A stretch of 64,000 bases of DNA from Entomortierella parvispora E1425 (taxonomy: Eukaryota > Fungi > Mortierellomycota). Shown piece by piece: positions 1-64,000 of the stretch. Numbering within the stretch: position 1 is the stretch's first letter; each line of letters begins with the position of its first letter. The stretch is from positions 868,001-932,000 of the forward strand of contig BQFW01000007.1 of the NCBI GenBank assembly GCA_020891255.1. The letters run 5' to 3'. A model generated the notes under the pieces. It did not search any database and was not told the origin of the DNA. It was given only the letters and a program-made list of their open reading frames with translations. The translations under genes and the position numbers were made by a program.

Positions 1-705
1 AACCTCTTCATACGTGTGGTCATTGAGGTTCAGATCCTGAATCAAAGCCGCTCGTGGACCTGAAGTCAGCTCAAAGGGTTCAACGGCCTCTCCTATGGTC
101 AGCGATGAATTCAAGACCAGGACTCTTACTCGAGACAAGACCTGATCATAAAAAGAGATAAAGTCCTTGAGTCCTGCAAATGGCATCAAGGAGAGTTGTA
201 AACGCCCAAGCTGTGGACATCCCGCCAAAGTGTTGATAAGATCCTTTGAGGCTTTGCGGCCGTAGGTGACATGGAGCACCGTCTTTTGATGCCGCTGGAG
301 AAGAAGACCACCGTTGTCCATGCCTCGCGCGCCTTGGATACGGATGTTGAGGGTCGTCAGATGGGGGCAATAGAGGGTGGGCAAAGCTGAATCAATCACG
401 CCTTTGCCATTTTCAAATGTGAGGGTGCCGATGAGACGAGCGTGTTTCTGCAGGATGTCGTGGGAGGGGATGACCGCCTCGTCGCAGAAGGAGACTCTGA
501 CATGATCGTAGATACTAGGAAGAAAGGCTTTGTGCCAGCTGCGGGAAACTCGAGCACAGTTGGCCCTGGCGTTCAGGTCGAGGTATTGCACGAGGAGGAG
601 GAAGACCTCAGGGGGGATCGTCAGAAAGAGGTCGACGGTTTCACAACGCTGGGGCCTGTCACGGTCGATCAATAGGCGACGGCGGTGGGCAACAGGCTGC
701 AACAT
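1..705 (-). CDS. F-box (LRR-like) protein, 3' end truncated by window start
   Basis: Manual translation of the minus strand from ATG at 705 is open to base 1: MLQPVAHRRRLLIDRDRPQRCETVDLFLTIPPEVFLLLVQYLDLNARANCARVSRSWHKAFLPSIY (F-box pattern L..PPE....L..L......CARVSRSW), followed by LxxLxL-type repeats. It is absent from the ORF track because it has no stop in the window. Confidence 0.8.
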   Translation of the reverse strand, partial: MLQPVAHRRRLLIDRDRPQRCETVDLFLTIPPEVFLLLVQYLDLNARANCARVSRSWHKAFLPSIYDHVRVSFCDEAVIPSHDILQKHARLIGTLTFENGKGVIDSALPTLYCPHLTTLNIRIQGARGMDNGGLLLQRHQKTVLHVTYGRKASKDLINTLAGCPQLGRLQLSLMPFAGLKDFISFYDQVLSRVRVLVLNSSLTIGEAVEPFELTSGPRAALIQDLNLNDHTYEEV

Positions 706-1094
706 CTGCGTTGAGGACAAAAGGGATGAGCAAGCGGTGTCTGTGTTTGTCTGCGTGAGAATAAAGTGCCCGGGGAAAACAGAAAATGGGTTGCGTGGGT
801 GGAAAAAGACGAGAAAAAAAAAAACATTTTGGGCCACGCTCCCCCCCCTTTTTATGGCGGTTGCACACGCATGGGCGGATGCCTTTTGCGCAAATTCGCC
901 CGTCATTTCTCAAGAGTCCACAGAGCCACACATATGCACAGCTCCTTGAACGAGACCTAGACGAAAGAAAGAGACAAGGCTGGGCAACCAGTGGTCATCA
1001 TGGATCATGGATATGTCAGATAGGTAGGGTATAGGGATAGTATATATTAGACATGGGGTTGTGGTTGGATCTTTTGTTTTTCTGCCAATGTTCT

Positions 1095-3279
1095 CTACGT
1101 GTGAGCAGTGAGTCCGCACAGCTTCTTGTTCCATGGCTTTGGCTCTGCGCGCTTTTGGAAGCTGTGCAATTCTGCGGGCTGTGCCATGCTGGCCATCATC
1201 AATTCCTCCTCGGTGGCCACCGCCTCCAAATCTCTCTTCATGGCAAAGCTGACATTTGAGCAAGCGTCCGAGCTCTTGCCCGCACGCAGGTCGCAAATCA
1301 TCTCTGCGGGGCAAGATGAACCAGCGGCACAAGCTGGAATTTTGCCGGCGGATTTACCGCGGTACAACCAGTATTGCTGGAAGGCCGCGTTGTTTTGCTC
1401 AAAGGCAACGGTGACATTGTGCCACCAGGCAGCACTCAAGGGCTCCGTGTCGGCAATGGGGACATAGGCACCATAGGCCTGACGAGCAGAATACTCCAGG
1501 TGCCAGTTGGGGGTCGTGCCCTGAGCGTCCCAGGTGGAGGCATTGTTCAAGTCGGCGACATAGGTGTTGGAATCATAAATGTTCCAGTTACCAGTGTCGA
1601 CCTTGTAGACGCGGAAACCAGGGTTGAGGTCGAGAGACGGGGTGACGGAAGGTCCGATCCAAGCAGTGGCGATGGCGTTCTGTGAGCTCTTGGAGCCGGG
1701 ACCATAGTAAAGCGCAAACTCGTCGTAGTGAGTGTGTCCAAAGAACTGCTCGGCAACGACGTGAGGAGAGTAGCGCTGAATGGCCTGGTAGTAGAGGGCA
1801 GACCAGTTCTGGATGCAATCCGTTTGCGAAGGACCGACGTGACTGATGATCCAAACACGTTCATGAGCATCCTCAGCGGCCTGGAGCTGAGCCACGAGCC
1901 ACTTGAGCTCACCATTGGGATCGTAATCCGCGGTGTGTCCATAAAGATAAAAGTTCATGTTGTAACAAAAGTTGTTGTTGAGGGAAATGATGCGGAAGCC
2001 GGGGTGAGGCGAGACAGTGTAGGCACCATAGTTGCGGACAGAGTTCACAGCATCAGCAGGCAACCAACGAGACCAGTCATCGGCCAATCCAGAGTACAAC
2101 CAAGCATTGTTGGCCCCCGAGGCGGGGGTGGGGAAAAGGTTGACGGGTCCGGCTTCATGGTTTCCGACGGTAGGGTACACAGTCGAAGAGAGTCCACCCG
2201 ACATGATATCGTACGCGTTCTTTTCCTGAGGCAAGACCGTGTTGGAGTTCTCCAGCCAGACATCGTGAGGGGGCACATCGCCGGTCAAGATGGTGAAGTT
2301 GGCATTGGCGACCTGGGGAATATACTTGAGCATGTCCTGACCCAGCTTGACGGGGGCATCGCAGTTGTAATCACCCCAAGAGGTGGCCGCACGAGTGGGA
2401 GTCGCGGGAGAGTCTGCATATGTGCGACAGCACAGAGGTTTGCTGCAGGCAGCCTCAGATCCAGGAACATACTTGTCATCAACGTGCCAACTATTGTATT
2501 GTAAGAAAGAAAATGTTGTTAGCAGTGTTCCTGACATTGAGGATCGACTGGATGAACGGAAATCTCGGCGATCTGACATATTAGAGGGCTACCCGACTTA
2601 CTCTGACAAGTGAAGAACATCAACGCGGTTTCCGGCAGGAGCGGGGACGGTGGTGTTGACGGGTCTTGGCTTGGGAAAGGTCAACTGTCCCGAAGTGACA
2701 CCAGGGGCAGGGCAAGCACCCAAGATCTGGAAGCACCAGAACTTGCCATCTCCACTGAGGAGGTTGGCCGACATGGCGGCATTAACCAAGACGGGACCCT
2801 GGTTGTAGACGAGGCCCGCGCACTATAAAAGTAGCAAGTGGGATGATAAAAAAGGACATCAAGTAGAAGAACGGTCAGAGAACGAAGCAAAATGAGAGAC
2901 GAAAGTGTCTGCTCTACAATTAAAACTGGTGGTTGGCGAGGAAAAGTCGATTGACAAGAGAGCAGTGATCTGTGCATACCACATCGTCATCCTGCAGCTT
3001 GAGGTCTTTGCAGAGGCCATTGGCAGCATCCAGAACCCAGTTATGGTTAAACCATGCAAGGTCCTTGGCAGCGACAAGAGCGGCCACACAAGCACCGCAC
3101 TCGAGGGTTTGAAGGGCTTTAGCAAAGAGAGGCTTGAGCTGATCCATGACCCAGCCTCTCTTTTCGAGTTCGCTAAGATGTGAGGGAGGGAGGTGGGTGA
3201 CACCAGATGTCGGTGGTGCAGGTGCTGCTATGGCGGCGGTGGCAGCCACCAACGAAATGATGACCGAGGAAAGACGCAT
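1095..3279 (-). CDS. Secreted acid sphingomyelinase-like metallophosphoesterase with saposin-B-like domain
   Basis: Exons 3279-2980, 2822-2602, 2490-1095 with GT-AG sites in consistent phase. Signal peptide MRLSSVIISLVAATAAIA, Cys-patterned saposin region (CGAC...LC...C), and calcineurin-like metal motifs HLSDWH, TGDVPPHD, GNHE, IISH, GHTH. Confidence 0.92.
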
Positions 3280-3406
3280 CGTGTATTAAGAGAGAGAAGT
3301 GATGAAATGAGGGGGGGGTGAGGGGATCAACAGGGGTCTTTCTCGGACTGGAGGTTGAAGATGATGTACAAGGAGTGAAATCGGTCAAGGACAAAGAGAT
3401 AAGACC

Positions 3407-3430
3407 AAAAAAAAAAAAAAAAAAAAAAAA
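3407..3430. repeat. Poly(A)24 tract upstream of the sphingomyelinase gene
   Basis: Direct count of the homopolymer; one of many poly(dA:dT) tracts in intergenic DNA here. Confidence 0.9.
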
Positions 3431-6047
3431 GGGAAATGGGGGTCTACATTATCCGTTATATACTTTTTGAGGTAAACACCGTGTGCCTGGCTCATAGGTG
3501 TACATGGTCTCTGAAAACGGTGCCGGTGCAAGCTGCCATTTTCTAACTGAGCACTGATACAGTTCCAAGCTCGTGCCAGAAGTGGTCACTGAGAGGAACC
3601 ACCTTCCTTGATAGTGAGCGGCATACCTCAGTTCAATTGAAAGCAGTTGGCAACACAGGGGGGAAACCTCCTGGCGAGGCTTCCACAAATATGTGGGGAG
3701 CTGTGGGGCGGTAAGCTTTTGAAAAAAAAAAATTGAATAGGCGGCCACTGGGTGAATGAATGCAGGCACAGAACGGCTTTGAGGGTTCGGCTCTGAATGT
3801 TTAGTTGTGCGATGAAGCATGCACCGCCGCGACAGGGTTGGGTTAGGGGTCCCTCTTTTCTTTCGCTCGGCAAGGCTTTATGGAGTCGGGTGTACTTTCT
3901 CATTGTGCACTCAGAGAATGGAGGACTGAAAGCGGGCTGGCTTCTGACTTGAAAATGCTCATTGTAGACGCGTTTTGCTTCTTTTGTTTGAGTTTCAACG
4001 GCCACTCCACCATTGGAATGTATGAGAGCAATTTCGGTGCTACCAGAGAGGGAGAGGACTTTGTGTTTCTCCCACAAAACAAGTGAGCACGGCAAAGAAC
4101 AGGTTGGACCCACCGCCCAATTAGATTCTCAATCCCTTCCCCCCTTGGGCTGTCTCTCTCCCTTCCCTTGCCTCTTTTTTTTCCCCCGGATGCAAATTAG
4201 ATCACAAATCAGGCTAACAACAATTTTGCTTTGTTACCTTGCGTTGCCAACAACAACGGCAAATCGTTCACCGGGATTTGTCTGCGCACTCTTTGGTCAC
4301 AGTTCAGGTCAACAATCGAGAACCCGAGCTTTGCAAGCAGGTTAATTGTTGCGTACGAGACTAGCGATGGGTGGATTGTTTGGTCACCCTCCGGCTTTAA
4401 TAGTGCAGCAGCAGAGGAAGAGCAATTTTCGGGGAAAACCAACAGCGTGCTCCAACTCGAATGCGGCTTTCTGGCCCTGACCGACCCTGAAAGGAAGAGC
4501 AGAGGCGCCCGAATAATAATAATAAAACACAATAGAGTGGGCGAACGGCGACTGTGTGCACCTCTTGACCCATTCAAGCAGAGAAAGAAGGCAAAGATCA
4601 GGCACGGAACAGATTTACCGAAGTGTTGTCAGCAAAATAACAAAAGTTAGGTTCTGGCGCCCTCGACCTTTGTCCTACCTGGAGAGGGACTAGCTCCTCA
4701 AATTTGCAGTCTACCCACATATTCCCCCCTCGCCCGCTCATTGAACCGATGGGTATCGTCATTTCGCCCATCAATAGATAGCAGCCCACAGCAATAATGT
4801 TGCCCACAAATATCACGTCCATGTGCAAAACAAAGAGCGCACCCAGCTCCCCACATGTGCCCCCTTCCTTCGCAGCCGAAGGAGCACATGCAGACGCCAT
4901 GTTGGAGATCACAAACGCGTCATGGAGCCAACCCTAGTTCTGTGCTCGTGTGATAGTGCACATTGTTAGTTTTGGTGCCGTCCTTGTCTATTGGGCTGGA
5001 TCCTATTTGTCTGATTGTAATTGGGCGGCGAGCACGGTACCTTGTTCAGAAACTACCATGGAACTTACACGCACTAGACAGACGCGATATCTCTCGGCTA
5101 TTTCCTGACAATTGAAAATCTAACCTGGCCACCAGATATCAAATCTCCAGGATCCACAGCCTTCTACTCCTCGGAAACTCGAGAACCTCCCTCTTGCCCA
5201 TTGTATCCCATACTGCAAAAGTAGACAGATCCCGAGGATTGTCCTCAGTGGCTACGCTTGTCGCGTGCTCTCTCTGTCTCTCCGACCTACGCGCGTAACA
5301 TCCACTCGCACTCTTCCTTCCCGACTTTTCTTTTGTTCCATCGCAAAGCTAACAACTATCGAAATGAGCGTTTTCAGACTTGTTTGTCATCGTTTTTGAC
5401 CAAATATGGAGGGATGAAGAGAGCTTTGCTGATTGTGGGATCCAGCAGGTTTGAGTTTGGACGACGAGAGAAAACAAAAAAAACTTGTCTGTGGAGAACA
5501 AACAAGGTTTTGCGCTCGACGGAATGAGGAATGCATGCAAAAGTTGCAAAGATGGTCTTTTAAAGGCCAGGCTGGGGCCACTGAGGCCGGCAGACGGCCC
5601 AAGCTGGATCAATTTCTGGGAGAGATGGACAGTCCCCTGTTCGACATGAGGGATGGTGTGCAGAGTCAAACCGTGTCACAAATATGGGTCTTTGTTCAAC
5701 TTGTACCCTCCTTATTTGCAGCAAACCATGAACATCGTGGCAGCAAAAGCAATCAACCAAACAGCTGGTTTTCTGTGTCGATAAGTTCGTGGTTATGGAA
5801 AAGAACAGGGTCGTGAAATAACCGGACAAAGGCTACTTGCATCCGGGGAATGACCCACTGCATGTCCGACTGTTTGCAGCTCTTGCTCTGTTATTAGCTT
5901 GCAGTCCAGCCCTGACCGAAAGCATCTACATCAAGATCTGGCCAGAAAGAAAGAGGGAGAATGAGGCACCGCACGAGGATCTAGATGTCGTTTACCAGTG
6001 CAGTTGTTGACATGATCAGGGGATACACGATGCCCTCTCTCTCTTTA

Positions 6048-6074
6048 TTTTTTTTTTTTTTTTTTTTTTTTTTT
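6048..6074. repeat. Poly(T)27 tract
   Basis: Direct count of the homopolymer. Confidence 0.9.
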
Positions 6075-7893
6075 GGCAAAAAACCAATACTAGAACTGCC
6101 GTCAAGGTACCAGCACCAGATTCCTCAAGTCTTGGATCTTTGAAGCCAGGTCATCAGAGGAGGGTCCAATCCAATCTACGATATGAACAAAAGCACTAAA
6201 AAAATGCAAAAGTAGGTCTGGTTACGGAGGCGCTACCATATAGGCGCGTTTCCTTTACCCCCAGCGGCTCATTACACAGATGCTATTGCCCCCAAGTTAC
6301 TTGTGCAGTACTCAACAAGTCTTGGACACACACCTGTGCACTGACCCCTTCACCGTGCAGTCTCTGCCCAACTTCGGGTTTGAACACCCAGCCGCCAGAC
6401 GAATAGACACACTGCTCGAACCATTGCACTAAGTCGACCATGGTGTGATATATATAAAAATGAACAGTCTTAAGTAGGGACCCGTGCAGCGCTTTGGCCG
6501 CCGCAGATGCATGCAACGAGCATGGCGGAGTGAAAAAAAAAAAAAGACATTTGAACATTTGATGGCCTTCATACCAGCAGGAGTGGCGGGACAGATACTT
6601 GTCTTCTGCCCCAGTGCTGCACAAGGTGAAGTGGTGAGGACTTTTATGGGTTGTGCAATAGGAGTGGCGTTGATGGAGCAACCTCGCCATCTGATTCCCT
6701 TTCCTCGCGTCGCCATGCAGTCATTCGCCATTAGGTTGACATGTCACAACCTTAAAGAAAGGGGAGGGGGACGAAGGATTTAGTGTGTGCTCTCTCTTTG
6801 ACCCCACACTACCACTCTCACCTCTATTTCCTTTCCTAACTGCCATTCACATTCACCGTTTCGTTCTTGGCATGGTCCATGCCTTGCCTGTGATTCAAGG
6901 AATTCAAGGAGTTTGTCCAACTCGCGTGCACAAACACGAGAGCACAGCTCGCGTTCTGAACAAAACAAACAATCCTGCACGTCTTGCTTGCGCCCTGTCA
7001 TGCCCGCCACTAACTTGACCATGCATGGTCCTCTCTTGTCTGCACGACTGGCACCAGGTCTTGTCTAATTGTTGTGGCCTTTCCCGTCTATAACTATCGC
7101 TGTCTTCAAAGGGTCCACAACGAGCTCTGTTTTCTAGAATACACGTGGCCCTCTGTATCTATCATCCCGCTTGCTGCTTGCTGTCCACGCGCTTTTTGTT
7201 ACATCGACTACGATTCATCCGCTGCCCATTTTGAAAACAGCCCAAGAGAAGTGTTGGTACCCTTCAAGTCTCTGAGCAGGAAATAGGAACCTGCTTTTCC
7301 TTGCTGCCCACGGCCCTGATTAGAAATCACAGAGTGAGATCTTTATCTCCTCTCGCGATGCCTTCCATTTGGACATTTGGAAGAGAGCATCATCGAAGCG
7401 AGGCAACTGTCCCTTTTTCTTTCTCACATCAATCCAATAAAGACACGAACCATTGCCTTAACTTCACCATAGACCTTCCATAGGATTCTGGTGTTGTACG
7501 AGGATAGGGCGACTTTGGGTGTCCTCCATTTTCCAGTTCGCATATTGGCGGTGGCTCAATTGCTAGGTGAAGAGAGGAAACTCTCCACTTGGAACTGAAA
7601 TGAGATCGTATTATTGCTACAGCGTGAAAAGATACATTGCATTCACGGACTTCAAATTAGTTGCTCTACATGGTACCTGCATACGATACGACGACCATAG
7701 TAGCCAGAATGGCGAGGACCATCTTTGGGTTTGAAAGTGCGGTTGCCATCATGGACAGGTGGTCTGTTTCAAGCCCTCAGGAGTCGCCACACACACACAA
7801 AATGAGCCTTTTTTTTTTTTGTCAGTTTTTTTATTTTTATTTTTAAAGAAAAGAGAATCCGAGGGGATCGAACCCCATCTTTCATCTTTCTAT

Positions 7894-8703
7894 CTAAGCG
7901 TAGTTTCCGCCCAGGACCTTCTCGCAGCCATGGGTAGACTTGTTGACTGGGCAATCAATCTTGTTCATGCAGCAGCGGATGCAGTAGATTTGAGCATCGG
8001 GCTCAGTCAATTGAACAAAGGAGTTGTAACCAGCACAGGCGGCACCCACAGGGGCACGCATGTCGTACTGTCCACCACCATCATTGCTCTTCAAACCATA
8101 CTTGGAGCGATCCAAGCGGCCAGTGACCTGAACCCAACCAGCGGTGGTGTTCTGGACAAAGTGAGCCGACTTGATGAATCCTCCGGGGAGAATGCGAGCA
8201 CTGGGGATGATGTTGGACTTTGTGCAAAAGGCAACGGCGCTGTCCTCGTTGGCGGCGATATCGCCACCAAACATCTTGGGCAACCACAAGCAGAAATCGG
8301 TCGAGCTCTTGATCGTGCCAACCTGACCAGGGTGACCGGTAGGAGTTGGCTTACCGGTGGGCTTGACGGTGGGCTTGGTGGTGGTCGTCACAGCATGGGC
8401 GGTGGTCGTGGATTTGTGGGGTTTAGTGGTGGTGGTGCTCTTGTGAGGCTTGACGGTCGTGGTGGCCTTGTGATGTTTAGTGGTGGTGGTGGTGGTGGTC
8501 TTGTGGGCCTTGGTCTTGGTCTTGGGAGACTTGTGCTTGTGATGAGCTGTAGTGGTGGTTTCTTTCTTATGGTGAGCAGTGGGATGGTGCTTCTTGTGCA
8601 CGGAGGTAGTAGTTGTGTGCTTCTTAGGCTCAGCGGCAGCCATGGTGGCGATCAAGGCGATGAGGATGGCCACAAGCACCAACTTGAGTTGAGAACGCAT
8701 CAT
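7894..8703 (-). CDS. Secreted Cys-rich protein with His/Lys/Thr-rich stalk (paralog A, intronless)
   Basis: 269-aa ORF with a hydrophobic signal peptide, a ~100-aa H/K/T-rich linker and a C-terminal ~145-aa domain with 8 Cys (DFCLWLP...AVAFCTK...WVQVTGR...GGGQYD...YCIRCC...CP...GC..VLGGNYA). From memory it resembles the fungal MP88/'macrophage-activating glycoprotein'-type domain; this is unverified. Confidence 0.85.
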   Translation of the reverse strand: MMRSQLKLVLVAILIALIATMAAAEPKKHTTTTSVHKKHHPTAHHKKETTTTAHHKHKSPKTKTKAHKTTTTTTTKHHKATTTVKPHKSTTTTKPHKSTTTAHAVTTTTKPTVKPTGKPTPTGHPGQVGTIKSSTDFCLWLPKMFGGDIAANEDSAVAFCTKSNIIPSARILPGGFIKSAHFVQNTTAGWVQVTGRLDRSKYGLKSNDGGGQYDMRAPVGAACAGYNSFVQLTEPDAQIYCIRCCMNKIDCPVNKSTHGCEKVLGGNYA

Positions 8704-11700
8704 GATGCAGGAGGAGGGGTATGCAAGAGTGGAGGGGGGATGAATATTGAACGAGCAATTGATCCAGATGTAATGTGGAGAATAGATCAGAGCCGGGTGA
8801 GAACGTTAGAGAAGAAAACAAGAGGGAAACTTGGTTACTTTTATACGTGCCATTGGAAGATCGAGCATAAGACCCAGGGAAGTGCAATGGGTGCCAGAGG
8901 AGATAAAACAGGGTTCACCTGGCTATTATTACCTCCCACTAAGTATTTTAGGCAACATCGGGGTCAACGGACGCCCAGAAGAGAGACTTGTCTGTTCATT
9001 CGTCGCCATTTGCGGTGCTTTCCTTCCACAGCAGGACAATGCGGTGCTCACAAAGAGGCGATAACCTTCCTTTTTTCGTCAATTGCTCCTCCGATCAAGA
9101 GGGTCATGTCCACCCCCGACTAGTCTCGAAATGGTAGACCAAGACACCGTCTGTTGGACAACCACGATTCTTGCATGCAGGGCAGGGTCTCCATTTGTTT
9201 GCCTGGAATGTGGAGATCCTGGAGGCCAAATGAATGCAGTTACACATCGTACCCCTCGCTGTTGTGCATGAAAGCTAGAGTTTTCTTGGATAGAATCCTC
9301 ACTCACTCTCTGCCAGTTTACAAAAAAAGAACCAAGGCCCGGGAGACAGGGACTGAAGAAAAGTAGGACGCTGTGGTCAACCTCGTTGAAGCAGAGCCGT
9401 TGCGGCCCTGTGATACGAAGTCTGCCCCGACAATAAATGCCACTTCGCGTCAATTGCTGTCCCTGTTGAATCTTCGTGGTGCGAGATATCGCCTTTTTTT
9501 TCCTTCTTTTTTTTTCTTCTTTTTTTTTCTTCTTTTTTTCTGAAGGTGGGTTCTCAATCACCCTTCATAGATTTCCACGCCGTAGCAAACAGAGATACTT
9601 TGGAAAGGAGGGAAGCCAGTGATGAACTCCGTGGTTTATTTCTGGCTGTCGTTTACGCCTTTGACCACGCCGTTCTGTTGAAACATGTGGCGACTGTGCG
9701 GAGATCTGCCTACTTTTTGAGAAACTACGTCAAGTATCGGTTACGCCCGCGGTCTATTCCTGCTATTTGCACTGTTGTGGAGTGCTGTTTTTTTTGCTGA
9801 TGCAAGAGCGGACCGGCACCGATTCGCCTACGACGCGAAGAGTATCCACGCAGCTACAAGATAGTGTCCAACCGTGGTTATCGTGATCTATTGGGGCGCG
9901 CCATCACGAAAATAGCCCCGATAGCCCCCTCCTCGTCTCCTTCCCCACTGTCTCGGCTGCCTTTTGAACGTGCACAGAAGACTTCACCTTTTGCTCTTTC
10001 TTGTAAAAATAGTGCTTGTAGCGTGCCGTTGGCATGCAGTCAAGCCCTTCTTAATTTAGCGCAGGGCGGCCTAAATGAGCTCTTTGGCAGCTGCAGCCAC
10101 AATTTAAACTGTGCTAGTGCTAGGAATGATGCACGTTTTCTCTAACAATCTGCAGACAGACGGATTGTTTATTTGATCTATGTATTCTCCAAGGAGGAAA
10201 AAAGGGCAGAAAGCCTGTGGGAGAATAACGAGAAAGACTGTGAGAGCCTTATGAAAGAGAATAATGGAAGCTTTAACACGACAACCCTTTCACTGCTTCA
10301 GGGCCTGCACCCGACAAAAAAAAAAGTAAAAGAGACAAAAATAGAATGCGCTGGTCTGGCGTTGAAAAATGACCCTGGGCAGGGCAAGTCTTGGCCCCGG
10401 TCACCTCTGAAATGAATTATGAACCCAAAACCCAGATCGAGGGTCCAATTGCGTTCAAAAGACCAAACAGGCGTTATTGATATTCTGTTCTGGGGAAACC
10501 AAGACCATCCATGGTCAAGTGCCTACTGAAACAGGCACAGGTTCAAGGGGAGATATGGATAAGACCTTGTTCTTTTCGATGCAAATGACCAAGGGGCCAA
10601 TCACTCTGTTGTTAATTCTCTGCAACAGGGCATTTTTACAAATTGCCCTTTTGGAGGACGCCTATCTCTGCTCAGAGGCATACAGTGGAATGTCGAGTCT
10701 GTGGCCGGAAGTGCGGGCATTTGTTTATCACTCCCAGGAGAGAGAAGGGGGGACGGAGGCTCGGCTCATAGGTGTCCTCCTGTTTCCGAGAATACATTTC
10801 GTCGGCTGCCTGGGCGTTGTCCAAAAGCAGGCGGCTCTTTTTTATCGTTCAAGTCGATCAGCCTTGCCTTCGATCATTGCTGCCATTGTTCATTATCCCT
10901 GTCCTCCTTTTTTAGTCGTGACGACCGCGACGCAAGTGCAATTTAAGCGATCGCTTGTCTCGAAGTGGTCATAGTCCACACCAGGCAGTTGAAGATTTGA
11001 ATCGGCTGGGAAAGTTGACTCATCCCCTTGTGATTTGTCTCGGGGAGCCAGAAGGAAGAAAGCAAAAAAAACGAGGGCTTGCTTGCCGTCATGGTCTTTG
11101 ATGCGTTCTCAAAGCCCATCATAAAAATAGAAAGAATGAACGGCTGGTTCATGATGCTGGCCATGAACCACATGTAGGGTCTGCATCGGGATAAGACTCT
11201 ACAATGCAGCCATTTGCTCAGACAGCGCAGGCCAGGCCTTGTTGGCGTACCGAGGATTCCACTTTTTTTTTATCTTTCATTCCTCCGTTACCCAGGAATC
11301 TAAATCCATTCCTGCCCTGTGCCAACTCCGGACTCTCAACAACCCGATTGAGAGCACTTTTTTTTTGGGCGAACACCAACTTTCCCTGACCCTCATTGGG
11401 GCAGACAAGGAGAGCATTCATGAACCAAGCAGACGAGGATAGAACGCGGGAATCTTCTATTCTCACAGCGCACGCGCTCGACCACTCGAGACGGCTGCAA
11501 AGGCAGTATCGTTCAACAGCTATTTTCTTGCATTTTGTGGGATGTACATGGCGACCAAGGAAGAGAGGGAGGGGGTGGGCGAAAAGTATAAAGGCAACCC
11601 GACCCTCGTCAGTTTTTTTTTTGGTTCTTCAGTTATCTCTACACTCTCCTCACAGTCTCAATACCAAGCAATCTCTCTACTTCTCCTCTCCTCTCACTTC

Positions 11701-11717
11701 CCCACACGTTTTAAACA

Positions 11718-12493
11718 ATGATCTTCAACAAGACTCTCATCGCTTCTGCTATCCTCGCCGTTCTTTCGGTCGCTGCTGCTGGCAAGGCTCCTGTCAAGAA
11801 GCCTGCTGCCAAGCCCGCCAAGATTGGCCAGGTTGGAACCATCATCAACGGAACCGACTTCTGCCTCTTCCTCCCCCCCGTTGCTGGTGAGTGACTACCT
11901 TTTGTTTCTTTCAAAAACTCAAGGCACGGTCCGTTGACGAGAAGAGGACAAGACCACTGATCCATCTTTCTCTTATAACCTCAACTCTACAGGTAAGGGT
12001 ACCATCGCCGAGAACGAGGACCGTGCTGTTGCTTTCTGCACCAAGCCCATTGCCTCGGCCCCCAACGCCGGTGTCATGCCCGCTGGCTTGATCAAGAGCG
12101 CCAACTTTGTTCGCAACACTCAGTCCAACTGGGTCCAGGTCACTGGCCGCATGGATGGATCCAAGTGGAAGATGGACAAGAAGGACGGTGGCGGAGTAAG
12201 TGTTTGATCTGCTCTTTTCTTTATCGTTCATGCAAGGGCCAAAAGAGGAAACTTCAATTGCGCGTTTGAATCTTGAGAGGCTGACTCTTGTTTTCTTTCT
12301 TCTCTTCTCTTTCCAGCAATACGACATCAAGGCCCCTGTCGGTGCCAAGTGCGCTGGATACAACTACTTTGTCGAGTTGGTCGAGCCCGACCAGAACATC
12401 TACTGCATCCGCTGCTGCAAGACCAAGACCGACTGCCCCGTCAACAAGTCCACCTACGGCTGCAAGAAGGTTCTCGGCGGAAACTACGCTTAA
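11718..12493 (+). CDS. Secreted Cys-rich protein (paralog B, 3 exons)
   Basis: Exons 11718-11886, 11993-12195, 12317-12493 with canonical GT-AG sites. The spliced product MIFNKTLIASAILAVLSVAAAG...GQVGTIINGTDFCLFLPP...VLGGNYA aligns along its whole domain with paralog A, including all 8 Cys. Confidence 0.9.
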
Positions 12494-13001
12494 ACAACAA
12501 AAAAGATTTTGCGGTCCTTTTGCAAAGACTTTTGATATCCTTCCTTCCTTCATGTTGCATGTCTAACTGAATTCTATACCAAAACGTTATAAAACGCCTT
12601 TCATGACCCTAAAAAAACAAAAAATCATCGCGTTTGGTGGCGAGAGAACAGCACGCAATTTTGGTGGCAAATGGAGGATTATGTCATTTCCATAAAATTC
12701 ACGGTTCATTTTTGTTGAATGGATTTTTATGGACGGCCTATGAGGGCGTGTGTAACATAGTCAGGGCCATTGCCAATGGACCGTCAAAACCAATGAAATT
12801 TTGTTTTCGCCCCTTTTTATCCATTATGAGATGATGAGCCACAGTCCCCCCTGACGGTCTGGCATCGTCTTTGATCAACGACTGCCTGTCGAATCTCCGT
12901 ACGTACTTCTCTCCTCCCTCCCTCCCTCCCCTCCCCTCTCCCTCCTCCCTCTCCTCCCTCTCTTCCCTTTCCTCTCACTCACTGTTTCTCTGTCGTATTT
13001 T

Positions 13002-16000
13002 TCATGTCTGCGTGTGTGAGAGCGTGTGTGCGCACGCGCATGTGTATTTTATTAAAAAAAAAAAAAAAAGGAAAAAAAAAAAAACTATGGTTGCTCTTTT
13101 GCTTTCACCTTTCCTTTTCCTTGCTCTTTTTTCTTCTGAGCTTCCAAACCTCTTGGAAACCTTTTTGGGCAAAAGCTTGTAGTATGCTGCAATTGAGCAA
13201 GAGTTGCAATCTTCCTTCAGCATGTCCTGAAAGTCTTGAAGAGCTTGTGCAATCATAGCCATGTCAATTGGTGTGTTATCCGGGATGTAGCGCAAGACCG
13301 ATTGAACAATCGTCTTCTTGAATAAGTAGAGACCTGCAAACCCGTTTTTCCCATCAGGGTTAGCCGAATTCTTTTCACTGCGCCATAGATTTGAATACCA
13401 TGAATCCATCGTCACGACTGAGGGGCTACCATTGACACCATAGAACCACTCTTGCCAAACCCCCTCTAGCGTGTTTGGCCGAGGGACCAACGTGCACAAA
13501 GGCATGTGCCTGGGCATAGGAGGGTCAACCTCGCCTCTCTCTCTTCTGTAGTGCGCAATTACTACAGCCACAGCTTGGATTTTATCTTGAGTTTTGACAG
13601 AATGGCCGCTGTCATCATGACAACGTGGATGGATAATGGAAGGAGGAGGAGCGACTAAGCTCGATTCTTCTACCCTCGATAATTGCAGGCTGAGAATCGG
13701 GGCACCTGGGGCTTCCTGCTCTTTTGACAGCAGACCCAAACGAGGTAGAACGGACCCTTCAGTGATACTCAAGCCTCCTTGTTCTTGTTCTTGGGTTATA
13801 GAGGTCATCCGACCAGCAGCATCTGACAGAGAGGCCGCTAATGACTTCACTAGGGCATCAATCTTGTCATTCACCTTGCCCATACCTTGAACGACACCCT
13901 CAAGGACATACTGATTACGCTGCTCTGCATGCAAGGCTCGGCGGTCCTGGTAGACTTGGAGCCTCTCAATGTTATCCGAGATCTTGGAGATCGCAGTGCT
14001 CATTGTTTGTTGTCGGGAAGTTTGCTGTGATATGAGGGCATTGGCGGCCTCCAGTTGCCGCTGAATAACAGGTGCCACGGACGTTAGGTTGCTAGGGCGA
14101 AGGGAAGTGTGGGCTAACGTTTCTGCCATCAACTTCTTAAAGGCCAAAAATTCCGGAGACCTGAATACTTCACGCTTGAAAATAGGGTGCCGGGAAGATT
14201 TGTTCTCGGCCAATAAAAAAGACGGCGGCGTCCTGCAGAATGACTTTCCGCAAGTGGGCAAGCAGACAAAGATGCCGTCGACGCGAGATTGCCTCATCAG
14301 AGAGAACTTTCCGTGCAGCCCTTTTCTTGATTTTTTTGATCTTAATATTTTCCTCTTGACGTCCGTAGAATATGCTCCGATCCAGCATGATGTTGTCGAT
14401 GGTCTGGATCCAGAAAGGGTCGTAGTGCTTTTTGTCCTCAGGATTTGAGCATGCACGTTCAATGAATGGGAAGACCATGCGCTGTAGCTCGAGGTCTGGA
14501 ATGACATTACGCTCCAGCCAAAAGTTTTCCGTACGGCCATTCTCAAATCCGGCCATTTGCAACGCCACAGATGCATCGACGCCGTCGAGGTAATGGGTGA
14601 TGAGTCGGTTTGTCCCCCAGCCGCCGTGTTTCGATATATCTTCGTGCGTGGCTCCAGTCAGCCGCGCCAAAAAAGCACCCAGTCGTCTACTGAGATGGGT
14701 TGCTTTGCCTTTGACACCAATGTTGAGATAATCCTGGACCTCGCGTGTCTGCTTGTACTGTGTGGCATATCGTATCTCTGATGTTCGTGTGGTGGACTTT
14801 GACAACAAGTGATAGTTGACCCAGTCGTGATCTTCTACTCTAGGCGGAGGGGCAGCCGATGAGGAAGTAGGCTAGATAATTCAGATTAGAAAGGGGTAGA
14901 GCCTCACCCAGCTCATAAAATGTACGTCATAATCAAAAAGTTCAAACTTACCAACCAGTACTCAAGCAGATAAAAGGCTAGAGCACCGACAGGACACGCT
15001 TCCACGTCTGGGTTTCGTACCACGACATTATATCGGATCTTGCCATTATTGTTCATTTTTCCTTGTCTTGTCATCAAAACCACACCAAGGACGAATTTTC
15101 TCTCCTGCTCCCGATCTTTCCGCACTGGACGTGCAACATTCTGGCCAAAGAGGTCGATCAATCTCATCCTGCGTGTGGTTTCACTGCGGCACATCATAAA
15201 AAATCGAAGGGCGGCGTCAGCTCGATGGCGAAGACCAGTTATCACTCGTGTCCATTTGCTCTGTTCGCCCTGTATATTATGGTGCCAAAAGTGCACCATT
15301 ACCATCTTGACATTCTCCAAAGGGTCCTCCTCGACAAAGTTTGCTGAGCCTTGATCGGTATCTGTCGCTCTCTTCGTGACCGCCACTCTTCTTTCGTAAC
15401 TCGTAATCAGGTCCCTCAGGTAATCCATCGGCTTTCTCTCGAGACACCTGAACATGACTTTGTTGTCTGGGTCCACACGTTGCTGACGGTAGAGTTCTCC
15501 GATGGCGGATGCGTGTAATTTTACCGTTGAGAGAGACGGTGCATTGGCCGGTAATCCCCTGTCGGAATGACATACATTCTCACCGAGGTCGTCATTGACA
15601 CTATCGCTGTCACTATCGTTGTCATCATCAGTGTCGTCGCTATCATGACCATCGCTGTCACTGTCACTGTTGTCGTCGCCTCTTTCTCTCTCGTCTTCAA
15701 TTGCTTTTCTTTTCCCGCGCATTCCAGTAGGTAAAATGATGATACCTGTTAACATGGAAGTTGACATAGAGGTCATTCTGATGAGAATACGTAGACAATG
15801 GAGATACAAAATGTGATTATCGGTTCTTACCCTTGCTTGGGTCCTCTTTCGATGCAGTTAAACAAGTCCAGTAACGCAAGACTTTCTCTTCGATGACGTT
15901 GGCGTCTGAGTATCCAGCTTCCGTGCACCATTTCTAGTCATTAATGAGTTTATGGGTGTTTGTAGTAGACGAATTAGAAAAAAAAAAAAAAAAAAAAAAG

Positions 16001-16588
16001 GATAAAGGGCACTGTCAGCCATGATCAGCCACGATCGTACACTTGGCCCAACTTACAGAGAATACGGCTTGATATCGGTCATAGAGTGCACGCGTCGACG
16101 TCTTGATACTTTCCCTTCGCTGTTCGCGGACAAGTTGCATACAGGCCAACTCCTTTTGTCTCAAGTCAAGCTCATGAGCTTGACGCGCCTTCTTGTCCGC
16201 ATGGAACTGCGCGACAATAGAAGTACTAGACGAGATTCCTTGCGTGTTGTCGTGTTGTCGTGACGCCGCGAGCTCGGACGCGTCGAGTGAATCCTGCAGG
16301 TACAACGAAGCCCAGAGAGATGGAGCATGAGTATATAGGCAAACAGAATGGCATAGAGGCACACAGATGGCACTGTTCATTCCGCAGCATGCGTAGAGCT
16401 GACGTAGTCGAGTCGAGCATTACATTAGATTCACGTTGAGATGAATCGACTTGCTGGGAGCATGGTTGCTGGCCAGTTGTCGGAGGCTCTCGTTTCTGTC
16501 GTTTTCGCGTCCGCTGTTGTTGCTGTTGTTGCTGCTTGGGTTCCTGGGGCGGTTCCTGGTCCTGTTGAGACAATTGATGCTTGGGCAT
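13002..16588 (-). CDS. Ndc10-like tyrosine recombinase fused to GCR1_C-like DNA-binding domain (~1,050 aa if the +1 frameshift is repaired)
   Basis: Exons 16588-16424 (least certain), 16293-16057, 15933-15831, 15745-14952, 14871-13002 with consistent phases. N-terminal ...YDRYQAVFSKWCTEAGYSDANVIEEKVLRY; YR residues MCRS (R), QGKMN (K), CPVGALAFY, THLSR (HxxR), HGGW, THYL (Y); C-terminal TLEGVWQEWFYGVNGSPSV (GCR1_C-like). One extra base in a T6 run at 14215-14220. Confidence 0.85.
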
Positions 16589-16792
16589 TTGGAGAAGGTG
16601 CGCCAATGAAAGAATGTAAAAGAATGATGTAGCAAATGTGCCGCATGCATGAACGGGCCCAGGCGCCTGACAACCCCCCTTTATTCCCGTGGACAAAAAG
16701 AAAATATCTGTTTTTTGGCCCTTGTTCAATTTCATGGGCTGGTTCATCGGGCCAATAATGGACTGCAGGCGCGACGACGATTGGCCGACTTG

Positions 16793-16802
16793 GTCACGTG
16801 AC
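16793..16802. promoter_or_regulatory. Perfect palindromic extended E-box GTCACGTGAC
   Basis: Exact 10-bp palindrome between the divergent recombinase gene and bHLH gene. It matches the CLEAR / Cbf1 CDEI-type consensus; function is inferred. Confidence 0.45.
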
Positions 16803-18418
16803 TTTATGGACCGTCAATGTCCAGGAAGCGTCTCATTCCGTTCAGAATGACCGTTGCCTGTCTTTGCAGAAAAAAAAGGGGGGTTTTCTGTGAGAAAGAG
16901 CAACAAAAACTTCATCGGTTGTGGTTTTTTCTTTTTGTCAGTCAGCCTCGTTGTTCTCCACAACAACAACAAAAACAATCAGTCAATACTGTGCAGTACA
17001 TGTACATGTACGCGCTCGGCAGAGTCATTGTCTGTTTGCGCTGACGTTGTTTCTTGAGGGTGTTGTGTGTTGATGTTGACGGTCCAGATTGTGTTCCTGA
17101 ATGGACTTGTGCAACAGGAGATGCAGAAGGGGGTCGAACGCGTTTTTGCCGCCAAAGCAGAACAGGAGAACAGAAAGAGAGCACACGGAAAAAAAGGTGG
17201 GGGGAGAAAGAGGCGGCAAAGATATTCATGCTGTGTCCCCAGCGATCCCTCGAGGCCGAGGGTTTCTTTTCGTGCAATTGATCGAAAGGGCAAAGAGCAA
17301 AAGGGGTCGAAGGGGAACGATTGCACCAATCGCATGTACGATGATGATGATTGGTGATGGTGATGGTGATGGTGTGGATGACGGTGGTGATGGATGAGGG
17401 CTCAAGGGGGTGGGGGTCAAGTCTGGCTTTGGCTTGCTGGGCTATATGCATCCAATAAAGCAGTAGGGTGATCGTAAAGGGTCTGTCGAATGGATGGAGG
17501 GATGGATGCCGCAGTCCTTGGCCTGTCTGTCTGCACGCCCGCCGGTCCAGAGGTTTTGCCTTGCTCGGAGTGAATGGTGTCACTCCCGCGCATGGGTGGG
17601 TGCATGTCGTTCGTCGCCATTCATTGCCCCCTCATTCGTCACAAGCGGCCTTTTCAAAGGGGACAGACAGGCAACAGAGCATGCGCAAGTTGAATATCCC
17701 CGAGCATGTCGCAATGAAGAAAAGACAAGAGCAAAAGACAAGAGGAACGTCCTTCGGACCATTGCACCATTGCACCATTGCACCTCTTTATTCTTCTTGC
17801 ATCCCAGCCCAAGCAAGCAGACAACCAAGCAGACAACCAAGCAAAGCAACCAAGCCAAGCAAAGCATCCATCCACAACAAACAACCCATCCCCAACACAG
17901 CAAGACACGCCCTCTCTCTCTCACTCTCTCTCTCTCTTCACCCCCCAGCCAGCCCCTTTCTTTTGTTTCCTTCGTCCTTGGTGGCACACACCCTTTTGTC
18001 ATCCTTCCTCTTTCTTCGTCTTCCTCTTTTTCCTCTTCTTGTCCTCATTTTCCTTCTCTCCTCCTCACCTCATCTTACCCTCACCTCACCTCACATCGCC
18101 CTGGTCTTTCTCCATATCAACAACACGACCCTTCCCTTCGTTTCCTTCCTTCGCTGCTAGTCTGCCCGATAGCCCTGTCCCTGTCCCTGTCCCTGTTCTT
18201 TCTTCTTCTCCCCCCAGCCATCCGCCCCTTAGCTCCTTTCCCCCCCTCCTTCTTGTCCTTCCCCCGTCGGAGAAGCAAAAAAACACATAACACGTTCCTC
18301 GCCTGTGCTCTCTGTCGTGTCTGTTCGCGTTCGCTTTCCCCTCCATTAGCCAAGACACGCACGCCATCCGCGCCATTCCCCCTTTTCTCTTTTCTCCTCT
18401 TCTTCTTTTCGCATTGCA

Positions 18419-20868
18419 ATGTTCACTCAGCAACACATTCCGCAGTCCTCACAGCCGATGCGATTGCACTTTCCAACACCTTTTCATTTGCAGCAAGTCA
18501 ACAAGCAGCAGTTCCACGGACAGAACCAGCAACAGCAACCGCAGCAACCACTTAGACAGCAGCAGACCATGCCCATGCCCTTTCATTCCCACCAGCACAA
18601 CCACAGCAACGTCAGTACCAACGGCGGCACACCCAACAACACGTACGCGGGCACGATCGATCCCGGTCTTCTCCAAATGACTATGAACGGCGTCGAAGGC
18701 CAGCTCCAGGGAATGGGACAGCTCTTTTCCAACTCGACCTCAGCCTCCTCCATCGCGTCGCTGGCCAACGGTGGTAGTCACGGCCACTTGAACGGAAACC
18801 ATGCGCCCTCGGCCCTGAGTCGAGGTAGCCTTGGCAGCAAACGCAACAGCAGCAACTCCAATAGCAATGTCGCCATCAAGCAAGAGGCGGGTTCGCCTGA
18901 TTTTTTGGCCCAAGAGATGGATTTCGGCGAGCCTGGGAACATGCTTTCTCAGGGCTCTAGTTCGCCTCAGAACGATTTTGATAGCGCGGACGACTTTACT
19001 GTTATTGGTGCAGCCACAGGGGGATTGTCGGCAGCCTCCCACGGTGGTGCTGGCAATGGTGGCGCGACGCGACCGATGCCGATGAATTTTCACCATCAGG
19101 GCTCCTTTGGCGATTCTCCTGGGAATGGGTCGTTGTACTCGCCTGTCGAGTCGGACTTTTTCCCAGAGGATTTTAGCTTGCCCAACAATAGAGGGCTTGA
19201 TATGCGCTTTGGTCGACCGATGCACCAGGGATCTCTCCCGGTCAGCAACGACCCTTTCCACAGCATGTCGATGCCAGTACAGCGATCCAACTGGTTTGGA
19301 GCTCCAGACGGCCATGTTATTGGCTCTTTCGAGAACACTGGTCTTCACTTTCCGACAGGCGAGCGCTTTGACGACGATGGCGAGCACAAGTAAGTCCATT
19401 TGTCTCTAGTATTGTCTCAATTGGGTGAGAGGGAGGGCTGGAGGAGAAGCTAGGCGGAGGAGCGCGTCAGTGACTCAGAGAAGAGGACAGGCTTGGATGC
19501 CACGAGGCAGGCCAGACGGTGTGTTGCTCAGCAAAGACCACTGTCGTCATCCGGATACGTGTTACGAGCATGTTTTTCGGAGAAAATTGGTACTGTTTCA
19601 ATAGGGGTAAGGAGTGTCGATTGGAGTTGCATGCACATCACCGCTTCCATGAGACAAAAACTTCCTTACTCACGAGCAAAGAGGCGATGCTGTGGTGAAG
19701 AGGATGAGGGCGAATACTAAGTAGGGGTTGAGTAGGCAAAGGTTGCGTGGAGTATTGAGTATTGCGCTGCTCTATTCATATCTCCTTCTTGGTGATGTTG
19801 TGGATGTGTGCGCGTGTGTGCTTGTTTGGTTGTTCTGGTGCATGGCAATGCATGTCCGTTCATGCAAGGCAACACAGTTGGTAGGTCTGACTGCACCCCC
19901 TCCTTTTACAACCCCTTGTTTTCTTTCTTGTGAGCTGTCGATTTGTCTTCCCCCCCACCCCAGCCAGCCCTCCATCCAATGATCCCTCTTTTCGTCTGTG
20001 CCGCACCTTTTTTTCTGCTGCGACTGGAAAGCCCACGTTGAGTTGCCTCACTTTTTTTTTATTTTCTTTCGCTCTTCTTTGTCTTGCTCCTCGCGCAGAA
20101 AAAAAGGGGCTACAGCAACACAAGAAAAAAAAATCGAATGCAAACAACAACAAAAAAAAGTTGGGCAGGGACAGCGTGAACGAGAATGGCGGGGGCAAGC
20201 GGCAGAAACTTTTTGAGGATCAACACAACGTCATGCAGCATAGGGTGTGTGTTGCAAACAGAGAGAAAAAAAAACAGGGGTGACACCCTGCATGCGCCAT
20301 GGTTGTCCGAGGAAAAAAAAACTGCCAGCTTTTTGCTAACTACCAACGATATATCCTGTTTACTGATGTGTCTGCTCACAGGGGAAACAACCGAGCGCTT
20401 CTTATGAACGAAAAGAGACGGAGACGCCGCGAGAGCCACAACGCCGGTAATTATTGGGTTTAGACGCCGTGTGTCCCTTCGTTTTTTTTTTTTTCACCCC
20501 TGCTAATAGTCTTTTGGGATATTCTAGTTGAACGTCGACGACGAGACAATATCAACGAAAAGATTCAAGAGTTGTCAACATTACTGCCCGAGGTCTACGT
20601 GGACAGCGCCAACAAGCCCAACAAAGGCGTGATTCTTCGCAAGTCTGTTGATTATATTCGACATCTTCAACAATTGGTGGCGTCACAGACGAGTCGGAAC
20701 CAAGAGCTGGAAGCGCAACTCCAGGGTCGCAACTCGACATCCCAGAATGGAAATGAGGATAGAAATGGCTCTAATGTCCCAAGCCCAGGCCCGCAGCTGC
20801 AACAAGGGTTTGGCATGATGCGGATCATGTCCAGCGGCAACGTCAATGAAAGCCAAGGCCAAAACTAA
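18419..20868 (+). CDS. Class-B bHLH-Zip transcription factor (MiT/TFE-Rtg3-USF-like)
   Basis: Exons 18419-19389, 20382-20446, 20528-20868. The spliced basic region is [33 protein letters not shown]...[17 protein letters not shown] (H-E-R contacts), preceded by a Q/N/S-rich activation-like N-terminus. Confidence 0.88.
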
Positions 20869-21602
20869 AACGGTCCTTCGCAAATCAAAGACCACGGACT
20901 AGACTGCGACGGACGATGACGACGAGGATTACGACGACGTTGGATGATGAGATCCTTCTTGTATTGCACAGTGTATATATACCATTTTTTTTTTTGCCGC
21001 CACCGCTGTTTTTTTCGCTTTTTCTTTCTTGCTTTCAACCTCCATGCCAACGCAAACGCAATGACCACATGGGCTAACGACACAGGCAGGACGACTCAAT
21101 ACCTCCAACCGACAAACGACGATATCACAACCCCATTTCCGACCGATAGGCCTTTTCTCTTCACCATAGCAAACATAACTCTTACAACAACAACAAACAA
21201 CACACAGACATCTCAAGGCCTTCAGTCCACGCTCAGGCACATGTGCAATCTCCCTTTGATCCCTCCAACCCAAGTTATGATCTCCTTTTTTGTGGCAGCG
21301 ATCCTGCGCCCAACCTTTTCTGATTTTTTTCCCGCCAAACCGAGCTTTTGATGCACTCCAGCACCAAGTCCTCGATGCTTTCTTCCTTTCTCACCCTTAT
21401 CGGATTTGTATATTTTTCTCTCCTTTGAATATCACCAATTTTTTGTTTTACCCCTTTCCCCCTTCAGTCCCCCCCCTGCCCTACCCTTTTTTTTGACCCC
21501 ATATGACTTTTCCCCCCCTTGGATGATGAATTTGTATCAATAAAAAATCCATCACATAGCCATATTGTCGTTAATTGACATCATGTTTATTCTTCTAATT
21601 TT

Positions 21603-22807
21603 TTACTGTTTCTTGGGAGCGACAATTGTAGTCCTCTGCCTCGTTGTCGTTGTTGTGGTCGTTGTTGTGGTCGTAGAGTTTCCACTGGAGAGCTTCTCGG
21701 TGGACGAAATTGTAGACTGTTCTGACGACGTTGAGATCTTGGCGAGCTTCTCGGACCGCTTAACGTACGCCTCGAGACCAATGCCCGAGAAGACGACAGC
21801 GACCATGACCCACTGTTGAGGGTTCAGCTTGTGACCATAAGCGACCACGGACAACAAGATCGTGAACAGTTTCCTGGTCACCGTGACCGTGACCAAGGAC
21901 AAGGATCCATAGTGTTCCAGGGTATAAAAGATGAAGCACTGACCCAAAGCACCACAGATCGAGAACAAGGCGACATCCTGCAAGATGGCTGGGTGGGTCT
22001 TGCAGAACTGCACGGCCATGGCCAACTCTGAGTTTGCTCCATGCAAGACGCCAAAGAACAGGAGCCAGCCTGCCATAAACGCCGTCATGAACATGTTCAT
22101 AAAGCACATCATTTGTTGTCCAGAGACTTTGAAGCGATGAAAGATCTGATCCTGGGTCGAGTTGGTCACACCGTCCAAGGTCAAGTTGATCGCCACCAGG
22201 AACAAGCCATAGAGCGAACTGTTGACGGCGCCCTTCTTGCTGGCCTTGTGCTCGTCCAAGGGGGCCAACAACATGAATCCAGAGACGCCCAAGGTGATCA
22301 GGATCACACAGACATACTTGTACAAGGGGAACTTGCGTCGGTAGAGAACAATGTTCATCAACATGACGGGGATCAACTTGCAAGACTTTGTCAAGATCAT
22401 GGTCGGGTAGTCGATGTGCTTCAAAGCCGCATAGGAGAAAGGAGAGGCGACGCAGGCGATCACAGCGACTTGAGCGTATTTGGCGAGGAGAGAAGGTGTA
22501 GGGGCGGGTGAAAGGAGAGATTTGCGCTGGACGAGAAGATAAACGTAGGCGATCAGGGAGGCAAAGATGGCCTGGATGAGGTTGAGGACGATAAAGAACT
22601 TGAATTTGATGGCATCCTGTCCGTAAGGTGTGGTCGAGACTTTCTCTTGGTAGTAGCCCCAAGTCAGGAAGCATGTGTAGATGCTAAAGCAAGGAAAGGA
22701 ATGTTAGCAATGAATGCAGTACGAGGCCATGCATTTCGATCAGAGACAGGATGACGGGGAGGACAAGACTAGACATACCCAGCTACGCAGGCAGCTAAAC
22801 GGAGCAT
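21603..22807 (-). CDS. HUT1: UDP-galactose/nucleotide-sugar transporter (Hut1/SLC35B1 family)
   Basis: Exons 22807-22779 and 22683-21603. MLRLAACVAGIYTCFLTWGYYQEK...YPTMILTKSCKLIPVM...LDGVTNSTQD...GQCFIFYTLEHYGSLSLVTVTVTRKLFT are UAA-transporter motifs. Confidence 0.9.
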
Positions 22808-23041
22808 TGTGAAGGGGAAGCACAGGAGAAAGAGGAGAAGGGATGGATGAGGAAGCAAGGAAGCAAGAATGCTCTTGCCTAGGGTCGTCTGAATATATGA
22901 AAAGACGCAGAAAAGGAAAGGCTCCCTTGTTGCGCTGGCACCCGCTCAATGGCCACTTGATCTACGAGTCACATGACGTATTGACGCAGCACTTGCGATG
23001 GAGGAAGAAGAAGAAAGAAGCCAAAAAGAGACTGGACGCAG

Positions 23042-23063
23042 GAGAGAGAGAGAGAGAGAGAGA
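23042..23063. repeat. (GA)11 microsatellite in the HUT1/MAPK divergent promoter
   Basis: Direct count. Confidence 0.85.
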
Positions 23064-23804
23064 GTGGCTGCATCTGTCTGCATGTGCCTGTGGCATGCAG
23101 CGCTCATCCTCTTGTTTTCACTCGCCAACAGCAAGCAAGGGACCAAGCCAGCCTCGAGCCCATTCCTTGCTTATTCTTGTCTTGTCCTGTCTTGTCTTGA
23201 CTTGCCATTCTCTCTTTTCTCTTTGCTCCTTCACTCCTCGCTCTCTGCCCCTCACCTCCCCTTTGCACTCACTCACGGCTCACTCTACGAGGTACTTGCT
23301 TGGTCTCTCCTCTGTTCAATTGCCTGCCATATCCTTCTATCCTTCCTTCAAGCGCCCTTTGTCGCGTACATATGCCTCTTTGACCTCGACCGTGGTTGGC
23401 TGCTTGCTAGCACCCGATCGATCCTTTATCCCCCTTCGCTCTCTCCTTCCCTCGCTCTGCCCATTACGTTAGAGTGGACCTGATATCTGCAACGGTGCCT
23501 GCTTTCTAACGTCTCGTTCTTTTATGCATCCATTCGATCAGTCAAGCCCGCATTCAGGACAAATTAGCATCTTTTTCATTCTTTTCTTTCTAGACCTCCT
23601 CTTCCCCCCCTTTTTCTTTCTGCAACGAGTAACTGAACCACCAAACAGTCGCCCAACAACAACCACAGCAGCGTAGCCACAGCCGCAACCGTCTGCCCTT
23701 TCGCCCTTTTGTTGTCATTGCTTTTCTCTTTTCGCTTTTCACTTTTCCACACAGCAACACACAGCAACACACAAACCTTGGTCAACAACCTCCTCCTTCT
23801 CGCC

Positions 23805-26037
23805 ATGCCAACCCATTCCTTCCCCGTGCTGAATCAGCAGTTCATTGTCGACACAAAGTACCAGTTCATTCGCGAGATTGGTCAAGGCGCCTATGGTGTA
23901 GTCTGGTTCGTGTTCTGCACTCCTTGCAGCCCTTGGGTCACTCGCCGTCTGCACGCTCCCATTTTGAGCCTATTTATCCTAACCGTCTTTTTCGTTCTTC
24001 TTTGATCTCTCTGATCTGCCGTGTCTCCGTGCCTTTTTGCAGTGCAGCCAAGGACACTCAAACAGGCGAGGATGTCGCGATCAAGAAGGTGACAAAGGTC
24101 TTTGACAAGGCCATCCTGGCCAAGCGAGCACTGCGCGAGGTCAAGCTTCTTCGTCACTTCGCAGGCCACCAAAACGTGAGTCGATCCAGAAAACAACATG
24201 TCTTTCGTTGGTCACAGGAATATTCTTTTTTTTTTAATGAACTCGCCTCGTTTACGCCACTGACACCACCCACAACTGTTTTTGGTGTCCGGTCCGTTGA
24301 CCCCTACTAGATTACGTCCATTCTCGATATGGACATCATCAACGTGCTGGACTTCAACGAAATGTAAGAGGGAAGCGTTGGATAGGCGAAAAGTTATGGA
24401 GTTGGGCGTGGGCGTCGATCAAAGTACAGCAGACAACCACCGACACGAAACCAAAAAGTTTTTTTTTCTAACCGCGCCGAACCCCCTTTGTATTTTTGGC
24501 AACATATCCTGGTCCTGGTCAAAAATAGCTACCTGGTTCAAGAACTCATGGAGGCGGATCTTCACCAGATCATCCGGTCTGAGCAACCCTTGACAGATGC
24601 TCATTTCCAGTTCTTTGTTTACCAGATCTGCCGCGGCCTCAAGTATATTCACTCGGCCAATGTTCTCCATCGTGATCTCAAGCCAGGCAACTTGCTCGTC
24701 AACGCGGATTGTGAACTCAAGATTTGTGATTTCGGATTGGCGCGTGGATTCAGCGACGATGCAGAGTCGAATGTAGGCTTCATGACCGAATATGTGGCTA
24801 CCCGATGGTACCGTGCTCCAGAGATCATGTTGAGTTTCCAGAGTTACACCAAAGCCAGTAAGTTATTTTTGGGTCCCAAGGTCCATACACCACACCTCCA
24901 AACGGCAACAACACTTTTTTTTTTTTTTTTTTTACACATTCGAGAGCGGAGGGGAGCCAAGAATAGCGCATGGACAAACAGGGGGGCGTGGCGCAAGGCA
25001 GGGAAACGGCGCCGCTTTCAACTCCAAACGCGTTTTGGTTTCTGTTTTAGGCGTAGCACGGAAATGAACCTTCCGAATCTAACTCTTTGCTTTTACCCGT
25101 GTGCATTTTCATTTTTAGTTGACATGTGGTCGGTCGGATGTATCTTTGCCGAGATGTTGGGCGGCAAGCCCTTGTTCAAGGGACGGGACTATGTCGATCA
25201 ACTGAACCAAATCCTTCAGATCTTGGGCACGCCCGATGAAGCAACATTGAGACGAGTTGGAAGTGAGCGCGCCCAGGCCTATATCCGGAGTCTTCCCAGG
25301 ATGCCAAAGATCCATTTCTCTCAGTTGTACCCGAACGCCTCCCCATTGGCAATCGATCTTTTGGAGAAGCTGTTGAACTTTGATCCCGCAGCCCGTATCA
25401 CCGTCGAACAGGCTTTGGCCCACCCCTATTTGCATGCCTACCACGAGGAGGATGATGAGCCAGCTCACGAACAGACTTTTGACTTTGCGTTTGAGGTCGA
25501 GGATCGGATTGAAGATATGAAGAGTAAGTTCATTCCAAGAGTTTGTTTTTAATTTTGACTATTGTTTTGAGGAGGCTTTATTCTATTTCTCCTTTTGCAT
25601 CATGAAGCTGACATTCGTTTACCCGCTTCTTTCTCTCAGGACTCATTGCTCAGGAGGTCATGTCTTTCAAGGCCGGCAAGGACCAGACTGCTGCTGAGGT
25701 CGCCGCTGCCTCTGCCGCCGCCGCTGCGGCGCAAGCTGCTGCCGAAGCAGCCCATGCAGCCTCCATGTTGTCGCCACCTCATTCTAACGGAGGAGGAGGA
25801 TTGCGTCGTGCGGCGTCATTATCAGCTGCAGACAGGAATGCCACTACCTCGGCGGCGCGCAGGACACCCCATCAGCCCACCAGTCAGCAGATTCAGGAGG
25901 AGGAAATGGAACATCAGTCTTCATCTCTCAAGCAGCCATACCAACAACAGCAGCAGGCTGCAGCACCCTCCAGTAGCGCCATGGAAATTGACCATGATCT
26001 AGAGCGCGAGTTGAGCGGACATGGAATGGCAGCATAG
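23805..26037 (+). CDS. SLT2: Cell-wall-integrity MAP kinase (Slt2/Mpk1/Pmk1 type)
   Basis: Six exons (about 23805-23904, 24042-24175, 24311-24362, 24529-24857, 25119-25522, 25641-26037). [42 protein letters not shown], the [26 protein letters not shown] activation loop and an Ala/Gln-rich C-tail. Confidence 0.93.
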
Positions 26038-26262
26038 ACATAAACTTTGACTAACTGACAGTCAGCGGCTGCCCTTTTTTTTGTCTCTTCCTCTCTTTCG
26101 TTGATGCCACCTTGTAGAATAAATAAAATAACCAAAAAAATATATAGTTCAGATGTTTTGATACTATGTTGACCATTGGCAATTGCATCAGCATGCAACG
26201 CAATTAGGTAAAGTCGAACGACTAAAGAAAACAAAATTGGTGGGTATTTGACTGATCAACGT

Positions 26263-29200
26263 TCACAGACAAACTGGCTGATCCTCGGTCCTTACGTCCA
26301 CAGCACCGCGTTGTTTCATGAGACGCTCATTTGTGGCACTCAGGCCGAGCGCACCTTCGATAGAGGCTCCGGTCAGAACGAGTCGCTCGTGGTTCGATCC
26401 CCAGACCAGGCCTACTCGGCACTGACTTTCCTCCTGGATGAGCTGCCACAGACGAACAGACTTGTCGTCGCTTCCTGTGAAAAGATAGCTGCCTTCAGGG
26501 GTTATTTTCCAGATAACGGTTCGGACTTGTCCTTGGAAATCCGAGATGACCGCCAGACATTCACCCGATGCCACATCCCACACTCGGACTGTCTTGTCCC
26601 CACTGGCCGATGCCAGCATCTGGCCGTTGGGTGAGTACTGAATGTAACCAATGTCCTTGGTGTGCCCACGAAGAATATGGCCAGCTTCTCCTGTTTGTGC
26701 ATCCCATAGTCGCACCGTCTTGTCTCCGCTGGCCGAGGCAATCTGCTGGCCATTGGGTGAGAACAGAACGGTCATAACATCCGAGCCATGGCCTGTCAAC
26801 ACAGGACCAGGTTCGCCCGTCTGTGCATCCCATAGCCTGAGGGTCTTGTCGTCACTGGCCGAGATGAGCTTCCGACTGTCCGGAGAAAACGCCACCTTCC
26901 AGATGAACGAAGTATGGCCGCGTAAAACGTGTCGAGGTTCACCCGTCTGGGCATCCCAAAGTCGCACGGTCAGGTCAAAACTTCCCGAAGCAAGATGCTT
27001 TCCATTGGGCGAGTAGGCAACCGTCATGACGTGCTCCGTGTGTTCCTTCAAGATGGGGCCAGGCTGACCGGTTTCTGCATCCCACAGTCGAACCGTCTTG
27101 TCTTCACTCGCAGAAGCAATCTGATGACCATCCGGTGAGTATGCCAAACTCCAAACGAGATTGGTGTGGCCCTCAAGCATATGGCGCGCCTCGCCCGTTT
27201 GCGCATCCCACACACGAACAGTCAAGTCCGCACCCGCTGATACGATCTGCTGGCTGTCGGGGGAATACAACACATCCAGAACATCGGCTGTATGCCCACG
27301 AAGGGTGGGGCCCGAAGAGCCGGTTTCCGCGTCCCAGAGACGTACCGTCGTGTCCACACTACTGGAAGCGAGCCACTGGCGATCAGAGGACAGCGCGAGT
27401 CTCCAAACAGCGCCTGAATGACTGCCAAAGGCTGATGCAGATAAATCGGCATGGGTATCCCACAAGCGAACGGTCATGTCTGCGCTGCCAGACGCGATCA
27501 AGGCTCCATCTGGCGAGTAGACAACACTTTCGGCAGTACTGTCATGACCGATTAGAACAGGACCAGCGGTACCCGTCTGCGCATCCCACAGTCGGACCAT
27601 CTTGTCTCCACTACCTGAGGCAATAGTCTTGCCATCGGGTGAATAGGTGACGCTTGTAACCGAGGCAGTGTGCCCTTTGAAGACGGGACCTGGCTCGCCT
27701 GTCTGCGCATCCCATAGGCGAATACTCTTGTCGCGACTACCGGAAGCAATGTGCTTGCCATTGGGCGAGCAGGCCAAGCCAAGGACATCATCAGTATGTC
27801 CACTGAGGACAAGACCGGCTTCTCCTGTTTGTGTGTCCCACAGGCGCACCGTGTTGTCCCAGCTGCCGGAAATAATCTGATGTCCGCTGATCGAATACAC
27901 AAGGCTCGAAACGATGGCAGTGTGTCCGTTCAGGACATGGCCAGGCGCTCCTGTCTGCGCATCCCAGAGGCGTACAGTAAAATCGCGACTGGCAGATGCG
28001 ACCTGCTGGCCATCAGGAGAGTACGCCACGCAAGTGACCTCGTCGGTATGGTCACTCAAGACGGGACCAGCTTCTCCTGTCTCTGCATCCCACAGTCGAA
28101 CCGTCTTGTCTCCGCTTCCTGTCACGATTTGATGGCCGGTGGGTGAGTATGCAACAGAATAGACCTGTCGCCCATGGCCGCTAAGAGTAAGCACCTCTGT
28201 CCAAGTCGATGGATCATACACAGCCACAGTGCTGTTGCTGAGAGCAATTGCAAAACGAGAGCCATCGGGCGAGAATGTGCACCCTCTCACATAGCTGTCA
28301 TGCTTCAGAGAGGGCCATTCTCCAAACTGAACCCCGTCCATTTGGGCGTTGCTCAAATTGGCACGAGACATCCAGATGTTACGAAGAGTCGCGTTCCTCA
28401 AATCCGCCCCTTGAAGTTGTACCGAATCGAATTGACCATAGCTCAGATCTGCACCCGGAATTTGAATGCCCTTGAGATCCACTCCATTAAATCGAGTTCC
28501 GGCCCGGACCAAAATCGTGATGGCATTGGCGGCAGCCTGGCTGAGTTGATGGTCTTTCTTTGAAAGAAGAATGATTTTTTGAAGCTGATCTCTGAACGTG
28601 GCACTCTTTTGAACGCGCTCTGCAAGAAAGCCAATGACAGAGGGCTCCAGGACGAGGTTCTGTCGACCAAAAGGATGATCAGCCAAAGCCGAAGGGCTGG
28701 AGGCTATGGCACTTGTAAGGCCGAGATAAGGAGGTCTTTCCTCGTCATAGTCCGATTCGTTCGACGCCAGTCCGGGCGTGTACATCAGGCAGGAGAAGAA
28801 GTACTCCATGATGGACCGATGATGGAATTGATGAATATTCTTGTTGACCACCAAGGGACTTGCCTCTCGAAGGAGTCGGACTCTGGGCTTGTGACCAAAG
28901 AAGTTGTCCTTCCAACTTTCATTGCCATCTTCATCTGGCGTATACTCAACAGCGTTGCGTCCGTTGTGCTCCTTGAAGATGAAATCCGCCAACGTTCTTG
29001 AAAACTTGACTCCAATCTCAACAAAGTTGTCCTCAACTGAATCAAAGGCATCTTGCTTTGCCTGGCTCATCTTGGTCCTTTGTTCATGAAGACGGTGAAG
29101 CTCGAGACTGTAAAGGTGTGCAATGTACTCGTCGTATAGCTGGACCCGGGTAATCGCAGACAGGTCCTGGCCATCCCCAGAGATCGACGGCAAAGTGTCC

Positions 29201-31620
29201 AACATGAGCTTGAGCAAGAATGGATTCTTGACCAACTCCATCAATTGTGGAACAGATTCCAGTTGCTGCAGATATTGCTCGGTGGTCCAGGCTTGTCGGT
29301 CTTCGTAACCCTCTGCAGCGGGCGCCTTTGTGTACAGGTCAATGTACTCCCTGATCTGCTCCTTCTTGAATGGCACAATCACAGCCTCTTCGAAAAGACT
29401 GCGGGCCTTGGAACGATTGTACCTGTCGGCTGCACGCGGCTCAAAGTAGGTCTTGTAGTTTGGCTTAAGATACTGGCTTCGGCAAGTAATAACCATCTTG
29501 ACCTCTGTCCAATAACCCTTCTTGTTCATATGGTTGTCTGTATGCAGGTTTTTCCAATCATTGCATTCATCATACCCATCGCAGATCAATATCAAGCGTC
29601 CGTGGTTCACCTTGAGCTCCTGAATGTGCTCATCTGAAAAGGCGAGGTGGTGCAGTTGTTGTTGAACCAAATCCTTGCCCGGATTCGGAATGGTCTTGAG
29701 ATCAACAAAGAGTGGGATCGGCCCTCCAGGTTTGTAGTTGTTCCAAAGATCATACTCCAGTTTCTTGTTGAACAATGACTTTCCAGACCCAGAGTCTCCG
29801 AGAATCAGCATGACCTCTGATTTGCCTTGGAGAAAGCCATTGACGCGTTCTTGAAGCGGAGTAATATCCTTGTCCTCGGGAGCTTGAAGACTGGGCTTTG
29901 ACAAGGGAGGAATATACACTCCTTGTTGGTTGAATTCATTCCAACGCTGGCGTCGAAGGCGATCCAAAACAAGCTCCAAGTCTGGGTGATCGTTGACGTC
30001 CTTCAGAATCAAATACGCCTTGGGTAAAGGTGCCTGGTTGCTCAAAGGGTAGAGCAATGGGAATGCAGGGTTCTGGTCTGATTCGATCTTTCGGATCACA
30101 TCGCGTGCTAGCGCCTTGACGTGCTCGTCTTCACTGGAAGACAAAGTGCTCGAGTAGTTTGCGACTCTGTTAAGGATCGTCAGCACCCATTTTTGAACAT
30201 CTCGATGGGTCCTCGAACCCTCCATGGACTGGTAGATTTGTTGGAGGAACTGAATCGCTTGATCACGAGGACGTCTTTCCCAGGTAGGATCAATCGCGAT
30301 TCCTCCTAGGAGCTGACAGACACCCCAGAGGAACAAGGGATCTTCACGGCATGGCGCGGTGGAGACGAGCTGGTTGAACTCGGCCAACTGTCCGTTACGG
30401 ACCAGTCTCTCTGCCCCTCGAAGTGTGATGTACCAAGGACGAGAGCGGCTCAATCCAAGACCGTTCTTCACGCTGTCAAAAAGTCCTTTTCCATCTTCGA
30501 TCAGATTCTTGGCGTCTTCCCAGCCCGATGACACAAAGTCATAAATGTCCGAGACTTCTTGCTGGATCTCCTGGAGCCCTCCGAGGAAACCTTGAAAGTC
30601 CATCTGCATCACGCCAGAGATCTTCACGACTCCGCTGACCACACCAGCAAAGTGTCGAAGGCCACAATGAAGCTTGGTCTCGTCATTGGGAACCCATTGC
30701 AAGGCCTGAAAAGCGTACAAGGCCTGGAACTTCAAGAAAGGATCCTCTTTATGTCTAAGGCCCGACAGGAGCTTGAGCAAGGGTTCGTGTTCCTGCACGC
30801 GGTCGAGGCCCTCCACTTTGTCATCGACCATGGCATTGAGCACAATCGAGACTGTCAAAGTCAAGTAGAACAGGTACTCGTCCAGTTTGTGATCTTGCTG
30901 GCGCGTTCGAATGATTCGAAGGATCTGAGTAAGGTCGTCCGCTTTGAGGTAGCCGATGGATGCACTTTGGATCAGCTGGGCCATGCCACGGACCAACTCA
31001 ACCCTGAGGAGAGTATCGCGCTGGAACTCGGACAAAAAGCAATTGAGGAGCGATCGGTACTGCTCCTTCTCAAGCACGGGCCCAAGAAGAACAATCTCGT
31101 GAATGGCCCCCGAGTCCTTGGAGGGATGTTGGATGAACTTGTCGATCATTCTCTTTGTCAACTGGTCGAGATAATCCTTTTCGAGCGGATGATTTTTCAT
31201 CTCTTGGGTCCACTCAAGTTGAGCAACACTGAGGGAGGGAGGAGACGACGCTGCCTCGGCAGCTGCTGCTTTGGCGAGAATATCACGAGAATACGCAAGC
31301 TGAGTAGTATCGACGATGCGACCGCCAATCTCGGCCAACGAAGAATCGAACTCGGACCTGAGGATATTCTCGGGAAAGACACCAAGGGGAATAGCAGGGA
31401 TGTTGACAACTTGAGGAGTCTTGGATGTCGCCTTGCCCTTTGTCGAAGCAATAGTCGACACTGCAGAGCTGGAGGCAGAGGTGGCAGTCTTGCTGGCTGC
31501 CGTTTGAACCTTGTCCTCCTTGGCAGACTTGGACGACTTCTTGAAGAACGAAAATGGCGACTTTTTCTTGGTTTGAGACGAATCGCCGCTGGGGGATGTA
31601 GGCGAGGTAGGTTTTGTCAT
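26263..31620 (-). CDS. NLR-like STAND protein: helical ARM-like N-terminus + NACHT + pentapeptide repeats + ~15 WD40 repeats
   Basis: Single exon; first ATG at 31620 (the ORF track starts at an upstream TTG). Walker A GDSGSGKS, Walker B LILICDGYDE, sensor VITCRSQY, pentapeptide block GADLSYGQFDSVQLQGADLRNATL, and 42-aa GH...WD repeats. Confidence 0.93.
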   Translation of the reverse strand: MTKPTSPTSPSGDSSQTKKKSPFSFFKKSSKSAKEDKVQTAASKTATSASSSAVSTIASTKGKATSKTPQVVNIPAIPLGVFPENILRSEFDSSLAEIGGRIVDTTQLAYSRDILAKAAAAEAASSPPSLSVAQLEWTQEMKNHPLEKDYLDQLTKRMIDKFIQHPSKDSGAIHEIVLLGPVLEKEQYRSLLNCFLSEFQRDTLLRVELVRGMAQLIQSASIGYLKADDLTQILRIIRTRQQDHKLDEYLFYLTLTVSIVLNAMVDDKVEGLDRVQEHEPLLKLLSGLRHKEDPFLKFQALYAFQALQWVPNDETKLHCGLRHFAGVVSGVVKISGVMQMDFQGFLGGLQEIQQEVSDIYDFVSSGWEDAKNLIEDGKGLFDSVKNGLGLSRSRPWYITLRGAERLVRNGQLAEFNQLVSTAPCREDPLFLWGVCQLLGGIAIDPTWERRPRDQAIQFLQQIYQSMEGSRTHRDVQKWVLTILNRVANYSSTLSSSEDEHVKALARDVIRKIESDQNPAFPLLYPLSNQAPLPKAYLILKDVNDHPDLELVLDRLRRQRWNEFNQQGVYIPPLSKPSLQAPEDKDITPLQERVNGFLQGKSEVMLILGDSGSGKSLFNKKLEYDLWNNYKPGGPIPLFVDLKTIPNPGKDLVQQQLHHLAFSDEHIQELKVNHGRLILICDGYDECNDWKNLHTDNHMNKKGYWTEVKMVITCRSQYLKPNYKTYFEPRAADRYNRSKARSLFEEAVIVPFKKEQIREYIDLYTKAPAAEGYEDRQAWTTEQYLQQLESVPQLMELVKNPFLLKLMLDTLPSISGDGQDLSAITRVQLYDEYIAHLYSLELHRLHEQRTKMSQAKQDAFDSVEDNFVEIGVKFSRTLADFIFKEHNGRNAVEYTPDEDGNESWKDNFFGHKPRVRLLREASPLVVNKNIHQFHHRSIMEYFFSCLMYTPGLASNESDYDEERPPYLGLTSAIASSPSALADHPFGRQNLVLEPSVIGFLAERVQKSATFRDQLQKIILLSKKDHQLSQAAANAITILVRAGTRFNGVDLKGIQIPGADLSYGQFDSVQLQGADLRNATLRNIWMSRANLSNAQMDGVQFGEWPSLKHDSYVRGCTFSPDGSRFAIALSNSTVAVYDPSTWTEVLTLSGHGRQVYSVAYSPTGHQIVTGSGDKTVRLWDAETGEAGPVLSDHTDEVTCVAYSPDGQQVASASRDFTVRLWDAQTGAPGHVLNGHTAIVSSLVYSISGHQIISGSWDNTVRLWDTQTGEAGLVLSGHTDDVLGLACSPNGKHIASGSRDKSIRLWDAQTGEPGPVFKGHTASVTSVTYSPDGKTIASGSGDKMVRLWDAQTGTAGPVLIGHDSTAESVVYSPDGALIASGSADMTVRLWDTHADLSASAFGSHSGAVWRLALSSDRQWLASSSVDTTVRLWDAETGSSGPTLRGHTADVLDVLYSPDSQQIVSAGADLTVRVWDAQTGEARHMLEGHTNLVWSLAYSPDGHQIASASEDKTVRLWDAETGQPGPILKEHTEHVMTVAYSPNGKHLASGSFDLTVRLWDAQTGEPRHVLRGHTSFIWKVAFSPDSRKLISASDDKTLRLWDAQTGEPGPVLTGHGSDVMTVLFSPNGQQIASASGDKTVRLWDAQTGEAGHILRGHTKDIGYIQYSPNGQMLASASGDKTVRVWDVASGECLAVISDFQGQVRTVIWKITPEGSYLFTGSDDKSVRLWQLIQEESQCRVGLVWGSNHERLVLTGASIEGALGLSATNERLMKQRGAVDVRTEDQPVCL
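26450..28300 (-). repeat. Tandem ~126-nt WD40-coding repeats
   Basis: About 15 consecutive 42-aa units with consensus GxxGxVLxGHTxxVxxVAYSPDGxxIASxSxDxTVRLWDAQT. Boundaries are approximate. Confidence 0.9.
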
Positions 31621-33116
31621 GGCGATGTTCCTAAATGAAGACAAGGATCAATACAATGGTCGAAAATGGAGGTGCACGGACTCGAAAAGTCAAAAAAAAA
31701 AAAAAAAAACGCGTTTCCACACCTTTTCCACAAAAATTGGCTGAGTTATGGAGTGCGGGAACAATGGGGATCCAAAAGAGAGTAATAAAGAACTTGATCT
31801 GAAGTGGGAAGTGAGTCCATCTGCACTTCCATTTTCAAACTGCCGAAAGTTGTGAACGAACAAGAAAAAAAAAAGACAACTGTACCTTGAAAAAGAGTTC
31901 AGGAGAAATCCTTGAGATGGCCGAGAAATCCTGCTGGTGTTTTTAGTAGACGCCTATAATCATGAATGTTGAGTAAGCGGGAATGGCAAAGTCTTTGAAA
32001 GAGGAGCAATTGAACACAAGGCAGGCAGAACTCCAAATGTATACCTTTCTTTGGAGACGTTATTTTCTTGTGCAACGGTAATGTGGTTCTCGACTGAGGG
32101 GACTCGACGGAGCTAAAGATGGAGGCAGAATTATTAGGGATACGCCAGCGGATACCTTCCTGGAGAATATATAATGGAACATACCTTTGAAGGATGACTT
32201 TGAGGAGTTAGCAAAGTGAGGCCCTACAGAGTGACAGAGGCCATTAGTATGATAAAACCTTTGACGGTCGAGCGAATGAGGCTCGGACCAAAGGTCATCC
32301 GACATCCTTCAAGTCTCAATTGCTCTTCTACAACAAGGAAACTTACTGATTTCTAGGAACGAGTTGTCTTCACGGCCTGTAGGATAGTAGAGGGAGGTTT
32401 TAGAGTCGGCACTGCACGCTCTGTCAGAAACTCATGAGCTCATGATGGCCAATATACTTACGCTCCGTAACGTTCAATGATGAATTTGAACAAAACTTTC
32501 TGGAGGGCTTGAGCAGGGAACTGTGCTTTTTTTTTTGGAGATTTATTTTTTGATGGTTGGGTAAACGAGATGAAATGAAGATGGAATGGAAATGGGGAAG
32601 TGGTGAATGTGAATTGAGTGGAAGGATGGGAGGAAAGAGGAGAGAGAGAGAAGAGACGAAGTTGAAAAGAAGGACGAGTGAATATCTCTCCATCCGTCCC
32701 GTGCCCCGCGGAAGATTCTCCAAAGCAATTTTATTGTGCAGTGTTCGCTGTGCTGTGTAACGGGCGGGAAGACAGGCAGGGGAACCTTCATGGACGTGTG
32801 AAAATGGTGGTTATGGCGGCTATTATGCCCACCGACATATCAATGTACTTCCTGTTCTCCAAGCATATCGGCGATTTCTCATTGCTCTCGTCCTCTGGCT
32901 TCTGTACACCTTCGTTAGGATTCCTTGATGTTTTAACTAATAATGGTTCAAAAATAAGAAAAAAAAGGCGACGCGAAGGGCGAGTCGCGTTTTTTGCCCC
33001 TGTTCATCCACGCATCCACCCATCCCATACAATGGCAGTTCGTTAAGAGTAATAATTTATTCTTCACGAATTGTTACTAGAAAGAACATTTTCACTAGGC
33101 TAAAGTTTTGTCTTGT

Positions 33117-34068
33117 TTAAGCAGAGAGCTTCTCGACCAAAGCAATGTACTGCTTCTCGGCATCGGCCTGGGAGAGACCCTTCTTGGCGCTAAAAAAATA
33201 TAATAAGGGTTGGTGGTTAAAGGGGTGGTCGAGGTAAAAAAAAAAAAAGTCGTATGCCATGCTCGATTACTGCCTCGTGCCATAGCTTAAAGACATATCA
33301 CTCTTGCAAAACAGGTATCCATGAAGGTCCATTAATCAATGCTTACCTGTAGGCGTCCCACTTGGCGCGTCCCTTGGGGTCGAACATGCCCTTTGATAAA
33401 TGGATCATATATGGTGTAAAAGGTTAGTCATGGGTCCTATCTGGCACAGTTTTTAGCCTTCAAGTTGATTCCTGATTTCTTACGGGGCGGGCTACAGAAA
33501 AAAAAGAGTAATCAGGATGACAATGTCAGTATAGCGCGCAGGGTATCATTAGACGTGTCAGCGGAGAGTTCGTAGTTGTATCATACCGTTCTTGACGACG
33601 TCAAGCTCTCCCTCGGTGGCGGTCTTGTAAAGAGCGTAGAGTTCGAGGAGGGTATCGTTATCGGGGGACTTGGCAAGGGTCTTGACCTTGGCGGCGGCAG
33701 CGGTGAATTCGGCGGAGACCTAAAAGAAGTACGAGGTTAGCACGCAAGTAATGATGTTATTATACAAAAGTAGGTCGCTTCCAAATTCAAACGATCGAAT
33801 ATTTCATGTCCTCTGCTGTTCATATCCTCGAGGAGAGTAATCGGATCAATTGTGTGCTTCATTTGTTCGGGATAACTCGCTCAAAGCGTCTCCTTTCTGT
33901 CTCAGATGTGGGTCGTGGTCGACACAAATGAGGATTACTCAGCTTTTCCGTCCATGATCGATGAGGATGGTCGTGACGAATGACAGGCAACGGGTCCACG
34001 CGTAAACAAGAGAAGGTGCAGCGAAGATGGGCTTCCAAACGACAGAGATTAGGTTTTGTGCTTACCAT
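33117..34068 (-). CDS. ACB1: Acyl-CoA-binding protein (86 aa)
   Basis: Exons 34068-34066 (ATG only), 33719-33587, 33491-33484, 33390-33347, 33189-33117 sum to 261 nt. Product MVSAEFTAAAAKVKTLAKSPDNDTLLELYALYKTATEG...ARPGMFDPKGRAKWDAY...KGLSQADAEKQYIALVEKL. Confidence 0.92.
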
Positions 34069-34723
34069 GTTGAAAGTAGTGGTGTAGGAGAGAAAGAATG
34101 GGGATGATGAAGAAGAAGAGAGAAGGCGACGGAAGGTCCCTTTTATACGTCTCTCACGCGCTGGTCAAATAAAGAGTTCCCCTGCCCCTGTCACTGTCAG
34201 TGATCACATTGGATCACACGTGATTTCAAGCTGCGCGCCCAAACTCAATTCCGGGACCCCACCTTCTCTTATTCTGGCTGACAAAACGTCGAGTTACCCT
34301 GCACCATGGATGGCCCCACTTTCCTGTTCTTTCTATCCTTGAGGGTTGTTGGGGATGCGCATAGCATGCCTTACATGCGCCAAGCCAAACTGGTCATAAG
34401 AGATCGCATTTACTAAAAGGTACAATTATTCCTGGCCTGTCTATCTATTGCGTTGTGGGCATGAAAACGCGAACTCATTATCATCGAAAAAAAAAGAATG
34501 TCGTAAAGGGTGCTGCTCGAGGAGGAGAACCGCGCCTCCCTCCTTTTGCAGATGCATGTTTGTTGTATTTGAACGGATCGATCCTGGCCCCTCTGTCCAA
34601 CTCTCTCCTCTGTTTCTTGCCATGTTGGTATCATTTTTTGGGGGAAAAAAAGTACGTTGTCTAGTACTTTTGTGCATTGTCCACTAATTCATGGTCTTGG
34701 TGAGCCATTGTGCCTGTCCCGCT

Positions 34724-36451
34724 TTAACGCAACAAACGCATGGCCATCTCAAAACCGAGGAAAGTGACGGCATTGGCAGGAGCGGCACGCAGGATGCATG
34801 GGGCGAACCCCTTGAAGAATCCGGCGACCCCCTCCTTGGCAAAAGTCTGGCGAGCGCAGTTCAAGGCAGAAGAGTACTGGCGAGTAGAGGCAGTGAATCC
34901 ATCTGTCTGGAGCTTGGACTTGATCACGTCAATGGGGTAGACGGTGGCCCTATGAATAACAATGGAGCGTGTCAGAAAACCAAACAACCAAAGCAAAGAG
35001 GCTCCGTTTGACAGAGCACTGAATAACATCAGGAAAAAGGAGAGTCCCAAACGATATAATGCAAACTTACCACATGGCATATCCAGCACAAGCACCGTAG
35101 GCAACGACCTTGACTGTGCTCAACTCGCTACGCTCCTTGTTCTCGAGACGCATGGCTCTCTGGACCAAGTACTCGTAAGCGGCAAAATAGGCACCATATC
35201 CCTGGAATTCACGGACCATGGTGATGGCTTGTCCCTTGAAAATGCCCTGAATACCGTGGTGGGCGTAGATCTTCTGGACAGCATCCACGGGACCAGTGAA
35301 GAAAAGAGCGTTCTTGGCAGCATTGGCAGCGACCGACTCTGTAGCCACCTTGACGGCGTTTCCTGTGGAAGAAGAGGTGGCAACAGCAGTGGCCTCCGCA
35401 ACGTTGCCTCCAGCAATAGCGGCCACCTTCTCAACAGCGCCTCCAGAGATGGCCTTGACCACAGGAGCAGCACCGGTCTGAACCTGAAGACGAGTACGGA
35501 TGTGTTCAACAGGTCCAGAGACAATCGAGTTGGTGATACCACTGGCGGCACCGGCAATGTAGAGCTGAGAGTTTGTCAAGAATCCGTTGGCGTTGGGTCC
35601 GTTCTTCTCGTTGTAGTAACGCTTCATGGCCTGCAAGGTCACAAACTGGATTGAAACGCAGGCACCGACACCGACCAGCGGTGTGGTCGTGCCCCTGTAG
35701 AATCCCTTAATACCCTCCTTGGCCAAAGTTTGCTTCACGCAATCCAAAGTTCCAGTGTACTTGGGTGCCTGACCAGGCAAAGGGGTGGGCATGGTTTGAA
35801 GACGCTATAAAACCATAGGGACAATTGGGTGGCAAGATAAGTACGGTGTTCAGCCAGCAAAAGACGTTTCATCCCGAGCAAGCATGGGCGAATTGCGATT
35901 CCTGTCGGATCACCGTGCGCCTCGGAGGGACACGGAATCGAGTTCTTGTTCATTTCCAAGGCCACACAAGGGCAAGCTGCAGCAGAAAAAGGGGATGCGG
36001 AAGTCGTGTGTGATTCTTTTTCCCCTGCCGCAAACACTTGTCTGCCTTTCGAACATGACTGGGCCTCGATGATTCGATCAAGTTCCAAAATAAATCGATG
36101 TCTATCCAGTCTCCAAATGTCCTAGTGATCCTTTGCATCCAGTGTGTTGGGATCCTATTGATAGAGGATAAAAGGACAACCCTTACCACTTTGACGGTAT
36201 CGAAGGGCTACATTGTTTGAAAAGAGTGAGGGTCCAATGTTAGCAAGATTCAAATACGGCTAGCGTATTTTTGGGACTGTGGGTTGAAGCTGTTCAGCAC
36301 TGAAGATCTGATATGAAATCGGGGGATCCTGGATCTTGATCGAGAGTAAGGGGGAAGGAGAGAACTATACCTGGCCAACAAAGACCTGGAGGAAACCTCC
36401 GACGGTGCCACTGGCACAGTCCTTGACCGCTTGCATCGAGTTGCTGGACAT
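34724..36451 (-). CDS. YMC1: Mitochondrial carrier protein (Ymc1/carnitine-carrier-like SLC25)
   Basis: Exons 36451-36371, 36207-36187, 35804-35071, 34949-34724. Three Px[D/E]xx[K/R] signatures (PFDTVKVRLQ, PVEHIRTRLQ, PIDVIKSKLQ) and TTPLVGVGACVSIQF, as in Ymc1. Substrate uncertain. Confidence 0.82.
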
Positions 36452-37315
36452 GGTATGGGTGTGTGGAGTATAGACTGAGAAAATTAAGGTTGCTTGTTGG
36501 AGATCAGCAGGCCAGGACCAAGTCGATGGGGAGAGGGGGAGGGAGGGGGAGGGAGAGCGAATGAGGGAATGAAGAGTGGAGAGGTGGGTTTTTGCAATGA
36601 AGAAAAGAGAGATGCAAAAAAAGAGGAGGGGGAGGAGGAGGAGGAAGAAGAAGAAGGAAGCAAAGGGAGGAAGGAGTGAAGAAGGAAGAGAGCAGAGCGA
36701 AAGGGAAGGAAAGGAAAGGACAACAACACAACGAAGGAAAGTACTGTAGGAAGGAAGGCTCAGGACCAGAGAGCACGGACGGACGGAGGAGTTTTTTTTT
36801 TTTTTTTTTTTTTTTTTATTTCTTCAAGGTCAACTCGGTGGAGTGACCGTCTTTTCATAGGCGAGCATCTCCGCTCTGCTCTGGACTCTCTCTCGTGCCT
36901 CGGCCGTGCGGGGAATCAAACGGTCGCTGTTTCTCGGAGCTGTTTGCGTGGTGGGGGTGGAGTGGAGAGGCACATCTCGATGCGTGGGGTCGCTGCTGCT
37001 GCTGCCAAGAGCTGTTCCTTACATACAGTACCGTACCAGCTGGACACCCGCAGAACAAAGTACTCGCGTCGTCATTCATATTATTGTCATCCTCGCCCAG
37101 ACTCCATCGGTGGCTTGTCACATGCCACCACACACACGCCAACGGTGTGATGCTCTTTTCACACGATGTTGCCACGCTGTGGAGCCCCCTTTCGACGCCT
37201 GTCACTTTGCCCCTGTCGCGAATTCTTTTCCTTTTTCTCTCTCTAATCCATCCATCCATCCATTCTTCTTTTCTCATCATCCACTCCTCTTCCCAGCCCT
37301 CTTCTCCACTTCATC

Positions 37316-37849
37316 ATGTCCGCTGTATTCACCGCCGAGCAACTCGCCAAGCACGACGGCACCGATCCCAGCTTGCCCATCTACGTCGCCATCAAGGGTC
37401 GCGTCTTTGACGTCTCTGGCAAGAAGGAGATGTACGGCCCCGGAGCTGGTTACCACGTCTTTGCTGGAAAGGACGCGTCCAAGGTAAAACCAAAACTGTC
37501 TGGCACCCTTTTCTCGCGTGCAGCAAAGACCGGCGGCCATCTCTGTCCGCATTGCTGAAGAACGGAATGCATATTGTTGACACACGTCCCATTCTGCTCT
37601 TCCCCATTTTTTATAGGCTCTCGGAAAGAGCTCCTTGAAGCCCGAGGACTGCGTTGCTGACTGCAGCAGTTTGGACGAGAAGGAGGTACATAAAACACTG
37701 GCGCTCGTGCAACACCTTCGCACCCTCTCAATCCAATGACTCTTACTAATGCATCTATTCTCTCTTCTCGTCTTCTATAGCAAAAGGTTCTCGACGACTG
37801 GGTTATCTTCTTCGAGAAGCGTTACCCCGTTGTTGGAAACACCGCATAA
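37316..37849 (+). CDS. Cytochrome b5-like heme/steroid-binding protein (MAPR/Dap1-like, 101 aa)
   Basis: Exons 37316-37483, 37617-37685, 37781-37849. FTAEQLAKHDGTD...IYVAIKGRVFDVS...[24 protein letters not shown]...LDDWVIFFEKRYPVVG. Confidence 0.9.
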
Positions 37850-38093
37850 AACTCATTACCAGTGGTCAACGACAGAACCTCCACGGGAGCCCAACAAACC
37901 TGTAAATAAAAAAACGTCCCTCTTCGGTAACGCAAGAAAGAGAAAAAGACAAGATCGCAATTGACGTTGGCGCTTTGTTTTGAGAGGTTGGTTCATACTC
38001 GAATGAGTGTTTGTTGGGTGAGGATATTTTTGCGTTTGCTGGATCTTGCCTTCACTCTCTCCTTCCCTCTTTCTCAACCACCCTGTCATCAGC

Positions 38094-40358
38094 ATGGATA
38101 CCGACAGCACTCACACCAGCACCCTTTCTTCTACTGCAGGAGAACCGATGACGGCGCTTTCAACAACTGCGGCCTTGCCCAGTGCCACCACACCAGCCCT
38201 TTCTTTTCCTCATGTGGGTAAAAGCAGCAACATCGACAGCACGATAAGCAGTACTGCAGGGATGAGCACTGCTGCGCTCCTGGCCCTAGCCCAGAGCTCA
38301 AATAGGGTGCCCACTGCCACCGTGACACCCGTACCCTTGTCAACGACAACACCTTCTGTCGTCACTGAATCCCCGGCAAACACTGCAACCGATACAGATG
38401 ACAAAGCAGCGATTGCAATTACGACCGTTGGGGCAGCTGCTGCAGATCAGAATGTCAAGCCTCTTTTGCAAGATCAATATCCGTTAAAACAAGAGTACAA
38501 CGAACTTGAATTAGCACAACAGGAGCAACATCGAAAGGAAAAGGTCATTGAGCTCGTTCTTCGTCAGGCAAATATCCACAAGGTATACTTGGTATTTCCT
38601 GGCAGTCTGGGGAGGCTAAGAGGAGACCTTAACTCTCCACCATGGTTGTCCATCTAGGTCTCAAGAAGACTCCGAAGTCGACTCCAATTCGCGATTCTTA
38701 AAATCCGTCGAGGCTGGTCAAAGTATACGCTCCAAGAGGTTGAATCGCTGGTCCAGTCCTCACCTACCAGCAGGGTCGCCATTCCACCATCTTTCTCCTC
38801 CATATCATCACAGTCCCCATCGCCTCCACCTTCCTCTTCAAAGAAAGGCAAGCAGCCTCTGCCAGAAAAGAAAGAGCGGTCTTCATCCGCTTCTTCTACC
38901 TCCCCCACAAGACAGAGTGGTCGCAAGAGGGTGCCACGGGTCTATCCGGATTATGAAGCACATGCTGACCTCTACCCTTCGCAGCAAGGGGATGATCAGG
39001 ACGCGGAGGAGGATCGCTCGACGACCGAACCTGTCCGTAGGAGAAGTAGGCGGTTAAGTCAGTCCGCAGCCCTTGCTGCAGCGGCCGAGAATCTCAAGGA
39101 CGAGTCTGGCGGATCGAGCAAGAAAAGGAAGGGAAGGGGAGGTCGCCCCTCTTATTCCGAATTCAAGGATTCAGAACTATTCTCGCCTGCTCAATCCCTG
39201 ATGGAAATTGCGACTTCTGCCCCAGGATCACCCGTCTTGACAACGTATCATCCTGCACAGTACGAACGTCAGCCGTACAGCCCCTATGGCTATGGATCTT
39301 CGGGACCACTTTACAGGGACGAATACGCGTCTCCTTACTCTGCATCAGCACCCAATTCTCCAAGGATGGACGTGAACAGAATCAAGGAAGATACTCCATC
39401 AGACGCGCAAGCTGCAGAAACTATTTTGCTGTTGGCCTCCAGTCCTACGCGGTCTGCCCCACGCGCGTTGAACCCAGCTTATTTGCAATCTCAGCACCGC
39501 AGTCATCATCATCACCCTGGACATCACCACCATCAGCGCAGCGACCAGCCACAGCGTGGATTGACAGCTTCCCCAGTGATGCACCATGCCGAACTTCCAT
39601 ACTCGCCCTCGACCTCATCGCCATTGGTCCAATTTCCAGCGGTGGTATCCAGACAGTCTTCACCCGTTGGCGATGACGACGACGACGAGGATAACCCCTT
39701 CATGCCTGCATCTAAAAAGTCATCGGCAAGGGCGGCTTCAGGACCCAAGACGAGTGGCTCTTCAAAGAAAAAAGAGTCTCTGGCGAGTCTCTATGGCAAG
39801 AAGAAGGACGTCCCACCCGAAGAACAGAAGCTTGCTTCCACTCATCGACCCTCCAGTCGCAGAACATCAATCACATCTCAGTTTGGACTTTCAAGGACAG
39901 AGTCGGGATCAAAAGACACCGTGGCCTCCTCCTCTTTCGCTCGAGCCGTCACTCCAACATCGCCTAATCCACCCTCCCTTCCGCCGCAGACACCCACAAC
40001 CCGCCGAGCTTCTTTGAGGATGTCCAGCTCCACAGAGTACGGGATCCAAACACCTCCTCCCAGTATGAACAAGGAATTGAACGCTCCTCCGCCCGCACAG
40101 CTCATTTCCTCTTTCTCGGGCCCCCGAGCTGGCAGCCCTACACCCAGCGGAAGCAAGACTGCAGATTCCTCTATCAAGACTAGGAGGATGAGCACCGGGC
40201 TGGCAGGCGGTCCATCTGCCGCTGTGGATGCAAAAGACAACCCTCAATCTCGCACGACAGATCTTAGAGACATATTCCCGGTCCACCCCTCTCGCTCTAC
40301 TTCTGTTGCTTCCACCACAGGCAGCAACTCTTCTTCCCCAGTCGTTCGCCACCGCTGA
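38094..40358 (+). CDS. Whi5/Nrm1/Srl3-like protein (GTB motif) with S/T-P-rich disordered tail
   Basis: Exons 38094-38582 and 38658-40358. After splicing, RRLRSRLQFAILKIRRGWSKYTLQEVESL matches the Whi5-family LxxRLxxAxxKxxxGW...LxEVE motif; there are many SP/TP sites. Confidence 0.75.
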
Positions 40359-40576
40359 GAGAATACGTTCGTTGTATTTCACTTTGTTTGATTTTCGCCC
40401 TCATTTTCACAGAATAAAAGCAGAGTTTTTCTTTTCGCAATTCTTTATTAGATACAATACGGTGTGGTGGTTGTTGACTACAGTGAAGTACAGAGGATAG
40501 AATGAATGAAAAATACAGATAATAGGTACAGGGATATAGGGGTAAATGATTCTGCCAGACCTTAAAAGAACAGATA

Positions 40577-42899
40577 TTACAATGACATAAACTCTTCGCG
40601 CCTCCGCCGGAACTCGTTCAAGCGCTGCATCGAGTATTCAAAGTAATCGAAATCAATCTCGCTCTGCGACGCTTGGATCAGACCCCAGAGTCCCCACATG
40701 ATATGGGAAGTCAACGCAAACTTGTTGACTTCCTTGTACATGCTATCCAGGATCTCGGCCTTGGAGACTCCGCCACTACCATCACCACCTCCTTTTTCGT
40801 GCCGTTGACCGCTCCGAACCTGCAGTCGATGCTCATTTTCAGCCGCACTGTTGCCTTTACGTCCACCAGCGACTGCCGCAGGTGGGTTGGCGACTTGACC
40901 AGAGCCATTGGTGGCAATAACTGTCGTGTTGGCTTGGACGGCTCCATCGCCAGCACTCAGATTCACGGCGCCATTTCCGCCCATACCGTTGACGTGGATG
41001 TCTTTTGGAACGTCCCCTGACGAGCGCCGCTTCAAAACTGCAGAAGTGACATGAAGGGCTGACAATGTTGCCTTGGTCAAGCCACTGGCGAGCGCACTGG
41101 TGAAGCTTCTCCGCTTCTTGGTGTACTTGGACAGGTTGATCGCAGTCAGATGATATCCACACATGGCAATCTCAGCTTCCATGTACGCCTCCAAGAAATT
41201 GAGTTGTTCCTCCTTGGTCGGGTACCGATCCGGGTGCATCAGCGAAGGTCGATCGGAATGATAGTCGGCTGTCCACTCACAAAAGTGGTTACCAATGTCA
41301 AACCCACGCGTGTTGTAGCCTGCATATTCAAAATCAATGACCACGAGTTCTTCGCTGCCGTCAGTGGTCCTGAGAATATTCCCATATTGTGTCTAAAGAG
41401 AAAAAAGTAGCAGAATATCATGTCTCAGAATCAATGTCGCGTGCCCATGTCAAGTTTCAAGAAATGATTTTGAGTAGGGGCTTACATCGTTATGGGCAAA
41501 GACCAATGGGGAGTGCACCGCAGCCAGCTCACGATGGACCTCCTGAATCTCAACCAAGAACTTGTCAAAGTCAAACTCGTCCACTACAGCCCTCTTTGCT
41601 GCATCCTTGGAACAGATCTGTTCGATCGCCTTTTGGGCAAGGGGAATCCAGCGCGCAATGTTGTCATGTGTAAGAGGGACACATCCTTCCTGGGGCGGGA
41701 ACACGTTGACGATATTGTGCAGCTCACACATGCGGTGGGCAATATGGCGTGATGTCCTTGGGTGGCGGATATCGTCCTTGGTCAAAGTCGTGGACTCTAC
41801 ATACTCTTCGAAACGCCCATTCTTGAAGATGCCCAGAAGAGAGGGTCCGATATCCATGGTCGACAGGTTTCGCAGCCATAACAGTTCGTCGTTCCGGGAA
41901 ATGAGGGATTCCAGTCCGACCCCATAAACGCGGAGGAGTACCTTTCGCGGTTTTGCACCCTCTTCAGGCGCAGGTCCAGTCACGAGAAAGATGCAGTTGG
42001 TCAGAGCCCCGCTGATACGAGAGAGATCGAGTGACCGATGATCCTGAACATGAATCCAGTCCTGCACATTCATGAGATGCAAAAGTTCCAGTGTCCGCCG
42101 CGCCAGCTGATCTGGATCGAGATGACTATCCAGGAAAGAAAGGCATTAGACAAGTGTGGACATGTGACAACGGTCCATTTGACCTGGACACGATAGATCG
42201 ACCAACCCCAAAATTTAAAAACGGTTTGGAGCAAACATCTTTCCCATCGACTCCAAACGTCCCACGCGACCCAGACCGGGCTGTGAAGAAAGGGGCAGAG
42301 ATAAAACTCTGTACTCACACGACCCCTTGTATTCCTGCCCACTTTTGGGGGTAAAAGATACGGATTTGGCAGTAAAGGGTTCAAACACGCTGGGGAGGCC
42401 CAGTGCTGAATCATCTTTGCATGCGTTTGTGATACACTTACAGCAAGTCGATCTCTTCCTCTTCGAGATACACAACAGGGTCAGGGCGCATCACCGGAAG
42501 AACTCTGAGTCCTGCAAGGCTTGATCTCTTGCTCAGAGGGGGTCGATGGGGGGCATATTGATGGCAGACGGCTGGCTTGTGCTTTTGCCATGGGAAAATG
42601 GAAGAAGCCCGACTCTGTCGAGAGGAGAACCCAAAGTGTTTCTTTGATCCAGGGACGTGAATCGGATCGTCCACGGGCGTTGTTGGAGGCGAGTCTCGAA
42701 GATCTATGTCATCTTTGTCGGCTTCCGAGGGCGTGTAGGTGGGTAGACGGACGGGCTGCTCCTGCCAGGAGGGCTCCACTTCGAACGAGGCGCGCTCTTC
42801 CTCGGACGACTCCTGGGTGACGGCGCGGGGCAGAATGGAGTCGAGGTTCAGGGACGGGACCACAGGGTTTTTGGTGGACTCATCTGCCATGAGTTGCAT
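40577..42899 (-). CDS. Choline/ethanolamine kinase
   Basis: Exons 42899-42442, 42125-41486, 41392-40577. ISGALTNCIF, VLLRVYG, GRFEEYV, Brenner motif FAHND|TQYGNIL and IDFEYAGYNTRGFDIGNHFCEW. Confidence 0.9.
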
Positions 42900-43108
42900 G
42901 TTTGAGGAGTGGTGGAAGGAGAGTTGGAAGGTATGCGCGATTGAGAGAGAAGAGAGAGGGAATGCAAGAAGGGATGCAGAAAGGAAGAAAGGAGAATGAG
43001 AGAAAGAGAGAAATGGCAAAGGACGATGCCATGACGAGAGATAACCTAAAATAAACCGACCCCCCGAGAGGTGTTTGCCTTTCCTTTTTGGCTTTGCTCA
43101 TCCCATTC

Positions 43109-43130
43109 ATGCATGCATGCATGCATGCAT
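43109..43130. repeat. Self-complementary (ATGC)n tract, 22-bp perfect palindrome
   Basis: ATGCATGCATGCATGCATGCAT read directly. Confidence 0.85.
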
Positions 43131-43163
43131 TTCTTATTTCTACATTTTCACATCCCATTTACA

Positions 43164-44756
43164 ATGTCACCCATCCATGGGATTCAGTCTGTCGATTCAC
43201 CAGCCTTGCAAGCACCAGACAGACTGACTCCTCTAACCAAGCCAGGTTTTTCCCAACCCTCTGGACATAGCAGAGATTCTTCACTTGGTCGGAGAATACA
43301 TCCTCAGCTGGCAAACGTTGACGCAATGTTTGCTCGTCTCCCACTCGTGGTATGCCACGCTTTTGCCACTGCTCTGGATCGACATCAAGATGTCTCTCAA
43401 AAAGGACTCTCCTACTGTCCAGAGGGTCGAAAAACATGCGTCGCTCATCCGCAAGATCGCCTTTGCGTATGACCGCGAGGTCCCAACGTGTCCTTCACCT
43501 TCAGTCTGCCAAATCTTTCAGACGCGACCTTCTACGACAGATACGACTTCACCGCCGGCTTTATCCATCAACATTGCCAAACACTGCCCAACATCACCCT
43601 TCGAGATCTGAATGAGGATAATCTGGAAAGCATTCAGGACGCCATGGCTGAGTGTAAAGGCCTAGAGAGACTTCATATCTCACATATATGCTTAAAAAGC
43701 TCTCGCCACTGGATGTCTCTCTATGAGAAATTGTGGTCGCAGGTCAAGGTCCTTTCCTTGGGTGGCTCCTGGTACTCCTACAACGACATGGATGATAATT
43801 ACGAAGTCGGATTGAACTATGTCCCCGCGGCAGAGGAAGAGAAGACCCTCTTGGCCGCCCGAGCAGGACCATGCAAGATACAATCCTTGACAATAGACAG
43901 CGATGAATCAAGTCTGATGGCCCTTCAAGACCAGTTGTGGATGATCAAGCAATGTCGAGAGCTTTGCACCTGGACTGGGTTGTGTATACCAGCCATGATG
44001 TGAGGAATCATGACTATCGCCCTCTACGGCTGCTTGTGCAGGAAGTTCAGTCAGGTAGGGCTAAACTAGACAAGGTAGAGTCACTCCATTGTGTGAACCA
44101 AGCGATTAGATGACAGGACCTGGCCGTGCCGATCGATGCCATGCCTCGAGTGACCGCCTTGAACTTTTCTGAAGGTGCAAATTTCGACGAGGGTTCCTGG
44201 AGAGTCTTGCAAAGATGTCCTAGGATCTTGTCAACACTCACGATTTTGCAACTGAGAGGCCATTGGTTTTTCCGGGAGGAAGCTGTGCATGATTTGATGT
44301 GCACCATGCCGAATTTGGAAGAGTTCAGCGCGGTGTGGATCAGCGACACTGCTATCCTGGATGGCAGGCCATGAATCTGTACAAAGTTGAGAAAACTGGA
44401 GCTGTTCTTTGTGATCACTCCCCTCGCAACTCTAGGTCCTTTCGCGTATTTCCTAACTGGTCCGAATGGAGCGTCTTGACATGAAGGAAAGCTATTACAG
44501 AGAATTCATGCCAGGGCAAGAGCTTAGATTAACACTCAACGAAGGACTGGATCTGTTAAAGCCTCTGCATCGACTTCGTAGTCTCACTGGACCGAGGTGC
44601 AGGAGTAATGGTGTGACCTATGGTGTAGTGTGGGAAGAGGCTGGGGTGGACTGGGTCTTGAAGAACTGGCCTCAGATGAGAACTCTCTTGCACTATGATG
44701 TGAGCCAACAGCTTGAATATCGATTAACGGATGCAATGGGCCTATCTGTTTTGTGA
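43164..44756 (+). pseudogene. Decayed F-box/LRR gene
   Basis: F-box motif PNPLDIAEILHLVGEY...LTQCLLVSHSWYATLLPLLW, then LRR-like segments spread over three frames. In-frame TGA at 44111-44113 and at 44372-44374 (DGRP*ICTKLRKL, where the family motif is PWxCxxL). Several frame changes (~43250, ~43485, ~43970, ~44420-44460). Confidence 0.8.
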
Positions 44757-46573
44757 CAACGAGCGAATAGAAATAAACCTACTCCCCTCGTCCTTTGATG
44801 GCGTTGTTGTCACCGTGTCGCTCCACATTGTTGTTGACTTTTTTGCTTTGAGGCGTGAACCATTGTTGTTGCGTTGATGGCCATTTTCACGCGTTCAAAC
44901 GGACGTCTTTGTTGCTCGAATTGACCTGTTTTCGTTGGCGTCCGGTTGTTCTGTTTGTAATAGCCATTTATTCTGTTCCTGTGCAAGGGTGTCTCGGCCA
45001 TTTCCGCGAGCACATGTTCATTCACAGGTTTGTTTGCGATCCATGCACGGGGAGCTGCTTTGCACGCGCAAGGTAGCGATCGATGGGCGCAAAAAAAAAA
45101 AAAAAAAAAAAAAAAAGAGGGCTCCTTCCTGTCCATCAACATGGCTGACAGAGTACGTTTTCTGTAGGACGATAGGAAGATCATGAGCATTTATTTCAAT
45201 GACCCAAGGATATCAAAAACAACCCTTGACCATCGTCATCTGGATAGCAAGCTATTAGCTCTTTTATCTTTATTTATTTAGGTCATCGTGGGCACCGAGC
45301 TTTTTGCTATGGGAGCGGTGAGCTGTGGGAGAACGTTTGATGTTCTGCTCTGTTTTTGAATAGCCCCGATCTCGATTGAGAAACAACAAAAAAAACGGGT
45401 CTTTAGCATGCGATATTTTCATCATCGAGATCAAGCAAAAAAAAACTCGTTGGCGTTGGCGTTGGCGTTATGTTGTTTTTCAAAGAGCACATCACACATC
45501 CCTCCCTACTTCTTTTTCGCCTTCTGCGTTGGTCGAGAACCCAATGTTTCTTTTCACCTGTGTCGTTTTGCTTTGTAATATACCTTGGAGTTTGAGTAAC
45601 AATGGTGGGCGAGAGGCAGTTGACAACAGGCAATGACCCAACAACAAATGGGCTTCTTTGTTCACTTCACCCTCTTTGCTGTTTCCGTTGGTGTGATCAC
45701 AGGCTTCGGGGAAGGAACGAATAGAAGGGAGGGCGTTGCTGCAAAATAGACAAAGAGAGCTGGGCGATGTGTGTGCACAAAAAAGCGGATACTTACCCAA
45801 GGGTATTTTTTCTTCTGGAGCCAAGGGTTGTGTCAACGTACTGAATATCGTACCAGATACAAGGTTTCTTACAATACAAAGCGGTTACCCGAATTATTCA
45901 CTCAGGAACGACTCTTCTGCCGCAACAAACAAAACGATGCATCAGCAAAGATTGGGTCCCAACAAGCCGCGAGGACAGAGTGCAGTGGAAAAAGAGAGAG
46001 AAAGAAAGGAGGGCTGTCTGAGAGCAATTGAGAGCGGAATCCGGACAGAGCAGGTGCAGTAGAGCAGGGGATACCCAAAGGACTGACAAAGAGACAAGCA
46101 AAAGAACAGGACAGGGCGGACAACCACACCCTTCCTTCTTCTCTTGTGCGCAGATTTCTTTCTTTCCAACCATGTTTTTTGTCAGTCGATTTTTTTTTTG
46201 TTGTTGAGAGTTACACCAAACGTTGCCCTTGCTTTCTTTTTTTCTATTCTGTCCCCGCTCCTGCCCACCCAAGGAAATAGGACCTCTTCCGCCCTTGCCT
46301 TTAAACAGTTGGCCGCTGCATAAGAAGATGCAGAAGAAAAGTAAAGTGACACGGGTATTTTATCCAGTCCTTCAACTCAAATGAACATGCCACCACCCTC
46401 GCTTTTTTTTTTTTTCCAATGCCCGACTGACATCTTCTTTCTCCACAAAAAGATCCACTAGAGTTTCGACCCAAGATTCCTTCCTTTTCATCTTTTCTTC
46501 TTTTCATTACCAAAAAAGCACGCTCTTTCCCTCCCCCCTCCCCTTCCGCACGCTTGTTTACTCCTAATCAATC

Positions 46574-48805
46574 ATGGAGACTCTCCAGGGTCATGATTGG
46601 ACCTTGGCGCTCTTCGCGATCCCTCACATCAAAGAGTCGATCATCGCCCCTTTGACACCCTCCGACATTCTTCATTGCATTCTCGTCTCCCGATCTTGGA
46701 AGTCGGAATTCTACCCGTTCCTCTGGCGTTCCCTTCAAACCTCGGAAACGATCTCCTTTTTGGAGGAGGAGGAGGACGATATTAGCATCGATCAAGATCG
46801 AGAATCCCTACACCCACATCCACCACCACCACAGCAAAATCGTCAGCGACGCCTCCACAATCGATATGGAGGACGTGGAGAAGAAGAAGGTGACCGGGGA
46901 GCAGGGCTGGGGCAACGGCGGAGGGTGAGCATGAGGAGAGACATCTTCTGGACGCCGCTAAAGCTCTGCGTGTTGCAACTAAACTGTCACCTTATTCAGA
47001 CACTGCATGTCACTGGAATCAACACTTTGGAGCTACTGGGAGAAGGAGGTCTGTGCCTGAATCTCCGAGAGCTTTACTACCGTGTGGACGTGTCAACAAC
47101 GTTTGCGAGGGCGGTGACAACAACAACAACAACAACATCAACAATGACAACCAGTTCAACGTCCGCTACGCCAACAACACCCACACCAATGGCACTCTCC
47201 CACAATTTTCCCAGCACTTCCTTCGAGGACGGTGAGAGGCAAAGAGGTGTGAGCACCCTGGGGTTGGCGTCAGTAATGAAGATGATTCAACTGAACCCTC
47301 AGTTGTCCTTCCTCTCGATTGCCAATGTTTGTGTCCAAAATGAGCCAGACTTGGAGAGTTTGGAGGACATGATCCGATTGCTGGAAGTGCGAGAGTCTAT
47401 TCAGTCAGTGAGCCTGCACATGAGGGAGTCGATGGATGACGAGAGCGACGAGGACAGGATGATCGAAGATGACGAAGACAGGATGGTCGAGGACAGTCTC
47501 ATCGACGACAACGACGACCTCAGTGAAGACAGCATCTCCCTTGTTGACAGCGACATGACCCCGGCCATTACATCGATGGCGATTCCGCTAAACTTGGTCT
47601 TGGACTGGACGACACGGTTGATGAAAACCAAGACTCAGTTGATACTCAAGTGTCCTTGCAGGTCTGGCGGCTTTTCCCCATCGTGGCTCTCGGACCGAGA
47701 ACAGATTCTGGTACAGGACCTCGCCTCCAACGAACCTTTGCCGCCACACCTTCTGATGGCCAAGATCCTTCAAGAATGTTCAGAACAGTCGAGGCTACAG
47801 GTTGAAGATCTGGATCTTTGTTGGACCTACAGGAACGACAACGAGGATGTGATGGGCGCTGGCGCCTCCCTCTCCTCACCATCGTCTTTACAGACCTCAA
47901 CCGTGCTCCATCAGGGAGTCTTCCCAGCGTTTTCGAGCCTCATTCAACGCATCCCTCGGCTACGACTCCAAATCGCCGATGCTGGAACGAGAGAACGTCC
48001 ATCGTGGCTTCAAAGTCGAGTCTCTCACCAAGGCCACTGGAATATCGACGGTACTATGGACGATGGAGCTCTTGCTGCACTATTAAAGACGTGCGAACAA
48101 CCTCTCCGTCACCTCCGGATCTCAACGACTGCTTCACACACCATGGCTGGACCATGGTCACAGATACCCGGGCGCCAGTCCATGGAACAGCTTTTACTTC
48201 GGCACGCTGAATCACTAGAGTACCTCGAGGTTCGCCATGCCGCCTCCTCCATCGTCAGCACCGAAGTCAAAAACATCAACGCAGGAGTGTCGTACCTATC
48301 GCTTTTGAAGTGCTGCCCAAACCTGAAAGAGCTTCATATCCTGGGAGGTTGCTGGACAACCACGACCCACGAATTGGAGCGCCAACTCGCCAACAAATCT
48401 CGTACCTGGGCTTGTCAAGGACTTCGAGCCCTGACGATCCCTATCGTTCATGATAGTCATGGTATGGAGGGTCTTCGAATCACGGACAGTGGAGATGACC
48501 TGGATACACTTCGAGAGTCAGAGGCGCGGGAACGAGCGTGGTCCGGTCACCAAGTCCTCTATGATCAGTTGAACAGGACCTTCCCTCGACTCGAATACCT
48601 GAGCATCACGACGCTCGACTCTTCACCCTCGTATGGCTGTTCTTGTGCTTCCACACCGTTGTCATCCCTGTGTCATTACTCGTCCATGTCGCCTTCTACT
48701 TCACAATCATCCTTATCTTCCCTGTCTTCGTATCAAGAGCTGGCTCTGGCCCAGGATAGGGAGCCCACCCCATCGGAATGGTCCTGCAACGACATGATCG
48801 AGTAA
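46574..48805 (+). CDS. F-box/LRR-like protein (743 aa, intronless)
   Basis: N-terminal LFAIPHIKESIIAPLTPSDILHCILVSRSWKSEFYPFLW, LKCCPNLKELHI and TWACQGLRALTI motifs, with acidic and Thr-rich insertions. Confidence 0.82.
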   Translation: METLQGHDWTLALFAIPHIKESIIAPLTPSDILHCILVSRSWKSEFYPFLWRSLQTSETISFLEEEEDDISIDQDRESLHPHPPPPQQNRQRRLHNRYGGRGEEEGDRGAGLGQRRRVSMRRDIFWTPLKLCVLQLNCHLIQTLHVTGINTLELLGEGGLCLNLRELYYRVDVSTTFARAVTTTTTTTSTMTTSSTSATPTTPTPMALSHNFPSTSFEDGERQRGVSTLGLASVMKMIQLNPQLSFLSIANVCVQNEPDLESLEDMIRLLEVRESIQSVSLHMRESMDDESDEDRMIEDDEDRMVEDSLIDDNDDLSEDSISLVDSDMTPAITSMAIPLNLVLDWTTRLMKTKTQLILKCPCRSGGFSPSWLSDREQILVQDLASNEPLPPHLLMAKILQECSEQSRLQVEDLDLCWTYRNDNEDVMGAGASLSSPSSLQTSTVLHQGVFPAFSSLIQRIPRLRLQIADAGTRERPSWLQSRVSHQGHWNIDGTMDDGALAALLKTCEQPLRHLRISTTASHTMAGPWSQIPGRQSMEQLLLRHAESLEYLEVRHAASSIVSTEVKNINAGVSYLSLLKCCPNLKELHILGGCWTTTTHELERQLANKSRTWACQGLRALTIPIVHDSHGMEGLRITDSGDDLDTLRESEARERAWSGHQVLYDQLNRTFPRLEYLSITTLDSSPSYGCSCASTPLSSLCHYSSMSPSTSQSSLSSLSSYQELALAQDREPTPSEWSCNDMIE

Positions 48806-48988
48806 AAGAAAGAAAAAAAGACATCAAAACAAACTGGACAATAAACAAGAAGAGTTGCCAAACTTTTGCATGGATTTATTAGGATGTCAGGCATTATTAC
48901 GAAGAGAGATAGCAAGAACTTGAACGACGTTGAGAGGAATCGATTGTCCCCCATAGAGTATAGAACGAGGGAAAAAAACCAATATATT

Positions 48989-50410
48989 TTAAGCGACCTG
49001 CAGCAATCCACCAAAGTCGTTCCCAGCCTTCAATTTACGCGCATTTGCCTGTCGCGTCATTTCCTTCTCGGGATTGCTACGGTGATGGTCCCCTGAAGAC
49101 GATGTCCGGGGCGACACCTCAGGAGACGACGAGGCCGAGGAGGACGTGGAGGATGAATCCATGACCAGGTCAGGAGGGGAAGACGAACGGGGTGTGGACG
49201 AGAACAACAAAGAATCCAAGACATCGTCGGACAGGAATGCGGCTGTGCGACTGGTGGAGGCTTCTTTCTTGAACAGGACGTCATTATGATCGTAGCCATA
49301 GTTGACCATGTCTTCGTCGTCTTCATTGTCCAAATCGAGTCCACCCCAGGTGGGTTTTGAACCAGTAAGGAAGGACAGCTGAGCGCGTGCACGGTGCCGG
49401 CTCTTCTTGGATTCAATCTCCTTGGCAGTGAGTTGTCTGCCACCGCTGATAACTGGGATCCCTTGGTTCGCTCTCGAGAGATTCGTAGGCAAGGATGAGG
49501 AAGGGGCAGGGTTGTGTTTTGTGACGGTTTGGAAGAGGGTCTGTTCTTTGTTGGGGGTTTGAACAGCTGAGCTGGAGGGGGGCGTGGACAGGTTATCAGC
49601 TGCTTGGGCAACAGGGGTCGCTGTCCTTGCGATTTTTGTTCCGGGGATATTCTTAGCCATCACGGCTTGGCCTTCTTGCTCTCTCATGGCCCGAGCATCT
49701 AGTGTCGGTGCTCGCTTTTGCTGAGCAACATCAGTCGAAGCAGCAGCAGCAGTAACAGGGACAACCCTAATAGAGTTTGTCGTCTGTCGAGTAAAAGTCG
49801 AAGGGATGGACTGGTGACGACTTGTTGCCATCGAGGACGCTCCATGACCACCCCTTCCTTTGATCCTTCTCCGGAGGCTACTGTGAACTGGGTCCGAGAA
49901 CATGCCCGGGCTAATCGTCGAATTGACAGACAGCAAATTGTCCACTCGTTCTGGTGGCGTCTGCAAAAGAATCCTTTCAAAGAAATCGCCTTCCAACTCC
50001 TTCATGTTCTCCTTGAACCCTTTGTCGATCGGGGCTGGAGGAATGAAATACCCTCGATCGTTGACGGTGCTCAATTGGTAATCCTGCAGTGTTTGTTCTC
50101 GCTCGACTGCGGCAACGTAGCGGTCCACGGCTGTGGGAGACACAGAGGTGGTGGTGGTTGTGGTGGCGCCGTTACTGCTGCGCAAGGGACTTAAGGTACC
50201 GGCGAGAGTCAACGGGTTAAAGATAGAAGAGTCGATCCTTGGAAAGGACTTGGGGGATGGTGTTTGGGCAATGGAGTGTCTGCGAGTGGTGCTGGGTTTG
50301 GTGTTTGTGCCACCGCCGCCCAACATGGTACGGATCGTTGCGAGGCCAGCTCGAGGTGCGGTCATGATGGTGTTGGCCAGTGGCGAAGGCGAAACGATCT
50401 GTGTCGACAT
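48989..50410 (-). CDS. Hypothetical S/T/P-rich protein
   Basis: Long open frame with coding-like composition starting at ATG 50410 (MSTQIVSPSP...). The upstream part of the ORF-track entry is a pyrimidine-rich UTR. No family recognised. Confidence 0.7.
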   Translation of the reverse strand: MSTQIVSPSPLANTIMTAPRAGLATIRTMLGGGGTNTKPSTTRRHSIAQTPSPKSFPRIDSSIFNPLTLAGTLSPLRSSNGATTTTTTSVSPTAVDRYVAAVEREQTLQDYQLSTVNDRGYFIPPAPIDKGFKENMKELEGDFFERILLQTPPERVDNLLSVNSTISPGMFSDPVHSSLRRRIKGRGGHGASSMATSRHQSIPSTFTRQTTNSIRVVPVTAAAASTDVAQQKRAPTLDARAMREQEGQAVMAKNIPGTKIARTATPVAQAADNLSTPPSSSAVQTPNKEQTLFQTVTKHNPAPSSSLPTNLSRANQGIPVISGGRQLTAKEIESKKSRHRARAQLSFLTGSKPTWGGLDLDNEDDEDMVNYGYDHNDVLFKKEASTSRTAAFLSDDVLDSLLFSSTPRSSSPPDLVMDSSSTSSSASSSPEVSPRTSSSGDHHRSNPEKEMTRQANARKLKAGNDFGGLLQVA

Positions 50411-51989
50411 CGTTTCTATTCGATTTGTATTAAGACGAGGGGGGACGGAACGCAAGAATGAAAATAAAATAAAAAAATAAAAAAACGTTACAGAAGTAAA
50501 AACGAAAGAAAGAAGGGCAAAGAGATGGAACAGTGGGCAGATCGTTGAGATGTGGAGAGAAGAGAGGAGTGAAAAGAAAGAGGAGAGAGAAGAAAGAAAG
50601 GTAATAATGAACTGAAGGAATCGGTCAGTCCGCAAGGAGAAGCTTAAAACGCGAGCAAAAAAAAAAAAAAAAAAAAGCCCGGTGACAGAGGTTCGTCTTG
50701 ATAGCGGGTGACCAGCAGGGGGTGCGTTTGAACAAAAGGAGGTTTTTTTTTGGGACCAGGGCAATGATTACGAAAAACAGTGGGCAGGGGGGAGATACCC
50801 TTTGGATGACAGAGGTTGTTGAGACTTTAACCAGGGACGGGGCAGGAAGGAAACAGCGAAAGAAAAGTGAAGGAGCGAGCAGCAGGACAAACAAAATGAT
50901 CCAAGCGGTGGGCTGCGGTTGTCCCTGGAAGCAAACGCACGGCCAACGTGCATGTCGACATGCACTCTGTCCTGTCTGCACTGTGCCTCCTCGTTCCTTT
51001 CTACTTTCTGCCCCACCCCACCAGCGGAAAATAGTTATAGGGGTCTCTTGCAGATGTGTTCAGGGCGGACACATCACGAGAGACGCCTTTATGTGGTGTC
51101 AATGCGAATGGAGATGGTGACAAGGAGTGATTTTTTTGCCTTTTTTCTTTCCAAGACCATGTGCGCACACATGGTTCTGTCAATGGTGCCTGAATGGTGC
51201 AGGGGTCGTCTCGCGCTTTTTTTTTTTTTTTTTTTGGTCCCTGTGAGAACAAATATCTCGTTCCTTGACGTCAGTTCCTATGTGCTCAACAGCGTTGTTC
51301 GTACGATCCAGAGTGATTGATGCAACGATATCCCTTTGGCGAGCTGGCTTGCTGTTGTCATCACCGAGAATGGGAGTTGCTGACTACGACCACTAGTAGC
51401 CATCGGAAACGCGCCTTGGCCAAGGAATTCTATGGTTGATACGGATAAAGCGCATTCGTTGAGCCGGTTATAGAGACTTTCCGAAAAAAAGCCTCATTCT
51501 GGAGCAGGTGAGGACAGACTGGGAAAGTAGGCTAGCTGCTGGTTCATGGACATGCTGAGAACTGCAGGCAGTACTTGGGCGCTAAGAATGTGGTTAGAGA
51601 GAGCACAAGGGTCATGTTTTTGGCAAATGCAATGCACAGATGCACAGAATCAACAAGGGCCGTGGTGATTTCAGACATATCATTCATTAATACCTCACAC
51701 TAGCGCACCTTGCGATTGCCTTTTCACGAGAGCTCGGGTCAATGCCTCTGAAGTGTTTCGATATCGATCATGATAGCTCGACAGTATAAGGTAACTGAGC
51801 TCCCGTGTGAAGGGAGAGCTATCGTTGAGGTGAAGGCGCGTCGACTTTGGGCGAAGCAAATCGTGTCCGTGACCGTCTTCCTCTTCGCCACCAATACTCA
51901 CAGGAGACTGACGAACGAAGGACGAGCAGAGCAAAGTACAAACACACTGCATGGTCAGGAAATAAGGAAGAAGGTATATTGTCGATCAG

Positions 51990-53072
51990 CTAGTTTACAC
52001 GGCTATCTTTCTGTTCTTTTTGCAATCGCAAAGCTCTAATGTCTTTTTCCAGGGTCAGAAGCTTTTGCTGAACTGTCGCCATCTGTGCTGCATCCTCAAG
52101 ACCTAATGAGAGAACAGAGAACTTCACATTAGCAGATGTTACAGGCGTACTTTTTTTTCCCGACCGGCTCGAGGCTCTAGAACGGCACGATGGTTCCATA
52201 CCTCGTCTGAAAACAGTTTGAGCGGCGCGCAGAGACCCCGGTACAAAGACGCCGAACCACATCAAGGGATCCGGGTTTCGTTCCTTCTTTTTCGCCTTGG
52301 GTGCTGTAGCAGAACCAGTGGAAGACGATGAGGACGAGTCCATTGCCGATTGGGTAGCCTCCTTCTTCTTTAGCTCATCATCACTAACGATGGAAGATAC
52401 GCTGGAATCGGTCTTGTTGCCGCCACGTCTCCTCAATCCCGATCCGAACCCATTCTCACTGCTGATGGATGGGTTTATGTGTGTTTCCTGATTTTCTTTG
52501 TCTTGATCCTTCTGCGAGTCCAAAGAATCCTCTCTGCTGAGTCTTCGTGCCAACAAATCCTCGACCTGGATATCACCCTTCATCACAGATCTGACAAAAG
52601 AAAATGGCCCCAAAAAAAGTTGAAACGGAAAGGAAGCATAGGTTAGTCCCATGCTAGACTTTGTATGGGGAAGTTCGTACGTGAAAACCAATAGTCGAAC
52701 TTACACGCCTCGAAGAGCTTTCATGCGGAGGTCGTAGCAATCAGCCGAGACGTTCTTGGGGCCCATGATATACTTTGCTTGAGATATTTGCTCGCGCCCC
52801 TACAAGAATGCGTGTTTGAAAGAGAAGGAGAGAGGCGGTTGTTCAGCAAAGTCATCTATTGGTAATGAATGCTGCTCTTTACCCCTGCTCCTGACGTGAT
52901 GCCTTCATACCTCTTGAAACTTCTCAGAGATACGTGTCCAAGCCGAGAGATAGTCCTGCACTAAACTCATGTACTGTAGAACGAGCTGATCAAGCTCCTG
53001 GCAGAGTACATCGGACGCAGAAATCGCAATGTCGCTGGTTGCCTGACTGGGTTGCTCTTGAATGTGCGGCAT
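51990..53072 (-). CDS. VMA22: V-ATPase assembly factor Vma22/CCDC115
   Basis: Exons 53072-52911, 52799-52705, 52590-52202, 52102-51990. ELDQLVLQYMSLVQDY...GREQISQAKYIMG...YDLRMKA and DPLMWFGVFVPGSLRAAQTVFRRGLE...QQKL are CCDC115-family motifs. Confidence 0.85.
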
Positions 53073-53551
53073 CCTGATGTTGGTTGATGAGAAAATGAGA
53101 ATGAACAGAGCTGATTCACCCCCCCATGCGTGTGAAGTCGACGAAAGGGGGCATCCTTGCGACTTAAGGGTGTGATGAATGTGACGACTGCTGCTGGATC
53201 GGGCTCCTCTTGACGCGCGACGTTTTGGCGCGCTTGGCCGCCTCGGTTCAGTATCTGAAGGTCAAGCCAGATGCTGGAGACCAACGAGACTCGTTGTTGA
53301 CAGCGAACTTTCTTCTCATGTGCAGATAAGTGAATCTCAGTTCAAAAAGAGGTACAGATTCATGAACAATCAACTTTTTTTTTTCTTCATGTCCTGTTTC
53401 CCTTCACCTGGTCAGGGGGCTTGGTTTCCTATAGTCGCATCTGATCATACCTCCATGGTCATATTTCATGCTGGGTATTTATTGGTCACGGATGAAGAGT
53501 GCAGGAGAGAAGCCAAAAAAAAAAAAGAGAAAGAACTTTCTGGAAGGAGGA

Positions 53552-54244
53552 TTACAAGACGGCCAGATTTTCAATGGTCTGGTCCATTTCGCTCTTGATT
53601 GCATCGTACTCTTTCGTCAAATCCTGAGCTTTGGTTTCAAACACCTTGCATTCATTCTCCAGTTTATGAACTCGCCTTTCGTACTGTTCCGTCTTTATAT
53701 CCATCTCCCGTACCCTAACATGGTTTTCAACATACGACAAAAAGAGGTCTGTCAGTCCACTTGCTCGTTCCACTTTCTTTGCAAGTGCTGTTTTTTTTTG
53801 CTCTTGAGAATCTTACTTTTCAGTTGCCTCACGAAGGCTACGTGAGACAGTATCCAGCTCCGTTTCCAAGTCTGCCACCTTCTTTGCGTTTTCTTCGCCC
53901 TCTGTCTTTCGCACTTCTCCTTGGTCCAAAGTTTCCTTGTTCTCTCTCATCTTTTGTTCGGCCTTGTCGAGGGCCTTTTCCACCCGCTCCAATTTGACCT
54001 GGAGAGAAAGCATTTCGTGCCCCTTGTGAATGTTTTCATCAATGATTTTCTTCTTTAGCTGCTCGGCGGCGTCAGCTCGAGCAATATGAGCTTGGGCTTC
54101 CTCACGAAGTTGAATGAGTTTCTGTGACAGAGAACAAAAGGGAAAAAAAATCCCCTCGGAGATGGGGTTAGCTCAATAGGATCCTTTGGACAGTTTAAGA
54201 CGAGAGGAGTGGGGTATTTGCTTTACCGTCTTGAAGTTTTCCAT
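53552..54244 (-). CDS. TPM1: Fungal tropomyosin (161 aa)
   Basis: Exons 54244-54227, 54121-53817, 53714-53552 give 161 aa of continuous heptads. ARADAAE...LREATEKVREMDIKTEQYERRVHKLE resembles S. pombe Cdc8 in length and motif. Confidence 0.82.
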
Positions 54245-54752
54245 TGTGAAGTGTCGAGAGAGGAGTGATCTTAGGAAGTCTAGTGTTGGAGGGAGAGAAA
54301 GAAAGAGGGAGAAAAAAAAGAGGAAAAGACAAAAAGTAAACGTCCTCGACTTTTTTGCCCAACAACACCGATCGAGGTTCCCACACCAACGTGTTTTCGG
54401 TTCACTTGCTTGGTCACTCTTTTTTGCTCTTTCGGCATGCTAATGAATGCACAGCTATCCTATTGTTACTTCAAGGAGACCCTTTCCAATGTCAGCCCCG
54501 TCTTTTCTCTCCTCTCTCTCTCTCTCTTTTTTTTATCTACCTTTCTCTCTCTCTCTTTTGTCCCTTTCGTTCTTCCTTGCCTTGTTGTTTTGTCTGGCTT
54601 GTGGTTGACTTGCAGCCCTTCAGCCTTGCATGCATCTTCTCCATTCCAATATGCAAATTGTGCGCGTATCTGTATGTGTGTGTGTGTGCGTGTGTATGTG
54701 TGTGCTTTGGGTTTTTGCTTGTTTATTGTTTCTCTAGAGCAAGTCTTTTTGT

Positions 54753-57700
54753 TCAAAAGTAGCAAAAACCATCGTCCTCAGAAACGACCGACTCGCAATC
54801 GTTGTTGACGTTGTTCCATCCCTCCAATTGCTGCTGAAGCTTATGCTGCTGTTCCTTGGACAGCTGGAGTTCAATGAATGAGGCCCGGCGGGGAGGTTGC
54901 TCCGCCGGTGGGGGGGCCAACATCTGGCATGCAGTGCCGTCACTGTTCTTTTCCTGCATCTTCTTTTGAAGGGGTTGGTAATGGTCCAAATCATCATAGC
55001 CATAGCGGCTGATTCGTTGGATGGGAGTCGACGAGGGGTCCTCTTGGGTGAAAGCCTTTTCGTCTTTGGAGCCAGTAGCAGCTTGATGGGCAGTGCGCTC
55101 TTGCTGTTCTTGGATCTCGCGCTCCACCTCGGCGGGCAGGCACAAGGCTGCTCGAAGGGCCTGACCCTCGCGTGTACCGCTGGGTTCAGGTGTGCTGGGC
55201 TCGAGGCTCGTGTCAAAGAAGGAGCGGGTCGTTGACACAGTCAACTCCAGGAGCATCAGGCTGTCCAAGGCTGCAGCTGCTGCCGAAATGGCGTTTGTGT
55301 TGTTTCTAGTCGTGGCCACCGACGCCGATGGGGTGCTCGCGCTGGTTTGCTGGTGGGTCTCGGGCACGAAGGGTGCTGAGCCTTGCTCAGGGAAAGAAGA
55401 GCGACGCGCGGGAAGAGCAATGGTTTGAGGCTCGTCACTCTCATCCAGAGGACCCAGAGGTGCCATGATCTTGACTGGGGGCAAGTCCACCGAGTTTTCT
55501 TGGTTGTTGGAGAGGCTAACATCGGGATCGTGGATGGGCAAGGAGGAATAGGTTGATCCGTGGAGACTCAAGGATGGATCAGAGACGGATGGGGTCAGCT
55601 TGTAACCAGAGTCTGAAGCGGTGGCAGCGCCTGGTGCAGTCGCGGAGGCATTGGCGCCGCCGGCAATAGATGGACTGGGGACAAGGCCAAGACCGAGTCC
55701 CAGATCGGGTCCTTGCTGTCCGTACAAGATGGATGCAGGAGGAGATGGACGAGTGGCGACAGGCGCAATGAATGCAGCAGCAGCAGCAGCTCTGACAGCA
55801 GCGATGGTAGCAGAGCTCAACTCAGGAACTGAAGGACGCTTGAGAATACTCAAAAGCGGTGTGGGCCCTGTTCGCATGTGCGAACGAGGAGACAAATGCG
55901 GGAAGCGCGATGAGATCATGTTGCTCGATGATGGGGCTCCAGACGTAGCGGCGACTGCAGCTGCAGCTGCAGTAGATGCCTTGTGCAGCTCAGGAACAGA
56001 GAGGTTCAATAGTCCTGGGTACGAGTCGCGGTTACTAGGCATGTTGGCCAAAGTAGGGAAGGAGTCCTTGTTGAGGTCGGGAGTGTTTGTCAGATTATCA
56101 TAAGAGTCGCGGTTGGTGCGAGAGGCGGCATCCTCAGAGGAGAGCTGCGTCCTCTGCCAGCGCGAGAGTCGCTTAACGTTGAGCAGATGGGGAGCAGGAA
56201 CATCATCTTTATCATCATCTTGCTCTTCCTCTTCATCGTCATCGTTCACATGATCAAGAACGAGCTTGCCCTTGGGGTTGCGCAGATCCATGTGGATACC
56301 AAGACCAGAGTGTGCCATCAACTCCATGCCAAAGGACCGGTGCCTGATCTGAGCCAAAGGCACGTTGTCGTCATCGCGTCCATAGGTTCTTGGACGTCTC
56401 ATACCCTCACGATGGCTGTGGAGCTGAGGTGCACTAGCACGTCTGGTGCCCAACTTCTCCATCGCCAATTGAGGTGGAGGCAGGTAGTTGTCGTTGGGGG
56501 GCAACCATCTTCTGCGGCTTTGGTTGTTGAAGGATGAGATGGGGCCCTCACGATCCTCCTCGTCATCCTGATCACTGAACTCAACAAAGACGCGTTCGCC
56601 AGAGGATCGAAGAAGAGGAAGACCGTGCAGGCGACTCTGGCGGCGTGAGGGCATCTTTCCTTGACCCAGAACGTCATTGTCTGGCTCAATGGAATGGATG
56701 GACTCTGTCTCCTCAATCAGCAAGGGCGAAAGGAGACTACGGCGCCATTGATCAATCGCAGCAGCCTTGGCTGGCTCCATTGTGCCGGCGCAGGGCCAGA
56801 CAATAGTAGGCTGCTGATTATTGTTCAAGGCCAGAACACAGGATGAAGATGCGGACCGGACAATTTCTGTTGTTGGCATCGACACCAACTCCTGGCTCCA
56901 AGTTTCTCCGGCGCAGCCTTTCCCTTGACGCTCCAAAGAATCCTTTCTTTGGAGGGCGTTACTGCCGTCGTTGTTGCGACTATTGTCAACTTCTCCTGAA
57001 AGAACTGAGGGCGGAGTTGTCAGGAGCTGTGAATGGATGTGATGACTTTGACGACCGTGTGTGTTTCGTAATTTTGGCTCCTCGTTTTGCCGGCGTTTGA
57101 TATTATAAGGCTCCTCCGCAATGGTCGCCGTAACTGTGTTTGAGTTTGGTTTGTCATCCCTTCGCAGGAGAGAGCGCGAATTGCCAAAGGACGTCGAAGG
57201 GCCAGCGGGCCAGTCTAGTCCCTGAGGAAGGAAAGCGGACACTCGGGGGAGCGGCAACTGGTACCTTAAAAAGCTCTCACGGGCTTTAGGTCCAGGAGAC
57301 GATGGGCGGGTATGAAAGTGCCGATCATGTTGTTGTTGCTGTTGTTGAGGCGATCGTGGCTGAGGAGGCTGATGATCGTGTGCATCAAAGGACACTGGAT
57401 GTGGCTGCTCTTGATGTTGTCTTTGGAGGTACTTGCTAAAGAGGTGCTCCGATTGTTGGTGTGCAGGCAAGAGACGTGCTGTGGGGGGTGACAAAGGAGG
57501 CTGAAACTGCGGGCCAAGGACAGGTGAAGAAGGGGAGCCATGATGTTGACCATTGGGATGCTGGTGTTGTTGCTGCTGCTGTTGTTGTTGTAGCCTGGAG
57601 TCTACGGGGATATCCTCCTTATCAAGCCCCGTAGCAGCGCCAGCGTTAAAGGCTCTCATGGCCTGATCGGAGGCATGCTGCAGCAATTGCTGGTACGACC

Positions 57701-58308
57701 AGATTTTAGCCAAAATAAAATACCACCTTTCCAGCTCCAAGTCCTTCTTGGCCCTCAAGGTGAGCGTGCGGCCATCATTCGTTTGGATCAACAGTGAGCG
57801 TGAGCTATCTGTGCTAGGGAAACACCGGTAGGTCTTTGAGTGCGACAAGAGTCGAATGTCGGCCACTGAGGTTATGTTGATTGACCACTTTGTGTTTGGG
57901 TTCTGAGGAGGTTGTTGAGTATGTTGTTGAGGACTGGAAACAAAAGGTGAAGAGATATGGGGGTTGTAGGTTGAAATAACAGGTGCTCTTGGTCGACGAC
58001 CCACGCAGTTCAATACTGTGAGTTGGAAGAAAGAAAAAAAAAAAAAAAAAAGTCGCGCGAACGCGTGTTAAAAAAAAGAATGATAAAAAAAAAGTTTGTG
58101 GAGTTGCAATGGTCTTTTGAGTTTGACCATCTCTTTGTCCTACGTTACCTGAACCATCGAATGTGAAGAGACGCGATTGCCAGCGGTCGTTTGACCCCAA
58201 TTTTAAAAGGTGGCCGCTGTAGATAGGGCTTGGTGATGGAAAACTCTCTCGGTTGAAGGCCGGAGTCCATTGCATGGAACGACCGGCTCTTGTCTTTGTG
58301 ATAGGCAT
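54753..58308 (-). CDS. PH-domain protein with long disordered C-terminus
   Basis: Exons 58308-58149 and 58015-54753. IYSGHLLKLGSNDRWQSRLFTFDGS|VLNC...WSINITSVADI...LLIQTNDGRTLTLRAKKDLELERWYFILAKIW is a PH fold pattern; several RRxS sites follow downstream. Confidence 0.8.
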
Positions 58309-61300
58309 GGCTGGCAAGGGTTTAAGAGGAATGACGCGTCGTGAAGAGCAAAGAAGGGTAATGGTTGAGTAGAATGAAGAGAGGAATGCGTTTTCTATAG
58401 CGTAGATGCGAGTTGCAAGTGTGGCAAGCGAAAGATGAAGAAGATGGCAAGAAGAAGGGTAGAGGGGGAAAATTGGAGGGAAATATACTGGATGCTGTGC
58501 TTCTTCTGTCGATCGTTGTTGGTGAGTTTGGGTATTGCTTCCCTTTTTATGGGAACTGGGAGTATGTGAGAATTGTGTGGGAAAAGGGCGGAAAGGAGGT
58601 CGCACCGGCACTCTAGGCAGGATGACGATACAAAGAACAAAAAAAACAAAAAGACAGAACAAAGGGCAAGGGAGAGTTCACACGAAGAGAGGGGGGGATG
58701 AGAGGAAACCAAGAGAGAGTGATAGTCGAAGGGGAAAGAAGCAAGTTACAAGTTTTCTTTTGTAAGATAGCGAGATAGGGAGAACATGAGAGGGTGAGAG
58801 GGAGGAGGAATAGGAGGAAGATTGAGGAGAAAATAGAGTCGCGAGTTGTGGATACGAGAAAAGGGAGAGAGAGAGAAGAGTAAGTGACAGATCAGAGATG
58901 AGAAAGAGAGCTGAAGAAAAGAGGGAGGGAGAGGTGAAAAAGTGGACAATCCAGTAGGCTGCGGAGAAAGGAAAAAAGAGGGCGGTTGGACTACCACGGA
59001 CCAGTTGAAGTCCCTTTTTAGATCCAAATCATCTAGGTCGCCAAGGGTACTCCATCTGGTTGATGGGCTGGTACACGAAACGGCGAGGGAGACGACAAAA
59101 GGATAAGGGGAGGAGAACGGAAACGCTGTGGTTGTGGGTGGTTGCAGCCGCTCTTGGAGTAAACGGATTTGTCGCAATAATCCGGGGGCAGGATTGGAGG
59201 GAGAGTGCAACGACGAAAATAACAACAGGAAAAAAAAAAAAAAAAAAAAAAAGAGAGATAATGAAGAATGGGCCATGCACGACGGAGGGAGAACAAGGCA
59301 AAGACGCAAGGAAGCAAAGACAAACACAGATGGAGAGATGCAGGTGGGTCCCAAGTGACTGTGGTGGTTGTTGAGAAGTAGATGGGCTGGAGACAGCTTG
59401 TCTTTATATTTTACAATAGTTCTCTGCTTGTTTGTTTGTTTGTATGCTTGCTTGTGCGTCTGTCTATCCGTCCGTCCATCCGTCCATCCGCCCCTCTGCA
59501 TTTGGGAGTGCAGTGCAGTTGTGTGGGTCGATTTCTTACTCAGTCACAGAAGACTTTCCACGCAGGCAAAAGGCTCTCTTCCACGACACATGGCTATTAT
59601 GTTGGCCAGTCTGTCAGCATGGCGGAGACTGAGAGCGCCGATGATGGGCACGCACATGAAATGAAAAGTAAGAAGCAAGTCGGTTAGTGAGAGAAGCAAG
59701 AGTAAAAATGGGATAGGCAAAGCGCGAAGAGCAGGCATGGGGGAGAAGAGCCCAGACAAACAAAGATACTCGGACATGCCACGTCCGTGCATTGAAGTAG
59801 CTGGTCAACCAAGAAAATAAAACTGGGGAACGGAGAGAGAGATAGAGACAGAGACACAAACACGACCCATTGAGTGCAAAGCTTGAGTCGTTTGTTTTTG
59901 ACAGTGTTTTCCCCCAAAAGAAGGCGCTAAGCTGTGCCACACTCTGTGTCTCCTGGCGAGATCTTCGCGGTGAACTGTGAGAAGTACAGAAACGTCAACA
60001 GGGAAGACATCCCAAATGTGGCTGCGATGAAAGGCTGTCTTTGATAAAGCAGGAGACAACGACGAGAAAACGGGGCTGTCCAAGGTGACCCGAGCGTTTT
60101 TCTTTCTTTCTTTACAGGACCTGGAAGACCACTCTTTGTTGATTTGTATGCACCTTCTTTGTCCTGTCCACAAGGACACAGAACCGGCGTTGCTAAGGAT
60201 GTAAACAACACGACGGCTGGCCCCTTCTATTCTCCCTTTCTCCCTCCATTGCCCCATCGGCTTCAGTTTTCTCATGTTTTTTCTCGGTAGATGCCTGTGC
60301 GCAAAGTCCAATCCTTTCCATTGAGGGGGGTGCTCCATGCACGGCTTTTGCATGGCATGGGGCTTCAACGCCGACCACAAAGAACGCGTTCACCACCGCA
60401 AGACGCGATCTGTCTCGCGTCTCATCTGGGTTTGTGCGAAATATACCCAGAGTTGAACTTTTTCTGTCGGGTCGGCAGTTGTGAAGGTGTGAGCGAGGGT
60501 ATTTTCAGATGATCAGATTTTGTGCGGGTAGCCAATGGTTCTTGACCTTCGGCAGAGTGCAGTGGAGTCTATCCACAATACCACTCATTTTCAAGGATCC
60601 ACGAGGGATCAGGTCGGGGTGGAATCGGTCCAACTCCCTGAACGGACAACTGACAGCCGTTTAAATTGTATTTGAGAGAGAGAGCCCAAAATCGAGGATC
60701 TGGGGTCCCAGGGAAAAATTGAACGAGAAGGGGCAGGGAGAGGGAAAAGGAGGGAGGAAGGAGGGGCAGCTTGAGTTCTTGGACGAGTGAGGTATGCCAT
60801 TTTCGTGTTGAATGGTCCCGATCGTTGCGCCAATAGGATTGGCTGGAGCGGGGGATGGTCCACCTCTACAAAACAATAAAATGCCCGCCTTGCCCCGTGC
60901 GAAGAGGAGATGAACGTCTTTGAAGGAATGACGTGACTGAGAAGGGAAAGAAAGTGGTTCCCGGACGGAGAAAATTACAGCACGCAGAGCCCAAGTAGAC
61001 GCCACCATCTTGAGTTCTGGGGTAAAAGAGAAAAAGAATGATGAGAGCGAGTCCTTGCGGGCCGTGCTGGGGGGGGGGGGGGAAGAGGAAGAGAGACGCG
61101 TGAAGAGATAGAGGAAGATGGCCATCATTCCTCGGGGCAGGATAGACAGACACGCACGTACATGTACACACTCTTGAACACAGACAGAGACAGACAGACA
61201 GAGAGAGAGAAGAGTCATTTTTGTTCTCAGGCACGAACCAACAGAGGGAAATAAATCAGAAATCAGCGCACGAAAGAAAAGAAAAGAAAGGTGACAAAAA

Positions 61301-61390
61301 GCACACCTGTCTGTCTGTCAATGTCACACCCCTGACCCCCTTCCCTTCCTGACTGGGCAGCCTTGTTTTTTGGGTTCTTTCTTTCTTTCT

Positions 61391-61415
61391 TTCTCTTCTC
61401 TTCTCTTCTCTTCTC
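61391..61415. repeat. (TTCTC)n pyrimidine microsatellite in the leader of the C2H2 gene
   Basis: Five TTCTC-type units read directly inside a long CT tract. Confidence 0.75.
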
Positions 61416-61775
61416 TCTCTTCTCTTTGACTTCACTTCTCCATCGCTCCTCATCTCTCTCTCATCTGTTCTCTTTCCATCCCCTGCCACTCCTTGCTTTG
61501 CCACTCCCTCTCCTCGCCACCTTTTATCCTCACAGTCTGACACAGCCCTTGCCCCTGCCACAAGAAACACAACAACCTTTCAAACGCGAAGTAACCAACA
61601 GGACCAACTACCGCAACACCAAGTAGACCAACAGCAACAGTAACGGTAACAGCTCCCAAGCCAGCCCGGTCTCTCTATCTCTCTCTTTTCTTGTTTCCTT
61701 GCTCGACTCAAAGCAGTACCGCCAACAAGGGAAACAAAGAAAAGGACTTCCCCCCCGCATTCTCCAACCGCAACA

Positions 61776-62588
61776 ATGATGGCCTCTGCTCCCCTTCAGT
61801 CCCCCCACAAGGACTTCTCTGTCACTGCCCGGCGCCGGTCGTCGGTCAAGAGTCTGCTTAGTTCCGCCAACCCTCCAGCCTCTCCGTTGGATGCTCTCGT
61901 CATGGCCCTGGAGGCCTCTGTCGAAGACGTCGAAGAGGGCTTTGACCTAGACTTTGATGCCGACCCTGTCCAGGTCCAGGTTGCTGACGAGGACGAAGAC
62001 CCAGACGCCACCATCCCTTCCTCACCAACAATGTTCATGAAGGGACTCAGTGGCGCACCTTCTCTGCATCACTTGCCCTCGATGCTCCTTCCCAGTCCTG
62101 CCGTGCGCGTGACCGGTACTTCGACTGCGCCGACAACGCCCAAGGTCCAACAACAGCGACGCAACAGCTCCAAGGACGCCAGCGCCAAAAAGAAACAAGG
62201 AGAGGCAAACCTGCGCAAGATGTCCATCAGCAGCGAGGACTCTGCATCTTCGAATGACTCTGTTGGTGGCGGTGGTCTCCGCTTCACTTGTTCAGCGGCG
62301 CACTGCGAAAAACGATTCTCTCAGTCAGAGCAGCTGGCTGCCCATGAACGGTAAGAGATATGTGGAGTTCAGAATGATGAGAGACCAGAATCCTATTCCC
62401 CTTTTTTGCCCTTCCCCAGGCATGCCATTGTCTCGCACAGTCCACATACCGCTGGTGCTGGTAGGCGCTGGTACGTGCTGAGAGAAGCGGCAGACGACCT
62501 CCATTTGAGGTCTTGGTCGTCTGAGAGGGAAGAACTTTCCTTCTTGGGTACCTTTCGACTCTTCTTGTTTTGCTTCTCCACTCTCTGA
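61776..62588 (+). CDS. C2H2 zinc-finger protein (3' structure uncertain)
   Basis: ORF from ATG 61776 ends in FTCSAAHCEKRFSQSEQLAAHER at a GTAAGA donor (~62351). Probable acceptor at ~62419 continues HAIVSH... to TGA 62588; further exons cannot be excluded. Confidence 0.6.
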
Positions 62589-64000
62589 TACCTCAGAAGA
62601 GTTTTTTCAGGCACTGGCATTCGTGCACGTTGTGCCTTTCTGTCGATGGAGCAACACGCACTAGTGGCAGACAACAAGGGCTGCATGAGTCGAGGGGTGG
62701 CGACACGTCTTCCTCTTCAGTCTGCTAGCCAAGCGAAAGCGAGGGTCGTGCCACATGTCCCATCTCTCGAAACCAGTCACATTAATTCCTTCCTTGGCCT
62801 TCCATATGTCCGCTTTGCCCCGAACAGGGCGTGAGGTGGCGAAATGAAACGCGTGCTACTGCGCTGATGCTAACCTGCTGCCGTCTTTGTTTTTGCTTCT
62901 GTTCCACAGCTGCCACACTCGAACCAGGCCATTTGTAAGTGATTGTGTACCCTATCTCTCCATCTTGGCTGGATGAATGGATCAGGAACACAGCAGGACC
63001 GTGGACAGGATCCCCCCAAGGAGTCGGCTAGAGTCGAGGCAAAAGAGGCTGAGCAAATGATGGGAATGCGAGGACCTTTCTTCTATATCCTTCTTTGACG
63101 GCTCGACGCTGGTTGCAATTGCCTGAATCTAAAATGAAGGAGTATCCTTCGTTGTTGACAACGCTTGACAACTTGAAACGATCGAACCGACAGAGCTACG
63201 ACTCAGAAAGGACAATGGTTGACCCTCAGGGAGGATCAAGTCTGGCGCGTTCCAGATCCCTTTCCCAAGGCAGGTGAAAGGGTCATTTGGTCAAAACTTC
63301 AAAGAGTGCTTGTGGATCGGTCGACCTTGTCAGCTTGTTGCTTTCTAATTTCCAAAGATTCCAATTGCCCCATTTGCGCTCCAAAAAACCCATCTCCAGG
63401 GGAGATGAGTAAGAAGGGTCCTTCTTATTTTGTTTGACGGAACACACTGTCCATCATTGCTCTCTTTTGTTGTTCTTTATTCTTTGGGGGACATTGGATT
63501 TCGTTGCTGCTGGGCGCTTATTCTTTCTCATCCATCACAACCCCCTCCCTCGACCGTGATGAAAAAGCTGGATATCATCGTCTGCGTGAGCGCAGCATTT
63601 ACTCAAGATCTTGGGAGCGCTACAAAGAAAAGACGATTATGACGGGATGAGTGCAGAAAGGGCGGACAAACAGAATGGCATCTCCGAAAGCACCTTGTTT
63701 TGTTTTAGTTCAGTGTTGTCTTGGAGACCCGGCACTGAATCTGACAAACACAGCAGGGTGTCTTTTTGGAGGCGCATTTGTTTATTCATTCGTTCTGGCG
63801 ATTTTCTCGAGTTGTTTTTTTGATTCCTCGCAAGAAAATGTTTGACGAAATTATCAAAGATTTTGACGACTCACGGTTCTTTCTCTTCGCATTTTTTTCT
63901 CTTTTCCTTTTCTTGTTTGTGTGTGTTTAACGTGTGTTGTGGTTGTTCCTTCCGACGATTTTTTTTGTATTGTCAATTGCTCCTACTTTCTTGGTCCTTT

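Follow-up and report, generated by a model that had tools for sequence, protein, structure and literature searches.

The window analysed here, a 64,000-nucleotide stretch of contig BQFW01000007.1 from Entomortierella parvispora E1425, a fungus of Mortierellomycota (or Mortierellomycotina of Mucoromycota in the broad sense), contains a 4,154-bp CryptonF element whose sole gene is a five-exon tyrosine recombinase gene on the minus strand (Table 1). By comparing the copies in this one genome (38.9 Mb), homology was found to break off at bases 12684 and 16837 in every copy. A 5-bp direct-repeat core flanks all copies; at heterologous targets the cores are hybrids, and those at the gene-3' end agree with the inferred targets. 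A repeat search of the element detected no inverted or long terminal repeats, only short subterminal motifs. The 5' block just inside the gene-5' end is probably the promoter. In the metagenome relative L057, the 5' end is missing by 36 bp, where the contig stops, and the 3' end is too diverged for recognition. The whole region is very probably a single copy of a CryptonF DNA transposon that amplified recently.

Table 1. Features of the element, listed by position in the window
Feature	Position	Strand	Remarks
Whole CryptonF element, 4,154 bp	12684..16837	-	repeat unit 99.7-99.9% common to seven other full copies
Terminal 5-bp core TCATT, gene-5' end	16833..16837	.	TCATT or TCAAT among copies
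Terminal 5-bp core TCATT, gene-3' end	12684..12688	.	TCATT, ACATT or GCATT among copies
Subterminal motif TTTATGGACCGTCAA	16803..16817	+	16-30 nt inside end
Inverted counterpart of subterminal motif	12689..12709	-	directly adjoins core
Two more direct copies of subterminal motif	12726..12787 (12726-12734 and 12776-12787)	+	
5' block with CACGTG palindrome and CCAAT box	16767..16801	-	kept in a relative 72% identical overall
Exon 1	16424..16588	-	donor GTAATG; candidate start ATG 16588, second in-frame ATG at 16747
Exon 2	16057..16293	-	
Exon 3, KWC...GY motif	15831..15933	-	
Exon 4: acidic linker and N-terminal recombinase half (R and K)	14952..15745	-	Pfam NDC10_II 1.9e-8
Acidic Asp/Ser-rich linker, 6/12-nt coding repeat	15594..15686	-	
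Catalytic Arg I codon	15186..15188	-	
Conserved Lys codon, GK motif	15057..15059	-	
Exon 5: HxxR-W-Y recombinase half, long helix, GCR1_C	13085..14871	-	window copy: two extra bases break exon
HxxR (H-L-S-R)	14686..14697	-	H 14697-14695, R 14688-14686
Conserved Trp codon	14617..14619	-	invariant in alignment A1
Catalytic Tyr codon	14590..14592	-	invariant in alignment A1
T6 run, +1 frameshift relative to homologues	14215..14220	-	T6 in 7/8 copies, T5 in 1/8
TGA ending assembled frame	14170..14172	-	public model EMPS_06390 stops here too
Single predicted helix, ~105 residues, candidate coiled coil	13779..14096	-	AlphaFold2 pLDDT 50-66 here, 42 overall; weak
GCR1_C DNA-binding domain	13275..13487	-	Pfam PF12550, 5e-9, 36.8 bits vs cut-off 23
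Homopolymer with one base more than other seven copies	13127..13132	-	last ~14 codons shifted, ORF extended to 13002

Four GT..AG introns (16423-16294, 16056-15934, 15830-15746 and 14951-14872) interrupt the gene, and a scripted count of phases and stops on the joined exons showed that the exon phases join in frame across all of them; the fourth intron matches the public RNA-seq-guided model EMPS_06390. Compared with old copies, the exons are less diverged than the introns (p=0.0026 and p=0.013). The gene would encode a protein of ~1,027 aa, in which an N-terminal part, the acidic linker, an Ndc10-domain-II-type tyrosine recombinase, a long helix and GCR1_C are predicted to follow one another. 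Pfam domains were searched exon by exon, and NDC10_II was found above the cut-off on both halves of the recombinase, in exon 4 and in the first part of exon 5 (6.4e-9). GCR1_C lies in the same exon as the HxxR-W-Y half, and homologues are contiguous there. The R-K-HxxR-W-Y set is complete; it is conserved in the intact paralogous families (at least eight) and lost from decayed ones. AlphaFold2 gave a pLDDT of 51 for the annotated 305-aa EMPS_06390 piece (11-row alignment) and of 42 for the C-terminal part (6-row alignment), both too low to establish the recombinase fold, and single-sequence phmmer searches of exon 4 and the first part of exon 5 against PDB chains returned chance matches only.

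The frame of the window copy is discontinuous, the TGA being reached after 666 codons, and the part coding for the candidate coiled coil and GCR1_C is in the +1 frame, a 1-nt frameshift away from the recombinase. Since homologues from three other Mortierellaceae read continuously across this point, the frameshift was placed in the T6 run. An extra intron was considered instead and rejected, as no GT..AG interval of 3n+1 length fits without losing conserved residues and homologues are collinear over the T6 site. Further downstream, the other seven copies end at a TAG (13087-13085), whereas the frame of the window copy continues to 13002. Because of these two homopolymer frameshifts, the window copy is unable to make the full protein as assembled. 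Among the eight copies in the genome, exon 5 is open over 594 aa in C13b only, and none is open at every coding homopolymer site as assembled. One frame lesion was counted in C12, two in each of the window copy, C13b, C8a and C8b, three in C14 and C15, and four in C13a.

An earlier sequence-only reading had proposed a five-exon recombinase gene at 13002-16588 with all splice sites and phases intact. The gene proved real, and both the complete catalytic set, with every codon located, and the acidic D/S repeat linker proposed there were recovered. The splice sites and phase joins likewise held, but 'all phases intact' was an overstatement because the window copy carries the two frame-breaking homopolymer changes. 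Where a coiled coil had been expected after the recombinase, one helix is predicted, in a low-confidence model and in the +1 frame of the window copy; the GCR1_C-like end was recognized by Pfam, although out of frame with the recombinase in this copy. The proposed span covers the gene but falls short of the element, and the gene end at 13002 is a product of the extra base in 13127-13132.

Eight full copies, 99.7-99.9% identical, occur in the genome at six loci with unrelated flanks, and only two substitution sites were found among them in ~33 kb. Head-to-tail dimers are present at two of the six loci, and their tandem joints carry a single shared TCATT. Decayed derivatives were also identified, including an internally deleted copy (97%), a partial copy (93%) and an end fragment (100% identical). 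The differences between full copies are nearly all in homopolymer length (~17 indel sites vs 2 substitution sites); as the assembly is also Nanopore-based, the apparent lesions may be either real or Nanopore artefacts. Synonymous to nonsynonymous counts against old, dead copies were 7:14 and 5:11, from which purifying selection is not clear, and dN/dS among the young copies is impossible to calculate because of the two substitutions. Relatives were detected in Podila, Linnemannia and soil metagenomes at 61-79% amino acid identity, and P0006 is 73% identical to exon 4. The sequence-only reading had also suggested a young, potentially active family, and the survey of copy number and identity agreed with it: near-identical copies with exact ends lie at unrelated loci, and paralogous empty sites exist. 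A young, possibly active CryptonF family is thus well supported by the copies found.

Exact insertion into NCAWT is shown by eleven unoccupied paralogous sites (three and eight) in this genome. The unoccupied sites read ...ACAATAA and the filled sites ACATT-element-TCAAT-AA, so that each insertion adds exactly the element and one copy of the core to the target. The left junction retains base 1 of the target and the right junction retains base 4, which places both exchange points inside the shared CA. No target consensus beyond NCAWT was common to all six loci; G(T/G)C before the core is common to the donor and the transposon-end targets only. The terminal ACAAT of a Fanzor-carrying transposon hosts two young copies and one old copy. 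Two diverged subfamilies of this Fanzor/XPG transposon were entered independently at the terminus ...GTCACAATAA by copies 99.9% identical to each other, and an earlier insertion at this terminus is represented by a copy now 93% identical. Resident-copy junctions would have been used at two independent loci, giving the dimers. It is tentatively suggested, at somewhat short of an even chance, that the Crypton homes to a few privileged sites (resident-copy junctions and the ...GTCACAATAA terminus) and not to random NCAWT pentamers.

A circle and recombination model for Cryptons was reportedly put forward by Goodwin et al. in 2003. Applied to this element, the recombinase would join both ends into a circle with one TCATT between the subterminal motifs, and this site would then recombine conservatively with a near-identical genomic pentamer. 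Excision would be the reverse reaction, with the target restored. Dimers would form wherever a circle recombined at the junction of a copy already in place, a site at which the core and one of the arms are perfect. Such circle excision and reintegration is proposed here from one indirect sign, the single core at the tandem joints. The process in the model is reported to have been observed live for CryptonF-1_cRei (PMC9977147).

Several other explanations of the locus were considered. The family may be young but already dead or non-autonomous, the homopolymer frameshifts being real and no resident copy encoding the full protein, in which case the window copy would make at most a 666-aa recombinase without GCR1_C. 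This is a substantial possibility, though one we would not favor. Besides the lack of any copy open at all sites, T6 is shared by seven of the eight copies, an extra base in six of the eight leads to a stop eight codons past the exon 4 Met, and two non-homopolymer indels, at 16193 (both C13 copies) and 16314-16315 (C15), are probably real. On the other hand, the ratio of ~17 indel to 2 substitution sites is an error-like spectrum in an assembly built from Nanopore reads with Nanopolish and Pilon (PMC8759367), and short reads are unplaceable among eight identical copies. Two single-copy ORFs elsewhere in the window, 5.4 and 3.3 kb long, contain 10 and 8 homopolymer runs of 5 nt or more and are unbroken. 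The four-gamete test fails for the homopolymer state at 15704 taken with the substitution at 14142, implying noise or recurrent change, and the spread to six loci requires a working enzyme from somewhere. The T6 run could alternatively be a deliberate recoding site, at which the recombinase alone is made by default and rare +1 slippage during translation or transcription adds the helix and GCR1_C. The shift does coincide exactly with the boundary between the domains, in a U6A run common to seven of the eight amplified copies, and an analogous arrangement in bacterial IS elements can serve as a model. However, relatives in three other genera read through unshifted, a +1 slip is needed whereas U UUU UUA, read in the other frame, is slippery in the -1 direction, and the site is prone to homopolymer error, making recoding very improbable.

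Still more improbable is that a larger Crypton-Fanzor composite moves as one unit, with the recombinase mobilising an adjacent RNA-guided nuclease gene. Such an idea arises from the C14 and C8 loci, where the Crypton adjoins a transposon with TnpB/Fanzor-like and XPG-like ORFs, but no such neighbour exists at the loci of the window copy, C12, C13 and C15, and eleven copies of the neighbour end ...ACAATAA without any Crypton. Furthermore, the neighbour subfamilies are recognisably similar over only ~55 bp (87%) beside the site, while the Cryptons they contain are 99.9% identical. In both neighbourhoods a Crypton is nested in a transposon terminus, and neither forms a composite element. Domestication, in progress or complete, into a host gene of the Ndc10/Gcr1 type had been the other proposal of the sequence-only reading, and it agrees with the two Pfam domains shared with Ndc10 and Gcr1 and with the greater conservation of exons than introns. 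Unlike domesticated genes of the Ndc10/Gcr1/Msn1/Hot1 type, this gene is neither single-copy, syntenic nor immobile: its near-identical copies occupy non-homologous loci and keep their transposon ends intact, and both dimers and empty sites exist. Its catalytic set is also kept, whereas Ndc10 and Gcr1 lost theirs (PMC3212892). Copy number and empty sites already refute domestication, which is thus extremely improbable.

The preferred reading, a young CryptonF family, can be compared with known systems. CryptonF elements combine a tyrosine recombinase with GCR1_C and have terminal direct repeats of 4-6 bp (PMC3212892). Both domains occur here in the same protein, the recombinase with its catalytic R-H-R-Y residues, and the element has short target-matching direct repeats but no inverted or long terminal repeats, with copies at non-homologous sites as well as empty sites. 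By each feature tested it is an ordinary CryptonF, and the classification is unchanged. Fungal CryptonF elements (Crypton-Cn1 of Cryptococcus and the Rhizopus oryzae CryptonF) share the domain pair, the introns, the lack of such repeats and direct-repeat termini of 4-6 bp (Goodwin et al. 2003; Kojima and Jurka 2011, PMC3212892). CryptonF-1_cRei of Chlamydomonas reinhardtii (Lopez-Cortegano et al. 2023, PMC9977147) is described in the Crypton passages of that paper as an active element with CACCG ends, CAYCG targets and rising copy number. Both elements have a 5-bp terminal motif, a near-identical 5-bp target (CA-start targets, with CACCG entering CAYCG there and TCATT entering NCAWT here) and truncated copies. 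They differ in host kingdom and core sequence, and activity was observed there but is inferred from copies here. The present family also shows head-to-tail dimers, which those passages do not mention, and has repeatedly used the terminus of another transposon. A literature search found no paper pairing Crypton with Mortierella; judged by that search and by its features, this is probably a new CryptonF family in Mortierellomycota. Saccharomyces Ndc10/Cbf2 and Gcr1 share Pfam NDC10_II and GCR1_C with it, but these are single-copy host genes without a catalytic site, whereas R-K-HxxR-W-Y stands here within a mobile unit.

The tyrosine integrases of lambda, ICEs and Tn916/CTnDOT act through a circular intermediate and a short core that donor and target have in common. 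In bacterial integrative elements, a circle entering the junction of a resident copy gives a tandem array. Likened by mechanism alone, the process inferred here would be the same. The core identity needed here is only ~3-5 bp, however, and the exchange points lie within a 2-bp CA compared with the usual overlap of 6-8 bp.

To our knowledge, no class of eukaryotic DNA transposons has been studied less than the Cryptons, whose mechanism rests on the 2003 model and one set of live observations in Chlamydomonas. The family described here is young enough to give single-base resolution for its ends, core, hybrid junctions, dimers, deletion derivatives and empty sites. As the host can be cultured, is deposited as JCM 39028 and has public DNA (DRA010776) and RNA (DRA013164) reads, circle formation, target choice and the role of GCR1_C are directly testable. 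The mapped exchange points would imply an unusually short crossover region, and, if the homing is true, the family would be a case of att-like site selection directed at another mobile element by a eukaryotic transposon with a tyrosine recombinase.

By searching the window as DNA against its own genome (38.9 Mb, 20 contigs), a 4,154-bp unit (window 12684-16837) was found to be repeated at 99.7-99.9% identity, and the flanks of the six loci with full copies are mutually unrelated. The sequence-only reading had placed a recombinase gene at 13002-16588; this gene is real, and the true unit is larger. Across the eight full copies, substitutions occur at just two sites, 14142 and 16301, and indels at approximately 17 sites, nearly all in homopolymers. 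All copies start with xCATT-TCCATAAAATTC... and end with ...GGAAGCGTC-TCA(T/A)T, both dimer joints consist of a single TCATT common to the two units, and a search of the element for inverted or long terminal repeats found none. The copies are many and almost identical, have recombination cores at their ends and are missing from paralogous sites. The suggested domestication in progress is thereby refuted, many copies being present rather than one syntenic gene; the near-identity, exact ends and unoccupied paralogous sites bear out the alternative suggestion of a young family. Ndc10 and Gcr1 have lost their catalytic residues (PMC3212892), whereas these are retained in the E. parvispora element.

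Two incomplete copies have distinctive structures. The C10 copy (locus L038, C10:1297000-1306999) lacks window 12727-14193 and the final 29 bp, is flanked by a target-DNA duplication of ~45 bp, and is a mosaic with no substitutions relative to the window over 14194-14951 and 1-7% elsewhere, a pattern suggestive of gene conversion involving a young copy. The C7 fragment (locus L040, C7:2328002-2328481) meets unrelated DNA at window 16354-16356, a junction at which no recognisable core was found; it represents a truncation or rearrangement that happened very recently.

The C14 copy and the C8 dimer are each bordered by a repeat at one end and by unique DNA at the other; the repeat is the end of another, multi-copy transposon that ends in ...CACAATAA and comprises two diverged subfamilies. 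Unoccupied ends read ...AAAGGC ACAAT AA in subfamily 1 (n=3) and ...GATAGTC ACAAT AA in subfamily 2 (n=8; ACAATAA in six, GCAATAA and TCAATAA in one each), with unrelated flanks beyond, and the filled sites read ...ACATT-[element]-TCAAT-AA.... Comparison of the two states implies that insertion adds the element and one 5-bp core, nothing more. With TCATT as donor and ACAAT as target, base 1 comes from the target and base 4 from the donor at the left junction, and the reverse holds at the right junction; base 1 behaves likewise at the C13 locus (left GCATT, right TCATT). The bases kept at the junctions place both exchange points within the CA common to donor and target. The reverse reaction would be excision, and the circle would carry a regenerated TCATT regardless of the flanking cores, an expectation that matches the C8 dimer joint, which is TCATT despite outer cores of ACATT and TCAAT. 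As read from these junctions, the pattern is that of the proposed model of Crypton movement by conservative, site-specific recombination (PMC3212892, PMC9977147), which was observed for CryptonF-1_cRei, an element with CACCG at its end and CAYCG as its target. One unoccupied subfamily-2 end (locus L053, C13:1718290-1718610) reads GTC-TCAATAA rather than GTC-ACAATAA; Crypton excision with crossover in the GTC common to donor and target would produce exactly this sequence, and a point mutation is an equally plausible origin.

Subfamily 1 of the neighbouring transposon encodes a TnpB/Fanzor-like ORF with two CxxC pairs and an RDINAAVNI motif (Cas12f1-like_TNB, E=1.2e-4, below the Pfam cut-off), and an XPG/FEN1-like ORF lies near the same type of end in subfamily 2. 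Apart from the terminal motif, recognisable similarity between the subfamilies is limited to ~55 bp near the end. The terminal ACAAT of both is occupied by a 99.9%-identical Crypton, and a third Crypton copy (93%, internally deleted) occupies the corresponding position in another subfamily-2 copy; the deleted C10 copy is located 66 bp beyond a subfamily-1 end. Given ~640,000 CAWT sites and ~15 such termini genome-wide, the chance of at least two such termini among six loci is ~8e-9. The terminal ACAAT has thus served repeatedly as a landing site for the Crypton. These associations could be read as a composite Crypton-Fanzor element being the mobile unit, which is not supported: the neighbouring transposon is absent at four Crypton loci, and the Crypton is absent from eleven copies of the neighbouring transposon. 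Terminus targeting and the two independent dimers suggest a site choice narrower than the pentamer. An extended motif common to the targets was looked for and not found, G(T/G)C before the core being their only donor-like feature.

Several motifs lie near the element ends. The subterminal motif TTTATGGA, followed by CCGTCAA, is found 16-30 nt inside one end, is inverted and directly adjoins the core at the other, and has two additional occurrences within 100 bp; three of the five occurrences of TTTATGGA in the 64-kb window are less than 50 bp from the element ends. When the ends are joined, two 12-nt arms (10/12 complementary) surround a 29-nt centre with the core CA near its middle. At window 17076-17087, 239 bp beyond the element and in DNA not common to other copies, the subterminal motif ATGGACCGTCAA has an inverted 11/12 match, which is either fortuitous or left over from an earlier insertion. 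At window 16767-16801, ~200 bp upstream of the ATG, a palindrome GTCACGTGAC and a CCAAT box form a block that is 89% conserved in a metagenome relative (L057:1-36) of 72% overall identity; it probably serves as the promoter and may also belong to the recombination site.

The recombinase gene was modelled by reading from 16800 down to 12900, with the joins then verified by script. The five-exon structure described earlier holds: the four introns (130, 123, 85 and 80 nt) are GT..AG throughout, with GTAAGT-like donors and phases in frame across the joins. Intron 4 is independently supported by the public, RNA-seq-guided model EMPS_06390, which has the identical join (...LEYWL to PTSSS...). The evidence for introns 1-3 is weaker, namely the fit of signals and frame, together with a Y..Y...KWC...GY motif that recurs at near-equal position in paralogous families. 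Divergence from two old copies was lower in predicted exons than in introns (21/1299 versus 15/327, p=0.0026; 16/504 versus 21/286, p=0.013).

Pfam searches, performed exon by exon, matched NDC10_II in exon 4 (E=1.9e-8) and in exon 5 over its first 233 codons (E=6.4e-9), the two matches jointly spanning profile positions 7-307 of 317, and confirmed the GCR1_C-like domain at the protein end (E=5e-9, final portion of exon 5). At least 30 further loci of several families with the same recombinase type were found in this genome. The complete R-K-HxxR-W-Y set noted earlier is backed by its retention in intact paralogous families, W and Y being invariant in a recombinase alignment, and by its loss in visibly decayed paralogues (e.g., W to C, H to F or D, R to S). 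Both AlphaFold2 models (n=2) of pieces of the protein were of low confidence.

Gene features, element copies and neighbouring transposon (C, contigs of the E. parvispora genome; L, retrieved DNA loci)
Feature	Location	Strand	Remarks
Exon 1	16588-16424	minus	sequence reading, scripted check of joins
Exon 2	16293-16057	minus	sequence reading, scripted check of joins
Exon 3	15933-15831	minus	sequence reading, scripted check of joins
Exon 4	15745-14952	minus	sequence reading, scripted check of joins
Exon 5	starts 14871	minus	sequence reading, scripted check of joins
Candidate catalytic R	15188-15186	minus	
Candidate catalytic K	15059-15057	minus	
Candidate H-L-S-R (HxxR)	14697-14686	minus	
Candidate conserved W	14619-14617	minus	
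Candidate catalytic Y	14592-14590	minus	
Single full copies	C12, C14, C15		
Head-to-tail pairs	C8, C13		
Internally deleted copy	C10		97%
Partial copy	C14		93%
Right-end fragment	C7		482 bp, 100%
Fragment	C9		107 bp
Neighbour subfamily 1	L032:7103-10000 (C14), L045 and L046 (C4), L038 (C10)		four copies, 98-99.8% identity
Neighbour subfamily 2	L035:1-3020 (C8), L048-L055		at least 10 copies

The phases are not all intact as had been claimed, two frame breaks having been missed in the window copy. Its frame meets a TGA at 14172-14170 after 666 codons, and the helix and GCR1_C part lies in the +1 frame relative to the upstream recombinase. Since ...ILQDAA-x-x-LL...HPIFKR... is uninterrupted with equal spacing in three relatives (a 527-aa protein, Podila horticola and Linnemannia zychae) and in a distant paralogue in the E. 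parvispora genome, this frameshift is placed in the T6 run 14220-14215, where T5 gives collinearity with the homologues. The window copy alone has another extra base, in run 13127-13132; beyond it the frame continues via a poly-T tract to 13002, the position that had been read as the gene end. The other seven full copies end with ...EEKEQGKGKVKAKEQP and the normal stop, TAG at 13087-13085, and relatives likewise end with ...EEKEQGKGKVKAKEQP.

As assembled, each of the eight full copies carries a lesion at one or more of the six coding indel sites: C12 has one lesion (the T6 run only), the window copy, C13b, C8a and C8b (a and b being units of a pair) two each, C14 and C15 three each, and C13a four; exon 5 is open only in C13b (594 aa). 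These lesions could be assembly artefacts. The assembly was based on GridION Nanopore reads followed by Nanopolish and Pilon (PMC8759367), and because short reads are not assignable among eight identical copies, residual homopolymer errors are expected exactly here. Elsewhere in the window, two single-copy ORFs (5.4 and 3.3 kb) contain 10 and 8 runs of at least 5 nt, respectively, yet neither is broken. The ratio of indel to substitution sites is ~17:2 in the Crypton copies versus two indel events and five substitutions in another repeat pair, and sites 15704 and 14142 do not pass the four-gamete test. Two non-homopolymer indels, at 16193 (common to C13a and C13b) and 16314-16315 (C15), look real, and a family without any intact member is the less probable reading, yet one to be taken seriously.

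A second Crypton family, 36-46% identical to the window element in amino acids, has eight near-identical copies (C1:2421k, C4:2127k, C5:1724k, C6:91k, C6:729k, C7:2945k, C9:540k and C11:1251k), with the last exon open over 719-731 aa. Relatives of the window element at 61-79% amino acid identity were found in Podila, Linnemannia and soil metagenomes, those in the two genera indicating a Crypton family spread across Mortierellaceae. The element belongs to a known class, of which it is a new and very young member; its anatomy is unusually clear and its target preference possibly of interest.
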